Origin: Promethearchaeota archaeon
GTDB taxonomy: Archaea; Asgardarchaeota; Lokiarchaeia; Sigyniarchaeales; SOKP01
Direction of reading: 5' to 3'
Length of the DNA stretch: 31,766 nt
Assembly (NCBI GenBank): GCA_004524535.1
Contig: SDNY01000034.1
Span: 1-31,766, forward strand
In this document: positions 1 through 31,766 of the stretch, one piece after another
How the letters are laid out: every line of letters starts with the position of its first letter
How positions within the stretch are numbered: the stretch's first letter is position 1
Made by a program: the position numbers and the translations under genes
The notes under the pieces: model-generated
Databases searched by the model: none
Told to the model about the DNA's origin: nothing
The model's input: only the letters and a program-made list of their open reading frames with translations

Positions 1-48
1 ATTATATCTCACTTTTGGTAAATATTTGCTCCATCTCTTTTTTGCCAT
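1..48 (-). CDS. 5' end of an unknown CDS running off the window (MAKKRWSKYLPKVRYN...)
   Basis: ATG at 48 preceded by AGGA; open for 16 codons to the window edge. Confidence 0.5.
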   Translation of the reverse strand, partial: MAKKRWSKYLPKVRYN

Positions 49-231
49 CTTCCTAAATCATCCTTTTAAGTTTATGAAATTTTTATGAATTTTAGTTTTT
101 TTTAAAAACTTATGATAGATTATATTATGGATATTAAAAAAAATATATTAAAAAAAAAGTTATTTTTTATCAGTATCTGGCTTTGGAATTTCAAAAATTT
201 CTAAGGTTAAATAAGAAGAAAAAAAAGATAT

Positions 232-1584
232 TTATTTAGATTTAATAGCTCCCTCTTTCTCCCACTCAAAATCCAAAGTAATAAATTTTTTCGTAAAAAG
301 ATAAGCTATTAGAATAATTCCAGAACACCATAAACCCCAAAGCACATATCCCCATGAAAAATCTTTTCCGGGAACATTAGGTAATCCTAAAATAAATCCT
401 GTAATAAATAGGGAGATTGCTTGAAAAATGTTAAGCAAGATTTGTGGAAATCCTGCATATAATCCTGCCTTTCTTCCTGTTTCTCCAGATTTTACTTCAG
501 CATCTTCAGCTAAGTCTGCGAACCAAATATATGGAAACAAATACCAACCTCCCATAAAAGCTGCGATTGCTAAGACAAAAATTATGCCAATTAAAAAATG
601 TATTTCACCAGGAATCAGTCCTATTAAAGTGAAAGGTAATACTATGATTCCTGTCAGTAAGATTATAGAAAAGGTTGATTTTTTGCCTTTTTTATCAATA
701 AGTTTTTTCCACATAAAAAGAAAAGCTGTAATTCCAACTATAAGGCACACAGCAGCAAAATATAAGGGAGCATCTTCCAATTTCAATACAATTGTTGTGA
801 AACCTAAAATCGTTGGTGTAATCATACCAATAGCTAAAAAAGCAATGGCCTGTAACCAACATACTTTAATGAAATTTTTATCTTTAAATACTTTCTTTAA
901 ATCCTCAGTGAAGCTCATCTGAGCCCCTTCAATTGTTTCTACTGGCAGAACATATGCACATGTGTAAAAAAGAGCAATTAATAACAACGCAAACGCTATT
1001 ATTAAGATTACAAAGATAAGGTCAATAGCTCCTGTTTTTTGAAAAGATTCAATCAATGGCGGAAATACAAGGAGGGTAAAAACTATACCAACACCTGCTC
1101 CAATAAAACTAAATAGATTCTGGAAAGCGGATGCTTTAGGTCTTTCATTGACTATGAATTGCTCAGCAACCCAAGATTGATAAGGTGTAGTCAAACCACC
1201 ATATGAGAATTGAAGCATAGAGTCCCAGACTAATATCCATATAAATAATATAATATAAGTTGGATTTTGAAGAAATATCATAGGTAACAATGCGCATATA
1301 AAAGCTAATGCTGTTAATGGAGCAAAAAAAATTATGAAAGGTTTTCTCCGCCCATATTTTGTTTTTGTATTGTCAGATAACCATCCCATTAAGAATTGTC
1401 CAGCCGCAATACTTAGTTTACCAACCGCTAATGCAAGTCCTGGAAGGATTGGATGAAGTCCATAGGCAGTAATATAAAGAAAAAGAATACCAAAGTCAAT
1501 AATATCTAAAACGATTGCAGCACTTAATCGAGGCATACCATAAGTTAAAAATTTTCTAGTCGAAGCGTGTCCTTCTGATTCCAT
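232..1584 (-). CDS. MFS transporter, GPH/MelB-like (MFS_2) family
   Basis: About 12 hydrophobic segments; GWLSDNTKTKYGRRKPF loop motif; ERPKAS; GRKAGLYAG. Confidence 0.9.
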   Translation of the reverse strand: MESEGHASTRKFLTYGMPRLSAAIVLDIIDFGILFLYITAYGLHPILPGLALAVGKLSIAAGQFLMGWLSDNTKTKYGRRKPFIIFFAPLTALAFICALLPMIFLQNPTYIILFIWILVWDSMLQFSYGGLTTPYQSWVAEQFIVNERPKASAFQNLFSFIGAGVGIVFTLLVFPPLIESFQKTGAIDLIFVILIIAFALLLIALFYTCAYVLPVETIEGAQMSFTEDLKKVFKDKNFIKVCWLQAIAFLAIGMITPTILGFTTIVLKLEDAPLYFAAVCLIVGITAFLFMWKKLIDKKGKKSTFSIILLTGIIVLPFTLIGLIPGEIHFLIGIIFVLAIAAFMGGWYLFPYIWFADLAEDAEVKSGETGRKAGLYAGFPQILLNIFQAISLFITGFILGLPNVPGKDFSWGYVLWGLWCSGIILIAYLFTKKFITLDFEWEKEGAIKSK

Positions 1585-1687
1585 TTCGAAATCAACCTAA
1601 TTTTTTTTATAGAAATCTTTAATTTGATATTTTTAACACTAAATAGAATTAAATCAAAAAAACAAAAATATTTTATTTTTTTAAGGA

Positions 1688-3175
1688 TTAAAGCTCTTTT
1701 TTAGAAGCATTTTCGAGAATTTCACCAACATAATAAAACCCTACAAGATTACCTCTTTTCTCAAATTTTCTTGATACGAGTAATATAATTACATGTTCAT
1801 TTTCATCAACTGCACCTTGCTGTACAGCGTAATTAACGGAATATTCAATAATATCTTCGGCAGACATATTGAAAAAATCAAGATTTTCAATGTGTACAGG
1901 TTGTACACCCCATAGTAAATGTAGTTCCCTTGCTGTTCTTTTATGAGGTGTAATAGCTATAATAGGGAGCGGAGGTCTGTATTTTGCAATCATTCGAGCG
2001 CCAATTCCTCCACGCGTAATTACTAATACTTTCCCTCTGAAATTTAGATCCTCCATTTCTGTTGCTAATGCGTGAATCGCATGTCCTAAAATTTGGGTAT
2101 GTGTTAGTCTATCTGAATCATATTTGTCTGGAGTTCTTTTTGGCATATTTTCTTTTGCTGTAAAAGCAATTTTATTCATGTATTGAACCGCATTTATAGG
2201 ATAACTACCTACAGCAGTCTCTGCAGAGAGCATGACTGCATCCGTTCCATCGATAACTGCATTGAATACATCATTTGACTCAGCTCTTGTAGGTATAGGT
2301 GCATTTATCATTGATTCAAGCATTTGAGTCGCTACAATAACAGGTTTACCCTCCTTATTGCATTTATAAATCATTTCTTTTTGCCATAGTGGAACTAGAT
2401 CAGGAGAGATTTCGACTCCAAGATCTCCTCTTGCCACCATAATCCCATCTGAAACATTTAAAATATTATCAAAATTATCTAATGCGATAGGGCGCTCAAT
2501 TTTTGAAATAAGCTTTATATTGTTATTGCCATAATTTTCAAGTAGCTTTTTGACGTGAAGTACATCTTCTCCCGCTGATACGAAAGAGATTGCTACATAT
2601 TCAGGATCGATGTCAGCAATTAATTCTAAATCTTTTATATCTTTTTCAGTAGGAACTCTTTGTTTTAATTCTCCAGAGGGGATATTAACTCCCTTTCTGT
2701 TGCTTATCATTCCACCTGAGATAACTTCTCCTATAATATGGTCTTTTTCTTTGCTTTTTACTTTAATTTTTATAATTCCATCATTCACGAAAAAGAAATC
2801 ATCTTTTTTCATCGATTTCAGAAATCCGTCCAAGGGAACTGAAAATTGATTCTGATCTCCAATAATATCCTTCTCATACACTTTAACTTCTTGGCCAACA
2901 TTTAAAATATATTTATCTTCTTTAAATTTTCCAACTCTAATTTTTGGTCCTTGTATATCAGCTAATATCCCTACATAATCGTCTACTTCTCGAATTCTAT
3001 TAACCAACTCTATTTTTTCATCATGAGTTCCATGCGAGAAATTTAAGCGAAATACATCTACACCTGCCTCAATAAGGCTTTTAAGCATTTTCTTTGAACT
3101 ACTGGCCGGTCCTAAAGTACTAACTATCTTCACAGTATTCTCTCTAATAAGCCTTTTATACTCTATATTACTCAT
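1688..3175 (-). CDS. pyk: Pyruvate kinase
   Basis: KIVSTLGPAS, RLNFSHG, DIQGPKIR, KIE, GIMVARGDLGVE, ATQMLESM, PTRAE, DAVMLSAETA; ATG at 3175 follows GGAG. Confidence 0.98.
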   Translation of the reverse strand: MSNIEYKRLIRENTVKIVSTLGPASSSKKMLKSLIEAGVDVFRLNFSHGTHDEKIELVNRIREVDDYVGILADIQGPKIRVGKFKEDKYILNVGQEVKVYEKDIIGDQNQFSVPLDGFLKSMKKDDFFFVNDGIIKIKVKSKEKDHIIGEVISGGMISNRKGVNIPSGELKQRVPTEKDIKDLELIADIDPEYVAISFVSAGEDVLHVKKLLENYGNNNIKLISKIERPIALDNFDNILNVSDGIMVARGDLGVEISPDLVPLWQKEMIYKCNKEGKPVIVATQMLESMINAPIPTRAESNDVFNAVIDGTDAVMLSAETAVGSYPINAVQYMNKIAFTAKENMPKRTPDKYDSDRLTHTQILGHAIHALATEMEDLNFRGKVLVITRGGIGARMIAKYRPPLPIIAITPHKRTARELHLLWGVQPVHIENLDFFNMSAEDIIEYSVNYAVQQGAVDENEHVIILLVSRKFEKRGNLVGFYYVGEILENASKKEL

Positions 3176-3243
3176 AAATAATCTCTCCAAGAATTAGAAT
3201 CTATATTCAATTCTATAATAATTAATATTAATCTTCTTAAAAA

Positions 3244-3735
3244 TTATTCATTTTCTACTAGATTTCTAATTTTTTCTAAGGTTTTCCTAAACTTTTTCTT
3301 AAAATCCTTTAACAATTCAATTGAGCTTGAGTAATCTTCAATGGTTCGAATCTCTTTTAGCGATAATAGGCTAATTCTTTTTTTTGGAAAAAGAGAATAT
3401 TGAATTAATTTTAAATTGTTCCTTGTTGCATAATCTTTTGCTAGACTAACAAGGAAATCTGAGCTTTGAGAGGCTAAAATGATTGTTAAAAAATATCTCA
3501 CTTTTGGTTGATTTGAATTTGAATAATTTTTTACAATAATTAAAAAAAAGTTTTTTAATTGTTCTTTTAAATTATAAATTCGCTTTATTTGCAAGGTTTT
3601 TGGAATTTTATCTACTGGTTCAGAGAACGGCGCAAATTTACCTTTTAATTTTATAGCACTTTTAATAACATTGCTTTCTAAATAGGATTTTAAAATTTCT
3701 TGGTTCATTGAAGAAATATCCTTGGAATTTTTCAT
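3244..3735 (-). CDS. Hypothetical protein
   Basis: 163-aa ORF co-oriented with pyk; no recognised motif. Confidence 0.7.
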   Translation of the reverse strand: MKNSKDISSMNQEILKSYLESNVIKSAIKLKGKFAPFSEPVDKIPKTLQIKRIYNLKEQLKNFFLIIVKNYSNSNQPKVRYFLTIILASQSSDFLVSLAKDYATRNNLKLIQYSLFPKKRISLLSLKEIRTIEDYSSSIELLKDFKKKFRKTLEKIRNLVENE

Positions 3736-3966
3736 TTTAAACTAACTCTTTAATATTAATTTATTAATAATACGCTATAATTTTTTTAAATATACCGTAG
3801 GTATTAAAATTTAATCAGGTTTTTATTATAAAATTCGGATAAATTTATAGGTATTTTTAAGATTTCCTTTAAAAATATATTATTATATACAAAATATACC
3901 GTTCAAATAAATGACCGAAACATATAAATAGGTAGTTTATTATTTATTTTTGTTTCCAGTTAAGAG

Positions 3967-4413
3967 ATGGAATTGGGAAAAAATTACCCCCCCATCATAT
4001 CTTATAAAGAACATGATTTATAATTTATAACAGATGAATTTAAAAGGTAAATTTTCCCATTATCTCATAAGAAAAACCGAGGTGCCGAATTGTCATATTC
4101 AGTTTTAGAAAAAGATGAATTAACCACTAGTAAATTTATAGATTTTGATAAATATGAAGAAATAATTTATAATAACATTTACTTAGATGAATTTAAGATT
4201 GTAATTAAAATGCCTTGCGTGGGCGTGAAAAAGAAAATCAATCATAATATTATCAAAATCGAAAAATTTGATCTTGGAAGATACGATTACCTTTTCTCTT
4301 ACGATTAGGTCAGACCATCAAAACAAGTGAAATTCCACTCATTTTATTTCAAATAATCGCATCAAAAATATTATGTTGGATTATTTGTATTTCAAATTGA
4401 TAATATCAAATGA
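3967..4413 (+). pseudogene. Decayed gene of unknown family
   Basis: One frame from ATG 3967 (MELGKNYPP...) passes two TAA stops into the 4090-4308 ORF and continues past further stops. Confidence 0.4.
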
Positions 4414-4493
4414 TATCATGTGTGAATAATCTAAATTTTTTTTTACAATATTAGTATAATTTTTCGTACTTTATAGAATCAAAATACATTAAA

Positions 4494-4622
4494 TTAGGTT
4501 TGAGATTCTATTTCTTTTAAGTTTTCATTCCAGCACGAAAAACATAAATAGGTCCCATCCTCTAATAACACCAGATCTTTTACAGATCTTATCATTCCGC
4601 AATTCTTACATTTTCGCTTCAT
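4494..4622 (-). CDS. 42-aa zinc-finger microprotein (not in the ORF track)
   Basis: MKRKCKNCGMIRSVKDLVLLEDGTYLCFSCWNENLKEIESQT; two CxxC pairs; starts 15 nt after the nitroreductase stop. Confidence 0.75.
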   Translation of the reverse strand: MKRKCKNCGMIRSVKDLVLLEDGTYLCFSCWNENLKEIESQT

Positions 4623-4637
4623 AGTATGAAAATAAAT

Positions 4638-5519
4638 TTATAACCATTTTGCCTTAAGAGGCTTGCGTGCCGGGATTCTATAATAATGTGCTTTAGGGTA
4701 TCCTATTGCTAATGTATATCCGACAACATGCTTTATCGGGATCCTTACAATCTTAGAAATTGACCTGAATATATTAAAAAAAGCAGTTATATACCCCAAC
4801 GAACACGTTCCTAACCCTAATGTCTCTGCTGCTAGCATTATTTGCCCCGCAGCCAATGTACAATTTTCTATTAATGTTGCTGAGTCTCTTGGAGAATGAA
4901 TTACAATAAGTTCGGCATCCCAACGCCATACTTCTTCTCCTTGACTAAATCGGGTCAACTTCCGCTTAAAAGATGGAATTAGTTCTTCAGCTTTTTGCAT
5001 CATATCCTCAGAAAAAACGGATTTTAACGATTCTCTACCTTGAGGATCTTCAAATTTTTCTATAAGATTTTTTGTTTGTTTCGTACACTCATCCGAAAGT
5101 TTAGTAAGTATTTCACGATTTTGGACTATTGTAAAATATACATTTTCCTCATTATGTCCAGTAGCAGAATATCGACCAGCAGTATCTAAGATTTTCTCGA
5201 TTATATCTTTTGGAACTGGTGTTTTTTTAAACTGTCTTCTTGATCTCCTGGTTTGAAAAAGGTTTACCAAAGAATTAAACGATGGTAACTCCTCTTTTAT
5301 AGGAACCTCCTTAAGTGTCTTTCCTATATGAGTCTTTAAAGTTATAGCATTGACTGGACAAACTGCAACGCATTTTCCACACTCTTCACAGCCTTCTTCG
5401 AATTCTTCATCTAATTTCAAAGTCTCGTTATCAATCTGATAATATTGGCATTCATTAACGCACGCTTTACACTTGGTGCAGGCATCAACATCTATAATTA
5501 TTTTTGAATTTTCTAACAT
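4638..5519 (-). CDS. Nitroreductase family protein with N-terminal 2x[4Fe-4S] ferredoxin domain
   Basis: CTKCKACVNEC and CEECGKCVAVCP; RRSRRQF; LAAETLGLGTC; GYP; likely ATG at 5519. Confidence 0.93.
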   Translation of the reverse strand: MLENSKIIIDVDACTKCKACVNECQYYQIDNETLKLDEEFEEGCEECGKCVAVCPVNAITLKTHIGKTLKEVPIKEELPSFNSLVNLFQTRRSRRQFKKTPVPKDIIEKILDTAGRYSATGHNEENVYFTIVQNREILTKLSDECTKQTKNLIEKFEDPQGRESLKSVFSEDMMQKAEELIPSFKRKLTRFSQGEEVWRWDAELIVIHSPRDSATLIENCTLAAGQIMLAAETLGLGTCSLGYITAFFNIFRSISKIVRIPIKHVVGYTLAIGYPKAHYYRIPARKPLKAKWL

Positions 5520-5633
5520 TAATAACCATTCTTTATTTCTAATTAAATTATAATTCTCATCCAAATAATTTAAACTTTCTAAAAATTTCTTAAAAATATT
5601 TTTATAATAAAAATTTTAACTAAAAAGAGGAAA

Positions 5634-5742
5634 AGGAATCAGAATTCGAATGAAAAATGAATAAGTAAGAGATAATTAAACTTTTTGAGTTTAATAGAGG
5701 GCGAAATCCAATGTTATCATTCGAATTTTTTTTATGATTCCT
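5634..5742. other. Multi-stem inverted-repeat structure in a divergent intergenic region
   Basis: AGGAATCA/TGATTCCT, AATTCGAATGA/TCATTCGAATT and inner ATTAAACT/AGTTTAAT arms. Confidence 0.5.
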
Positions 5743-5970
5743 TCCTAATTATTATAATTTCATTAGGTCTTTTTAAACTTATAGTTAATAATTTATATAA
5801 TTCAATATTGATGATCCACGTTGAAAGATCTTTACATAAATGAACAATTTTGATGATTTATAAATTAAAAGCATTTTATTAATACAGATTATCAATTTTA
5901 TTAAAAATATTAGAGCATATTAACAGATTTTAATAAAAATTGAAATTTATAGAGTGTGTATCCCAAGGAA

Positions 5971-6654
5971 ATGATTAAAGAAATTATAGATAAGTTAAAT
6001 CCTGAATATTTTCGAAAGTCCTTCCTTAAATATACAATTAAAGCATTTAAAATGCTTCCAAAACAGGATAAGCCGCGTTTACTTGATATTGGATGTGGTA
6101 CGGGGATGCCGACCTTAGAATTAGCACGGTTAAGTAATGGGGAGATAATTGGAATAGATATTGATCAAACCGCTTTAGATGAGTTAAATGAAAAAGCTAG
6201 AAAAAAAGGCTTATCTGACCGAGTATGGACAAAGAATTGTTCAATGCTTGAATTAAATTTTCCGGATGAAAGTTTTGACATTATATGGGCAGAAGGCGCC
6301 ATAGCTCCTATTGGTTTTAAAAGAGCATTAGAGGAATGGGGGAGATTATTAAAAATTAATGGTTTCATGGTGTTCCACGATGACTTGAGAGATAAAGCAA
6401 GTAAAATTAAAATTATTTCTGAATGTGGTTATGAGCTCGTGAATCATTTCCAATTACCTGATGATGCTTGGTGGGTGGAATATTATGAACCCTTGGAAGA
6501 ACGAATTAAGGAATTGCGTAGCAAATACAACGATGATCCAAAAGTGATTGAGGCATTTAAGAGATATCAAAGTGAAATTAACGCTTATAAAAAGAATCCT
6601 AAGGAGTTCCGTTCAATATTTTATATCATGCAAAAAACAAAATTTCAAAAGTAG
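5971..6654 (+). CDS. Class I SAM-dependent methyltransferase
   Basis: LLDIGCGTG, GIDID, FPDESFDIIWAEGA; ATG at 5971 after AAGGA. Confidence 0.93.
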   Translation: MIKEIIDKLNPEYFRKSFLKYTIKAFKMLPKQDKPRLLDIGCGTGMPTLELARLSNGEIIGIDIDQTALDELNEKARKKGLSDRVWTKNCSMLELNFPDESFDIIWAEGAIAPIGFKRALEEWGRLLKINGFMVFHDDLRDKASKIKIISECGYELVNHFQLPDDAWWVEYYEPLEERIKELRSKYNDDPKVIEAFKRYQSEINAYKKNPKEFRSIFYIMQKTKFQK

Positions 6655-6676
6655 TATATATTGGTTTTTTAAAATA

Positions 6677-7267
6677 TTATTTTTCATTTCTTATTTTATT
6701 ATAGAAATCAAGAACTATTTGTTGTCGATCTTTGGCTATTTTTTTTGAAATATCTAAATACATTTGGTCCTTTAGTTTCATTATCTTATTTTCTAAATGC
6801 TCTATTACTTGGTCAATTCCACCATTGTTTTTCACCGTATAACCAATTGTACGATATAGCCCTATAGAACCTATTGCATCTAATTTATCAGCATCCGATA
6901 AAATTTTTGCTTCAATAGTCTTCGGATTTGTTTTATTGGAAAATGAATGCGCTTTAATGCAATGAATTATATTATCAATATTCTCTTGAGATATTTTAAA
7001 ATTATTTGATTTTAAAAAATTTAATGTCATTTGAGCTGAAATTTCAGCGTGATTCGTATTATGCGAGTTTTCTTTTTCTTTAATTCTGCCAATATCGTGA
7101 AGTAATGCAGATATTTTTAATACTAAGATATTTGCTCCTAATCTAATTCCAATATCAATACAGGATTTATAGACGCGCTCAACATGCAGAAATCCATGAA
7201 TATCATCTTTTTCTGAATTATTAAACGCAAATTTTCTAATTTTTGAAATAATTGCGCTTTCTGACAT
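6677..7267 (-). CDS. HD-domain phosphohydrolase
   Basis: HGFLHVERV, ALLHDIGR, HS, DADKLDAIG. Confidence 0.93.
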   Translation of the reverse strand: MSESAIISKIRKFAFNNSEKDDIHGFLHVERVYKSCIDIGIRLGANILVLKISALLHDIGRIKEKENSHNTNHAEISAQMTLNFLKSNNFKISQENIDNIIHCIKAHSFSNKTNPKTIEAKILSDADKLDAIGSIGLYRTIGYTVKNNGGIDQVIEHLENKIMKLKDQMYLDISKKIAKDRQQIVLDFYNKIRNEK

Positions 7268-7367
7268 AAATATTAAATCTTTTTTATTTACCAATTATAT
7301 ATATAAATTATATATTAACTTTTAAATCTGGAAATTTATCCTTTAATAAAAAAGAAGAGTATTAATA

Positions 7368-7517
7368 ATGGCAGAAGTCGAGGCTGATATTGCAGGATAC
7401 TATCTATATATGATAATAGGAGCAATCGGTTTAATTGCGATTGGAACCTATTTTATAATAAAGATTTTATTATATTTAAGAAAAAAAGCAAGATTAAACA
7501 CAGAAACAAATCAATAA
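7368..7517 (+). CDS. 49-aa single-TM peptide resembling a Loki-CTERM/PGF-CTERM-type sorting tail
   Basis: MAEVEADIAGYYLYMIIGAIGLIAIGTYFIIKILLYLRKKARLNTETNQ: IxGY, then a TM helix, then a basic tail. Confidence 0.5.
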   Translation: MAEVEADIAGYYLYMIIGAIGLIAIGTYFIIKILLYLRKKARLNTETNQ

Positions 7518-7598
7518 ACTCAATATTTCTTATTTAAAACAGCTTCGTATAAATAATCGATGAAATTTTTAATTAATAGGATATATTAAATAATTAGA

Positions 7599-7653
7599 AG
7601 GACACCATCCTCTTGTCAATCTTTCACTAACATTTTATTGAAAGATTTCATTC
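7599..7653 (-). promoter_or_regulatory. SECIS-like / K-turn 3' UTR hairpin, copy 1
   Basis: Minus strand AUGA-A-AUCUUUCA-AUAAAAUGUUAG-UGAAAGAU-UGAC; about 60 nt after the DUF5714 stop; repeated at 8882-8935. Confidence 0.5.
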
Positions 7654-7710
7654 ATATTTTTTTGTATTTTTAAAAGAAAGTATATTAAATTTGTTTATTT
7701 TTGTTTATTT

Positions 7711-8382
7711 TTAAGTACGAGGAAAATAAGGACATCTTTCTTCATGGCATTGAGCATTTTGATCATGAATATGACATCTCCCAATCATTTTTTGCTCAGG
7801 GAGATTTAAATTCATTTTCTTTAACGATTTTATTGCTTGTTCTATTGCTACATATGCACTTAATCTACAACATCTTGGACCTCCTAATTTTCCAATTCTT
7901 TCATTAGCTCGGATCGCTGCTTCAAAAGCTAGAGATCTTTCTTTGTTATGGAAAGGTGTTGATCTATGTATAACACTTATGGCAATACCAAGCCCAGACC
8001 CCCCACCACATGTTCCACAAAAACCGCAACCGCCAGCTGGAATTTTAAGGCCCCTCTTAAAGGCTTCAGTAACATCCTTCTCTGTAAATTCATATCCTGT
8101 ATTTTTTAATGCTAAAATAATGACAGCGGGTACTATGCCGTGATGCCATGGACCATGAAAGGGTAAGGTTTCAGAAGCAATCCATATTTTTCTTAAATCC
8201 TCAATAATATTTTCAAAAATAAGGATAGGATCTTTTTCTTTTTGGTTAAGTATGATTGGGAGTACTTTTCCCATAAATTCCATATAATCTTCCATTGTTA
8301 AATTGTCAAATTTAAGAGCATTTTCCATGAATTCATCATAATAATTAAAATCCTTACATTGTTCAAACTGTGCGTCATCCAT
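7711..8382 (-). CDS. DUF5714-like cysteine-rich protein
   Basis: HGPWHHGIVPA, GGCGFCGTCG, GGPRCCR, C-terminal CHEERCPYF. Confidence 0.8.
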   Translation of the reverse strand: MDDAQFEQCKDFNYYDEFMENALKFDNLTMEDYMEFMGKVLPIILNQKEKDPILIFENIIEDLRKIWIASETLPFHGPWHHGIVPAVIILALKNTGYEFTEKDVTEAFKRGLKIPAGGCGFCGTCGGGSGLGIAISVIHRSTPFHNKERSLAFEAAIRANERIGKLGGPRCCRLSAYVAIEQAIKSLKKMNLNLPEQKMIGRCHIHDQNAQCHEERCPYFPRT

Positions 8383-8451
8383 TTTTTATCACAGAATCAT
8401 ATATTTCTTAATAATTTTGGATGAATAAATATTTGATTTAATTTAAGTTTT

Positions 8452-8467
8452 ATCAAATCAATTTGAA
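8452..8467. promoter_or_regulatory. Putative ArsR operator
   Basis: ATCAA-N6-TTGAA between the divergent DUF5714 and arsR genes; resembles the ATCAA-N6-TTGAT ArsR/SmtB core. Confidence 0.4.
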
Positions 8468-8501
8468 AAAATTTAAAATAATTAATTAATTATCTAAAAA
8501 G

Positions 8502-8861
8502 ATGAAAAAAAGTTGTTTTCTAAATTATATTGATGATATTGAAAAAGATACGACAAGTGAGAGATTTTTATCTAAATATAAGGAAATTTTAGCTAATTTA
8601 GAAAATAATCCTGAGATCGAGAAAGATTTAAAAATTTATATAGCACTCTCGAATAAAATAAGATTTTTAATTTTTAAACTTATTGAAATCCATCCGATGT
8701 GTACCTGCGCTTTAGCTAAAATATTTGGAAAAAATGATGCGACAATAACTCATCATTTAAAAAAATTAGATAATGCGGGATTAATTTCTGGTAAAAAACA
8801 AGGTTATTATACAATATATTATTCGAATAAAGCTCTCATTGACCAACTTGCTTCATATTAA
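8502..8861 (+). CDS. arsR: ArsR/SmtB family regulator (1)
   Basis: ALSNKIR, MCTCALA, THHLKKLDNAGLI wHTH. Confidence 0.9.
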   Translation: MKKSCFLNYIDDIEKDTTSERFLSKYKEILANLENNPEIEKDLKIYIALSNKIRFLIFKLIEIHPMCTCALAKIFGKNDATITHHLKKLDNAGLISGKKQGYYTIYYSNKALIDQLASY

Positions 8862-8881
8862 AATATATTAAATCTATATTT

Positions 8882-8935
8882 AGGACACAATCCTTTAGTC
8901 AATCTTTCACTAGCATTTTTTGAAAGATATCATTC
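8882..8935 (-). promoter_or_regulatory. SECIS-like / K-turn 3' UTR hairpin, copy 2
   Basis: Minus strand AUGA-U-AUCUUUCA-AAAAAUGCUAG-UGAAAGAU-UGAC; about 115 nt downstream of a UGA-UGA pair. Confidence 0.55.
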
Positions 8936-9049
8936 CTTAATTTAAGATTTTTTAAAATAGTGAGCGAAGTTTTCATTATTTCGACTGAATTTTTTTCGTA
9001 GAATTGTTTTAAATTTCCCAATATCTACTCTATTTCTCACTTGTTCTCA

Positions 9050-9409
9050 TCAACATCCTGAATCTGGTTGTAAATCGATATGACTATCTGGATATAAGCT
9101 AAATTCGATATTATCACGAATCGGCATGAATTTTCTCATGAGACCATTCTCATCCGGACCATATGCCATCATTCCTACATCATCGTAGATACTATTCTGC
9201 TCTGGATCCCAAAAAAGATGTAAATAATTATGAATATACCCATCGAATATTGGAAATATGGAATCTTCGGGATGTTCCATGTCCTGTTTATCAACCATCG
9301 CTAAGGCTTCAACTATATTTGCATCATCCTTAACATAGACTTCAAATTTCTTGCCTTTTGCCAACCCACTCAAGTTTATGCTTATATTAATCGTAATTTT
9401 CTTAATTAT
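9050..9409 (-). CDS. Probable beta-grasp (MoaD/ThiS/SAMP-like) protein ending DSGC; possible Sec read-through
   Basis: Frame open upstream to ATA 9409 after GGAGG (IKKITINISINLSG..FEVYVKDDANIVEAL); ends GGA TGT TGA TGA. Confidence 0.6.
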   Translation of the reverse strand: MIKKITINISINLSGLAKGKKFEVYVKDDANIVEALAMVDKQDMEHPEDSIFPIFDGYIHNYLHLFWDPEQNSIYDDVGMMAYGPDENGLMRKFMPIRDNIEFSLYPDSHIDLQPDSGC

Positions 9410-9442
9410 CTTAACCTCCGTTATAAATAAGTTTAATTAAGT

Positions 9443-10555
9443 TTACATTAATTCTTTTTCTTTCAAAATTCGAGGTAAATCTCTCTTTAAAGCAAATGCA
9501 CTCGTGTATTTTTTCTCACCATCAATGAGAACACAGTTACTACTTATATTTAAATCTCTTGCTTCAACTGAATTTAATGGTTTTGTTTCATACTCAATAT
9601 ATTTAATATATGGGGTGAGAACTTCAAATATTCGATTCATATACTGAGACCATTCACAAGCACAAGCATTTAGGGGAACATATATATCAACTTGTAATTT
9701 TAGACTTTTATCAATTTTTCTCTCCTTTTTTATAGCTTCTACTTTTATGCTGACAACAGAATTTGCTATGTCTTTTAATTCCTCATTTGACATATTTATT
9801 TGCTTAATTGTTTCTAAGAATCTTGGATTAATAGTTAAAACATCTATGGGAAAGCTAGTTTGATCTAAAATTTTGATATCTTCAAATCCCACATTCTTCA
9901 TAGTTTTTAGATATTGTTTCTTTAACACTGCACCAGCTACACATCCGATATAGGCTTCCATTGAATTTATGATAAAATCAGGAAGTTCTTTCAATAATAC
10001 TATATCTGAAACCATTAAACGACCATTATGTTTTAAAACCCGAAACGCTTCTTGAAAAGCTCTCTCCTTACTTGGAACTAGATTGATTACGCAATTAGAA
10101 ATGATCAAATCTATAACCTTATCGGAAACTGGAAGGTTCTCAATTTCTCCTAATCTAAATTCTACATTATTAAAATTACTTTTATCTGCATTTTTTCTCG
10201 CTGCAGAGATCATCTCTGGTGTCATATCAACACCAATAACTTTTCCTGTTTTTCCAACCTTTTGAACAGCAAGGAAAGCATCAAATCCAGCTCCTGATCC
10301 CAAGTCTAAGACAATATCTCCTTCTTTTATAGAAGCTAGGGCAACAGGATTTCCACAACCAAGGCCAAGATTAGCCCCTTCAGGTACGGAATTAAGTTCC
10401 TCTTCTGTATATCCTATATTTTTACTTATATCTTTCATAATATCAGATTCAGAACTTCCACAACAAGAACTCATAGGTCCACAGCATGAGTTTCCAGATT
10501 GCACTACTTTAGCATAACCAGTTCTTACAATTTTTTTTATTTCTTCTTCATTCAT
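9443..10555 (-). CDS. arsM: Arsenite methyltransferase with an extra C-terminal thioredoxin/ArsD-like domain
   Basis: N-terminal SCCG..SCCG, GLGCGNP, LDLGSGAGFD, ISNCVINL, GCVAGA; about 90-aa tail with CACEW. Confidence 0.93.
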   Translation of the reverse strand: MNEEEIKKIVRTGYAKVVQSGNSCCGPMSSCCGSSESDIMKDISKNIGYTEEELNSVPEGANLGLGCGNPVALASIKEGDIVLDLGSGAGFDAFLAVQKVGKTGKVIGVDMTPEMISAARKNADKSNFNNVEFRLGEIENLPVSDKVIDLIISNCVINLVPSKERAFQEAFRVLKHNGRLMVSDIVLLKELPDFIINSMEAYIGCVAGAVLKKQYLKTMKNVGFEDIKILDQTSFPIDVLTINPRFLETIKQINMSNEELKDIANSVVSIKVEAIKKERKIDKSLKLQVDIYVPLNACACEWSQYMNRIFEVLTPYIKYIEYETKPLNSVEARDLNISSNCVLIDGEKKYTSAFALKRDLPRILKEKELM

Positions 10556-10725
10556 TATTTTTCACTCTCCCAAAAACCTTTTTTATTTAAATATATTCCT
10601 AAATAGACCAATGATAACATGATTGGAACTTCCCAGAAAATATTAAATTTCTTTTTATTATAAGCAAATGCTTGTTCTCCATATCTCCCATGAGATATTA
10701 TTCCAACCTTTAGATTTTCTATCAT
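10555..10725 (-). pseudogene. 56-aa deletion chimera: DUF166-like N-terminus fused in frame to the Acr3 C-terminal helix
   Basis: MIENLKVGIISHGRYGEQAF... joined to FWEVPIMLSLVYLGIYLNKKGFWESEK, which nearly matches acr3 exon 3; TAATG overlap with arsM. Confidence 0.75.
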
Positions 10726-10794
10726 TTTTGAAAATACAAATTATTATTTTAATTTTAGGCCTTAAGATATTAAAATAATGGACTAAATTTATAC

Positions 10795-10843
10795 TTATCG
10801 ATTTAGGGAGGAAAGATTAATTAAATTTATATTTATCGATTTA
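10795..10843. promoter_or_regulatory. Repeated TTATCGATTTA motif, candidate ArsR site
   Basis: Copies at 10795-10805 and 10833-10843, and again at 14502-14512 upstream of the paralogous arsR. Confidence 0.45.
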
Positions 10844-10885
10844 TATTATTTATACAGAGAATTAAGACAATTTTATTTATTTTAG

Positions 10886-11269
10886 GTGTTAATTATTAAT
10901 ATCGAGCGACAAGAAGAAATTAAAAAAATGTTAAGTTGTTGTAAAGATTATTGTAGTGGTTATTTCCAAGATTTACAAACAAAAGGCTCTGAACTCAAAA
11001 TAAAAGAGGAATTTAAGAACTTAGAGACCTTTTTCAATGCATTAGCTTCTAAGGAGCGTCTCATAATTATCGAGACTTTAAAGGATCAAGACCGCTGCGT
11101 TTGCGAATTAGAGGCTATTTTGGATAAATCTCAATCTACAATTTCTCACCACTTAAGAAAACTTGAGAAAGCTGAATTGATTTATTCTTTTAGGAAGGGG
11201 AATTATACATATTATGGGCTTATTAAAGAAAAATTAAATACTTATTTGAAATATTTAATAAAGAGATAA
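10886..11269 (+). CDS. arsR: ArsR/SmtB family regulator (2)
   Basis: N-terminal SCCKDYC, DRCVCELE, SQSTISHHLRKL. Confidence 0.92.
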   Translation: MLIINIERQEEIKKMLSCCKDYCSGYFQDLQTKGSELKIKEEFKNLETFFNALASKERLIIIETLKDQDRCVCELEAILDKSQSTISHHLRKLEKAELIYSFRKGNYTYYGLIKEKLNTYLKYLIKR

Positions 11270-11553
11270 ATACAATTAAAAATGAACTTATTCTTTAATC
11301 ATTTCCTTAAAGGAATTTAGATTTTAAATGAAGACTTTGTGATTACATTCTTAAAATTCAAGAGAAATTTATCTTTTTCATTCTATTATATGTAAAAAAC
11401 TTCATTTTAATTGGTTAGTGGAGATGAAGCTCAAAAAGCTTCAATCTTGAGAGAAACTTAGATTCCCAATCATAAATTACAAAACAAATAGACACATGAA
11501 ATATTTTAAAAATGTTATTTAGTAAGAATATAGCAAGAATCGAGCTAGGTTAA

Positions 11554-13190
11554 ATGAAAGAAATCAATAAAGATCAGCTAAAACCAGTCAATACATTAGC
11601 TTTAGAGAATTATAAAGATTTTATCAGAATGAATTTTTCAGGTCTAAGGAATCTAGAATTCATATCAACAAATTTTATTGAAAATTTACTAGACCAAATC
11701 AAAGCTATTCTAGGTGATGTACCAGATAAAAAAATTGCTGAGATACTTTATCATACATCTGATGGTTCTGAAGCTTTAGCTTTTGCTACGTTAAAACATA
11801 CGAAAAATGATAATCCAAATTCATTAATAGATGAAAATCTTTTAGATATTTGGTTTTTAAATCTTAAACGTGAGTTTCCAAGATATATTAGTACTTTTTT
11901 CAACATGATACATAATTACAAATTAATATATGCTGAAAAATGCGTTTTTGATTTAGTTGATAAATGGGATTCTTACTGCATTAAAGTGCAAAATCGGGGA
12001 CTGAATATGGAGACAAAAATGTTTGATTTTATTAAATCTGCGTTGAAAGGTATTCTTATAGAAGAAATGTCATTTATACTTTCATGTGGAATTCCTAACC
12101 ATAAAAAATTTCTTGTTCACTACAAACATTTATATCGTGCGGTATGTTCTTTATGTTCGAGAATTGAAAAATCGCTTTCATATCAGGATTTTGTCAGAGA
12201 AGTAGAACAGAGAAATGCAAAACTTGGATTTACCAAATCTGAATTTATAGATCGAATAACTAAGGAATTCAATAAACCACGAGATAAACAGCTAAAAGTT
12301 TCTGAAATTTTGTTTCCATTCATTTGTAATAAACATGGGAAATTAAAATTAGTATGGAACGTATTAAATCTGGTATTTGGTGTGCAGAATGTTATCATGA
12401 TAGAAGCAGATTAACGGTTAAGCAAATAATTGAGCGAGGGAAAAAATATAATTTTAATTTGGAAACTCCATTAAGCATAGTTAGTAAATTAAAACAACCA
12501 TCCAGAGAAGTATTAGAATGGTCTTGTATATATCATCCAAGCTTTAGATTTAAATCAAATCCCGATGATTATAGTTTAGATCTAAAATCTTGTGATATTT
12601 GTTCTGGAGGGCGAATAACGAGAGAAAGGATAATGCGTTATTTGCTTTCCAGACTATTTGGTAAAAATTTTGGTGAAAAACCAACACCATTACATACAAT
12701 ACTTCCTTTTGATGATGTTGCTCACTTATTGCCTAGTGATTATAGTACATTGAAGAGTTATAGACTTATGCATTTTGACGCATTTTGCTATATAGATAAG
12801 ATAATAGATAATAATTATGTTACTCTTAGTATCGCAGGTGGATATTGGGATCGCGAACACTCATCCTTAGAGCAATATATAGATAGATTTAGACATACAT
12901 CTCCTAGAAATGGAAGCCATCGAAATGATTATCTACATTTAAAATCGAGTGATAGATTCAAACAAGTTTTGAAGGATTACAGATTAATTGATATTTATAT
13001 TATAGTTGATCACACCTTACAACGTGATGATTTTCTAGGATCAATAATCTCTCAGTTTGAACAACAGATTAGGAAACTATTTAAATTAAAAAATTATCAT
13101 CTCACAAATATACCTCGTTGTAATTGGAGAGATTTAAAGCAAATCGACAAACTAAGACAAACTTTTGGTGACATAGTACGATTTATCTAA
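11554..13190 (+). pseudogene. Frameshifted zinc-ribbon plus VSR/PD-(D/E)XK-like nuclease gene (ORFs 11554-12414 and 12354-13190)
   Basis: A -1 shift near 12340 gives CNKHG-EIKISMERIKSGIWCAEC; second unit WSCIYHP..CDIC; C-terminal HFDAF...IAGGYWDREH. Confidence 0.55.
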
Positions 13191-13290
13191 TAACTTTTTT
13201 ATTCTCACTTTTTTAATGATTTGAGTTTAGATAATGATAAATTCACGTAATTTAGTATAGATAAAAAAGAAAAAAAAAAAATTAAAATTT

Positions 13291-14443
13291 CTACTCTGTT
13301 TTCTCTTCCCTACTCTCCCAGAATCCTTTTTTATTTAGAAATATTCCGATATAGACCAACGACAACATTATAGGAACTTCCCAGAATGACCCTTTCATAG
13401 TAAATCTATGAATCGTATAGTCCCATGGTAGTCCCTAATGCCGCGATTGATCCAACTCCATACATAGCAATTGCGACGGCAATAGCAATCTCAAAGTGGC
13501 TTGAAGATCCAATGATTATAGTAATTATTGCCTCTCGATAACTTAATTTTGTTAATTTTGTAATTATAATATTAATACTGACAACTATCGCAAATCCTAT
13601 AAGAAGTGGGATTGTAATCAGCAGCAATAAATCTGGACGCCGAACGATTATTTGCCCGTTTAAAGAGAATAATACAACCAAAGTCATTAAAAGCGCGCCG
13701 ATTGCTATTTTTGAAATCGCAGGTCTATATTTATTGTCAAACCAGTCTTCTCCTTTCGCATTTATCAAAAGTTTCTTACTTATTATCCCCAGCAATAATG
13801 GAGCTCCAATAAAAATAAACAATGAAATTAGCAAAAGAACTGGATCCAAAGGTATATTTTTTTCCAAAGTAATATTTGCGATGAATACCATGAGCATAAT
13901 TACCGGAATATATAGTACGATGATCGTCGCTGTATTTATGCTGGTTGTTATTACATTTTGTTCCTGATTCCCCTTAGCCATGTTTAGGGTCTATAAGGTA
14001 AATCCTAATATTAGATATCCCCAAACGAGAACCATGGCTGTGCAAGGACTGCTACTAAGCAGAATAATCGCAAATATTAACTGCTCATCTTCTAAAAACA
14101 AAATCGCCATTGCTATACCTATTAAAGGTGCAATTATCCAATTTGAAATTAAAGTGAGAATGATAGGTTTCGGATTTTTGCCTAATTTTTTAATTTCAGA
14201 TGCTTGAAGATTTAACATCGCGGGATACATCATAAAAAATAAGCAAATACCAATTGGTATTGAAATCCCTCTCACTTGCCATGAGTCTATTGATTCGCTT
14301 ATAGTCGGAATCACGTTAGATAGAAAGATTCCGAGAGCCATGCATAAAATAATCCAGATCGGAAGGAGTTTTTCAAAATAACCTAATCCTTTTCGCTTTT
14401 CTTCTTTATTTTCTAATTTTTCTTTATTGTTTAATTCATTCAT
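13291..14443 (-). CDS. acr3: Acr3 arsenite efflux permease, three exons (14443-14017, 13983-13417, 13385-13291), 362 aa after splicing
   Basis: MMYPAM, SNWIIAP, PCTAMVLVWGY|MAKGN, SSHFEIAIAVAIAMYG, MGLF|WEVPIML; exon lengths 427+567+95 = 1089 nt with no internal stop. Confidence 0.88.
13386..13416 (-). other. 31-nt BHB-type intron 2 in acr3
   Basis: GACU/GGUC 4-bp helix, bulges AU^A and AU^U, inner stem UUCAUAG/CUAUGAA; contains an in-frame UAG and shifts the frame. Confidence 0.82.
13984..14016 (-). other. 33-nt BHB/BHL-type intron 1 in acr3
   Basis: GGGG/CCCU 4-bp helix, bulges AU^A and AA^A, inner UCUA/UAGA and AGG/CCU, exon-exon stem AGCCAUG/CAUGGCU; in-frame UAG. Confidence 0.8.
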
Positions 14444-14469
14444 TTTTTTATTTTAGAATAATTTTAGTT

Positions 14470-14512
14470 TGAGATATTAACAAATTATCTCACATAAAAA
14501 TTTATCGATTTA
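14470..14512. promoter_or_regulatory. Candidate operator region between acr3 and arsR
   Basis: Inverted repeat TGAGATA-N9-TATCTCA plus TTATCGATTTA. Confidence 0.4.
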
Positions 14513-14578
14513 AATAAAAATTTATAAATCTGTCTTTGCATTATAATAATTAGAAGTATTTTTTAATAAGAAGATTAG

Positions 14579-14989
14579 GTGTTTATCATTAAAGTCAAGC
14601 GTGTAAATGAAATTAAAGCAATGCTATGTTGTTGTGAAGATATCACAAATACAAATGAATATTTTAAAGAATTAAAAGAATTAGGAGAAAATTTGAGAAA
14701 TAATAATCAATTAAATAGTCTCCTTGTTTTTCTTAATGCTTTAAGTAATAAAGAACGCCTCATAATATTTAGCTCTTTAAAAGAGAAAGATAGATGTGTT
14801 TGTGAATTAGAAATAATTCTAAATAAATCTCAACCTTCAATATCTCATCATTTAAGAATACTTGAGGGTGCTGGTTTAATCCGAGGATGGAAAAAAGGAA
14901 AATTTACATATTACGGAATAGAACATAAAAATTTTAAAATAAGTCAAACGGATTTTATTGAGAATTTAACTTTAGAAAAAATTGCCTAA
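14579..14989 (+). CDS. arsR: ArsR/SmtB family regulator (3)
   Basis: MLCCCED, DRCVCELE, SQPSISHHLRIL; clear paralogue of 10886-11269. Confidence 0.92.
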   Translation: MFIIKVKRVNEIKAMLCCCEDITNTNEYFKELKELGENLRNNNQLNSLLVFLNALSNKERLIIFSSLKEKDRCVCELEIILNKSQPSISHHLRILEGAGLIRGWKKGKFTYYGIEHKNFKISQTDFIENLTLEKIA

Positions 14990-15229
14990 TAATCTATATT
15001 GACCAAACTCTGGTGTATTATGATTGTAAAGAGGTAAATCTTTTGGAATTTTTATATAAGTATTGTTTTTTAATTCTTTGACAATATATATATATCTTTT
15101 CAAATTCTGACTCAATTGTTTTCACACTTGTTTTATCAGATATTATATTTTTCATTATTTATTTATGATTTTACTTTATTGGTAACCTTTGCATTAAAAC
15201 TGAAATAAAACGAGTAGAAGACAAAAAAA

Positions 15230-15649
15230 TTAAAAGGAATAGACTATAAGATCCTCAATCTTTTCAAAATGCTTTCGATTATTCGTAATGATTTCTTTAA
15301 ATTCATTTGTAAGTATTACAGCTGAAATTAGGCAATCAAAAATATCTATTTCTTGACCTTTACCTTTCAATTTCATATGTATTTTTGCCCCGAGATTAGC
15401 AGCATTTTCATTTAAGGAAAATGTTTCTAACCGGTTAATGAATTTCTTTAAATCTCCATTGAGTCTTTGGTATTCTTGCTTTGAAATTTTTTTCTTCAGA
15501 TATTTTAACTTATAAATACCAAGAAAAAGTTCAAAAATGGAAGGGCTAGTTATTCCAAATTTATCTGTCTTGAATTTATTCAACACTTCTTCAAGAGTAA
15601 CAGCACCATTTAGAATCTCAATGGCACTACTTGTATCTAAAAAAATCAT
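15230..15649 (-). CDS. vapC: PIN-domain toxin
   Basis: IFLDTS, FEL, FDCLISA, ITNNRKHF. Confidence 0.93.
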   Translation of the reverse strand: MIFLDTSSAIEILNGAVTLEEVLNKFKTDKFGITSPSIFELFLGIYKLKYLKKKISKQEYQRLNGDLKKFINRLETFSLNENAANLGAKIHMKLKGKGQEIDIFDCLISAVILTNEFKEIITNNRKHFEKIEDLIVYSF

Positions 15650-15651
15650 AA

Positions 15652-15885
15652 TTATGAAAATCTCTTATTAATCTCTCTACGCATCTCTTTATGAGCCTCT
15701 TCCATTATTTCGAAGTACTCTTTTGGTAAATCCTTCCAAATTCCAAAAAATTCACTGATACCTTTTGATTCCTTGGTAATACCTAACATGCGTTCGATAA
15801 CATCAGAAATACTTTCATTTTTTTTTTTTTTTTCGTTTAGTCTATTGTAAACTTCTTCAGAGATATCAATTGTTTTATATGTCAT
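15652..15885 (-). CDS. vapB: Archaeal VapB antitoxin (DUF217-like)
   Basis: KTIDISEEVYNRL...ESISDVIERM...FFGIW; 2 nt upstream of vapC. Confidence 0.9.
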   Translation of the reverse strand: MTYKTIDISEEVYNRLNEKKKKNESISDVIERMLGITKESKGISEFFGIWKDLPKEYFEIMEEAHKEMRREINKRFS

Positions 15886-15996
15886 ACTTATTCTAACAAA
15901 ATATGTCTTTTTAATTATTTATTTATATCTATAAAAAACAAATACTTAAATCATCCTAATTAAAAATTCAGGTAATATATGCTAATAAATATTCTA

Positions 15997-16212
15997 CTAA
16001 CTTTTGAGTTCTCTTAAAATATTTTCTAATATTTCAATTATGCGTTCTTTATAGCCAATTTGATAAGGAGACTCATATGAAAATGCTCTCCAATACGGGC
16101 GTTTATGTCCAACTTTAAATTTTACGCATTTCATAGATGTCATATAAGAATTTGCATTCAATTTAGCAGCAATTTGGTCCGCTATGATATACCAATGAAA
16201 TTGTGTTTTGAC
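15997..16212 (-). pseudogene. 3' half copy of the 19975-20409 gene
   Basis: KTQFHWYIIADQIA...FKVGHKRPYWR is nearly identical to the full gene. Confidence 0.85.
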
Positions 16213-16307
16213 AATTATAGTCATTATGGGCTCATTAAGGAAATTTTAAATGGGTTTTTTAAGAGATTCAATAACGAGAGCAATACAAGTATAAGTTAAT
16301 TATTAGT

Positions 16308-16676
16308 CTATTTTCTCAAATCGTTTAATTCTCTTATAAATTCTTTCAAATTTGGTTTTTCTAACTCATTGATTTTATTTTTATAATGTTTATGATGTGG
16401 GAAGGATTTTAATTCTTTATGATGTGGAGCATTATCATATCTTAAAATAGAAATCTTTTCTTTAATATAAACATAAGAATATTTTAGTAATTTACCTGAA
16501 AAATAAAATTCAAAAATTTCAACATAATCTTTTTTATCTAAAAATCCTTTTAATCTGAAATGGCCAGTGCTAGGATTATCCGTTGCAATTTTAATAGAAA
16601 TCAGTTTTAGACTTTTAAGGGAAAGTTGAGCTAACTCGTTCGAAGCGAGCTCAGCTCTCTTTAATACGCTTTTCAA
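16308..16676 (-). CDS. DUF6516/TumE-like putative toxin
   Basis: KYSY...LRYDNAPHH...FPHHKH; exact start uncertain. Confidence 0.8.
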   Translation of the reverse strand: MKSVLKRAELASNELAQLSLKSLKLISIKIATDNPSTGHFRLKGFLDKKDYVEIFEFYFSGKLLKYSYVYIKEKISILRYDNAPHHKELKSFPHHKHYKNKINELEKPNLKEFIRELNDLRK

Positions 16677-16911
16677 TCTGCTTCAGCTCGTTTTCTACAT
16701 TTTGTAAACTTTCGGATAAGCCTTCCCATTCTAAAAATTCTTCTAAAAGTATATGGTCTTCTGGCTCAGGAATTTCCTTAGACTTCCATTTTTCTACAAA
16801 CTCCCTTGTTGTCATCCCATATTTAGATTCAAAAGTCTTTAGCTCTCCTAAAACCCATTCCCTTAAATCAATTTTTTTTTTTAATAAATCTATTTCCTCA
16901 ATTAAAGTCAA
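16651..16911 (-). CDS. Putative cognate antitoxin (TumA-like)
   Basis: FESKYGMTTREFVEKW...FLEWE; TTG at 16911 after GGAGG; overlaps the DUF6516 gene. Confidence 0.75.
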   Translation of the reverse strand: MTLIEEIDLLKKKIDLREWVLGELKTFESKYGMTTREFVEKWKSKEIPEPEDHILLEEFLEWEGLSESLQNVENELKQIEKRIKES

Positions 16912-17122
16912 AGAAATCCTCCGAGTTTTTATTATCAACTTAATTATGTAAAAAAAAACATAAAAATTTTTGCGCAAGTATAGATAATTTATTTAAAATT
17001 CCTTAAATCATCCAAATATAATGTCATTTTTGATGATGAATACTTTAGATAATAATCACAAGTATTTATTTACGTTTGCGAAGATTTTTTATAGTTAATT
17101 TATATTCAATTATTAGAAAAAA

Positions 17123-17941
17123 ATGACACAGAAAAAATCCGACCCACTCTCACATTCGGCTGAAGAAGCGGAAGAATGGAGGTCAACTCGAATAGAGAAT
17201 GCACCTCCCGACTTGTATGATCCATCGAAACCTCGATTGGGAAGGCGAGAGAGTGAACCGCACGCTGCGGAAGTTACTTACCTCCGGGACGTTCTAACAA
17301 CTAATTTCCCTAAGGGTAGAGCGCTTTGGGATTTACACCACTATTTCATCGCCTCTAAAGGCGTATTTAAAGGAAAAAAGATCGATCTTCAGCTAGATGT
17401 ATCGTTCTTTAAGGAGCTAACTATATCATTTGCCATACCATCGTATGATGCAACGATGTATGAAGGAAAGATTCCAGATATGGGCATCAATGTGCTTTCT
17501 AAAAGTACTTGGAGGGAGGACATTAGCGAAATTGTTGAAACTTGCAAGGATTTGTCTATTCCGGTATATGCTGTTTTCAGTCCCTATCTCGTGACTAGTA
17601 AAAGATATGCCCCGCCATTTCTGAGGGTTTATATCCTACAAGATGATGGGTCTTATAAGCAGGAAGATCTTCGCGCCATAACCATTGAAGAAGGAGGCTC
17701 GATTGATGAGCCTCAGATTCTCGACCTTAGCGACAAATTGCCATTTCGTTTAGGTTTAATGCGATTAAAACAACAATTTTTAGGTGGGAAACCCCTTTTT
17801 AGATTGATTCTTATAGATCCCTTAGAACTGCGAGTATTGCCTACCAGGAGAGAAAGAGAAGTGGCTGAGGGTGAAAAGAAAGCGGAAGAGGCAAAAAAGG
17901 AACTTCAAGAATATCGTGATAAATTCGGAGAATTAAGATAA
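17123..17941 (+). CDS. Uma2/DUF820-like PD-(D/E)XK fold protein
   Basis: SEPH, DVSFF, PDMGINVLSKST, IPVYAVF, C-terminal coiled tail; visibly higher GC than flanks. Confidence 0.65.
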   Translation: MTQKKSDPLSHSAEEAEEWRSTRIENAPPDLYDPSKPRLGRRESEPHAAEVTYLRDVLTTNFPKGRALWDLHHYFIASKGVFKGKKIDLQLDVSFFKELTISFAIPSYDATMYEGKIPDMGINVLSKSTWREDISEIVETCKDLSIPVYAVFSPYLVTSKRYAPPFLRVYILQDDGSYKQEDLRAITIEEGGSIDEPQILDLSDKLPFRLGLMRLKQQFLGGKPLFRLILIDPLELRVLPTRREREVAEGEKKAEEAKKELQEYRDKFGELR

Positions 17942-18029
17942 GCTTGTAATTCCAAATTTTTCTGTATTAAATTTAATCAACACATTTTCAAGAAAAACAG
18001 CGTCATTTAAGATTTAGATATCACTAGTT

Positions 18030-18490
18030 ATATCGGAAAGAATCATGATTATGAAAATCTCCGATTAATTTCTTTACGCATTACTTTATGAGTAAACTTC
18101 ATGATTTCTAATAATTCCTGAGGTAAATCTTTCCATAATCCAAAAGCCTTTCTTATATCTTTTTTTGGTTCTGCTTTAATATCCAATATGCGCTCAATGA
18201 AATCAGAAATAGTTTCATTATCTTTTTTCTTTTCATTTAATTTATTATATACTTCTTCAGAAATATCAATTGTATTATGTGTCATACTTATTCTAACAAA
18301 ATATGTCATTTTAAGTATTTATTCATATCTATAAAAGGCTAAATACTTAAATCATCCAAATAAAAAATCAGGCATTATATGCTAATAAATTTTCTACTGA
18401 CTTTTAAGTTCTCTTAAAATATTATCTAATTTTTTTATTATTCGTTCCTTATAGCCAACTTGATTAGGATATTCATATGAAAATGCTCGC
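18030..18490 (-). repeat. Diverged duplicate of about 15630-16090 (gene 3' end, spacer, vapB, first codons of vapC)
   Basis: Shared blocks such as TGTCATACTTATTCTAACAAAATATGTC and AGTTCTCTTAAAATATT. Confidence 0.85.
18049..18285 (-). CDS. vapB: Orphan VapB antitoxin; its vapC is reduced to about 10 codons (MILSDITSDI*)
   Basis: Paralogue of 15652-15885; ATG at 18285. Confidence 0.82.
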   Translation of the reverse strand: MTHNTIDISEEVYNKLNEKKKDNETISDFIERILDIKAEPKKDIRKAFGLWKDLPQELLEIMKFTHKVMRKEINRRFS

Positions 18491-18616
18491 TAATTAAAAA
18501 TAGAGAATTTATAGATTAATCTTAATATAAAATCACATATTAATTGAAGATATACTCTTTCAAATTATAAGTTTAAAAACTATTAAGTTAAATTAAGAAG
18601 AATGTAAGAAAAAGTC

Positions 18617-19966
18617 ATGAAATCAGAAATAATTGTTGCAGGTGCAGGTCATGGGGGATTAATTACCTCAATTAAATTAGCTAAAAAAGGTTATGATGTG
18701 CATATTTTTGAGAGAAAGAAAAATATTGAAGATCTTTCATGGGATTGGTGTGATATATTTGATTATAATGTTTTTGATAGAATTAAACTTCCTAAACCAG
18801 ATAATTCATTATATGAGATTCCTATTAATATCCAATTTGTATCCCCCGATGAGAAGCATGAATTATTTATAGATTTGCCTGTAGAAAAGAGAGGAATTTC
18901 AATGGAACGCAAGATACTTATAAAATTTTTAATAGAGTTTGCTAAAGATGCAGGAGTAAATATTCATTTAAATGAGAGAGTAGATAAGCCAGTAATAAAA
19001 GAAAAAAAGATAATAGGATTAAAATTAAAAACATCTGAAGTAAAAGGAGATTTAATCATTGATTCTGCTGGAATTAACACTCCTATTAGGACTCAATTAC
19101 CTGAAAATTATGGTCTTAATGAATCCTTGAAAAGAGGTGAAGTTTTCCATACCTATCGAGCTTACTACAACAAATTAGCTAGTGATTCTTATTTCAAAGT
19201 ATGCCTTGGATATAATTACAAACGAGGGATTTCATGGGTAAATACATCAGAGGAATATGTTGATGTTTTGATTGGATACATTGATCATTTTACAAAAGAG
19301 GAATTAAATGAGCTAATTAATTCACTTAAATTTAAGCATTCAGCTATTGGAAATGAATTGTTAAGAGGAGGTATAATAGAGGATATCCCAATACGCAGGA
19401 CAGCTCCCATGCTTGTGGGAGATAATTATGCTGTTATTGGTGATGCAGCCTTCATGGCTACTCCGATATCAGGGTCAGGAATAGCAAATTCTATGATTGC
19501 TGGAGATATTCTTTCAAATACAATTATAAATATTGAGGGAAATACTAATGAAAGATATGACATCTCCAAATTGTGGCCTTATCAAGTAAACTACTATCAA
19601 GAAATCGGGTGTAATATGGCGTTTATTGAAGTAATTAGAAATTTTATGATCGGCTTAAAAAATTTGGGAGGAATTGACTTCTTATTTGAAAAGAAAATAA
19701 TAACAGCGAGTGATATCACATCAAGTTTACAAGGTAATGAGGTAAAAATAAAGCTTTCTGATTTATTACGACGTGGGTTTCGAGGTCTTAAAAAATTTAG
19801 AATTGTCCTGCAGTTAGCTAAAGCTCTAAGTAATGGAGAGAAAGCGAGAAAACATTTTTTCAACATTCCTGAAATATATGATAATAAAGAAGTAAAAAAT
19901 TGGTCAATAAAGGGAAACCGGTTTTTTACTAAATTTTACAAGAAGATGGAATCTATACCAAACTAG
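18617..19966 (+). CDS. Geranylgeranyl-reductase-like FAD oxidoreductase
   Basis: GAGHGG, IDSAG, IGDAAFMATPISGSGI. Confidence 0.88.
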   Translation: MKSEIIVAGAGHGGLITSIKLAKKGYDVHIFERKKNIEDLSWDWCDIFDYNVFDRIKLPKPDNSLYEIPINIQFVSPDEKHELFIDLPVEKRGISMERKILIKFLIEFAKDAGVNIHLNERVDKPVIKEKKIIGLKLKTSEVKGDLIIDSAGINTPIRTQLPENYGLNESLKRGEVFHTYRAYYNKLASDSYFKVCLGYNYKRGISWVNTSEEYVDVLIGYIDHFTKEELNELINSLKFKHSAIGNELLRGGIIEDIPIRRTAPMLVGDNYAVIGDAAFMATPISGSGIANSMIAGDILSNTIINIEGNTNERYDISKLWPYQVNYYQEIGCNMAFIEVIRNFMIGLKNLGGIDFLFEKKIITASDITSSLQGNEVKIKLSDLLRRGFRGLKKFRIVLQLAKALSNGEKARKHFFNIPEIYDNKEVKNWSIKGNRFFTKFYKKMESIPN

Positions 19967-19974
19967 TGATTGAC

Positions 19975-20409
19975 CTAAATATTATAAGGTAATGGATAAT
20001 ATCCTTTCTCAGCTTTTAACCGTCTTATAGCATCTTCTAATATATTAATAATACGCTCTTTATAGCCAATTTGATTAGGATACTCATAAGAAAACGTGCG
20101 CCAGTATGGTCTTTTATGCCCAACTTTAAATTTTACTCCTTTCATTGATGTCATATAAGAATTCGCATCTAATTTAGTAGCAATTTGGTCCGCAATGATA
20201 TACCAATGAAATTGTGTTTTGATACCTGCACCGGTGTTCATAGGAGCGCTGTGCGCTCTTGTCTTGATAGCATTAAACTTTATTTGCCATCTATCGGGTG
20301 CTTTTTTAATTTCATACCATTTACTATCAGAATAATTCCAATAATGAGAGGCCCCTATTTTCATGCCAGTATATACTTGACCATTATGTTTTTTAAGTGT
20401 ATTATACAT
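19975..20409 (-). CDS. Hypothetical protein, aromatic-rich (YTGMKIGASHYWNY)
   Basis: 144-aa ORF with GGTGA leader; partial paralogous copies nearby keep the frame. Confidence 0.8.
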   Translation of the reverse strand: MYNTLKKHNGQVYTGMKIGASHYWNYSDSKWYEIKKAPDRWQIKFNAIKTRAHSAPMNTGAGIKTQFHWYIIADQIATKLDANSYMTSMKGVKFKVGHKRPYWRTFSYEYPNQIGYKERIINILEDAIRRLKAEKGYYPLPYNI

Positions 20410-20745
20410 TTCTTAATTCACCATCTCAATATTTAAATTTCTAACTTTTAAGCTAGATCTTTTTTAATTCTATTGTTTGTGAAAAAGAGAATATTATATA
20501 AATATACTAAAAGACACAAGATTTATCGTTAATTAATTCAGAATTTTAAAAATTCTAAGCACCTCTTAAATATAAAAAATTTGAATAACAAATTGTAAAA
20601 TACAGATATTTATATTTAACGGATTTTGTCGGAATATATTTTTCGTTCAATAATAATATTAAAAGCTCTTGCAAATATTAATATATAGCAATCTTTCATG
20701 TAATTAATAGTTAAAAACGAAATTAGCAATTAATAATAGATTAGT

Positions 20746-21978
20746 ATGCCAGAAATAAATAAGGATCTCTATTTTAAAAAAATATCACCCAAAGAGATTA
20801 ATATCAATAAAGAAGATATATTTTATCGTGATAAATATAATGAGATAATTAATTACATAAAAGTAATATTAACTGATTCAGAGAATTTAGAATTCACTAA
20901 ATATTTAAAACCTAAAGGAACTTTACTAATTAACATTCAACCTGGAACTGATATTATAGATTTTTTAAAGCTAATCTCAAGTAACTATTATTTAGATTTC
21001 ATAGAATTAATTAATACTGATTTTATAACTCAAAATGATAATTTTAAAAAATTTGTTAACATCTTAGAAAACATAGAAAAATATGATGTTATTGAACCAA
21101 ATGATAAAGAGCTTAATAAAAATGATGTGAGAAAACAGATAATTTTAATTAATCAGCCTTATAATTATGATTTTAATGGATCATTAAAATTTGAAAGCCT
21201 TATGCAGAGATTTATTAACCACTTTAAAAATAACATAAATAAAATAAATTTCATTGAAAAAGATTTTATTTTGATATGGCTTAATTATGATTACAAGGAG
21301 ATTTATAGATTTTCAAGTGATATTTTTGAAATATTTGATTTATTCATTAAAATTCCAGTATTGAATAGATTTGAACGTGAGACCGTTCTCAGGAATTTTT
21401 CAGAAAAAAATACAAAAATAGTTTTTGATATTAATGCCATTCTTAATTCCACTGAAAATTGGGAAGTCAAGGATATAAAGCAATTGTTAAAAATTGCGAT
21501 TTTTAAGCATCATTTAAATTCTGATTTGAATACGGTAAGCAATGAGATTACTGATACCATAATAGATCTCATTGAAACAGGAGAATTTATCCCATCAACA
21601 GTTATAAATGATAGAGTAACGATGATAAAAGATAATACGGAAGATATAATTCAAGATACGACCGTCCAGAGTACTGAGGTTAAAGAAAAAGATGTTAAGA
21701 ATTTACTGGATAAAGATGCGATTATTAATGGAATACGTGAAATGGGTCTTTCAGAATTTATGCTCAATCAATTATATGAAAATGCAGCTTCAAAGAATTA
21801 TAATGAGTTACTGATTATTATAGATAAACTACAGAAGAATGAAGTTCTAGAGGATAATGAGAGAAAAATTTTAGCGAGATATCCTTTCATTTTGAACGAT
21901 ACTCCTAATATTGCGAGTCTAAATTTGGAGAAAGCCAAGAAAAGAGTAGATCTTTTGAAGAACGCATTTGGAAAATGA
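20746..21978 (+). CDS. Degenerate AAA+-like protein (no Walker A/B)
   Basis: PKGTLLINIQPGT (cf. PKGILLxGPPGTGKT), FDLFIKIP..ERETVL, lid-like KDIKQLL. Confidence 0.6.
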   Translation: MPEINKDLYFKKISPKEININKEDIFYRDKYNEIINYIKVILTDSENLEFTKYLKPKGTLLINIQPGTDIIDFLKLISSNYYLDFIELINTDFITQNDNFKKFVNILENIEKYDVIEPNDKELNKNDVRKQIILINQPYNYDFNGSLKFESLMQRFINHFKNNINKINFIEKDFILIWLNYDYKEIYRFSSDIFEIFDLFIKIPVLNRFERETVLRNFSEKNTKIVFDINAILNSTENWEVKDIKQLLKIAIFKHHLNSDLNTVSNEITDTIIDLIETGEFIPSTVINDRVTMIKDNTEDIIQDTTVQSTEVKEKDVKNLLDKDAIINGIREMGLSEFMLNQLYENAASKNYNELLIIIDKLQKNEVLEDNERKILARYPFILNDTPNIASLNLEKAKKRVDLLKNAFGK

Positions 21979-22002
21979 TTATAAGTTTTTTAAAGATAAA
22001 TT

Positions 22003-25000
22003 ATGAGTAGTAAGGGCCAGATTAAGGAAAATCTCATTGATGGAGTATATATCAGAAAGGTTATTTTAGAAAATTTCTTATCGTTTCAAAGGGATGAGGT
22101 AGATTTTGAAAAGGGAAAATTTTGTTTAATAATCGGTCCTAATTGGTCGGGAAAAACTTCCATTTACCAAGCGATTAAATTTGGTTTAGGAAGCAATGAA
22201 AGAGACGAGCGCTACTCAAGATGGTCGGACTTTATTAGACATGGTCAAAATCATGCAATGGCTGAGATCCATATTCAAAACCAAGATGAGCTAATCCAAA
22301 TTAGAAGAACTGTGATAAGAGGACAATCACCATACTTTTCAATCAAGGGAAGTGATGATGCCGATTTTAAGCGGATAAACGTTCAAGAACTTCAAGAATT
22401 AATTAAAGATTTGAATTACAATCCTGATAATCATTTTGCGTTCGTAAGCCAGGGAAAAATTGATTTAATTAAAAATTTAAAACCAACTGAATTATGTACT
22501 TTTCTTGAGGAAGGCATTGGTCTTAAAGGATTACGAGAAGAGATCTTACAACAGAAAAAAAATGTTCTTAGCATGAACAAGGAATTACAGTCCATTTCTA
22601 ACAAGAGGAATGTTCTCAATATAAGCTTGGAATTATTACAACCTAAACTTGAACGCTTGGAACAGAAAAAAAAATTGGTCGAAATCAAGAATGGCTATGA
22701 AGATGAGCTTTTATGGGCAAATAGATATAAGTTACAAGATGAAATAAAAACTCTAAAAAGAAATATCCTAAAAATTCAAGTAGCTATTGATGAAATTAAG
22801 AAATCTAAGGCAAATATTGAAAAGTCTATTAAAATCGTGGAGGAACAAATATTAAAAATAGATGAAAACGTTAATAATCTTTCAGTTAAGATTGGAGAGA
22901 AAACATTTAGGAAAAAACAATTAATCGATAGAATTCAGAGTTGGCAGAATGAGAAAGTAAGAAAAAAGCAGGAACTTGATGTATTATCAGATAAAATATC
23001 CAAATTAGAAAAAGTCTTGAATAATTACAAGAGCCAAAAAACAAGTATCGACAATGAGATTAAGATTATTAATCAAGAAAAAACCAACATAGAGACTAAG
23101 ATCGATAACCTCATAAAAGAGCAGAACGCGCTAACACAAAAAATAAAGCGTAATGAAGAATTCTTGGCAAAATATAATCAATTGATTTCTGATAAAAAGG
23201 AAAAGAAAACTCTAATTCAACAAAACAATGATGAAATAAAAAGTCTAAATAATGAGATCAGCCAAATATTTCAGAGTTTTAAGGATATTGAGCATAAATT
23301 AGAAAAACATAAATGGTTTTTAGAAAATCCAACGAAAAATCTTTTATCTAAACTTGATCAAGAATTAAAGGTAGCTAGGAATGAGCTTTTTACGCTTGAT
23401 ACCAATATTCAAGACCTTGAAAGAGAAAAATATAAAAAGATAAATAGATTAAAGCCTCTGCAAGTTTCTCTGAGGGAGCGGCGTATAATTCTTCCGTCTC
23501 AGATTACGATTCTAAAAGAGGAAATAAGAAAGCGAGAGCTTAATGTAAAGGGTCCCATTATTGAATATTTAAAATATGACGATAGGTTATCCTATGCGAT
23601 AGAATCTGTCTTGGGGGAAAAGTTATTATATAGCTTTATTGCAGATAATTGGGATACATTGGAATTATTAAAAAGACTTAAAAACAAATATAAAGCATAT
23701 TGTAACATTTATGTTCCTAAAGAGCAAAAAATCTCACCTTTACCTTCAATAACTGGTTCTGGTGTAATAGGTTATTTAGCTGAGCTAATTAAAGTCATTG
23801 ATAATGATATAGATATTAAAAAAGTATTATATTCAAAAATAAAAAACTGTTTAGTGGTTAAGGATTATCGTTCTGGAAAAGAAACGTATCAAAAATACAA
23901 TTTTAAAGGAAAATGTGTAACCTTAAAAGGAGAGCAGATAATTTCTTATAAGTATGTCTATGAAACTCCATTTTTAAAGAATTTAAAAGGCCTATTAAGT
24001 GCGGGGACACAAGAAGAACAAGCAAGTAAATTAGAGTCTGAAATAAGCGCGTTAAATGAACGAATATTAGAATTAAGAGTTCAAGCTTCAAAATTGGATG
24101 AAAAACAGCGAGATTTATTTGGGAAAAAAGAAACTTTCAACGATTTATTATATAGCTTTAATCAAAGACAACGATTAACTACAAAAAAGAACAATTTATA
24201 TGACCAACGTTCAAAATTGGCTGATCTAAATAATTCGATTCAAGAAGAAATCAAGACATTAAATACCTCAATAAAAAAGTTAGAATCCCAAAAAGATCCC
24301 GAATTTTTTAAATGGAATAAGAGAATAAAGAAAATTCCCGAAGAATTAAATAATCTTAATGATGAAAAGAAAAAATGGGATACATCATTAATAGAAAAGC
24401 AGGAAATTCTTAACGAAGTCGCTTCACGATTGAAAACACACAGAGATTCCTTGAATGAAATTAAAAAGGATTTTAAGACAAAACAAGATAATTTTCAGAA
24501 GGCAGATAATGAAGCATTTGAAGTATATCGAGAATTAGAAGTTATCGATGATGAACTTAATTCTATTGATGAGCAGACAGTAAATCTGAAGGAAGAAAAA
24601 AGCAAAGTTCTAGAAGAGAAAAGAGCTTTAGATAAAACTAACCTTCAAATAAGTCTTAATTTAGAACAGGAAAATACCCAATTAAATTATTCTAAACAAG
24701 AATTAGAAAGTAAAGAAGAAGATTTAGAACGAATTAATACTAAAATCGGACCATTAATCTCTAAAGAAGAAATTAAGATTCGCCCAATAGAAGAAATTAA
24801 AAATGATATTTTACTAATTGATAAAAAATTGATGAAATATTTAGATGTGGATGATTCTATTTTAGTTGAAAAGGACCAGATATTAGAGGGATTAAAGGAA
24901 ATCTCATTAAATCAAAAGGAATTAGAAAAGGATATTAAAGCGGCTCTAAATACAGAAAAGAAAATGGAAACAACGTATAATGATAAGTTTAAAGTAGTTC

Positions 25001-25455
25001 TCAATGATTTAAAGACCAAAATTAATCGAAAATTTAAATCATCTCAAATCAATGAATATTGCTCTCTTGAATTAATAGGAGATTTTGAGGAACTGGGTGT
25101 AGATATTAAAGCTTCAACTACAAGAAAGCAGCTTGTATCATGTTCAGCTTTAAGCGGAGGCCAAGTTTCTATGATATCTATTTGTTTAATGCTTTCTTTG
25201 CAAGAAATAAAACCTTCTCCTCTATGTATGTTTGATGAGGCGGCTATGTTCCTTGATGATAAAAATTCGGAAGCAGTATATCAAATGATAAAAGCTACTT
25301 TAGAAGAAAATCCTGCCATTCAATTATTTCTATTTTTACCTACATCCTCAAAATCGTTGTATTTACTCGCGGATAAAATAATTGGTGTGGCGAGAGTTGG
25401 AAAAAATGAGGTTTCAACAATATTCAAACCAAAAATTATAAAGAAAAAGCATTAA
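22003..25455 (+). CDS. smc: SMC-family ATPase, Smc5/6-like
   Basis: LENFLSF, GPNWSGKT, Q-loop VSQG, coiled coils, hinge GPIIEYL..AIESVLG..VTLKGE, LSGGQ, PLCMFDE. Confidence 0.93.
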   Translation: MSSKGQIKENLIDGVYIRKVILENFLSFQRDEVDFEKGKFCLIIGPNWSGKTSIYQAIKFGLGSNERDERYSRWSDFIRHGQNHAMAEIHIQNQDELIQIRRTVIRGQSPYFSIKGSDDADFKRINVQELQELIKDLNYNPDNHFAFVSQGKIDLIKNLKPTELCTFLEEGIGLKGLREEILQQKKNVLSMNKELQSISNKRNVLNISLELLQPKLERLEQKKKLVEIKNGYEDELLWANRYKLQDEIKTLKRNILKIQVAIDEIKKSKANIEKSIKIVEEQILKIDENVNNLSVKIGEKTFRKKQLIDRIQSWQNEKVRKKQELDVLSDKISKLEKVLNNYKSQKTSIDNEIKIINQEKTNIETKIDNLIKEQNALTQKIKRNEEFLAKYNQLISDKKEKKTLIQQNNDEIKSLNNEISQIFQSFKDIEHKLEKHKWFLENPTKNLLSKLDQELKVARNELFTLDTNIQDLEREKYKKINRLKPLQVSLRERRIILPSQITILKEEIRKRELNVKGPIIEYLKYDDRLSYAIESVLGEKLLYSFIADNWDTLELLKRLKNKYKAYCNIYVPKEQKISPLPSITGSGVIGYLAELIKVIDNDIDIKKVLYSKIKNCLVVKDYRSGKETYQKYNFKGKCVTLKGEQIISYKYVYETPFLKNLKGLLSAGTQEEQASKLESEISALNERILELRVQASKLDEKQRDLFGKKETFNDLLYSFNQRQRLTTKKNNLYDQRSKLADLNNSIQEEIKTLNTSIKKLESQKDPEFFKWNKRIKKIPEELNNLNDEKKKWDTSLIEKQEILNEVASRLKTHRDSLNEIKKDFKTKQDNFQKADNEAFEVYRELEVIDDELNSIDEQTVNLKEEKSKVLEEKRALDKTNLQISLNLEQENTQLNYSKQELESKEEDLERINTKIGPLISKEEIKIRPIEEIKNDILLIDKKLMKYLDVDDSILVEKDQILEGLKEISLNQKELEKDIKAALNTEKKMETTYNDKFKVVLNDLKTKINRKFKSSQINEYCSLELIGDFEELGVDIKASTTRKQLVSCSALSGGQVSMISICLMLSLQEIKPSPLCMFDEAAMFLDDKNSEAVYQMIKATLEENPAIQLFLFLPTSSKSLYLLADKIIGVARVGKNEVSTIFKPKIIKKKH

Positions 25456-26103
25456 ATGATAGAAGATAATCTTTTAGAGGAATTAGATAAGAGAATAAAG
25501 GATGTTCACGATGGTATTCTCGAAGGTAAGATTTCACTCTTAGATTTGGATTTAGTTCCAATGTTTAATCAAATAAGAGATACTTTAAACATTGATAATC
25601 TTGATAAAGAATCGTTAATCTACAAACATACATGTGATATTCTTAACCAAAAGTTTGATGAGCTTAAAAAGTTGCTGAGTTCATTAGATACTCAAGAAAA
25701 GTTCACACAATATATGAATTCAAAACCAAGCGACGCCGAAATATATGATTTATTTGAAGGATGTTGGAGTAGGATCTTCACATTAGATGCTCTCTCCATG
25801 GACTTTTTAGAAATTTCAAAAGAAAGACTAAGTAAACTCATAAGGGAGTCATATTCTATTGAACATTTACAAAAGACGGATGAAGGAGGCGATTTTATAT
25901 TGGAAGTTCCAAAACTCAAATTTTCTGAAAAGATGATGGAATTCTTTAATTCCATTCAAGATAAATTACCATGCTCATTCGAAGCGATTTTTGAGGATGA
26001 GTCAGATCAAACAGAAATTTTTGAAAAGTTCGTCTTTCTTTTACATCTTCTTCAATTAGGTATAATTAAATATCAAAAAGAAACAAATACTCTATACAAA
26101 TAA
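25456..26103 (+). CDS. Kleisin (ScpA-like)
   Basis: Abuts smc; GKISLLDLDL N-terminus; C-terminal wHTH FEKFVFLLHLLQLGII. Confidence 0.75.
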   Translation: MIEDNLLEELDKRIKDVHDGILEGKISLLDLDLVPMFNQIRDTLNIDNLDKESLIYKHTCDILNQKFDELKKLLSSLDTQEKFTQYMNSKPSDAEIYDLFEGCWSRIFTLDALSMDFLEISKERLSKLIRESYSIEHLQKTDEGGDFILEVPKLKFSEKMMEFFNSIQDKLPCSFEAIFEDESDQTEIFEKFVFLLHLLQLGIIKYQKETNTLYK

Positions 26104-26107
26104 AGAG

Positions 26108-26641
26108 TTGGTTTATAAATTGAATGAAATATCAATTTTAATGCATTTATTAAGTAATAAAATAGGATTACATCAAGTTGGAGCTACAGAAGAACAAGTT
26201 CTGCAAGCATTGAATATTACAGGGAAGAATAGAACATATTATTTTCAAGATTTACTCACCAATTTATCTAAATATATAGAACCTTTAGGATTAGAGGTGA
26301 AATATAATCCTATAGACTCACACTGGTTTCTTTCTTTTGATTCTGAAATTTCAGATACTATTTCTGCAAATCCCTTCGAAGGAAAACCAAGATTAGCTGC
26401 GACTTTATTCTGTGTGCTTGTCTGCTGTCTTCAAAATGCGGGTATTGGAAAAATTCAGGATATCAAAAAACTTCGAAATAAAAAGAAGATAATGGAAGAT
26501 TTGAAAGAGTTAGAACAATTCGGGTATATTGAAATATTGAAAAATGCTTCTCAAATTCAATTGACACCATTAATAGGCTATCAATTGAATATGGAGAAAT
26601 TATTCATTAAGATGGCTTTAAAATTGAAAAAATTAGAATAA
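26108..26641 (+). CDS. KITE tandem winged-helix subunit (ScpB/Nse1-like)
   Basis: LTNLSKYIEPLGLEV..HWFL; LAATLFCV; LKELEQFGYI; operon position. Confidence 0.7.
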   Translation: MVYKLNEISILMHLLSNKIGLHQVGATEEQVLQALNITGKNRTYYFQDLLTNLSKYIEPLGLEVKYNPIDSHWFLSFDSEISDTISANPFEGKPRLAATLFCVLVCCLQNAGIGKIQDIKKLRNKKKIMEDLKELEQFGYIEILKNASQIQLTPLIGYQLNMEKLFIKMALKLKKLE

Positions 26642-26900
26642 GTATGTAAGAAAAGATTAATCTGTTTTTTAATTACTCGTACAAATTTTTAATATCATTT
26701 CGGCAACAACGTTATTATAGGATTCATTATTAACAAAACCTTTAATATAGTTTAAAATTAAGACGAGATATCACTTTTAAAAAGATTTTTTCTATAATAT
26801 AATGAATGAATTAAAAATTCTAAAGAATAAAATATATGAATATTTAATAGTATATATTACATATAATTAAGTATTTTTTTATAATTATTGTTGATAAGAT

Positions 26901-27149
26901 ATGAATGTTTCAATAGAACGAGAAACATTAAAAGAATTGATTACTTTCAAACTTCAGCATTTACAAGATTTAATTAATTCTATTTTGGATAAATGGGATG
27001 AAAATAATTCTGATGATTTTATTTCCAAAGCAAAAAGGGGGATTCTTGAAAACGCCGAAATGGACGCGATTACAATGCGTCAACTTATTGCTGATTATAA
27101 TAAATTAAAAAAACTTTTTCATTCAGTATCTTCTGGAGAAACAAAGTGA
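26901..27149 (+). CDS. Putative antitoxin
   Basis: 82 aa, ILDKW..DDFISKAKRG..EMDAI; 4-nt overlap with the DUF6516-like gene. Confidence 0.6.
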   Translation: MNVSIERETLKELITFKLQHLQDLINSILDKWDENNSDDFISKAKRGILENAEMDAITMRQLIADYNKLKKLFHSVSSGETK

Positions 27150-27508
27150 TCTCTCATCTTTCATTTCTTCGGGAAGCTAGAGCTTTACTTGTTGATTTAT
27201 TAGGTGTGGATATTAGAGAAGATGAATTAGATGAAACTCTCTCTCAATTAAAAATCACTTTCAAATCAGGTTTAATTCTATATATAAAGTACAATGAATT
27301 TGGCGAGTATGGATATCAAATTATTCATTCTCCTCAAAAAAATGATTTTTCCAGATTTGATAATTTCGATGATAGATGGAATGTCTCGACTAGCCCACAC
27401 CATTTCCATAAAAGAGGAAAAAGAAAGGCTGTTGCTAGCTCCATGATCGGAAACCCTAACCACGATATACCAATCCTTATTAAATATATTAAAGAAGGTA
27501 AATTTTGA
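27146..27508 (+). CDS. DUF6516/TumE-like putative toxin
   Basis: EYGYQ, RFDNFD, STSPHHFH. Confidence 0.7.
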   Translation: MISHLSFLREARALLVDLLGVDIREDELDETLSQLKITFKSGLILYIKYNEFGEYGYQIIHSPQKNDFSRFDNFDDRWNVSTSPHHFHKRGKRKAVASSMIGNPNHDIPILIKYIKEGKF

Positions 27509-27573
27509 GAAAATAATTAGAAATTATTTTATCTACTGAAATTAAAAAAATTATGGTTAAAAAAAGAAGTTAT

Positions 27574-28221
27574 CTAACCCGTCGCAGTACAGATTTCTAA
27601 GATCATTTCCGCAACCGCATTATTATACGTCTCAATATCCGCAAAGCCTTCCACTGTCTCTCCGCACGTAATATAGGTTTCCTTTACCTCAATTTTTCTC
27701 TTAGTAAAGTAATCTACTATTTTCTTCTTTGATGCTTCGAGTTTCTTTTCCTTCTCCGCCTTACTTCCTTCCATCAAATCAAATTTGTTTATACAAACAT
27801 AGATGGCCTTCGGAAAGAACCGAACATCCATAAAAAACTTTAACTGATCCTCTATCGGACGATCCATCGAAAATACCGCCACAATCTGCGTAGCAATCCG
27901 GGAGATCGTGATAATCCCCATTTTGACCACAGCCCTTGAAGAATCGCCGCCTGGGGCGAAGATGGTATGAGCTTTGTTAGTTTTGTCGTCTCTAAAAACT
28001 ATACGATTAGGATGGATGGTTTTCGTTTCTTTTTCATTGAGCGCGTCTTCTTTTTTACCTCCGGGAACTGTTGCCTCACCGCTGAAGTCCGTCTTCATTA
28101 CAGTGCATTTTGTACCTCCTTCCACATTTTCGATATCACCTTTATTTAGATATCTGACGAATAACCGTAATAGGGAAGTCTTTCCAACGCTTATATCTCC
28201 AAGCAAACCAATATTGACCAT
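27574..28221 (-). CDS. Ras-superfamily small GTPase, MglA-like
   Basis: G1 GDISVGKT, G2 region TKTI, G3 replaced by APGG, G4 NKFD; GGAGG leader. Confidence 0.85.
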   Translation of the reverse strand: MVNIGLLGDISVGKTSLLRLFVRYLNKGDIENVEGGTKCTVMKTDFSGEATVPGGKKEDALNEKETKTIHPNRIVFRDDKTNKAHTIFAPGGDSSRAVVKMGIITISRIATQIVAVFSMDRPIEDQLKFFMDVRFFPKAIYVCINKFDLMEGSKAEKEKKLEASKKKIVDYFTKRKIEVKETYITCGETVEGFADIETYNNAVAEMILEICTATG

Positions 28222-28223
28222 TT

Positions 28224-29024
28224 TTAGCCCTCCAATAATTTATTTAAAAGTAATTCATAATCATCAATTAAAAATTGCTCAAGAAAAGCATTGTTATGAG
28301 CATGAATTAATGCTACCATCACTTCTTTTAAATTTTTAGCATTTTTAGCATATTTTAATAGATTTTCTGGTGTGGGATCACTAGAAAATTCTCTCGCTTG
28401 TTGTTCAAAACCAAATTTCTTCAATTCAGGCAAGGAGTTAAAAAATCCAAATGAAGAATAACCTTGATGCTGAAAAAAGACAAAAAATCTCGACTTAATC
28501 GATTTAATAATCTCCGTTAAATAAACGCTTGGATAAATTTCACCTAAAATTAAATCCTCGTCTTGATTAATTACGAAATAGGGGGATATAGGAGATACTT
28601 GGCTTCCGTACATTTCTCTTGGAGGTAGCGAAATAAAAGGTAATTTTTCTTCCACTATGGTCCATAAATCTTCTCTTTTCTTCTCTGCTAAAATATCTTT
28701 AATTTCATCATAGGCAAAGTAGAAATCAGATTGAAGTGATAACAATGAACTGAGATATACTGATAAGGATGCAAAAGTTGCTTCTAAAAGAGGACGCCTT
28801 CCACTATCGGTAGGTTTAGCAGCGCCCTTCCAAGCTCGAAGTGCGCTGTAAGCAAACCCCTTAACGTCGAAAAACTGTCCTGATAGAAATATAAAAGATG
28901 GGGCCTCGCCTTCAGGAGAGGATAAAAATTGAGATGCCTTATTGATTAATAAGTCTTGTATTTTTTGATCGTTGAATTTAGAGTGGACTTTCGGCATTAT
29001 TAGCCATTTTTGTTTTTTTGCCAA
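28224..29024 (-). CDS. Hypothetical protein closely linked to the GTPase
   Basis: 266 aa; ends 2 nt before the GTPase ATG; GGAGTG leader. Confidence 0.8.
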   Translation of the reverse strand: MAKKQKWLIMPKVHSKFNDQKIQDLLINKASQFLSSPEGEAPSFIFLSGQFFDVKGFAYSALRAWKGAAKPTDSGRRPLLEATFASLSVYLSSLLSLQSDFYFAYDEIKDILAEKKREDLWTIVEEKLPFISLPPREMYGSQVSPISPYFVINQDEDLILGEIYPSVYLTEIIKSIKSRFFVFFQHQGYSSFGFFNSLPELKKFGFEQQAREFSSDPTPENLLKYAKNAKNLKEVMVALIHAHNNAFLEQFLIDDYELLLNKLLEG

Positions 29025-29164
29025 GATTGATACACTCCATTTATTTTAATACAATTAATAAAAATTGCTGAAATTTTAACTTTTCGTGTTATAATTAATC
29101 AATAAATATAAATATATAATTTTAGCGATTAGTGAAATATTTATTCATTGTCAATTTGTCATAA

Positions 29165-29764
29165 TTAAGGAGTTAACAGCTGTTTTATTTTTGAAGTTAT
29201 TAAATCGTAATCGTTAATCGATTTTAAATTTGAGATTTCAATATTTTCGATTATATCTGTGTCTTTGAAATATTTATAATTTAATTTCAAATCAGGATTT
29301 TTCTCTTTAATTTTGATTAATGCGCCTCTTAAAAAAATATTAATAAAATCTTCAGAAGTTTCTCTAATTGGATTTTTTGAAGGATTGGTAAATTTAATTA
29401 TAACTAAATTGAAATCAATAAATTTTAAAACACATAATAATTCTTGATCATCTTTAGAAAATATTTTTCTTTTGATACTACTTCCTTTAAGGTTATCTTT
29501 TTGAATTTCTTCTTTGAATAATTCGTTCATTGGCACTGTATTTATTTGATCCAAAGCTTTATGATATATTTCGTCTGCGCTATGAAAAGATTTGCTTGAA
29601 ACCATAGAATTAAGATAGTTTAGGACATTTTTTAATTCAGAGATTTCAACTTGCAATTCATCGATCTGCTCTTTTTTTTTATAGTAAAGGTTCTGAATAG
29701 TACTTAGAATTTTTGTCAATTTCTCTATTTCTGAATCTTTTTCACTATTTTCCATTGAATTCAT
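29165..29764 (-). CDS. Hypothetical protein with N-terminal coiled coil
   Basis: 199-aa ORF with heptad-like N-terminus. Confidence 0.75.
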   Translation of the reverse strand: MNSMENSEKDSEIEKLTKILSTIQNLYYKKKEQIDELQVEISELKNVLNYLNSMVSSKSFHSADEIYHKALDQINTVPMNELFKEEIQKDNLKGSSIKRKIFSKDDQELLCVLKFIDFNLVIIKFTNPSKNPIRETSEDFINIFLRGALIKIKEKNPDLKLNYKYFKDTDIIENIEISNLKSINDYDLITSKIKQLLTP

Positions 29765-29864
29765 ATATATTTTAATATTAATTAAAGATATTTTATATTA
29801 ATTTTATATAACTTTATTTATAAAAATTCAATCTAATTATCATTTTTTTATCGTTAGAATTATA

Positions 29865-30725
29865 ATGCTATCAATGATAATAACTCCGAAACCAGAGGAC
29901 CCTGAAGTACAAATTTTAACTGAAGAATTAAATAAAAGGGATTATAAGGTAAATTACTTTATTCCTTCAAATATTAAAGTAAAAGTAAATATAGACAAAT
30001 TTGAAAAACAGTTTAAAGATCTTGAGCCAATGAGAGCCCTCGTTAGAGGTTTTGGAGCATGTGCTCCACAGAGGATTTTCTTTAGACTTGATATTTTAAG
30101 AGCGATTGAAGAACATGGAGTCAGATTAATAAACTCGAGAGAAGCTTTAGAATTGGCGAGCGATAAATTTTTAACATCTATAATTTTAGAAAAAAACAAT
30201 ATACAAACACCAAAGACAATAATTTGCGAAGATCCTAAAGAGGCACTAGACTCTTTTGAAGAACTCGGAAATGATGTTGTTTTAAAACCGTTATTCGGGT
30301 CAAAAGGAATTGGTATAACTCGATTGAACGATAAAGCTTTTGCCGAAAACGTCATATACAGTTTAGGACATTTAAATGAAATCTTCTACTTGCAAGAATT
30401 TATTGAGCATTACAATCGAGATATTAGAATTTTAGTTGTTGGTGATAAGGCAATTGCGGGTATGTACAGAGTAAGTGATAGCTGGAAAACTAATATTCAC
30501 GCCGGAGCACGAATGGAATCTATAGAACTAACTAATGAATTAAAAGCCCTTGCTATTAATGCGGCAAAAGCAGTTAAGACCGAAATCGCTGGAGTTGACG
30601 TTGTTGAAAGTGAAAAAGGACTTTATGTATTAGAAGTGAATTCAATTCCCGGATTCACTGCGCTGCAAAAAGTTACAGATATTAATATTGCTGAAGAAAT
30701 TATAAATTATTTTTTAGAAAGTTGA
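29865..30725 (+). CDS. RimK-family ATP-grasp alpha-L-glutamate ligase (MptN/CofF-like)
   Basis: DKF, VLKPLFGSKGIG, YLQEFI, DIR, WKTNIHAG, AGVD, LEVNSIPG. Confidence 0.93.
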   Translation: MLSMIITPKPEDPEVQILTEELNKRDYKVNYFIPSNIKVKVNIDKFEKQFKDLEPMRALVRGFGACAPQRIFFRLDILRAIEEHGVRLINSREALELASDKFLTSIILEKNNIQTPKTIICEDPKEALDSFEELGNDVVLKPLFGSKGIGITRLNDKAFAENVIYSLGHLNEIFYLQEFIEHYNRDIRILVVGDKAIAGMYRVSDSWKTNIHAGARMESIELTNELKALAINAAKAVKTEIAGVDVVESEKGLYVLEVNSIPGFTALQKVTDINIAEEIINYFLES

Positions 30726-30887
30726 TAATAAAGCGTTAATATTAAAAATGGAGAATAAATCTCAAATACTAAAGTAAAATTATAAGGCGTTCCAATTATG
30801 ATAAAATTTTTTTAAAAGATTGCAAATAGTTAAATAATTAAGGAATATTAGAATAGTAATAATAAATATTTTAATGGTGATTAAAGT

Positions 30888-31025
30888 ATGGGAGAAGAAG
30901 AAAAAAAGAAAAAAGGCGGTTTTAAGGATAAATTGAAGAAAGGTATGAAAAACGTATCTAAAAAAGTAAAGAAAAAAGGAGCTAAAGCAGCTAAATCAGC
31001 TGTAAAAGACATAGAAGCAGATTAA
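30888..31025 (+). CDS. 45-aa lysine-rich microprotein
   Basis: MGEEEKKKKGGFKDKLKKGMKNVSKKVKKKGAKAAKSAVKDIEAD; GGTGA leader; T-rich tract downstream. Confidence 0.7.
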   Translation: MGEEEKKKKGGFKDKLKKGMKNVSKKVKKKGAKAAKSAVKDIEAD

Positions 31026-31183
31026 GGAATTAATTAATATTTCTTTCATTTTTTTTTATTACTTATTTTCTTTTATTAATTTATATCAATTTTAAACAAG
31101 GATATCTTTAAAGTTTTCTAATGCTAAAATATAAGAGATTATTTATTTTACTGCCATTATTTATTTTTACTTATATCGCAATA

Positions 31184-31766
31184 ATGTTTTATTTTCAAGC
31201 TAAACAAATTTATGCTCTAGAATCACTTGAGTTAGCAAGTAACCGAATAATAATGATTGTTTTTTTTAACTTGTTCGTTTACTCTCTCATTTTTTTTATC
31301 GATATAACATATTACAGACGAATATTTTTAATTATTTTAATCATAATTACAGCAATTTGGTTAATTGAATTAATTACTTGGGCTTATTTAGATTTAACAC
31401 CCATCTCACTTCAATATGGGCTTTTCTGGGAAATTATATTACTTTTATCATTTTCTCTAATAGGTCAAGGATTAATCATTTACATAATATATTATATTAG
31501 GAAAACCTCGACAAAATATAGTGAAGCGAAAGTTTTGGGGAGATATCATATACACGAAGGCTTCATTGGCATTCTTTTCATTGTTATTGCCTTGTTTTTA
31601 TTTAGATTACGTTCTTCCCTACTCTTTTTAAACGATATATTATGGAAAAGATACTATATTATATTATGGTTAGTTCAGATATTTCTATTTATATTCATAT
31701 ATTTAGGGAGTTTTCTTTTCTTTAGGGATTGGCATGATGTATTAAAGTTTAAATTTATAGAAAAAA
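31184..31766 (+). CDS. Membrane protein, partial (runs off the window)
   Basis: Open frame from ATG 31184 to the edge; several hydrophobic helices; GRYHIHEGFIG. Confidence 0.75.
   Translation, partial: MFYFQAKQIYALESLELASNRIIMIVFFNLFVYSLIFFIDITYYRRIFLIILIIITAIWLIELITWAYLDLTPISLQYGLFWEIILLLSFSLIGQGLIIYIIYYIRKTSTKYSEAKVLGRYHIHEGFIGILFIVIALFLFRLRSSLLFLNDILWKRYYIILWLVQIFLFIFIYLGSFLFFRDWHDVLKFKFIEK

Follow-up and report, generated by a model that had tools for sequence, protein, structure and literature searches.

The acr3 gene of a Lokiarchaeia genome is interrupted by two short inserts that are very probably BHB mini-introns of its pre-mRNA, removed by EndA and RtcB, and that belong to a genome-wide class of inserts of ~30 nt. 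The window, by which we mean the whole 31,766-nt stretch of DNA that was analysed, is one complete contig of a 198-contig MAG (G000) that is ~99% complete and has an estimated contamination of 4.4%. An Asgard host had been proposed in the initial annotation, and the assignment to Lokiarchaeia agrees with this.

The acr3 pieces and their predicted splice sites

The acr3 gene lies on the minus strand at positions 14443..13291 and is divided into three open pieces of 150, 191 and 35 aa. Exon 1 (14017..14443, 427 nt) starts with the ATG at 14443 in an ORF of 14443..13991, and its end was fixed by the cut rule together with alignment to relatives. It is followed by intron 1 (13984..14016, 33 nt), exon 2 (13417..13983, 567 nt), intron 2 (13386..13416, 31 nt) and exon 3 (13291..13385, 95 nt including the stop codon at 13293..13291), the last of these within an ORF of 13398..13291; all are on the minus strand. 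Each insert carries an in-frame TAG, and intron 2 also shifts the frame by +1. When both inserts are taken out, 1089 nt remain, corresponding to 362 codons and one terminal stop, and no further stop or frameshift was found in this joined sequence. The positions originally given for the three pieces and for the two inserts, each with its UAG, have held.

The NCBIfam model TIGR00832 (ACR3 arsenite efflux transporter) is covered from position 1 to 128 by exon 1 and from 126 to 312 (of 327) by exon 2, and Pfam SBF is covered from 2 to 87 and from 85 to 190, the coordinates of both models running on across junction 1. Taken singly, the two pieces score 125.9 and 133.8 bits against TIGR00832, each below the cut-off of 282.8 bits, while the intact Acr3 orthologue of a relative (G002) scores 285.2 bits. 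The exon 3 peptide matches the C-terminus of the protein in 19/19 relatives. The gene was the sole acr3 match found in a search of this genome, and the joined mRNA would in all likelihood specify a complete Acr3 arsenite exporter of 362 aa.

The surroundings of acr3 contain further arsenic genes. Divergent from it on the plus strand is an ArsR-family regulator (14579..14989; Pfam HTH_5, 53.7 bits), and an intact arsenite methyltransferase gene, arsM, is found on the minus strand (9443..10555; NCBIfam NF008823, 351 bits against a cut-off of 263). A second ArsR-family regulator on the plus strand (10886..11269; HTH_5, 61.3 bits) is 84-86% identical to the ArsR that adjoins acr3 in congeners, relative to which the locus has been rearranged. 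Two neighbouring ORFs of unknown function had no Pfam match, and no homologue of either was found beside acr3 in G079, a genome of another genus, or in congeners. ARAGORN found no tRNAs in the window.

A BHB structure can be drawn at both acr3 junctions. In intron 1 the central helix is formed by exon positions 14022..14019 and intron positions 13989..13986 (GGGG:CCCU) between a 5' bulge at 14018..14016 (AU|A) and a 3' bulge at 13985..13983 (AA|A), with a 4-bp inner helix (14015..14012 with 13993..13990) and an outer helix of 0 bp. In intron 2, exon positions 13422..13419 pair with intron positions 13391..13388 (GACU:GGUC), the bulges lie at 13418..13416 (AU|A) and 13387..13385 (AU|U), and there is a 3-bp outer helix (13425..13423 with 13384..13382); the inner helix is a single base pair, followed by an internal loop and a 7-bp hairpin (13412..13394). 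All four central pairs are present in each intron, one of them G-U, and the bulges are 3 nt long on both strands. Neither intron has the outer and inner helices directly beside both bulges that make up a strict hBHBh' motif, as intron 1 has no outer helix adjoining its 3' bulge and the inner helix of intron 2 is 1 bp long; both motifs are therefore relaxed (HBh'/hBH-like). Neither drawing is the minimum-energy (MFE) fold predicted for its junction, the 3' site of intron 1 being buried in an 8-bp helix in the MFE fold, and the overall folding energies of the two introns are unremarkable (z of -1.4 and -1.5). The 4-bp helices and 3-nt bulges of the initial annotation are thus real drawings at both junctions, in a relaxed form that is not the MFE fold.

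The boundaries of the acr3 inserts are fixed independently by protein alignment, and it is at these boundaries that the BHB geometry falls. When 200,000 random segments of 31 or 33 nt were given equal latitude (a shift of ±1 nt and either mirror geometry), a geometry as good, flanking pairs being required, arose with a chance of 1.4-1.9% per intron, which gives a joint chance of ~2-4 in 10,000 for the two. If each bulge is cut between its second and third nucleotides, the 362-codon frame results, and the restored junction peptides are those of the relatives, except that Y takes the place of W at the first junction, as it does in G020. The claim that the EndA cut rule would restore a conserved peptide and an uninterrupted 362-aa frame was therefore confirmed over the whole 1089 nt.

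The machinery that such introns would need is encoded in the genome, in agreement with the EndA and RtcB route first suggested. EndA is present as two paralogues, each 201 aa long (107.9 and 70.7 bits), and for both the best-matching PDB entries are tRNA-splicing endonucleases of archaea (E of 7.6e-37 and 6.4e-25). RtcB is intact (561 bits). The EndA genes are located at C100:31106 and C84:30615, and that of RtcB at C101:22508. Asgard archaea have an (alpha-beta)2 EndA with an L1 loop that gives it a broad substrate range (PMC5829648). In the mechanism that we propose, a 4-mer of each intron would pair with the exon and so create the central helix, leaving 3 nt bulged out on either strand. EndA, acting with its two subunits, would cleave every bulge behind its second nucleotide, and RtcB would join the three exons into the message for the 362-aa Acr3. 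From the sequence we infer both that acr3 mRNA is cleaved and ligated in this way and that enough of it would be spliced before ribosomes reach the intronic stops. A search with positions 12300-15100 of the window found no RNA sequencing run that contains this sequence.

Inserts of about 30 nt across the genome

A motif-free census was carried out in which 1,852 ORFs from 1,485,219 nt of a congener (G008) were compared with this genome by tblastn, 367,136 aa being aligned. It flagged 23 stop- or frame-breaking inserts, 13 of which were accepted as clean internal inserts; with acr3 intron 2, which was added by hand, these make 14 introns in 12 genes. The ten rows that were dropped comprised 15 nt at the C-terminal end of an ArsR (C103:11258), 26 nt with a repeated peptide and no BHB (C123), two repeats (C135:16064 and C135:16120), two inserts of 8 nt (C145 and C7), one of 15 nt (C56), one upstream of a start codon (C156), one of 39 nt whose position is unclear (C182) and one in an alignment of 52% identity (C183). 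Nine of the 14 introns are 30 nt long and two are 31 nt, the others being 32, 33 and 26 nt. Apart from acr3, 11 genes carry at least 12 inserts that are alike in size and architecture; these genes include those for RNA polymerase A' (two introns) and EF-2, a uS10-like gene, cdhA and cdhD. In the same aligned space, 14 inserts were present in this genome versus 1 in the congener.

The members of this class have a common build, consisting of one nucleotide, a hairpin, a 4-mer that pairs with the exon and a closing dinucleotide, which is usually AA or AU. The exon partner of the 4-mer is a complementary run of four nucleotides, separated by 2 nt from the 5' splice site on its upstream side. In ten of the 14 all four central pairs form and at least four flanking pairs are present, nine of these ten having the acr3 geometry, compared with null expectations of 11.7% for any geometry and 6.6% for the acr3 geometry (P ~3e-7 and ~4e-8); leaving out the two acr3 introns, the motif fits 8/12. 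The four that fail this strict test have either 3/4 central pairs (two introns) or fewer than four flanking pairs (two introns), and outer helices are 0-2 bp in most of the class. For nine introns the junction peptide predicted by the cut rule equals the G008 peptide without a gap, as read by eye. Domain models also continue across two of the inserts (Pfam CdhD, 7-135 and 138-227; AMP-binding, 6-192 and 222-377), and where the length is not a multiple of three (26, 31, 31 and 32 nt) the frame is restored only at the BHB cut sites. The acr3 introns share both their architecture and their bulge letters with the introns of essential genes. Since single-copy indispensable genes of a 99%-complete genome carry such inserts, the insert-bearing genes cannot all be dead.

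The EF-2 gene offers a view of the class in other genomes. A 30-nt stop-bearing insert is found in EF-2 in 5/40 related genomes, at four sites that fall into two clusters, at about residues 34/36 and 63/65. All five inserts have a 4/4 central helix, and the intron 4-mer changes along with the exon 4-mer (UCAG/CUGA, ACAG/CUGU, ACGG/CUGU, AUGG/CCAU and AUUG/CAAU).

A genome-wide scan for BHB motifs combined with ORF fusion gave no bulk excess, with 20,225 ORF pairs versus 19,981-20,332 in frame-shifted controls, so the BHB motif alone is insufficient to identify introns. The single hint in the scan was 100 ORF pairs versus 74-84 in the controls at 27-35 nt, acr3 geometry and at least seven flanking pairs; filters for bulge consensus or GC brought no gain, and among 18 hand-picked matches five were judged to be real split genes and 13 ordinary gene boundaries. 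Of the two ways of looking for split genes with BHB inserts across the genome, then, the motif scan gave no usable excess and the motif-free census gave the 14 introns. By extrapolation, the genome may hold ~40 mini-introns in total and its congener almost none. Taken together with this figure, we lean, by a narrow measure, towards the wider reading that Loki-type Asgards have a population of ~30-nt BHB mini-introns in protein genes that would often be gained, move between the alleles of different genera and be routinely spliced.

Relatives, selection and rival explanations

Among 19 acr3 loci read in relatives, the site of intron 1 is uninterrupted in all 18 that show it and the site of intron 2 in 19/19. 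In G079, both introns are present at the same sites, with 30/33 and 28/31 bases identical, and their removal leaves an open 352-aa frame. Since the two Acr3 proteins are only 68% identical, introns so nearly alike in diverged acr3 genes of two genera point to lateral spread. Exon codons on either side of the introns may have been carried along, a weak signal: 16/26 synonymous codons near the junctions are identical between this genome and G079 versus 84/197 elsewhere (Fisher P 0.054), and relative to congeners only 7-9/27 are identical in the junction flanks. At 31-33 nt the acr3 introns are too short to code for a protein such as a homing endonuclease. No other copy of either insert was found in the genome, where blastn-short returned chance matches of at most 16 nt, and exact searches of metagenome contigs for each intron found no match. 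The initial reading of acr3 as a multi-intron mRNA of an accessory resistance gene has thus gained support from the 12 further inserts in 11 genes and from the introns of G079.

It is possible, though unlikely, that acr3 is a recently inactivated pseudogene, a dispensable gene into which copies of the mobile mini-intron class inserted or were recombined, and from which they are spliced not at all or too poorly to matter. The gene is accessory, its motifs are of the relaxed kind and differ from the MFE folds, and its locus is rearranged. In addition, acr3 pseudogenes do occur in the group, as second copies with point stops and no inserts are found in two other genomes (G058 and G070). Other irregular loci were of a different kind: the stops seen inside acr3 of G015 and G061 are the natural stop codon, no internal stop was found in the alignments of G075 and G082, and acr3 of G106 is in two overlapping pieces. 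Against inactivation stand the lack of any other lesion in 1089 nt, the intact ArsM and two ArsR genes near what is the sole acr3 match of the genome, the architecture and bulge letters shared with essential-gene introns, and the retention of both introns in the otherwise open gene of G079. Neutral evolution of the exons had been named as an observation that would speak against splicing; instead, their dN/dS is 0.05-0.12 versus seven relatives, as low as for intact pairs among themselves (0.07-0.16), and no excess dN of acr3 to the outgroup was found. These values indicate purifying selection on the exons. Given inserts of recent or lateral origin and a dS of more than 1 between species, however, the test has little power against an inactivation that happened very recently and leaves room for it.

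An artefact of assembly or binning could also place inserts in a gene. The window is a single contig of a MAG with some estimated contamination, and four sequencing runs yielded 0 contigs at least 99% alike and acr3 pieces of other organisms only, which is uninformative either way. However, the independently assembled G079 has both inserts at identical sites, the same class of insert is seen in EF-2 of five separate genomes, and each acr3 insert is unique within its genome, making this explanation very improbable. Ribosomes are able to hop over stretches of mRNA, as in the programmed translational bypassing of phage T4 gene 60 and the byp elements of yeast mitochondria, and the acr3 inserts, being short and having a hairpin and a stop codon near the 5' end, resemble such elements. 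Yet at neither junction does a matching pair of take-off and landing codons yield the conserved peptide, the codon before each insert differs from the codon before the resumption point, the frame is restored across the class by the BHB cut positions, and intron and exon 4-mers covary, which bypassing would not need; bypassing without RNA splicing therefore seems extremely improbable. Removal of the inserts as BHB introns is the reading that we prefer.

Meaning and known systems

The logic of tRNA splicing is seen at two places in a single accessory gene and in no fewer than 11 further genes, of which several are indispensable. If these introns are spliced, gene callers would make a systematic error, recording such genes as pseudogenes or fragments, and transcription-coupled translation would need some way of dealing with stop codons inside introns. 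Were the wider reading of a Loki-type mini-intron population true, mRNA splicing by the tRNA machinery would be routine in the closest prokaryotic relatives of eukaryotes, some means of keeping ribosomes off unspliced mRNA would exist there, and among the genes affected would be those for EF-2, RNA polymerase and CO dehydrogenase/acetyl-CoA synthase as well as a ribosomal-protein-like gene. How introns arise and spread in protein genes could be studied in the lineage nearest eukaryotes, and the near-identical acr3 introns of two genera, along with the contrast of 14 versus 1, make the mechanism of gain directly testable.

Several known systems resemble what we describe. The splicing of XBP1/HAC1 mRNA in eukaryotes, in which Ire1 cuts and RtcB or Trl1 ligates, is regulated by stress. 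It likewise involves a short mRNA intron, an endonuclease and a tRNA ligase, no spliceosome and a change of frame upon removal, but the endonuclease and RNA motif are others, and stress regulation is a feature of XBP1/HAC1. Transposing tRNA introns of Thermoproteales were reportedly described by Fujishima in 2010; there too, near-identical short BHB introns at homologous sites of diverged genes suggest that introns move, although that movement is among tRNA genes and the carriers of the acr3 introns are protein-gene alleles in two genera.

Relaxed BHB introns (HBh', hBH) of tRNAs are cut by (alpha-beta)2 or epsilon2 EndA (PMC5829648). The acr3 introns follow the same motif logic, with a motif formed in part by the exon and the same type of enzyme in the genome, but their substrate would be an mRNA without a tRNA body. 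Asgard tRNA genes are heavily interrupted by introns that were gained many times (preprint 10.64898/2026.10.13.758758). The accessible part of that preprint reports no protein-gene intron, uses "protein-coding" once, for neighbouring genes, and does not contain "mRNA"; its supplements might list interrupted non-tRNA genes.

In the literature searched, cbf5 of Crenarchaeota is the only archaeal mRNA known to have such an intron. Watanabe in 2002 and Yoshinari in 2006 are also said to have dealt with the BHB intron of cbf5 pre-mRNA. That intron, in the gene for a pseudouridine synthase, occurs in Desulfurococcales and Sulfolobales (Yokobori 2009, PMC2738675). Like the acr3 introns it is a tRNA-type BHB intron in an archaeal protein gene, patchy among relatives. 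Its removal by a hetero-oligomeric EndA has been demonstrated by experiment, whereas removal of the acr3 introns by an EndA of this type is predicted from the DNA. The cbf5 intron lies in an RNA-modification gene of a crenarchaeal host, while acr3 is an accessory resistance gene of an Asgard with two introns, and, unlike that of cbf5, the acr3 introns are members of a uniform class of ~30 nt that is found in at least 12 of the genome's genes.

Structure of acr3 and of the arsenic cluster

On the minus strand of the window, from 14443 to 13291, acr3 is read in three open pieces, which are 150, 191 and 35 aa long. The Pfam SBF model is matched at positions 2-87 by the first piece and 85-190 by the second, and the NCBIfam model of the ACR3 arsenite efflux transporter (TIGR00832) at positions 1-128 and 126-312 of 327; judged by these matches, the two pieces are successive portions of a single transporter domain. 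The pieces are separated by a 33-nt insert with an in-frame TAG (intron 1, 14016..13984, minus strand) and a 31-nt insert with an in-frame TAG and a frame shift (intron 2, 13416..13386, minus strand). The initial annotation held that removal of these inserts, with one in-frame stop in each, gives one 362-aa frame, and translation of the joined exons bears this out (1089 nt, 362 codons and a single, terminal stop).

At both inserts an exon tetranucleotide that ends 2 nt before the 5' boundary pairs with an intron tetranucleotide that ends 2 nt before the 3' boundary. Each strand is left with a bulge of 3 nt, and the boundary (marked ^) follows the second nucleotide of the bulge. Intron 1 has the central helix GGGG:CCCU, bulges AU^A (5') and AA^A (3'), an inner helix of 4 bp and no outer helix; intron 2 has GACU:GGUC, bulges AU^A and AU^U, one inner base pair followed by a 7-bp hairpin, and an outer helix of 3 bp. 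Among 200,000 random genome segments of 31 or 33 nt, with ±1 nt and both mirror geometries allowed, 13.8% had a central helix and 1.4-1.9% had one when flanking pairs were also demanded. The bulge-helix-bulge (BHB) drawings are not the minimum-energy folds (the central helix of intron 1 grows to 8 bp and engulfs the 3' site) and the fold energies are ordinary, with z of -1.43 and -1.50 and with 23 and 17 of 200 shuffles as stable. The 4-bp helix and two 3-nt bulges claimed for each junction are therefore present as a relaxed motif, not as the minimum-energy fold.

Two ArsR-family regulators and an intact ArsM (9443-10555, minus strand, 351 bits against the NCBIfam cut-off of 263) flank acr3 and form an arsenic cluster. 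The window is one entire contig (C103) of a 3.66 Mb genome in 198 contigs, with 30.4% G+C and an estimated completeness of 99%. Congeners have arsM, acr3 and arsR closely packed in that order (locus L005 in the congener G008); here the order across 9443-14989 is arsM, arsR, two ORFs, acr3 and a second arsR. The arsR directly after arsM is the orthologue of the congeners' gene (84-86% identical), and the second, beyond acr3, has 54% identity to it. The two ORFs (11554-12414 and 12354-13190) have no Pfam match and were found nowhere else. From the rearranged order, the unique ORFs and the diverged second arsR, the intron-bearing acr3 may therefore be part of a rearranged or imported module. Just past the cluster lie genes for a PIN-domain protein (15230-15649) and a TumE-family toxin (16308-16676). 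At 11258, at the C-terminus of the first ArsR, a 15-nt stop-bearing difference from G008 is a different protein end and was rejected as an intron.

Inserts of the same kind in other genes and genomes

A match to acr3 was found in 36 of 40 related genomes, this one counted, and no stops were seen in it outside this genome; full-length matches are open frames of 342-455 aa. The alignment of homologues suggested in the initial annotation, made with 19 fetched loci, finds both inserts absent from the relatives read: junction 1 is uninterrupted in 18/18 (one contig stops short of it) and junction 2 in 19/19. The same conserved peptide spans each site, so the inserts fall exactly between conserved residues, and the alignment sets their boundaries to within one nucleotide. 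In the second acr3 copies of G058 (L149) and G070 (L150), the first codon past the intron-2 site, elsewhere a tryptophan codon, is an in-frame stop; each copy has one further point stop, and both are probably pseudogenes.

A genome scan for genes split by BHB inserts had also been proposed. We searched both strands for the BHB geometry with introns of 12-110 nt, where the cut must fuse two open frames, and used 3' cuts shifted by 1-2 nt as controls. Taken in bulk, the motif alone did not stand out from the controls (20,225 ORF pairs versus 19,981-20,332 with shifted cuts), because ordinary gene boundaries drown the signal; well-paired matches of 27-35 nt showed a small excess (100 versus 74-84), and 5 of 18 inspected matches, cdhA among them, do unite halves of recognisable genes. 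Pfam models run on across two inserts (CdhD 7-135 and 138-227; AMP-binding 6-192 and 222-377) and two others stop exactly at the exon end (ABC_tran 2-136 of 137; DeoC 32-220 of 229). Of the other genomes, 31 have a match to cdhD, and the gene is unbroken in every one of them, the closest being 95% identical (399 aa versus 409).

A census free of the motif was designed to avoid circularity. We fetched 1,485,219 nt of G008 and used the 1,852 ORFs in it that encode 90 aa or more as tblastn queries against this genome; 1,426 had a best match with an identity of 60% or more, and these matches span 367,136 aligned residues. An insert in this genome that carries a stop or disrupts the frame was seen in 23 rows, of which 10 were dropped and 13 kept. 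Labelled from their flanking peptides, with a Pfam check for cdhD and the DeoC-family aldolase, the 30-nt inserts lie in cdhA (C100:12034), a TldD-like gene (C115:18054), EF-2 (C129:9460), a small GTPase (C134:3701), a uS10-like gene (C135:24697), an aldehyde:ferredoxin oxidoreductase-like gene (AOR-like, C144:21932), RNA polymerase A' (C17:338), cdhD (C8:3086) and a gene without label (C180:283). The others are acr3 intron 1 (C103:14014, 33 nt), the aldolase insert (C16:3518, 32 nt), a second insert in RNA polymerase A' (C17:472, 31 nt) and one in another unlabelled gene (C86:9545, 26 nt). Intron 2 of acr3 was overlooked because exon 3 is short and was added by hand, giving 14 introns in 12 genes. 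With the Pfam-checked inserts from the motif-first scan, outside the census, in an AMP-binding synthetase (C74:9919) and an ABC ATPase (C138:12741), the inserts measure 26-34 nt and are absent from G008 wherever comparable. Stop-bearing inserts cluster at 30 nt, whereas those without stops spread over 15-99 nt with a mode of 15.

When 30 positions around each event were searched, a 4/4 central helix with at least 4 flanking pairs was found in 10 of the 14 in either geometry (chance 11.7% per event, P 3e-7; 8/12 without both acr3 introns) and in 9 of the 14 in the acr3 geometry only (chance 6.6%, P 3.5e-8). Of the four failures, two have 3/4 central pairs (AOR-like and GTPase) and two only 3 flanking pairs; the AOR-like insert also forms an inner helix of 9 bp and an outer helix of 8 bp. 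In nine introns, read by eye, the cut rule gives the G008 peptide without a gap. As in acr3, most 5' bulges read A(A/U/G)^A and most 3' bulges A(A/U)^N. Most members have an outer helix of 0-2 bp, so acr3 intron 1, with its relaxed form, is a typical member of the class. In the opposite direction, the comparison of 3,370 ORFs of this genome with G008 (346,595 aligned residues) gave a single clean G008-specific 30-nt stop-bearing insert, in the gene adjoining cdhA (L076, about 12065, minus strand). This genome is therefore far richer than its congener, the intron load differing about 14-fold. The 14 introns were counted over roughly one third of the coding capacity; by extrapolation, the whole genome may hold about 40.

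In this genome, which is 99% complete, RNA polymerase A', EF-2 and the subunits of CODH/ACS each have a single best match, so pseudogenisation cannot explain stop-bearing inserts in every one of these genes; on this comparison of sequences, the inserts would have to be removed. EF-2 is present in 40/40 related genomes, and the main copy has a 30-nt stop-bearing insert in five, at four positions: after about residue 65 in this genome (locus L133), 63 in G001 (L140) and G020 (L144), 36 in G011 (L145) and 34 in G012 (L146). Each of the five forms a 4/4 central helix in the acr3 geometry, and where the preceding exon 4-mer differs, the intron has the 4-mer that complements it. The site in this genome lies 6 nt downstream of that in G001 and G020, past a repeated CAGAT, with the intron 4-mer altered to match, as if the intron had slid or introns had been inserted repeatedly at a favoured target.

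Within the class, acr3 occurs in 107 of 121 genomes. Among eight loci with stops or splits in the search that were fetched and read, only that of G079, from another genus of the same family, is interrupted by inserts. Those at junction 1 (33 nt) and junction 2 (31 nt) are identical to ours at 30/33 and 28/31 positions; they differ in loops and at one position each of a bulge and a stem. The same cut rule gives an open 352-aa frame, with W at junction 1 versus Y here, and the two proteins are 68% identical (239/351). DNA identity is 83-90% around each intron versus about 50-65% per 60-nt window elsewhere. Of the synonymous codons, 16/26 are identical up to 8 codons from the junctions versus 84/197 elsewhere (Fisher P 0.054), with the opposite trend against the genome's own congeners (7-9/27 near the junctions, about 55% elsewhere). 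On these weak statistics, we read the introns as having spread laterally with short exon flanks, or the alleles as having recombined; alternatively, strong constraint on intron sequence would account for the near-identity of the introns. No endonuclease gene was recognisable near acr3.

Probable splicing and known archaeal mRNA introns

Both enzymes of the route first proposed, the tRNA-splicing endonuclease (EndA) and the ligase RtcB, are encoded in the genome. The EndA domain occurs in two genes, both of 201 aa (107.9 and 70.7 bits). The first has Tyr, His and Lys at the positions of a putative catalytic triad, and the chains that it matches best belong to heterotetrameric enzymes of Crenarchaeota (3p1z_B, E 7.6e-37); the second is more diverged (5x89_A, E 6.4e-25), with no His at the compared position. 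RtcB is intact (561 bits, 497-aa frame). According to PMC5829648, Asgard archaea have an (alpha-beta)2 EndA with an L1 loop, a type that cuts relaxed motifs. ARAGORN found 12 tRNA genes in the whole genome, 8 of them intron-bearing, despite its 99% completeness; most of its tRNA genes are probably too interrupted for recognition.

The view of the acr3 inserts as BHB introns in an mRNA is supported by the census, by EF-2 and by G079, and it is likely that acr3 is truly spliced by EndA and RtcB. It is rather unlikely that acr3 is a recent pseudogene holding such introns unspliced. The dN/dS of its exons against seven relatives is 0.05-0.12, within or near the range between intact pairs (0.07-0.16), and dN to the outgroup G017 is 0.205 (congeners 0.178-0.214). 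Exon evolution thus looks normal, but dS exceeds 1, so this test rules out an old pseudogene only. Least probable, even taken together, are an assembly artefact, against which stand the EF-2 inserts in five separate assemblies, and ribosomal hopping, for which neither acr3 junction offers matching take-off and landing codons and which would leave the covariation of intron and exon 4-mers unexplained.

BHB introns in cbf5 mRNA were reportedly the subject of Watanabe 2002 and Yoshinari 2006. In the openly searchable full-text literature we found no archaeal mRNA BHB introns other than those of cbf5, and in the text of a 2026 preprint on Asgard tRNA introns 'mRNA' is absent and 'protein-coding' occurs once, in another sense. 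The acr3 case shares its kind of intron with cbf5, an archaeal mRNA with a BHB intron (PMC2738675), but differs in host lineage. Also new in comparison with cbf5 are the presence of two introns in a single accessory gene, a uniform class of mini-introns that extends to essential genes, and the signs of lateral spread.

Follow-up and report, generated by a model that had tools for sequence, protein, structure and literature searches.

Watanabe and co-workers reportedly described a BHB intron in crenarchaeal cbf5 pre-mRNA in 2002. The HVO_1309 mRNA of Haloferax volcanii carries a BHB intron in its 5′ UTR, where cutting by the endonuclease was confirmed in vitro, and the relevant passages of that report name cbf5 of Crenarchaeota as the only other archaeal mRNA BHB intron case reported to date (PMC7714728). 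Presence of the cbf5 intron was tied, in the part of the work that deals with it, to the relaxed specificity of two-subunit endonucleases (Yokobori 2009, PMC2738675). In the searchable literature, cbf5 is the one archaeal gene whose coding sequence is known to contain endonuclease-type introns. Asgard tRNAs repeatedly gained non-canonical short introns at BHB motifs, and in the passages of that preprint covered here protein-gene introns are not mentioned (10.64898/2026.10.13.758758). For Asgard archaea, searches of main texts returned no account of introns of this type in protein genes. During the "collaborative homing" of phages, an intron without an ORF resides in the target site of a homing endonuclease that is encoded by a free-standing gene. 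HAC1/XBP1 exemplifies the non-spliceosomal removal of short introns at mRNA stem-loops, with IRE1 as the nuclease and as part of a regulated stress response. According to the abstract of a further report, RtcB takes part in the splicing of XBP-1 mRNA (PMC8718801).

The locus analyzed here lies within a stretch of 31,766 nt (the whole of which is called the window) from a Lokiarchaeial (Promethearchaeota) genome and comprises an ACR3 gene interrupted by two short inserts, introns 1 and 2. Intron 2 is very probably an endonuclease-type (BHB) intron in a working gene. It resembles the cbf5 intron, as far as the accessible parts of the literature describe the latter, in its patchy distribution with gain and loss, and the cbf5 host has an endonuclease of the two-subunit type. 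It differs from the cbf5 intron in residing in Lokiarchaeia and in another host gene, in being accompanied by a second intron in the same gene and by at least six more in five genes, in its 26-34-nt build, and in its link to a cassette; moreover, splicing was demonstrated for cbf5 and is here predicted from sequence. HVO_1309 likewise has an mRNA with a splicing-endonuclease motif (cutting being predicted for ACR3), but there the intron sits in an untranslated leader, not in coding sequence, and the euryarchaeal host has an enzyme of the single-subunit type. As in the Asgard tRNA introns, to go by the parts of the preprint describing them, half of the motif is contributed by exon sequence and the same enzymes are presumed to act; in contrast, the ACR3 host is an mRNA without a tRNA body for recognition, and removal must be base-exact. 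With HAC1/XBP1, the ACR3 intron would share the joining of exons by an RtcB-type ligase and a C-terminal reading frame that is changed by removal (predicted for ACR3), whereas the IRE1 nuclease and the stress regulation are features of HAC1/XBP1. An ORF-less intron, an adjoining co-distributed gene (here ORF-X) and a DNA footprint starting from the intron insertion site are reminiscent of collaborative homing; however, the intron is of the BHB type and not a self-splicing group I intron, ORF-X is only a candidate nuclease, and the putative ACR3 cassette brings a replacement exon, the old one being left behind.

Exons, introns and predicted fold of the ACR3 gene

On the minus strand, ACR3 consists of three consecutive ORFs (14443-13991, 13981-13406, and 13398-13291). 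The first and second ORFs match those parts of the Pfam SBF profile that are listed for exons 1 and 2 in Table 1. The product of the interrupted gene is an ACR3-type arsenite efflux permease of the SBF family. An arsR gene adjoins ACR3 in most loci compared. The predicted spliced reading comprises 362 aa, aligns end to end with relatives, and contains the Cys region as well as the C-terminal Glu-Val-Pro; a catalytic role of both is known from work on other Acr3 proteins. Of 40 relatives, 36 have ACR3; its open frames measure 342-455 aa there versus 194 aa in the window's genome, the exceptions to full-length frames being the window's genome itself and one copy truncated by a contig end. In the window's genome the gene is single-copy. 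The host genome is an archaeal bin of 3.66 Mb in 198 contigs, with a G+C content of 30.4%. When the window was scanned with ARAGORN and against Rfam, 0 tRNAs and 0 families, respectively, were returned; ARAGORN made 12 tRNA calls for the whole genome, eight of them with implausible introns, and this result was set aside.

Table 1. Features of the ACR3 locus (window positions) and inserts in other protein genes of the window's genome.
Feature	Position	Strand	Remarks
Displaced intronless ACR3 exon 3 copy	10555..10638	minus	27 codons + stop; similarity starts at the 3′ splice site of intron 2
Second arsR-family gene	10886..11269	plus	Pfam HTH_5, E = 7.8e-17; between ORF-X and displaced exon 3
ORF-X	11554..13190	plus	two overlapping ORFs (11554-12414, 12354-13190); convergent with ACR3
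ACR3 exon 3	13291..13385	minus	last transmembrane helix, conserved Glu-Val-Pro, stop codon
ACR3 intron 2	13386..13416	minus	31 nt; missing in 7/7 aligned orthologues; BHB fold
Intron 2 hairpin	13394..13412	minus	7 bp: 13412-13406 with 13400-13394; 5-nt loop 13405-13401
ACR3 exon 2	13417..13983	minus	Pfam SBF 85-190 of 191; dN/dS 0.047 (vs L033)
Exon strand GACU of the central helix	13419..13422	minus	pairs with intron GGUC, 13388-13391
Distal exon-exon helix, 5′ strand UAGGGACU	13430..13437	minus	MFE fold; 8 bp
ACR3 intron 1	13984..14016	minus	33 nt; without counterpart in aligned orthologues; BHB fold
ACR3 exon 1	14017..14443	minus	Pfam SBF 2-87 of 191; dN/dS 0.07 (vs L033)
arsR-family regulator	14579..14989	plus	divergent from ACR3; Pfam HTH_5, E = 1.9e-14
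Acetyl-CoA synthase beta subunit (CdhC)			29-nt insert; BHB build, frame restored by cuts
MoxR-type AAA ATPase			29-nt and 31-nt inserts; Pfam AAA_3 continues 1-88/89-131
Leucyl-tRNA synthetase (LeuRS)			29-nt insert, inside conserved Gly-Gly-Ile-Glu-His-Ala stretch
RNA polymerase subunit A′			31-nt insert; Rpb1 domain 1 profile runs across break; central helix 3/4 pairs
SCP2 protein			26-nt insert; Pfam profile runs across break

A first-pass annotation of the window had described a GACU/GGUC helix, the bulges AUA and AUU, and a C-G closing pair, all of which were recovered, both in the minus-strand sequence and by RNAfold. The 4-bp central helix lies between two 3-nt bulges (A13418 U13417/A13416 and A13387 U13386/U13385, the slash marking the predicted cut), and the inner stem is closed by the pair C13415-G13392; the inner hairpin contributes -5.6 kcal/mol. 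Folding of a 75-nt stretch returned the helices of intron 2 together with a distal exon-exon helix, in which UAGGGACU pairs with AGUUCCUA of exon 3 (13371-13378), at -21.7 kcal/mol (z = -3.15), and only one of 200 shuffles folded as well. Flanking the central motif are, on the intron side, 1 bp, a 2x1 loop and the 7-bp hairpin and, on the exon side, 3 bp followed by the distal 8 bp. The motif fits the relaxed BHB form, not the strict hBHBh′ form, and the label "near-canonical" given to it earlier is fair, the adjoining exon-exon helix having just 3 bp, two of which are G-U. That the 7-bp hairpin is perfect holds for the window's genome but not elsewhere, as its middle pair is mismatched in four of the six aligned carriers.

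Cutting after the second base of each bulge, that is, at 13417/13416 (5′) and 13386/13385 (3′), restores the frame exactly and creates a junction that reads Leu-Phe-Trp-Glu-Val-Pro as in the orthologues. An AT repeat gives rise to three equivalent cut registers (also 13418-13388 and 13417-13387), the product being identical in all. Exact removal is indeed what the last helix with its conserved Glu requires, as had been proposed: the insert has 31 nt, it contains an in-frame TAG (the upstream ORF stops at 13406), and exactly these nucleotides are absent from all seven aligned orthologues. When 300,000 31-nt segments were drawn at random from the same genome, the central helix occurred at the right offset in 2.5%, and the helix combined with A-first bulges and an equally stable inner hairpin occurred in seven, the A-first rule being a post hoc element of this count, noticed after the fact. 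No other copy of intron 2 was found in the genome with blastn-short, the best match being 15 nt long, which agrees with the earlier statement that the insert is no tandem duplication of its flanks; it is not a repeat either.

Intron 1 also contains an in-frame TAG and folds into a central helix GGGG/CCCU, bulges AU/A and AA/A, and an inner helix UCUA/UAGA, without an exon-exon helix next to the motif. All seven aligned orthologues lack its 33 nt, and a blastn-short search for copies elsewhere in the genome returned nothing above 16 nt. It is present, too, in the loci L033 and L165; in the latter, the same cut positions yield a Trp codon at the junction, as in most orthologues.

Genes for both enzymes are present in the genome. 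EndA (PF01974) is represented by two paralogues (107.9 and 70.7 bits), which suggests the broad-specificity two-subunit type, and RtcB (PF01139; 561 bits) by an intact open frame of 497 aa. This subunit make-up of EndA, as well as cleavage and ligation of the ACR3 pre-mRNA, are what we infer here. In the pre-mRNA, exon GACU would pair with GGUC near the 3′ end of the intron, and the resulting central helix, with its two 3-nt bulges on opposite strands, would be stacked on the intron hairpin and on the weak exon-exon helix. Both bulges would be cleaved by EndA 3′ of their second base, RtcB would ligate the exons, and the 31-mer would be set free. Only the spliced mRNA would encode the last membrane helix; the unspliced one would stop at the intron TAG.

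Inserts of similar build in other protein genes

Scanning the genome de novo for BHB motifs that fuse open frames upon removal gave 28,425 cases versus 28,120-29,114 in frame-shifted controls, in which the 3′ cut was displaced by 1-2 nt. There was no excess of strong motifs either (3,126 versus 3,040-3,144), nor of matches to the template described below (8,356 versus 8,113-8,679), also after filtering for hairpin energy; a scan of this kind is blind to a few dozen true cases. Because gene-to-gene junctions swamp its signal, comparison with a relative was used instead. To this end, the ORFs on 1.2 Mb (contig 6) of a genome from the same genus, G001, were compared with the window's genome, and 1,175 of 1,742 ORFs were matched.

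Beyond ACR3, this comparison revealed six frame-breaking inserts of 26-31 nt in five genes (Table 1), none of which is present in G001. In all five genes, the coordinates of the Pfam profile are continuous across the break. G001, in turn, has inserts of 32 and 29 nt (with the structure read by eye) at two other sites, where the window's genome has none. The ten inserts have a common build, in which four bases of the exon and a first bulge are followed by a hairpin, by four exon-pairing bases and by a second bulge; the template of the family reads 1 nt, hairpin, 4 nt pairing with the exon, and 2 nt. All four pairs of the central helix are formed in nine of the ten, RNA polymerase A′ being the exception; the predicted cuts give the orthologous reading in 10 of 10, and 19 of the 20 bulges start with A. 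Thus, among genes with a counterpart on the 1.2-Mb sample of G001, six protein genes of the window's genome contain a minimum of eight such introns in total, and intron 2 belongs to a stereotyped family of predicted 26-34-nt mini-introns in protein genes of the genus. If the sampled rate, 8 inserts for 1,175 matched ORFs, is representative, each genome should have a few dozen. The notion that the inserts are copies of one repeated element was rejected, as blastn-short matches elsewhere did not exceed 16 nt.

Among the genes split in this way are those of an aminoacyl-tRNA synthetase and of the largest subunit of RNA polymerase. The former, LeuRS, is single-copy in the window's genome and uninterrupted in 29 of 29 full-length relatives, so its predicted intron is a recent gain in an essential gene; as it was found in no relative, it offers no covariation data.

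Carriers, selection and competing explanations

Intron 2 is lacking in 160 of the 166 ACR3 loci examined. A homologous intron at the same codon position was found in eight other loci, L033, L163, L165, L156/L234 (L234 being the same sequence as L156), L045, L230, L232, and L233, the last three of which were reached via the neighboring ORF-X and not via the ACR3 locus set. The version in L045 is 34 nt long. Apart from the inserts, the exons are intact in all nine carriers. L033, a metagenome contig, encodes an ACR3 protein that is 91% identical to that of the window's genome, carries both inserts at the same positions and, with both removed, yields a complete 365-aa protein. Between the two genes, dS is 0.68 (∼108 of 241 synonymous sites changed) and dN 0.042, corresponding to a ratio of 0.062; for exon 3 (33 codons), which also differs by an in-frame 9-nt indel, the ratio is 0.20 (exons 1 and 2, see Table 1). 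Among the carrier pairs, dN/dS ranged from 0.04 to 0.19 in all nine that were computable, the other six of the 15 being saturated at synonymous sites. These values point to strong purifying selection on the interrupted ACR3 genes. A shape cut by EndA, together with strong selection on a broken gene, means that the intron is almost certainly removed from the mRNA.

Both introns together differ between the window's genome and L033 at 5 of 64 nt versus ∼108 of 241 synonymous sites (Fisher p = 5e-9), and both changes within stems lead to G-U pairs. Given the patchy distribution and probable mobility of the intron, recent transfer, and not constraint, may account for some of this conservation of sequence. 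In the six aligned carriers, 92% of the structure cells are paired; displacing the partners by 1-3 columns lowers this to 34-53%. None of the six has lost the central helix, in which U-G is replaced by U-A in two, and 95.8% of the cells of the distal exon-exon helix pair, including one pair with a two-sided change (U-A in L045 versus A-U or G-U elsewhere). The register of the hairpin helix is shifted in L156 and L045. Covariation among homologous inserts, proposed by the first-pass annotation as a check, was modest: one two-sided change and four pairs with one-sided changes were present in the six carriers, but 82 of 500 shuffles scored as high, so that covariation alone proves little. For junction reads, a look for RNA runs with this stretch returned none among seven runs.

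If ACR3 were a pseudogene and the inserts inert scars (e.g., ends of a mobile cassette) that are not removed from the RNA, a dN/dS of 0.06 across three exons of two carriers at a dS of 0.68 would not be expected, nor would intact exons in nine carriers, with the length change in exon 3 being 9 nt and in frame. ACR3 is, moreover, single-copy, and similar inserts reside in the single-copy LeuRS and in RNA polymerase A′. Decay is nevertheless seen at the locus: the neighboring ORF-X has suffered a -1 frameshift and the replacement of a conserved Glu by Gly, the displaced copy of exon 3 indicates rearrangement, and pseudogenes of ACR3 do exist, one of them (L226) having two point stops. On balance, a dead gene is improbable. 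Even less likely is that the insert arises from the assembly or sequencing of a metagenome-assembled genome. Although the genome is a bin of 198 contigs, the same inserts, with substitutions of their own, occur in independent metagenome contigs and genomes, and DNA contigs from other sequencing runs and studies span both ACR3 inserts, which leaves an artefact with a negligible probability.

The insert could also be bypassed during translation, as in the ribosome hopping known from phage T4 gene 60. A take-off at UCA directly before the in-frame UAG (UCA-UAG, positions 13411-13406), which is followed immediately by a hairpin, and a landing at a second UCA (13389-13387) near the 3′ end of the insert, which is in the frame of exon 3, would be suitable. 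However, this pattern is not conserved, with L163 and L165 having UCU before the stop and L156 having no stop there; hopping would insert three extra residues into a motif kept uninterrupted by all orthologues, and it leaves intron 1 and six other inserts of the genome unexplained. It is thus very unlikely. Splicing might, alternatively, be carried out not by EndA and RtcB but by another pair of nuclease and ligase, or by a factor encoded by ORF-X, that recognizes the hairpin. The exon-exon helix is weak or missing, the A-first preference of 19 of 20 bulges lies outside the textbook motif, and ORF-X could be assigned to no family in profile, sequence and structure searches, all of which would be compatible with such a factor. 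Yet, all ten inserts have the 4-bp helix and the 3-nt bulges in the spacing that defines EndA cleavage sites, and the frame is restored each time; furthermore, eight of the ten have no ORF-X nearby, and ORF-X itself is single-copy in the window's genome and, within the class, confined to 9 of 160 genomes. This explanation, too, is improbable.

Splicing by EndA and RtcB thus remains the preferred reading, and the sequence evidence shows the interrupted genes to be, in all likelihood, working ones. Should splicing occur as predicted, gene callers would systematically mistake such genes for fragments or pseudogenes, translation of these mRNAs, in cells that have no nucleus, could begin only after splicing or would be in competition with it, and relatives of the eukaryotic ancestor would already tolerate introns in protein genes.

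ORF-X, the displaced exon 3 and a possible route of arrival

ORF-X ends 100 nt from the ACR3 stop codon. Its frameshift lies near 12350; in relatives, it is one protein of 422-869 aa, and the family consists of 10 clusters. It adjoins seven of the nine carriers of intron 2 (three of which were found via ORF-X) versus none of the 160 intronless loci. ORF-X proteins of the window's genome and L033 are 72% identical, which, together with the dS of 0.41 in exon 3, argues against a recent transfer of the cassette between these two lineages. Searches of Pfam, PHROG, PADLOC and PDB sequences for its family returned no hit. Foldseek gave no match at E ≤ 0.001, the weak ones being to BamHI, MspJI, and cap-snatching nucleases (E 0.13-0.4). 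Look-alikes proposed by a language model (0.91-0.92) carry DUF723, a DUF4379 zinc finger, or DUF559; DUF559 was looked for in the window's genome and not found there. A RAP domain was weakly indicated (E = 0.014) in one of seven family members. Collectively, these are weak leads toward a candidate zinc-finger plus PD-(D/E)XK-type fold.

The stop codon of the displaced exon 3 overlaps the start codon of a methyltransferase gene (9443-10555), and in the genus the stop codons of intronless ACR3 genes do likewise. Displaced copies of exon 3 were found in three of the four carriers with enough flanking sequence, starting 0, ∼8, and ∼20 nt from the intron site; the fourth had none in the available sequence. 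As the displaced last exon begins at the intron site, the intron appears to mark one border of a mobile cassette. Most simply, the arrangement is explained by insertion, at the site of intron 2, of a putative cassette made up of the intron, a replacement exon 3, and ORF-X. The displaced exon and the rare neighboring gene offer a concrete route by which such introns could arrive, a matter which the preprint on Asgard tRNA introns, in the parts that address it, leaves open (10.64898/2026.10.13.758758). In a FastTree phylogeny of 134 ACR3 proteins, the six carriers are spread over at least four groups with good support, all of which also contain close relatives that lack the intron; this requires at least four gains or losses of intron 2.

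A farther-reaching, tentative interpretation, which we consider possible but rather doubtful, is that a mobile family of Lokiarchaeia mini-introns invades protein genes, essential ones included, and that these are rescued by the tRNA-splicing machinery, intron 2 being the RNA-level patch of a homing cassette of ORF-X. The free-standing, putative ORF-X nuclease would then cut intronless ACR3 alleles at the intron site, and ORF-X would be copied in with the intron and the replacement last exon, leaving the old exon behind. If so, the archaeal lineage nearest to eukaryotes would possess a homing system with a BHB intron at its core, which could serve as a present-day model for the spread of introns through protein genes prior to the existence of a spliceosome. 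The stretch between ORF-X and the displaced exon 3 is occupied by the second arsR-family gene, which is 53% identical to the one next to ACR3.

BHB-type inserts in further genes

Comparison of G000, the genome containing the window, with the same-genus relative G001 revealed that five further G000 genes are broken by BHB-type (bulge-helix-bulge) inserts, six altogether and each 26-31 nt long, two of which reside in one gene. None of the six was present in G001. That genome carries two inserts of like build (32 nt and 29 nt), both absent from G000; a CO dehydrogenase/acetyl-CoA synthase alpha-like gene is the host of one and a second gene that of the other.

A helpful contrast to the insert-bearing ACR3 copies is the ACR3 of locus L226, on a contig of a Promethearchaeota MAG: it lacks the insert but has point stops at two positions where Ser and Trp are conserved, and is likely a true pseudogene.

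Apparent frameshifts of 1-2 nt between G000 and G001 orthologues (in G000 at C114 27863-27881, C3 10741-10762, C16 7743-7752 and C188 41135) might stem from sequencing errors, mark pseudogenes or represent programmed frameshifting. Larger extra segments, of 357 nt (G000 C186), 234 nt (G001 C6) and 150 nt (G000 C122), were observed in genes otherwise collinear between the two genomes and may represent introns of greater length, inteins or insertions.

The arsenic island and the displaced ACR3 exon

Within 6.5 kb, three arsR-family regulators adjoin ACR3, an arsM-like SAM methyltransferase gene and a DUF5714 gene, which together constitute a small arsenic island. Also adjoining are genes for a PIN-domain protein and a TumE-like toxin, probably parts of toxin-antitoxin modules. 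Immediately before the methyltransferase gene, the final exon of ACR3 recurs as an orphan that has no intron; this copy looks like the former end of the ACR3 gene, pushed away by an insertion of ~2.7 kb.

Features of the window and of genomes G000 and G001 (C, contig)
Feature	Location	Position	Strand
DUF5714 gene	window	7711-8382	
arsR-family regulator	window	8502-8861	+
arsM-like SAM methyltransferase	window	9443-10555	-
Orphan ACR3 exon	window	10555-10638	-
arsR-family regulator	window	10886-11269	+
ORF-X	window	11554-13190	+
arsR-family regulator	window	14579-14989	+
PIN-domain gene	window	15230-15649	-
TumE-like toxin gene	window	16308-16676	-
Insert, acetyl-CoA synthase beta (CdhC)	G000 C32	3790-3818	
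Insert, MoxR AAA ATPase	G000 C26	5940-5968	
Insert, same MoxR gene	G000 C26	5413-5443	
Insert, leucyl-tRNA synthetase	G000 C185	15915-15943	
Insert, RNA polymerase A'	G000 C17	449-479	
Insert, SCP2 protein	G000 C86	9543-9568	
Insert	G001 C6	~396802-396833	
Insert	G001 C6	~188850	
Larger extra segment	G000 C186	27379-27758	
Larger extra segment	G001 C6	119928-120160	
Larger extra segment	G000 C122	6660-6823	

The convergent neighbor ORF-X

ORF-X encodes a protein with Cys/His motifs, found in Lokiarchaeia only and assigned to no family, the relatives of which reach 869 aa. The window copy, divided by a -1 frameshift and carrying Gly where six aligned relatives conserve Glu, looks like one in decay. 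The gene is not strictly bound to ACR3, because in one genome (L240, G110:C42 3467-4885, minus strand) it stands without adjoining ACR3, beside an LRR-methyltransferase gene.

Follow-up and report, generated by a model that had tools for sequence, protein, structure and literature searches.

The stretch of DNA analysed here (the window, 31,766 nucleotides) is contig SDNY01000034.1 of assembly GCA_004524535.1, from a Promethearchaeota archaeon whose genome, labelled G000 below, is 99% complete. Its minus strand carries, at 14443..13291, an Acr3 gene that the ORF list reads as three open reading frames, the frame being broken by two inserts. Pfam PF01758 (SBF) matches both large Acr3 pieces, and the whole genome holds only one Acr3 match. 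A divergent ORF adjoins the gene; a motif in it resembles an ArsR-type HTH regulator, which it may be. The features are as follows, with the evidence for each call in brackets.

14579..14989, plus strand: 136-aa ORF adjoining Acr3, divergent (ORF list)
14017..14443, minus strand: Acr3 exon 1, 427 nt, ATG at 14443, 3´ end ...GGGGAU (ORF list, Pfam SBF, homologue alignment)
14019..14022, minus strand: exon half of the predicted central helix H of intron 1, GGGG, 4 bp with CCCU at 13989..13986
13984..14016, minus strand: candidate intron 1, 33 nt, phase 1, in-frame TAG, relaxed bulge-helix-bulge (BHB) of the HBh´ form (sequence, fold)
13417..13983, minus strand: Acr3 exon 2, 567 nt (ORF list, Pfam, homologue alignment)
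13419..13425, minus strand: exon half of the predicted intron 2 helices, H5´ GACU (13422..13419) and outer h UGG (13425..13423)
13386..13416, minus strand: candidate intron 2, 31 nt, phase 1, frameshifting, internal TAG, canonical hBHBh´ (sequence, fold)
13291..13385, minus strand: Acr3 exon 3, 92 nt plus the TAG stop at 13293..13291 (ORF list, homologue alignment)

Removal of both inserts at their BHB registers gives an Acr3 ORF of 362 codons and restores VWGYMAKGNQ and TTMGLFWEVPIM, which match uninterrupted homologues in sequence and length; same-genus relatives carry Acr3 without interruption. The restored frame would also be obtained if ribosomes bypassed the inserts by programmed translational hopping, as with T4 gene 60 or the yeast mitochondrial byps. 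Insert 1 offers a possible take-off and landing pair, a CUA at 14014..14012 repeated 27 nt downstream, with a stop within the hairpin. However, a jump from CUA to CUA adds two residues to a length-invariant motif, whereas the BHB register yields the consensus length (with intron 1 spliced out, G000 reads GYM and a relative, G076, the consensus GWM). Insert 2 has no matched codons that would preserve FWEVP, and the same class of insert is found in tRNA and rRNA genes (see below), which are not translated. We consider hopping very unlikely.

The two inserts are predicted to fold into BHB elements of different completeness. In intron 2, the 5´ bulge AU^A and the 3´ bulge AU^U (^ marks the predicted cut) form two 3-nt bulges flanked by h and h´. 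Its 3´ segment GGUC (13391..13388) pairs with the exon bases GACU, and the outer helix h adds 3 bp between UGG and CUG (13384..13382). Within the intron, C13415 pairs with G13392 (1 bp), followed by a 2x1 loop and a 7-bp stem of UUCAUAG (13412..13406) with CUAUGAA (13400..13394) that is closed by the loop AUUUA (13405..13401), placing an apical G-AUUUA-C heptamer at 13406..13400. Intron 1 likewise has a 5´ bulge AU^A, the exon ending in ...AU and the intron starting with A. Its helix h´ joins UCUA (14015..14012) to UAGA (13993..13990) over 4 bp, and its apical hairpin AGG-AUUUA-CCU (14006..13996) presents the heptamer GAUUUAC at 14004..13998. The exon-complementary CCCU is followed by AA (13985-13984) and then the 3´ cut. 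The folds score z = -3.18 for intron 2 and z = -1.89 for intron 1. In G000, intron 1 lacks the outer helix h, and its minimum free energy fold is a continuous 8-bp helix extending H with no 3´ bulge; it would therefore need an enzyme of relaxed specificity. It fits the relaxed HBh´ form, and an h of 2 bp is possible in the G076/L059 version.

An earlier sequence-only reading of this DNA had pointed out that both inserts start at AU^A, are capped by GAUUUAC and end in a segment complementary to their own upstream exon, and had taken them for mini-introns. The starts, the caps and the complementarity (CCCU/GGGG in intron 1, GGUC/GACU in intron 2) are all present at the insert coordinates, and the recovery of conserved Acr3 upon excision agrees with that assignment. 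Two other kinds of element were considered and rejected. For a self-splicing group I or group II intron or another Rfam family, an Rfam search of 13200..14600 gave nothing with E below 0.37, and the inserts measure only 31 and 33 nt. For an insertion of the MITE or IS type, no repeat links the inserts, there are no further copies, and the end duplications are tiny (2 nt only for intron 2, an offset CUAA for intron 1).

Intron 2 is present at the same site in six further species genomes from two other genera and in seven metagenome contigs, and intron 1 at its own site in one other genome (G076) and three of those contigs (L054, L059/L060). At all 14 intron 2 loci examined, comprising 11 distinct flank sequences, the exons are open and conserved on both sides. 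The predicted structure is retained among the 11 distinct intron 2 orthologues, where 94.1% of structure cells are paired against 39-55% in slid-partner controls. All 7 pairs of the exon-involving helices are invariant across the 11 sequences, and variable columns fall mainly at unpaired positions (6 of 11 unpaired, 2 of 20 paired; Fisher p = 0.012). Compensatory changes were not found among these 11 sequences, the helices never varying on both sides.

The Acr3 inserts have many counterparts in the same genome. In a census, ORFs from 2.30 Mb of the congener G005 were compared with G000 by tblastn and inserts of 24-36 nt were taken, giving 30 candidates with a sharp length peak at 30 nt. Five of these were left out as unclear in register (C26 on both strands, C113, C156 and C46). 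Comparison with the congener gave 25 further inserts of near-identical format in coding genes of G000. The BHB geometry, found again in every one of the 26 curated inserts, goes beyond chance; 18 of these inserts are exactly 30 nt long. Exon and intron join in a 4-bp helix, the bulges are A-rich, and a 9-bp stem carries a U-rich loop of 5 nt; read along the intron, one A or U is followed by the 9-bp stem and its 5-nt loop, a 4-nt exon-complementary segment and AA, after which comes the 3´ cut. Helix H is complete (4/4) in 18 curated introns and 3/4 in 8, and the last two intron bases are AA in 21/26, counts that are somewhat optimistic because structure helped to decide the registers and an A preceding the 3´ cut earned a small bonus. 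In 22/26 the first bulge base is A, 25/26 contain an in-frame stop, and the outer helix h has at most 2 bp in 23/26. Of the 18 members that measure 30 nt, 14 have U at loop position 4 and 9 have C at position 5. A perfect H together with an h´ of at least 3 bp occurred in 13 of 27 candidates at the true register and in 0-5 of the partner-shift decoys.

The host genes, which are essential or belong to the core, include RNA polymerase A´ (with 2 introns), EF-2, RNase HII, GyrB, CODH/ACS subunits, ArgG, small GTPases and an E2 enzyme, and several hosts in the curated set carry two introns. As had been proposed for Acr3, where the introns were said to lie beside highly conserved motifs, junction-proximal protein identity to the congener exceeds the gene-wide value (89.8% against 82.6%; higher in 18 of 22). 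Scored with a log-odds profile of the 30-nt format, the genome yields 36 sites exceeding 18 bits and the reversed genome 2. Among the 36 are sites within the 23S rRNA gene and three tRNA genes of G000, the tRNAs being recognisable once the 30-mer is removed. An unbiased search of the genome for BHB geometry combined with ORF fusion was no richer than its partner-shift decoys, however strict the settings. A tighter descriptor demanded a full 4/4 H, an h´ of at least 7 bp and an A preceding the 3´ cut; it matched about 1400 times in true and shifted registers alike, and, combined with ORF fusion, 22 times against 12-19 in shifted registers.

These data bear on whether the inserts are scars in decaying genes that are never removed. 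Such a reading would accommodate the stop or frameshift in each Acr3 insert and the uninterrupted Acr3 of same-genus relatives. Against it stand the open, conserved exons at all intron 2 loci, the interruption of RNA polymerase A´, EF-2, GyrB and RNase HII in a nearly complete genome, the interrupted tRNA and 23S rRNA genes, and the stereotyped length and BHB shape of the inserts. It is strongly disfavoured, to the point of being hardly credible. We consider it very probable instead that both Acr3 inserts are archaeal BHB introns in the Acr3 pre-mRNA, members of a stereotyped, mostly 30-nt class, which, judged from the genomic sequences, appears to interrupt dozens of coding genes as well as tRNA and 23S rRNA genes in this Asgard genome and its family. 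The suggestion that the two inserts belong to a mini-intron family has thus been borne out on a genome-wide scale, with many instances in split coding sequences, tRNA genes, 23S rRNA and other Asgard genomes.

The instances in other genomes include introns of EF-2 and rpoA1. Five of 40 relatives have 30-nt BHB introns in EF-2, where they occupy 4 positions. One homologous EF-2 intron is offset by 6 nt between G000 and G001/G020, at a tandem ACAGAT/TCAGAT target, and the 3´ segment of the shifted intron is changed from CUGU to CUGA. In rpoA1, a single site holds a 30-nt BHB intron in 4 genomes; the stems have unrelated sequences but are 96.2% paired, 8 of the 13 pairs show compensatory changes, and none of 500 shuffles reached the covariation score. 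Loops vary between orthologous rpoA1 introns, and likewise between orthologous EF-2 introns. The rpoA1 genes of G001, G009, G022, G025, G036 and G026 contain in-frame stops, none of which was traced to an insert, and two gaps in the rpoA1 of G011 were rejected as introns, not being BHB-like. A covariance model built from three EF-2 introns (R1) was discarded as too sequence-specific, gathering antisense and partial matches, and MAFFT alignments lost the register of the intron family.

The sequence-only reading went further and saw in GAUUUAC the signature of the family and in the two Acr3 introns the products of a common origin. What survives of the first proposal is its general form: the family does share an A-rich 5´ bulge and a U-rich pentaloop. 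The exact heptamer is not a signature, since intron 2 orthologues carry GUUUUCC or GUUUUAC, and GAUUUAC occurs only in G000 and L056. The same reading had expected further instances to turn up and the loop to hold constant among homologous introns; the instances were found, and the loop varies. In the genome as a whole, GATTTAC occurs 864 times against about 865 by a composition-based estimate, which places the shared heptamer within chance, and 53 of the 864 sites lie in hairpins of at least 4 bp. In our preferred reading, the GAUUUAC apex common to both Acr3 introns is a coincidence within the U-rich loop consensus, and their AU^A bulge conforms to what is usual in the class.

Common descent of the two introns would be expected if one spreading, mobile mini-intron had given rise to both, its stem and 3´ end being adapted at each site. 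The stereotyped format, so often exactly 30 nt, and the occurrence of two introns in several genes are in line with this, as is the EF-2 intron displaced by 6 nt with its altered 3´ segment. So are the patchy and recent gains. The Acr3 exons of G000 nest with intron-less congeners in 100/100, while the sequence next to the introns matches that of intron-bearing alleles. Over the 38 nt upstream of intron 1 there is 1 difference from G076 against about 8-10 from congeners, and intron 2 is flanked on each side by about 25 nt identical to G103. Structural constraint could, however, explain the flank identity instead. Introns 1 and 2 share the 7-nt apex only, a derived state in intron 2, and no sequence-level sign of shared descent was found between them. 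Neither has a second copy in the genome, where blastn-short gave none above shuffled-query scores, and no copy of either was found outside Acr3 in 153 genomes. The intron 2 core, searched with up to 2 mismatches in the same 153 genomes, gave 4 extra pattern matches outside Acr3, of which two fall within open frames and two in non-coding sequence; the reversed control gave 2. Among 33 class members, the best pairwise identity of 20/30 equals that of structure- and column-preserving shuffles (mean top 20.3), members being no closer pairwise than these. The EF-2 intron 6 nt apart between genomes is the one exception to this lack of sequence kinship. A single spreading source for both Acr3 introns thus appears doubtful, and we mention it as a tentative alternative.

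The genome encodes the enzymes that splicing of such introns would call on, namely two divergent EndA paralogs (201 aa each, 29% identity, with N- and C-terminal domains present) and RtcB (561 bits). The Asgard EndA is of the broad-specificity (alpha-beta)2 type, according to the accessible part of PMC5829648. We propose that the transcript folds by pairing between four exon bases ahead of the 5´ cut (-6..-3) and four intron bases ahead of the 3´ cut (-6..-3), that the heteromeric tRNA-splicing endonuclease EndA would cut after the second base of each 3-nt bulge, and that RtcB would seal the exons into a 362-codon Acr3 mRNA, probably releasing small circular introns. Removal could alternatively depend on an RNA-processing activity of another kind, guided by the U-rich loop and the A-rich bulges, or on DNA excision in part of the population. 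The recurrent AA at the 3´ end and the preference for U and C at loop positions 4 and 5 might hint at such an activity, as might the fixed length, which BHB cleavage does not need. We know of no EndA requirement for such sequence preferences. On the other hand, the geometry is exactly of the EndA-substrate type, EndA and RtcB are both encoded, and the class is present in tRNA genes, the known targets of EndA. As to excision from DNA, no intron-less form of this organism's gene was seen among the reads, which are themselves uninformative: read assembly at the Acr3 locus gave only short pieces of relatives and no contig bridging this organism's junctions. Among sequencing runs, one contained the whole window and is a possible source, and one RNA run had a 0.05 share of the sampled words. 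Removal by anything other than EndA and RtcB seems improbable.

With removal by EndA and RtcB as the preferred route, one intriguing possibility, towards which we incline with some reserve, is that a stereotyped 30-nt BHB class is still active in one Promethearchaeota family. It would have colonised dozens of coding genes, among them those for RNA polymerase A´, EF-2, GyrB, small GTPases and an E2 enzyme, along with tRNA and 23S rRNA genes, and would move between alleles and neighbouring sites, as suggested by the 6-nt shift in EF-2 and by the entry of both Acr3 introns into an intron-less allele lineage. Archaea that are the closest relatives of eukaryotes would then already have "genes in pieces" at scale through the tRNA-splicing endonuclease and RtcB, with recognition or origin tied to the A-rich bulge and U-rich pentaloop. 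If the introns are spliced, dozens of genes per genome, including core information-processing genes, rely on the tRNA-splicing machinery in the archaea closest to eukaryotes. The in-frame stops of 25 of the 26 curated introns raise the question of how coupled transcription-translation copes with unspliced messages. For annotation, intron-split genes are now called fragments or pseudogenes. The recent, datable gains, together with the sliding case and the allele-transfer case, make the arrival of BHB introns directly testable.

The closest precedent is the BHB intron in the cbf5 pre-mRNA of Crenarchaeota (Watanabe 2002; Yokobori 2009, PMC2738675). As far as the accessible text of these sources goes, there is "no confirmation ... 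for genes other than cbf5" as a coding-region case (PMC2738675), PMC7714728 agrees, and the two together give a single confirmed coding-region intron in archaea, that of cbf5, besides one case in a 5´ UTR. Like the cbf5 intron, those described here are small BHB introns in protein-coding genes with a presumed hetero-oligomeric EndA and patchy gain and loss; unlike it, they occupy dozens of hosts per genome, in the Asgard phylum, in a fixed 30-nt format and with up to two introns per gene. Non-canonical introns of Asgard tRNAs, described for tRNA genes only in the accessible part of the report, have median lengths of 22-23 nt and show repeated recent gains at BHB-competent sites with no copying route detected (10.64898/2026.10.13.758758). 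Coding and rRNA hosts and a stereotyped 30-nt format, as seen here, are not described in that part (10.64898/2026.10.13.758758). The two sets share the lineage and the presumed machinery, and three members of the present class lie in tRNA genes. Families of transposed tRNA introns in Thermoproteales were reportedly described by Fujishima et al. in 2010. They number 26 at 70% identity in the accessible text of 10.64898/2026.10.13.758758. There too BHB introns turn up at new positions, their 3´ part matched to the exon they have entered, but those families are recognisable by sequence identity, whereas the members here are alike in architecture alone. In HAC1/XBP1 mRNA splicing, Ire1 cuts at stem-loop sites and a tRNA ligase (RtcB in metazoans) seals the ends. 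This is likewise mRNA splicing by protein enzymes, with Ire1 in place of EndA and with one regulated target as opposed to a genome-wide class. Finally, the Haloferax HVO_1309 mRNA has a BHB element in its 5´ UTR (accessible part of PMC7714728); the likeness lies in EndA acting on an mRNA, and the difference in its being a single UTR case that interrupts no reading frame.

On the minus strand at 14443..13291 lies a single Acr3/SBF-family arsenite-efflux gene, which under translation table 11 reads as three open frames:

14443..13991, minus strand, Acr3 ORF 1
13981..13406, minus strand, Acr3 ORF 2
13398..13291, minus strand, Acr3 ORF 3

Both large pieces match PF01758 (Pfam), and the genome, G000, has no other Acr3 match. 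Homologues were present in 35 of the 39 other genomes of a first search, with an uninterrupted frame of 342-455 aa except for one truncated by a contig end. Compared with these, the window gene carries 33 extra nt between VWG(Y/W)(M/L) and AKGNQEQN (intron 1, 14016..13984) and 31 extra nt between TTMGL and FWEVP (intron 2, 13416..13386). Adjoining it are a 136-aa ORF (14579-14989, plus strand), which by eye we take to be an ArsR-type regulator, and, beyond this, a 139-aa ORF (15230-15649, minus strand), presumably a PIN-domain protein by the same judgement.

At both inserts the exon ends in AU, the first insert base is A and the apex is G-AUUUA-C. The four bases ahead of the last two intron bases (CCCU in intron 1, GGUC in intron 2) pair with the exon bases before AU (GGGG and GACU, respectively), giving a helix H. 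The sequence-only reading had described this AU^A start, the cap and the complementarity of each 3´ end to its own upstream exon exactly, base for base. As predicted from sequence, the geometry is that of an archaeal bulge-helix-bulge (BHB) site, established as a 3-nt bulge after H on each strand with the cut past the second base (available part of 10.64898/2026.10.13.758758). Excision at this register yields GGA-UAC-AUG (GYM) at intron 1 and CUA-UUC-UGG (LFW) at intron 2, both in phase 1, and the resulting 362-codon ORF has exactly the family length. Intron 2 is a canonical hBHBh' with an outer helix h of 3 bp (fold z-score -3.18); in intron 1 only the 5´ half is present, which is the relaxed HBh' form (z = -1.89).

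Acr3 is present in 131 of the 153 genomes of the order, all of which were searched. Twelve loci selected for short open frames or matches running into an insert were inspected, and six (G076, G100, G103, G110, G118 and G119, representing two further genera within the family) have a 31-nt insert precisely at the intron 2 site; G076 is interrupted by a further 33 nt where intron 1 lies in G000. A pattern search of the 153 genomes gave no additional carriers, a species-genome scan recovered the same six for intron 2, and a metagenome contig scan brought in seven more loci carrying intron 2, three of which have intron 1 as well. Exon frames are intact in every carrier examined. In G076 and locus L059, cutting intron 1 at its BHB register produces GGA-UGG-AUG, the majority consensus GWM, and the adjacent register would give a stop; the third bulge base in L059 is G. 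Eleven distinct intron 2 sequences have 94.1% of their structure cells paired vs 39-55% with slid partners, and 6 of 11 unpaired columns vary vs 2 of 20 paired ones (Fisher p = 0.012); these sequences hold no compensatory change because helices H and h are invariant. The loop GAUUUAC, earlier proposed as a signature, is a derived state within intron 2, seen only in G000 and L056 with GUUUUCC or GUUUUAC in the other orthologues. Second Acr3 copies in L030 (G043:C242) and L031 (G044:C160) have short open frames (269 and 290 aa), and TAG replaces the TGG of FWEVP found in every other copy.

In a tree of the Acr3 exons alone (30 rows, two partial genes excluded), G000 groups with intron-less congeners (support 100/100) and intron-bearing genes are dispersed, well-supported branches requiring at least three intron gains or losses. 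In the 38 nt preceding intron 1, G000 differs from G076 once and from its congeners about 8-10 times, and about 25 nt on each side of intron 2 are identical in G000 and G103. This fits both short-patch transfer of intron and flanks between alleles and structural constraint on the flanks.

Motif-only scans for further members were without success, and genomes were therefore compared with each other. A tblastn census that queried G000 with the ORFs in 2.30 Mb of the congener G005, about 70% of that genome, revealed 49 interruptions with a sharp size peak (21 rows at 30 nt, 4 at 31, 3 at 29), or 30 candidates of 24-36 nt once duplicate queries were removed. With splice registers free to shift inside a small protein-score tolerance, a perfect H with h' of at least 3 bp was found in 13 of 27 candidates; six partner-shift decoys gave 0, 0, 1, 1, 2 and 5. 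Five candidates were dropped for unclear registers, and the remaining 25 together with Acr3 intron 2 form a curated set of 26. Run in the opposite direction, with ORFs of G000 queried against 1.19 Mb of G005, the comparison yielded a single strong 30-nt case.

Features of the curated introns
Length: exactly 30 nt, 18/26; 26 nt, 1; 29 nt, 2; 31 nt, 4; 33 nt, 1
H pairs (somewhat favourable because registers were chosen partly by structure): 4/4 in 18, 3/4 in 8, of 26
AA as last two intron bases (favourable for the same reason): 21/26
A as first bulge base: 22/26
A or U as first intron base: 25/26
Internal in-frame stop: 25/26
7 or more of the 9 stem pairs: 17/18 of the 30-nt introns
U at loop position 4: 14/18 of the 30-nt introns
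C at loop position 5: 9/18 of the 30-nt introns

The outer helix is at most 2 bp in 23 of the 26, so the class is mostly of the relaxed HBh' form. Half of the signature proposed from the Acr3 inserts holds: AU^A conforms to a genuine A-N^A consensus; GAUUUAC is just one among the many U-rich pentaloop apices.

Hosts of the curated introns, named via Pfam matches of G005 orthologues
RNA polymerase A' (two introns)
EF-2, RNase HII, ELP3-like radical-SAM protein, GyrB
CODH/ACS alpha, beta (two introns) and delta
Argininosuccinate synthase, aldehyde:ferredoxin oxidoreductase, TldD/PmbA, POR
Ras/Arf-type GTPases, three genes (one with two introns)
E2 ubiquitin-conjugating enzyme
SCP2, MBL-fold protein, DUF2507
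One host without a Pfam match

Gene decay as an explanation of the inserts is excluded in practice by this host list. A log-odds profile of the 30-nt format, built from 16 homology-defined seeds, found 36 sites above 18 bits in G000 (33 distinct) vs 2 in the reversed genome, and 24 vs 0 above 20 bits; leave-one-out seed scores of 10.3-24.5 imply a sensitivity of roughly half. These 30-nt sites include additional split CDSs on contigs C74, C52, C165 and C181, one site within 23S rRNA (Rfam LSU, 227.9 bits) and three whose excision lets aragorn call tRNA-Cys, tRNA-Gln and tRNA-Arg. As tRNAs become callable once 30-mers are removed, the tRNA set is heavily interrupted. Aragorn in intron mode calls only 22 tRNA genes in the 99%-complete G000, with many odd introns. 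The search for further instances thus succeeded in split CDSs, tRNA genes and 23S rRNA of G000, and in EF-2 and rpoA1 of relatives. The tRNA and rRNA members, together with product length at intron 1, exclude translational hopping.

EF-2 was searched in 40 relatives. In-frame stops with about 30 extra nt occur in G000, G001, G020, G012 and G011, representing four genera of G000's family, and in none of 16 genomes of the other three families. All five inserts are 30-nt BHB introns (H 4/4, 8-9 of 9 stem pairs). They occupy four positions, and two lie within the AHIDHGKT P-loop. In L224 (G011:C272) and L225 (G028:C85), a paralogue of EF-2 with about 34% identity also contains a single in-frame stop. 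In rpoA1, in-frame stops occur in 13 of 38 genomes with a match, and a 30-nt BHB intron was confirmed in G006, G021 and G010 at one common site, that of G000. The four hairpins are unrelated in sequence; 96.2% of cells are paired vs 36-50% with slid partners, both sides have changed in 8 of 13 pairs, and the covariation score was reached by none of 500 shuffles. The genomes with rpoA1 stops include G025 (family f3), G036 (f2), G026 (f4), G001, G009 and G022, other families of the order among them, and our script found no matching insert at these.

The class may spread by copying, as the sequence-only reading suggested, or arise repeatedly. Movement is indicated by the Acr3 flanks and by EF-2: G000, G001 and G020 have clearly homologous introns there, but the one in G000 sits 6 nt farther downstream, on the second repeat of a tandem ACAGAT-TCAGAT, and it pairs with the exon through CUGA in place of CUGU. 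Against copying, members share no donor-copy similarity of any kind: pairwise identity does not exceed column- and pair-preserving shuffles, and no second copy of either Acr3 intron was found elsewhere in G000. In 2.30 Mb of G005 the profile found 9 sites (2 in the control), three of them common to G000. At one of the three, G000 C188:21885-21914 (minus strand) and G005 C4 near 44560 (plus strand), equal exon flanks and a 3´ segment CGAT accompany unrelated 9-bp hairpins, as could result if one intron had replaced another or if the stem changed very quickly. Near G005 C2 89788-89925 (plus strand), one gene holds two family-format 30-mers about 107 nt apart, one orthologous to G000 C52:18534-18563, the other the sole strong G005-specific insert found. 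Four identical family-format 30-mers (GTGT ca^T CCGATTCTT TTTTC AAGATTTGG GCAA AA) in G000 (C93:46-75, C34:49-78, C50:11861-11890 and C166:4761-4790) adjoin contig ends and are therefore probably within a multi-copy element that breaks the assembly.

G000 encodes RtcB, an RNA ligase, and two paralogs of the tRNA-splicing endonuclease EndA (201 aa, each with N- and C-terminal domains; 29% identity over 121 residues). Asgard EndA is described, in the accessible part of PMC5829648, as an (alpha-beta)2 enzyme with an L1 insert, linked to relaxed substrates. EndA would cut these mRNAs and RtcB would join them. At the level of sequence, the class combines BHB geometry, exact product restoration, conservation alongside exons that stay intact, compensatory changes at a single orthologous site and members in untranslated RNAs with the presence of splicing enzymes in G000.

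In the full-text literature searched, with subscription journals and supplements outside it, we found no report of BHB introns in Asgard protein-coding genes, and an earlier description elsewhere is possible. The sole confirmed coding-region case in the available text of PMC7714728 and PMC2738675 is cbf5, whereas the present class is predicted in many coding genes. The 2026 preprint on Asgard tRNA introns concerns, in its accessible portion, tRNA genes only (10.64898/2026.10.13.758758); the class described here is found also in protein-coding genes and 23S rRNA.

Follow-up and report, generated by a model that had tools for sequence, protein, structure and literature searches.

Two putative BHB-type introns within the only ACR3 gene of a Promethearchaeota genome

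In this study, we describe an interrupted ACR3 arsenite-efflux gene on a 31,766-nucleotide stretch of DNA from a Promethearchaeota archaeon (contig SDNY01000034.1 of assembly GCA_004524535.1), which was analysed as a whole and is referred to as the window. The gene consists of three exons separated by two short inserts, and it is accompanied by a divergent ArsR-family regulator, an arrangement also present in L039, another contig carrying the first insert. The features of the locus, including the structural elements of putative intron 1, are as follows (window coordinates).

14579..14989, plus strand: divergent ArsR-family regulator (Pfam HTH_5, E 1.9e-14), given as a stop-to-stop frame whose true start is not fixed
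14443..14017, minus strand: ACR3 exon 1, with ATG at 14443..14441, ending in ...VWG and the first letter of the next codon (Pfam SBF 2-81 of 191, E 1.5e-19)
14039..14033 and 13982..13976, minus strand: outer stem, AGCCAUG and CAUGGCU
14022..14019, minus strand: GGGG, 5' (exon) strand of the central helix, pairing with CCCU at 13989..13986
14018..14016, minus strand: AUA, 5' bulge
14016..13984, minus strand: putative intron 1 within the ACR3 gene, 33 nt, relaxed BHB with in-frame TAG
14015..14012, minus strand: UCUA, 5' strand of the inner helix, pairing with UAGA
13993..13990, minus strand: UAGA, 3' strand of the inner helix, which holds the amber codon and is invariant in 7/7 carriers
13993..13991, minus strand: in-frame amber TAG, making up three letters of the four-letter UAGA strand
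13985..13983, minus strand: AAA, 3' "bulge"
13983..13417, minus strand: ACR3 exon 2 (Pfam SBF 85-190 of 191, E 1.2e-15), 85-92% identical to same-genus orthologues
13416..13386, minus strand: putative intron 2, 31 nt, frame-shifting, near-canonical BHB (GACU/GGUC, bulges AUA and AUU)
13385..13291, minus strand: ACR3 exon 3, FWEVPIMLSLV... to the stop TAG at 13293..13291

The interrupted gene is the single SBF/ACR3 match over the cut-off in the genome, and its read-through protein matches Pfam SBF (PF01758) over positions 2-190 of 191 (E 4.6e-35). The conserved Cys of the CxAMV motif, presumably needed for ACR3 transport, is present in exon 1 as SSSPCTAMV, and intron 1 lies directly 3' of SSSPCTAMVLVWG in the coding sequence, just after the PCTAMV motif, where the initial annotation had placed it. 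Joining of exons 1 and 2 as GGA U|AC AUG gives ...VWGYMAKGNQ, colinear with ...VWGWMAKGNQ of the orthologues. Exon 3 is open solely in the +1 frame relative to exon 2 and becomes colinear with the orthologues once intron 2 is removed. Translation of the unspliced mRNA is predicted to give a truncated protein of 150 residues.

The RNA of the minus strand reads AGCCAUG GUUCUCGUUU GGGG AUA UCUA AUAUU AGG AUUUA CCU UA UAGA CCCU AAA CAUGGCU, and all of the elements described in the initial annotation (the helices, both bulges, the offset outer stem and the in-frame amber codon) were found on it, the outer stem being set apart from the central helix by a 10-nt internal loop on the 5' side. If each bulge is cut after its second letter, exactly 14016..13984 (33 nt) is lost, which equals the interval proposed at the outset. 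These boundaries were set independently by alignment to intron-less orthologues, which allows two equivalent placements. For both inserts the predicted cuts coincide with the alignment gaps (33 nt, and 31 nt at 13416..13386) and restore a colinear protein. The strict hBHBh' form was not found at intron 1, where no outer helix abuts the 3' AAA and the 5' partner strand (...CGUUU) is unable to pair with CAUGG. The relaxed form (bulge-helix-loop; hBH/HBh'), taken here as a 4-bp helix that has at least one canonical bulge and, at its other end, a loop containing the second cut site, is present and is kept in all seven carriers; in the RNAalifold consensus an 8-bp exon-exon helix closes a loop of 9 nt, and the 3' site lies at the edge of this loop. 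The insert would be a relaxed, BHL-like BHB intron as initially suggested, with a predicted splice junction at the suggested place and colinear with the orthologues. For random site pairs 33 nt apart in this genome, the chance of a 4/4 central helix with an adjacent inner helix of at least 4 bp was 6.8e-4, a value that is indicative only, since the motif criteria were picked after the structure had been seen; the chance of such a motif at the given sites of each intron was about 7e-4.

The initial annotation had also proposed a competing register, GUUUGGGG/CCCUAAAC, and suggested that two folds could make splicing tunable. This register exists and is the minimum-free-energy (MFE) fold of the intron 1 region (-19.1 kcal/mol, z -1.13), the z value meaning that the fold energy of the region is by itself not beyond chance. 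In the MFE fold of this genome the 3' AAA pairs with UUU, which buries the cut site, and the fold with both bulges open lies 3.3 kcal/mol above it (P about 0.004). In L039 the MFE fold is itself splice-competent (P 0.72), so that a conserved two-fold switch is not indicated by the modelled folds. No link between splicing and As(III) was found.

The 33 nt of intron 1 were missing in 19/19 orthologous loci of related genomes, in which exons 1 and 2 are contiguous. Among 80 loci found by protein similarity in genome contigs, intron 1 was present in one and intron 2 in three. A homologous insert at the intron 1 codon was identified in six other contigs, one from genome contigs (L039) and the remainder from metagenome contigs (L105, L109, L110, L111/L113 and L114). 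Five further matches of the DNA pattern (L103, L106, L107, L108 and L112) were false and are not ACR3. An in-frame stop is present in the insert of all seven carriers, with an extra, earlier in-frame TGA in L039, and the other loci lack the 33 nt; homologues with 11 extra residues and a sense codon in place of UAG, which the initial annotation had named as evidence against an intron, were absent. Presence of the introns in ACR3 is polymorphic within one genus, and the carriers are scattered over the ACR3 tree, so that vertical conservation cannot be assumed. Between distant carriers, the intron and about 30 nt of flanks are far better conserved than the exons. No further copies of either intron were detected in the genome beyond their own two loci (up to 7 mismatches, and blastn-short; the query for intron 2 was approximate, off by 6 nt).

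Across the seven carriers the stems of intron 1 are conserved and a 5-nt loop segment is variable. Pairing was found in 92.9% of cells, compared with 29-45% when partners were slid, but 143 of 500 shuffle controls reached the same percentage, so that structure is not separated here from column make-up. In the central helix 27 of 28 cells are paired and C-to-U changes keep G-U pairs; no clean compensatory change was seen in the core helices among the seven carriers, just G-C to G-U.

Intron 2 is missing in the same orthologues of related genomes that are without intron 1, and was found in eight distinct contigs, its length being 31 nt except in L109, where it is 32 nt with the exon frame kept. 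It is nearer to the strict hBHBh' form, having a weak 3-bp outer helix of G-C, G-U and U-G, and its region folds with z -3.77. Compensatory changes are present: L109 has G-C in place of A-U at pair 28-61, and U-G, C-G and U-A all occur at pair 38-54. Overall 91.7% of its cells are paired against 35-54% with partners slid. The predicted spliced junction is GGGACUAU|UCUGGG.

In silico removal of the inserts gave open frames of 354-378 aa in all eight full-length carriers (66-92% identical in protein), which are intact only after removal. Selection was estimated over exons 2 and 3 (211 codons) between this gene and the sister carrier L105, both of which have both introns. The values obtained (dN 0.038, dS 0.82, dN/dS 0.046) imply that codons behind the stop are translated in frame, and the region downstream of the intron 1 stop is, in this comparison, under strong purifying selection.

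Other coding genes of the genome were searched by two approaches. A structure-first scan for BHBs whose removal joins two open frames returned 159,491 candidates against 160,029-160,724 in four register-shifted decoys (strict subset, 757 against 795-825); given this lack of enrichment the scan is without power, and a homology census was used instead. This motif-free, partial census identified six more short inserts, in rpoA1, Elp3, NifU-like, MoxR, FAD-binding protein and E2-like genes, five of them BHB-like at their forced boundaries. The rpoA1 insert sits in the genome's sole Rpb1-domain-1 (RNA polymerase A') gene, and two other Promethearchaeota MAGs have it at the same codon. No BHB was found at the forced boundaries of the E2-like insert (C123), which points either to a motif rule less strict than the one modelled or to another process. 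With ACR3 included, seven of the eight inserts examined have boundaries that lie precisely two letters inside the bulges on either side of a helix with at least 3/4 pairs. What the inserts in other genes have in common is BHB geometry alone, their sequences being different; no obvious sequence is shared among the introns of the eight genes, so they are not a repeat family. Over 1.59 Mb compared, the congener G005 has none of these inserts at the corresponding sites, and its three inserts relative to this genome are not BHB-like. Two census candidates were discarded as plain indels, C100 (11 nt) and C109 (19 nt, about 50% identity), the latter likely a paralogue or gene end.

The initial annotation had noted that a relaxed motif would need a broad-specificity EndA. 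The genome encodes two EndA paralogues, L001 and L002 (201 aa each), and these were compared with the expectation for an (alpha-beta)2 enzyme, namely two subunits of about 180-200 aa, one with a Tyr-His-Lys triad and a specific loop and one structural. L001 is closest to A. pernix EndA (chain 3p1z_B, E 7.6e-37); its Tyr, His and Lys align to 3p1z_B/3ajv_B, and its segment gsplgiskprleyfhkpselsv aligns to the A. pernix insert, which we take to be the Crenarchaea-specific loop. In L002 the His is replaced by Ser, and the best matches of this paralogue are the fusion of M. kandleri and the enzyme of M. jannaschii. The pair is consistent with a catalytic (alpha-like) and a structural (beta-like) subunit of a predicted (alpha-beta)2 broad-specificity enzyme, and would fit what the annotation called for. 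The RtcB gene is intact and uninterrupted, and no interruption was found in cbf5 (TruB_N) of this genome. The host is intron-prone: aragorn detected only 12 tRNAs in this 99%-complete genome, of which 8 have introns. Heavily interrupted tRNA genes and an (alpha-beta)2 EndA are described for Asgard archaea in the accessible part of a recent preprint (bioRxiv 10.64898/2026.10.13.758758).

An in-frame TAG followed by a frameshift would kill the ACR3 protein unless both were removed, and one alternative reading of the gene is a pseudogene inactivated by two small insertions, the BHB-like shapes being coincidence or relics. Dead copies of ACR3 do exist, as L114 retains just a 111-nt island (intron 1 and flanks) with the remainder of the gene gone. 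Against this stand the exons, every one of which is open after removal in 8/8 full-length carriers at 66-92% protein identity, and the dN/dS of 0.046 at dS 0.82 behind the stop; the gene is also the sole ACR3 of its genome, and the same type of insert occurs in the sole rpoA1 gene, which cannot be dispensable. We regard inactivation as very improbable. An artefact of assembly or binning, with the 33 nt not in the organism's DNA, has a negligible probability: the probable source run X1 yields only short, poorly matching pieces, none spanning the stretch, but the same-codon insert occurs with substitutions in one other MAG and in metagenome contigs whose records carry six different prefixes, and a run X3 contig from another study (record 26) also has it, crossing the site with 0 gaps at about 90% identity. 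Joints listed over the stretch for X1 all came from low-identity pieces and were disregarded.

Ribosome bypassing has precedents in the byps of yeast mitochondria and in T4 gene 60, and an insert kept in the mRNA might be coped with by amber read-through or recoding (intron 1) and by hopping or frameshifting (intron 2). The length of intron 1 is a multiple of three, and CUA codons just inside both of its ends (GGA UAU CUA ... ACC CUA AAC) are possible take-off and landing sites; no matching take-off and landing codons were found when intron 2 was examined, and the length of that insert varies, with 32 nt in L109 against 31 nt in most carriers. If the amber codon were read through, the conserved CxAMVxVW region would gain 11 residues that are found in no orthologue. 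Pyrrolysine or other TAG recoding was set aside because intron 2 shifts the frame, L039 has its additional earlier TGA and ACR3 itself terminates in TAG. The inserts of other genes, differing in sequence and sharing BHB geometry alone, likewise speak against toleration by the ribosome, to which we assign an even lower probability than to gene inactivation. Removal by a route other than EndA at BHB sites (other RNA processing, or DNA-level excision in some members of the population) is likewise improbable, if slightly less so than inactivation; the intron 1 3' site outside a canonical bulge and the E2-gene insert without any BHB favour it, and the exact placement of boundaries within the bulges in 7/8 inserts opposes it. 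A DNA form lacking the intron did not appear in the read coverage, which was very poor.

Taken together, we consider it probable that 14016..13984 is a BHB-type intron of 33 nt in the genome's only ACR3 gene, with a second intron of 31 nt at 13416..13386. Removal of intron 1 from the mRNA is most likely the work of the tRNA-splicing endonuclease and RtcB. Both inserts would be transcribed along with the ACR3 gene; exon GGGG would then pair with intron CCCU in the central 4-bp helix, with AUA as the 5' bulge adjoining the UCUA/UAGA inner helix. Exon-exon pairing would close a loop at the end of the central helix, and the position of the 3' site (AA|A) in this loop makes the motif relaxed, of the bulge-helix-loop type. 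EndA would excise the intron from the ACR3 mRNA, and RtcB would join the exons to give GGA UAC AUG (G-Y-M) and restore a 361-residue ACR3. The insert and its exact boundaries, the motif and its conservation, the selection on downstream exons and the presence of the enzymes are established here, and cleavage and ligation of the ACR3 pre-mRNA themselves are inferred.

Watanabe and colleagues reportedly described a cbf5 pre-mRNA intron of Crenarchaeota in 2002. According to the accessible text of a later study, this intron occurs in Desulfurococcales and Sulfolobales and is BHB-type, often with a relaxed motif (Yokobori et al. 2009, PMC2738675). As far as that text goes, the cbf5 and ACR3 introns are alike in being short, BHB-type, relaxed in motif and inside protein-coding sequence, in having hosts with a hetero-oligomeric broad-specificity splicing endonuclease (here predicted from genes), and in a patchy distribution with inferred gain and loss; both are routinely missed by gene callers. 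They differ in that ACR3 is a membrane transporter and not an RNA-modification enzyme, belongs to Asgard/Promethearchaeota and not Crenarchaeota, has two introns in one gene with presence/absence polymorphism within a genus, and shows far stronger conservation of the intron and about 30 nt of flanks than of the exons; splicing of ACR3 is predicted from sequence. Eukaryotic HAC1/XBP1 splicing takes place in the cytoplasm, where Ire1 cuts the mRNA at two small stem-loops and the exons are joined by a tRNA ligase, which in animals is RtcB, changing the reading frame as a regulated stress switch. Its logic is analogous only, the nuclease being Ire1 and not the tRNA splicing endonuclease, and no homology is claimed. 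The HVO_1309 mRNA of Haloferax volcanii carries a BHB intron in its 5' UTR, demonstrated both in vivo and in vitro in the accessible part of the report (Schwarz et al. 2020, PMC7714728). On that account this intron resembles those of ACR3 in that the tRNA splicing endonuclease acts on an mRNA, a substrate other than tRNA and rRNA (predicted for ACR3), but it lies in an untranslated leader where no reading frame is interrupted, and the host enzyme is of the homodimeric type.

Asgard tRNA introns share with those of ACR3 the lineage, a predicted (alpha-beta)2 EndA and similar sizes, to the extent that the preprint is accessible (bioRxiv 10.64898/2026.10.13.758758). The same part of it describes repeated recent gains, many on terminal branches, at places where the exon can supply half of the motif, and in both respects the ACR3 introns appear similar. 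The introns described there are in tRNA genes, unlike those of ACR3, and protein-coding genes serve only as neighbours for locus matching. In the literature searched, which included few subscription journals and no bioRxiv supplements, no BHB introns in ACR3 or in Asgard protein-coding genes were found, and cbf5 of Crenarchaeota was the sole archaeal protein-coding sequence known with an endonuclease-spliced intron. New in this study are an Asgard transporter gene with two putative BHB introns, evolutionary proof that the interrupted ACR3 is still read (dN/dS 0.046 behind the stop), and a first, partial motif-free count of several more inserts in the same genome, one of them in RNA polymerase A'. 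Since gene callers truncate or split interrupted genes, Asgard proteomes and pseudogene counts are biased.

A broader reading, which we offer tentatively and hold to be rather doubtful, is that such mini-introns are not relics but a population still invading protein-coding genes of Loki-type Asgard archaea, and that the ACR3 introns move between alleles by homing-like co-conversion. This genome would then hold at least eight mini-introns, two in ACR3 and six in other genes, the E2-like one perhaps, and those of ACR3 would pass from one divergent allele to another, taking about 30 nt of flanking exon with them, without a homing endonuclease. If true, interrupted protein genes, RNA polymerase included, are already a fact of life for the closest prokaryotic relatives of eukaryotes, and expression of these genes would hang on enzyme-catalysed mRNA splicing that is finished before translation or competes with it. 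Transcription and translation are generally assumed to be coupled in archaea, and the ACR3 gene makes testable how such an organism avoids translating unspliced mRNA. The finding would extend to protein genes the rampant gain of tRNA introns recently found in Asgard archaea, as far as that gain is documented in the accessible preprint, and bears on the origin of split-gene tolerance before eukaryotes.

The window is AT-rich (26-33% GC) and lies in a 3.66 Mb, 99%-complete assembly from the Loki-type Asgard archaea (Promethearchaeota). A whole-genome search found no other ACR3 gene, so the following copy is single:
14443, minus strand: start ATG of an arsenite efflux gene of ACR3 type (Pfam SBF match of the read-through protein, E 4.6e-35)
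14579..14989, divergent to ACR3: ArsR regulator

The first stop in the ACR3 frame is a TAG at 13993..13991, after ...SSSPCTAMVLVWGYLILGFTL. Reading past it resumes in the same frame, a second TAG follows at 13408..13406, and the conserved protein end (FWEVPIMLSLV...) lies in a different frame from the preceding part. Beside the ars locus, a PIN-domain-like frame and a small ribbon-helix-helix-like one overlap on the minus strand (15230..15664 and 15652..15918); judged by eye, the two look like a VapBC-type toxin-antitoxin pair.

The initial annotation had read the first interruption as a 33-nt intron with a relaxed bulge-helix-bulge (BHB) motif, and every element that it listed was found in place. 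These are a central helix GGGG/CCCU with bulges AUA and AAA, an inner helix UCUA/UAGA in which the amber codon is part of the UAGA strand, and an outer stem AGCCAUG/CAUGGCU offset by a 10-nt internal loop. The BHB rule, cutting two letters into each bulge, excises exactly 33 nt (14016..13984, intron 1) and leaves GGA UAC AUG, giving ...VWGYMAKGNQ where orthologues have ...VWGWMAKGNQ. A 31-nt insert further downstream (13416..13386, intron 2) has a central helix GACU/GGUC, bulges AUA and AUU, a weak outer helix and a 7-bp hairpin, and its excision yields ...TTMGLFWEVP, colinear with orthologues. Such motifs occurred at about 7e-4 of random site pairs in the same genome, with criteria chosen post hoc, and the fold energy of the intron 1 region was unremarkable (z -1.13).

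Searching with exon 2, the ACR3 piece between the introns, located the gene in 36 of 40 related genomes. The matches lacked internal stops and lay in open frames of 342-455 aa, the exceptions being the source genome and one gene truncated where its contig ends. Exons 1 and 2 were spaced by one codon in all 19 orthologous loci fetched; in the interrupted gene a further 33 nt accompany that codon. An alignment of its DNA with orthologues from the same genus (85-92% protein identity) had two clean gaps, of 33 and 31 nt, and was otherwise free of defects. Comparative and evolutionary evidence, drawn from sequence, supports the 33-nt insert as a probable intron.

Loci with a homologous insert (carriers) were sought using a degenerate pattern demanding a 25-55 nt insert at the intron 1 site. 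The search of genome_contigs identified one further metagenome-assembled genome (MAG), whose locus L104 is the same contig as L039, and in metagenome_contigs 6 of 10 matches were real (L105, L109, L110, L111, L113 and L114). The remaining four were not ACR3, nor was locus L103. The gap table comprised 106 loci with an exon 2 match, at least nine of them fetched twice, and takes in pattern-selected loci, which makes it unusable for frequencies. It placed intron 1 in the source genome, L039, L105, L109, L110, L111 and L113, and intron 2 in the source genome, L030, L037, L039, L105, L109, L111 and L113, so that L030 and L037 have intron 2 without intron 1. In the unbiased sets, neither intron occurred in 19 relatives' loci, and among 80 genome_contigs loci intron 1 was found once and intron 2 three times. 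A 414-nt contig from another study's run covers the intron 1 site with 42 mismatches and no gaps. In L114 (SDBV01372693.1, about 585..693) a 111-nt ACR3-like island of 87% identity, consisting of intron 1 with flanks of about 25 and 52 nt, sits behind a ChaC/gamma-glutamylcyclotransferase-like frame, and the rest of this 1.2-kb contig has no ACR3 sequence; the island may be what is left of a decayed gene, or a fragment of intron with flanks that has moved.

Comparison of seven intron 1 sequences revealed an invariant inner helix and apical AGG/CCU hairpin, a central helix changing from G-C to G-U only, apart from one mismatch (L114), and a 5-nt segment between the helices that differs in almost every carrier. 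The in-frame stop noted in the initial annotation recurred in all seven; the first stop is the UAG of the UAGA strand in six, and L039 additionally has an earlier UGA. For intron 1, 92.9% of cells were paired, against 29-45% with partners slid; 143 of 500 shuffled controls reached that percentage as well, and this control does not tell the structure apart from column composition. No core pair was doubly changed among the seven carriers. For intron 2 the figures were 91.7% and 35-54%, and two pairs were changed on both sides, against none in all six slid versions. Its central helix in L109 shows a compensatory A-U to G-C change and a G-C to G-U change, and one inner-helix pair varies between U-G, C-G and U-A; the L109 intron 2 is 32 nt and the exon frame is kept. 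RNAalifold predicted long exon-exon helices around both introns, of 8 bp at intron 1 (UGGUUCUC, 14034..14027, with GGGAAUCA, 13972..13965) and 13 bp at intron 2.

The competing register of intron 1 (GUUUGGGG/CCCUAAAC), proposed to make splicing tunable through two folds, was indeed present, and prediction gives it as the fold of lowest energy. When both bulges were constrained to be open, the source sequence folded at -20.5 versus -23.8 kcal/mol (P about 0.004); P for this open fold was 0.009 to 0.72 in other carriers, and in L039 the minimum-energy fold is already splice-competent. The register is partly kept, with a U-A pair at columns 29-67 in all seven sequences, yet a conserved fold switch is not indicated, since the same pair belongs to the alifold consensus. 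The idea of tunable folds is unsupported, and regulation of splicing by As(III) is pure conjecture.

In silico removal of the inserts left each of the eight full-length carriers with an intact frame, 354-378 aa long. Between the source gene and its sister carrier L105, exons 2 and 3 (211 codons) showed dN 0.038, dS 0.82 and dN/dS 0.046, no higher than the 0.09 found between intron-less orthologues, and translation therefore goes on in frame past the stop and the frameshift. Intron 1 differs between the two at 2 of 33 positions and intron 2 at 3 of 31, which is much less than at synonymous sites; both introns are themselves under constraint.

The genome encodes an uninterrupted RtcB ligase and two paralogues of the tRNA-splicing endonuclease EndA, each of 201 aa. 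The first is nearest to A. pernix EndA chain 3p1z_B (E 7.6e-37): Tyr, His and Lys are retained in the alignment, and one segment lines up with the extra loop of that enzyme; the second has Ser at the His position. This apparent two-subunit architecture supports the broad-specificity EndA that had been predicted. The available text of PMC2738675 and PMC5829648 ties such enzymes to relaxed motifs and the cbf5 intron, and that of bioRxiv 10.64898/2026.10.13.758758 reports them in most Asgard genomes. Only 12 tRNA genes, eight with introns, were called by aragorn in this 99%-complete genome, and one of these calls includes a 2,927-nt intron that is not plausible. The program probably misses most of the tRNA genes because they are interrupted too heavily. 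The low count fits the heavily interrupted Asgard tRNA genes described in the same preprint, as far as its available text goes.

A quick LG+G4 tree of 77 ACR3 proteins, leaving out 18 loci with a deviating anchor motif, three short rows, seven duplicates and non-ACR3 matches, put the carriers at five or more separate positions, each beside intron-less sisters, including:
source gene and L105: inside the same-genus group (99*)
L039: beside L045 (99*)
L111/L113: with L070 and L089 (99*)

Nucleotide identity between the source gene and L039 was 0.5-0.7 overall and 0.9-0.97 over each intron with about 30 nt of flank. Over the 12 codons preceding intron 1, agreement at third positions was 0.83 among the distant carriers (source, L039 and L111) and 0.58-0.67 in pairs with L109, against only 0.17-0.50 between a carrier and its own intron-less sister; the remainder of ACR3 showed the opposite pattern. 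CTC GTT ... GGA upstream and GGG AAT downstream of intron 1 were shared by all five full-length carriers compared. These conserved flanks fit selection on the exon halves of the motif and on the exon-exon helix, in which CUC pairs with GGG; they also fit an intron that moved together with a co-conversion tract.

ACR3 genes 59-75% identical to the source gene were also seen in genome_contigs loci L041, L060, L064, L095 and L097, whose MAGs are titled Nanopelagicaceae, Flavobacteriales and Crocinitomicaceae; the L060 gene falls inside the Asgard clade of the tree. Their occurrence suggests that these bins are contaminated or that the ars gene was transferred horizontally.

A partial census covered 1.59 Mb, about half, of a same-genus genome (G005), of which 2,979 stop-to-stop frames of at least 70 aa were searched against the source genome; 2,021 had matches. 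Eight places had 8-400 extra nt between adjacent matches, two being plain indels.

Inserts in other genes of the source genome (forced boundaries; H2, central helix, pairs of 4; H3, inner, and H1, outer helix, bp)
C98 11116..11146 (L200): Elp3, 31 nt, H2 4/4, H3 7
C26 5940..5968 (L204): MoxR AAA+, 29 nt, H2 4/4, H3 6
C138 573..606 (L205): FAD_binding_4 protein, 34 nt, H2 3/4, H3 5, H1 8
C113 12409..12437 (L201): NifU-like, 29 nt, H2 3/4, H3 5
C17 449..479 (L202), minus strand: RNA polymerase A', 31 nt, H2 3/4
C123 17019..17047 (L203), minus strand: E2-like, 29 nt, no BHB

The first four inserts are absent from G005, and in each a BHB-like motif coincides exactly with the boundaries that the alignment sets. 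The RNA polymerase A' gene (rpoA1) is the sole Rpb1-domain-1 match in the genome; it runs off the 3.6-kb contig C17, and the remainder of domain 1 could not be located in the assembly. Its insert lies within a Leu codon after ...TYDEDG, shows a BHB-like motif and contains an in-frame TAG. A pattern search for this site identified two further Promethearchaeota MAGs (L208, L209) with a 30-nt insert in the same codon, an in-frame TGA and a 7-bp hairpin; their central helix differs from that of the source genome on both strands. The insert in the E2-like (ubiquitin-conjugating-enzyme-like) gene directly follows the His-Pro of the HPN motif, and its removal restores the frame; the forced boundaries give a central helix of 1/4 pairs and no BHB, and the insert is either a very relaxed motif or a different kind of interruption. 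The reverse search (7,158 source-genome frames, 2,635 with matches) found three inserts in G005, none BHB-like. Extrapolation suggests about a dozen such introns in the source genome. Given the census inserts and the recurrence at the rpoA1 site in two MAGs, a pseudogene reading is untenable for this class of insert.

In the available text of PMC7714728 and PMC2738675, cbf5 is the sole BHB intron named in an archaeal coding sequence, and the former places that of HVO_1309 in the 5' UTR. No BHB intron in ACR3 or in Asgard protein genes was found in the literature searched. The ACR3 introns are an addition to a known but nearly empty class. They are unusual in that one gene has two of them, that they are polymorphic within a genus and better conserved than the exons, and that essential genes have companion inserts.
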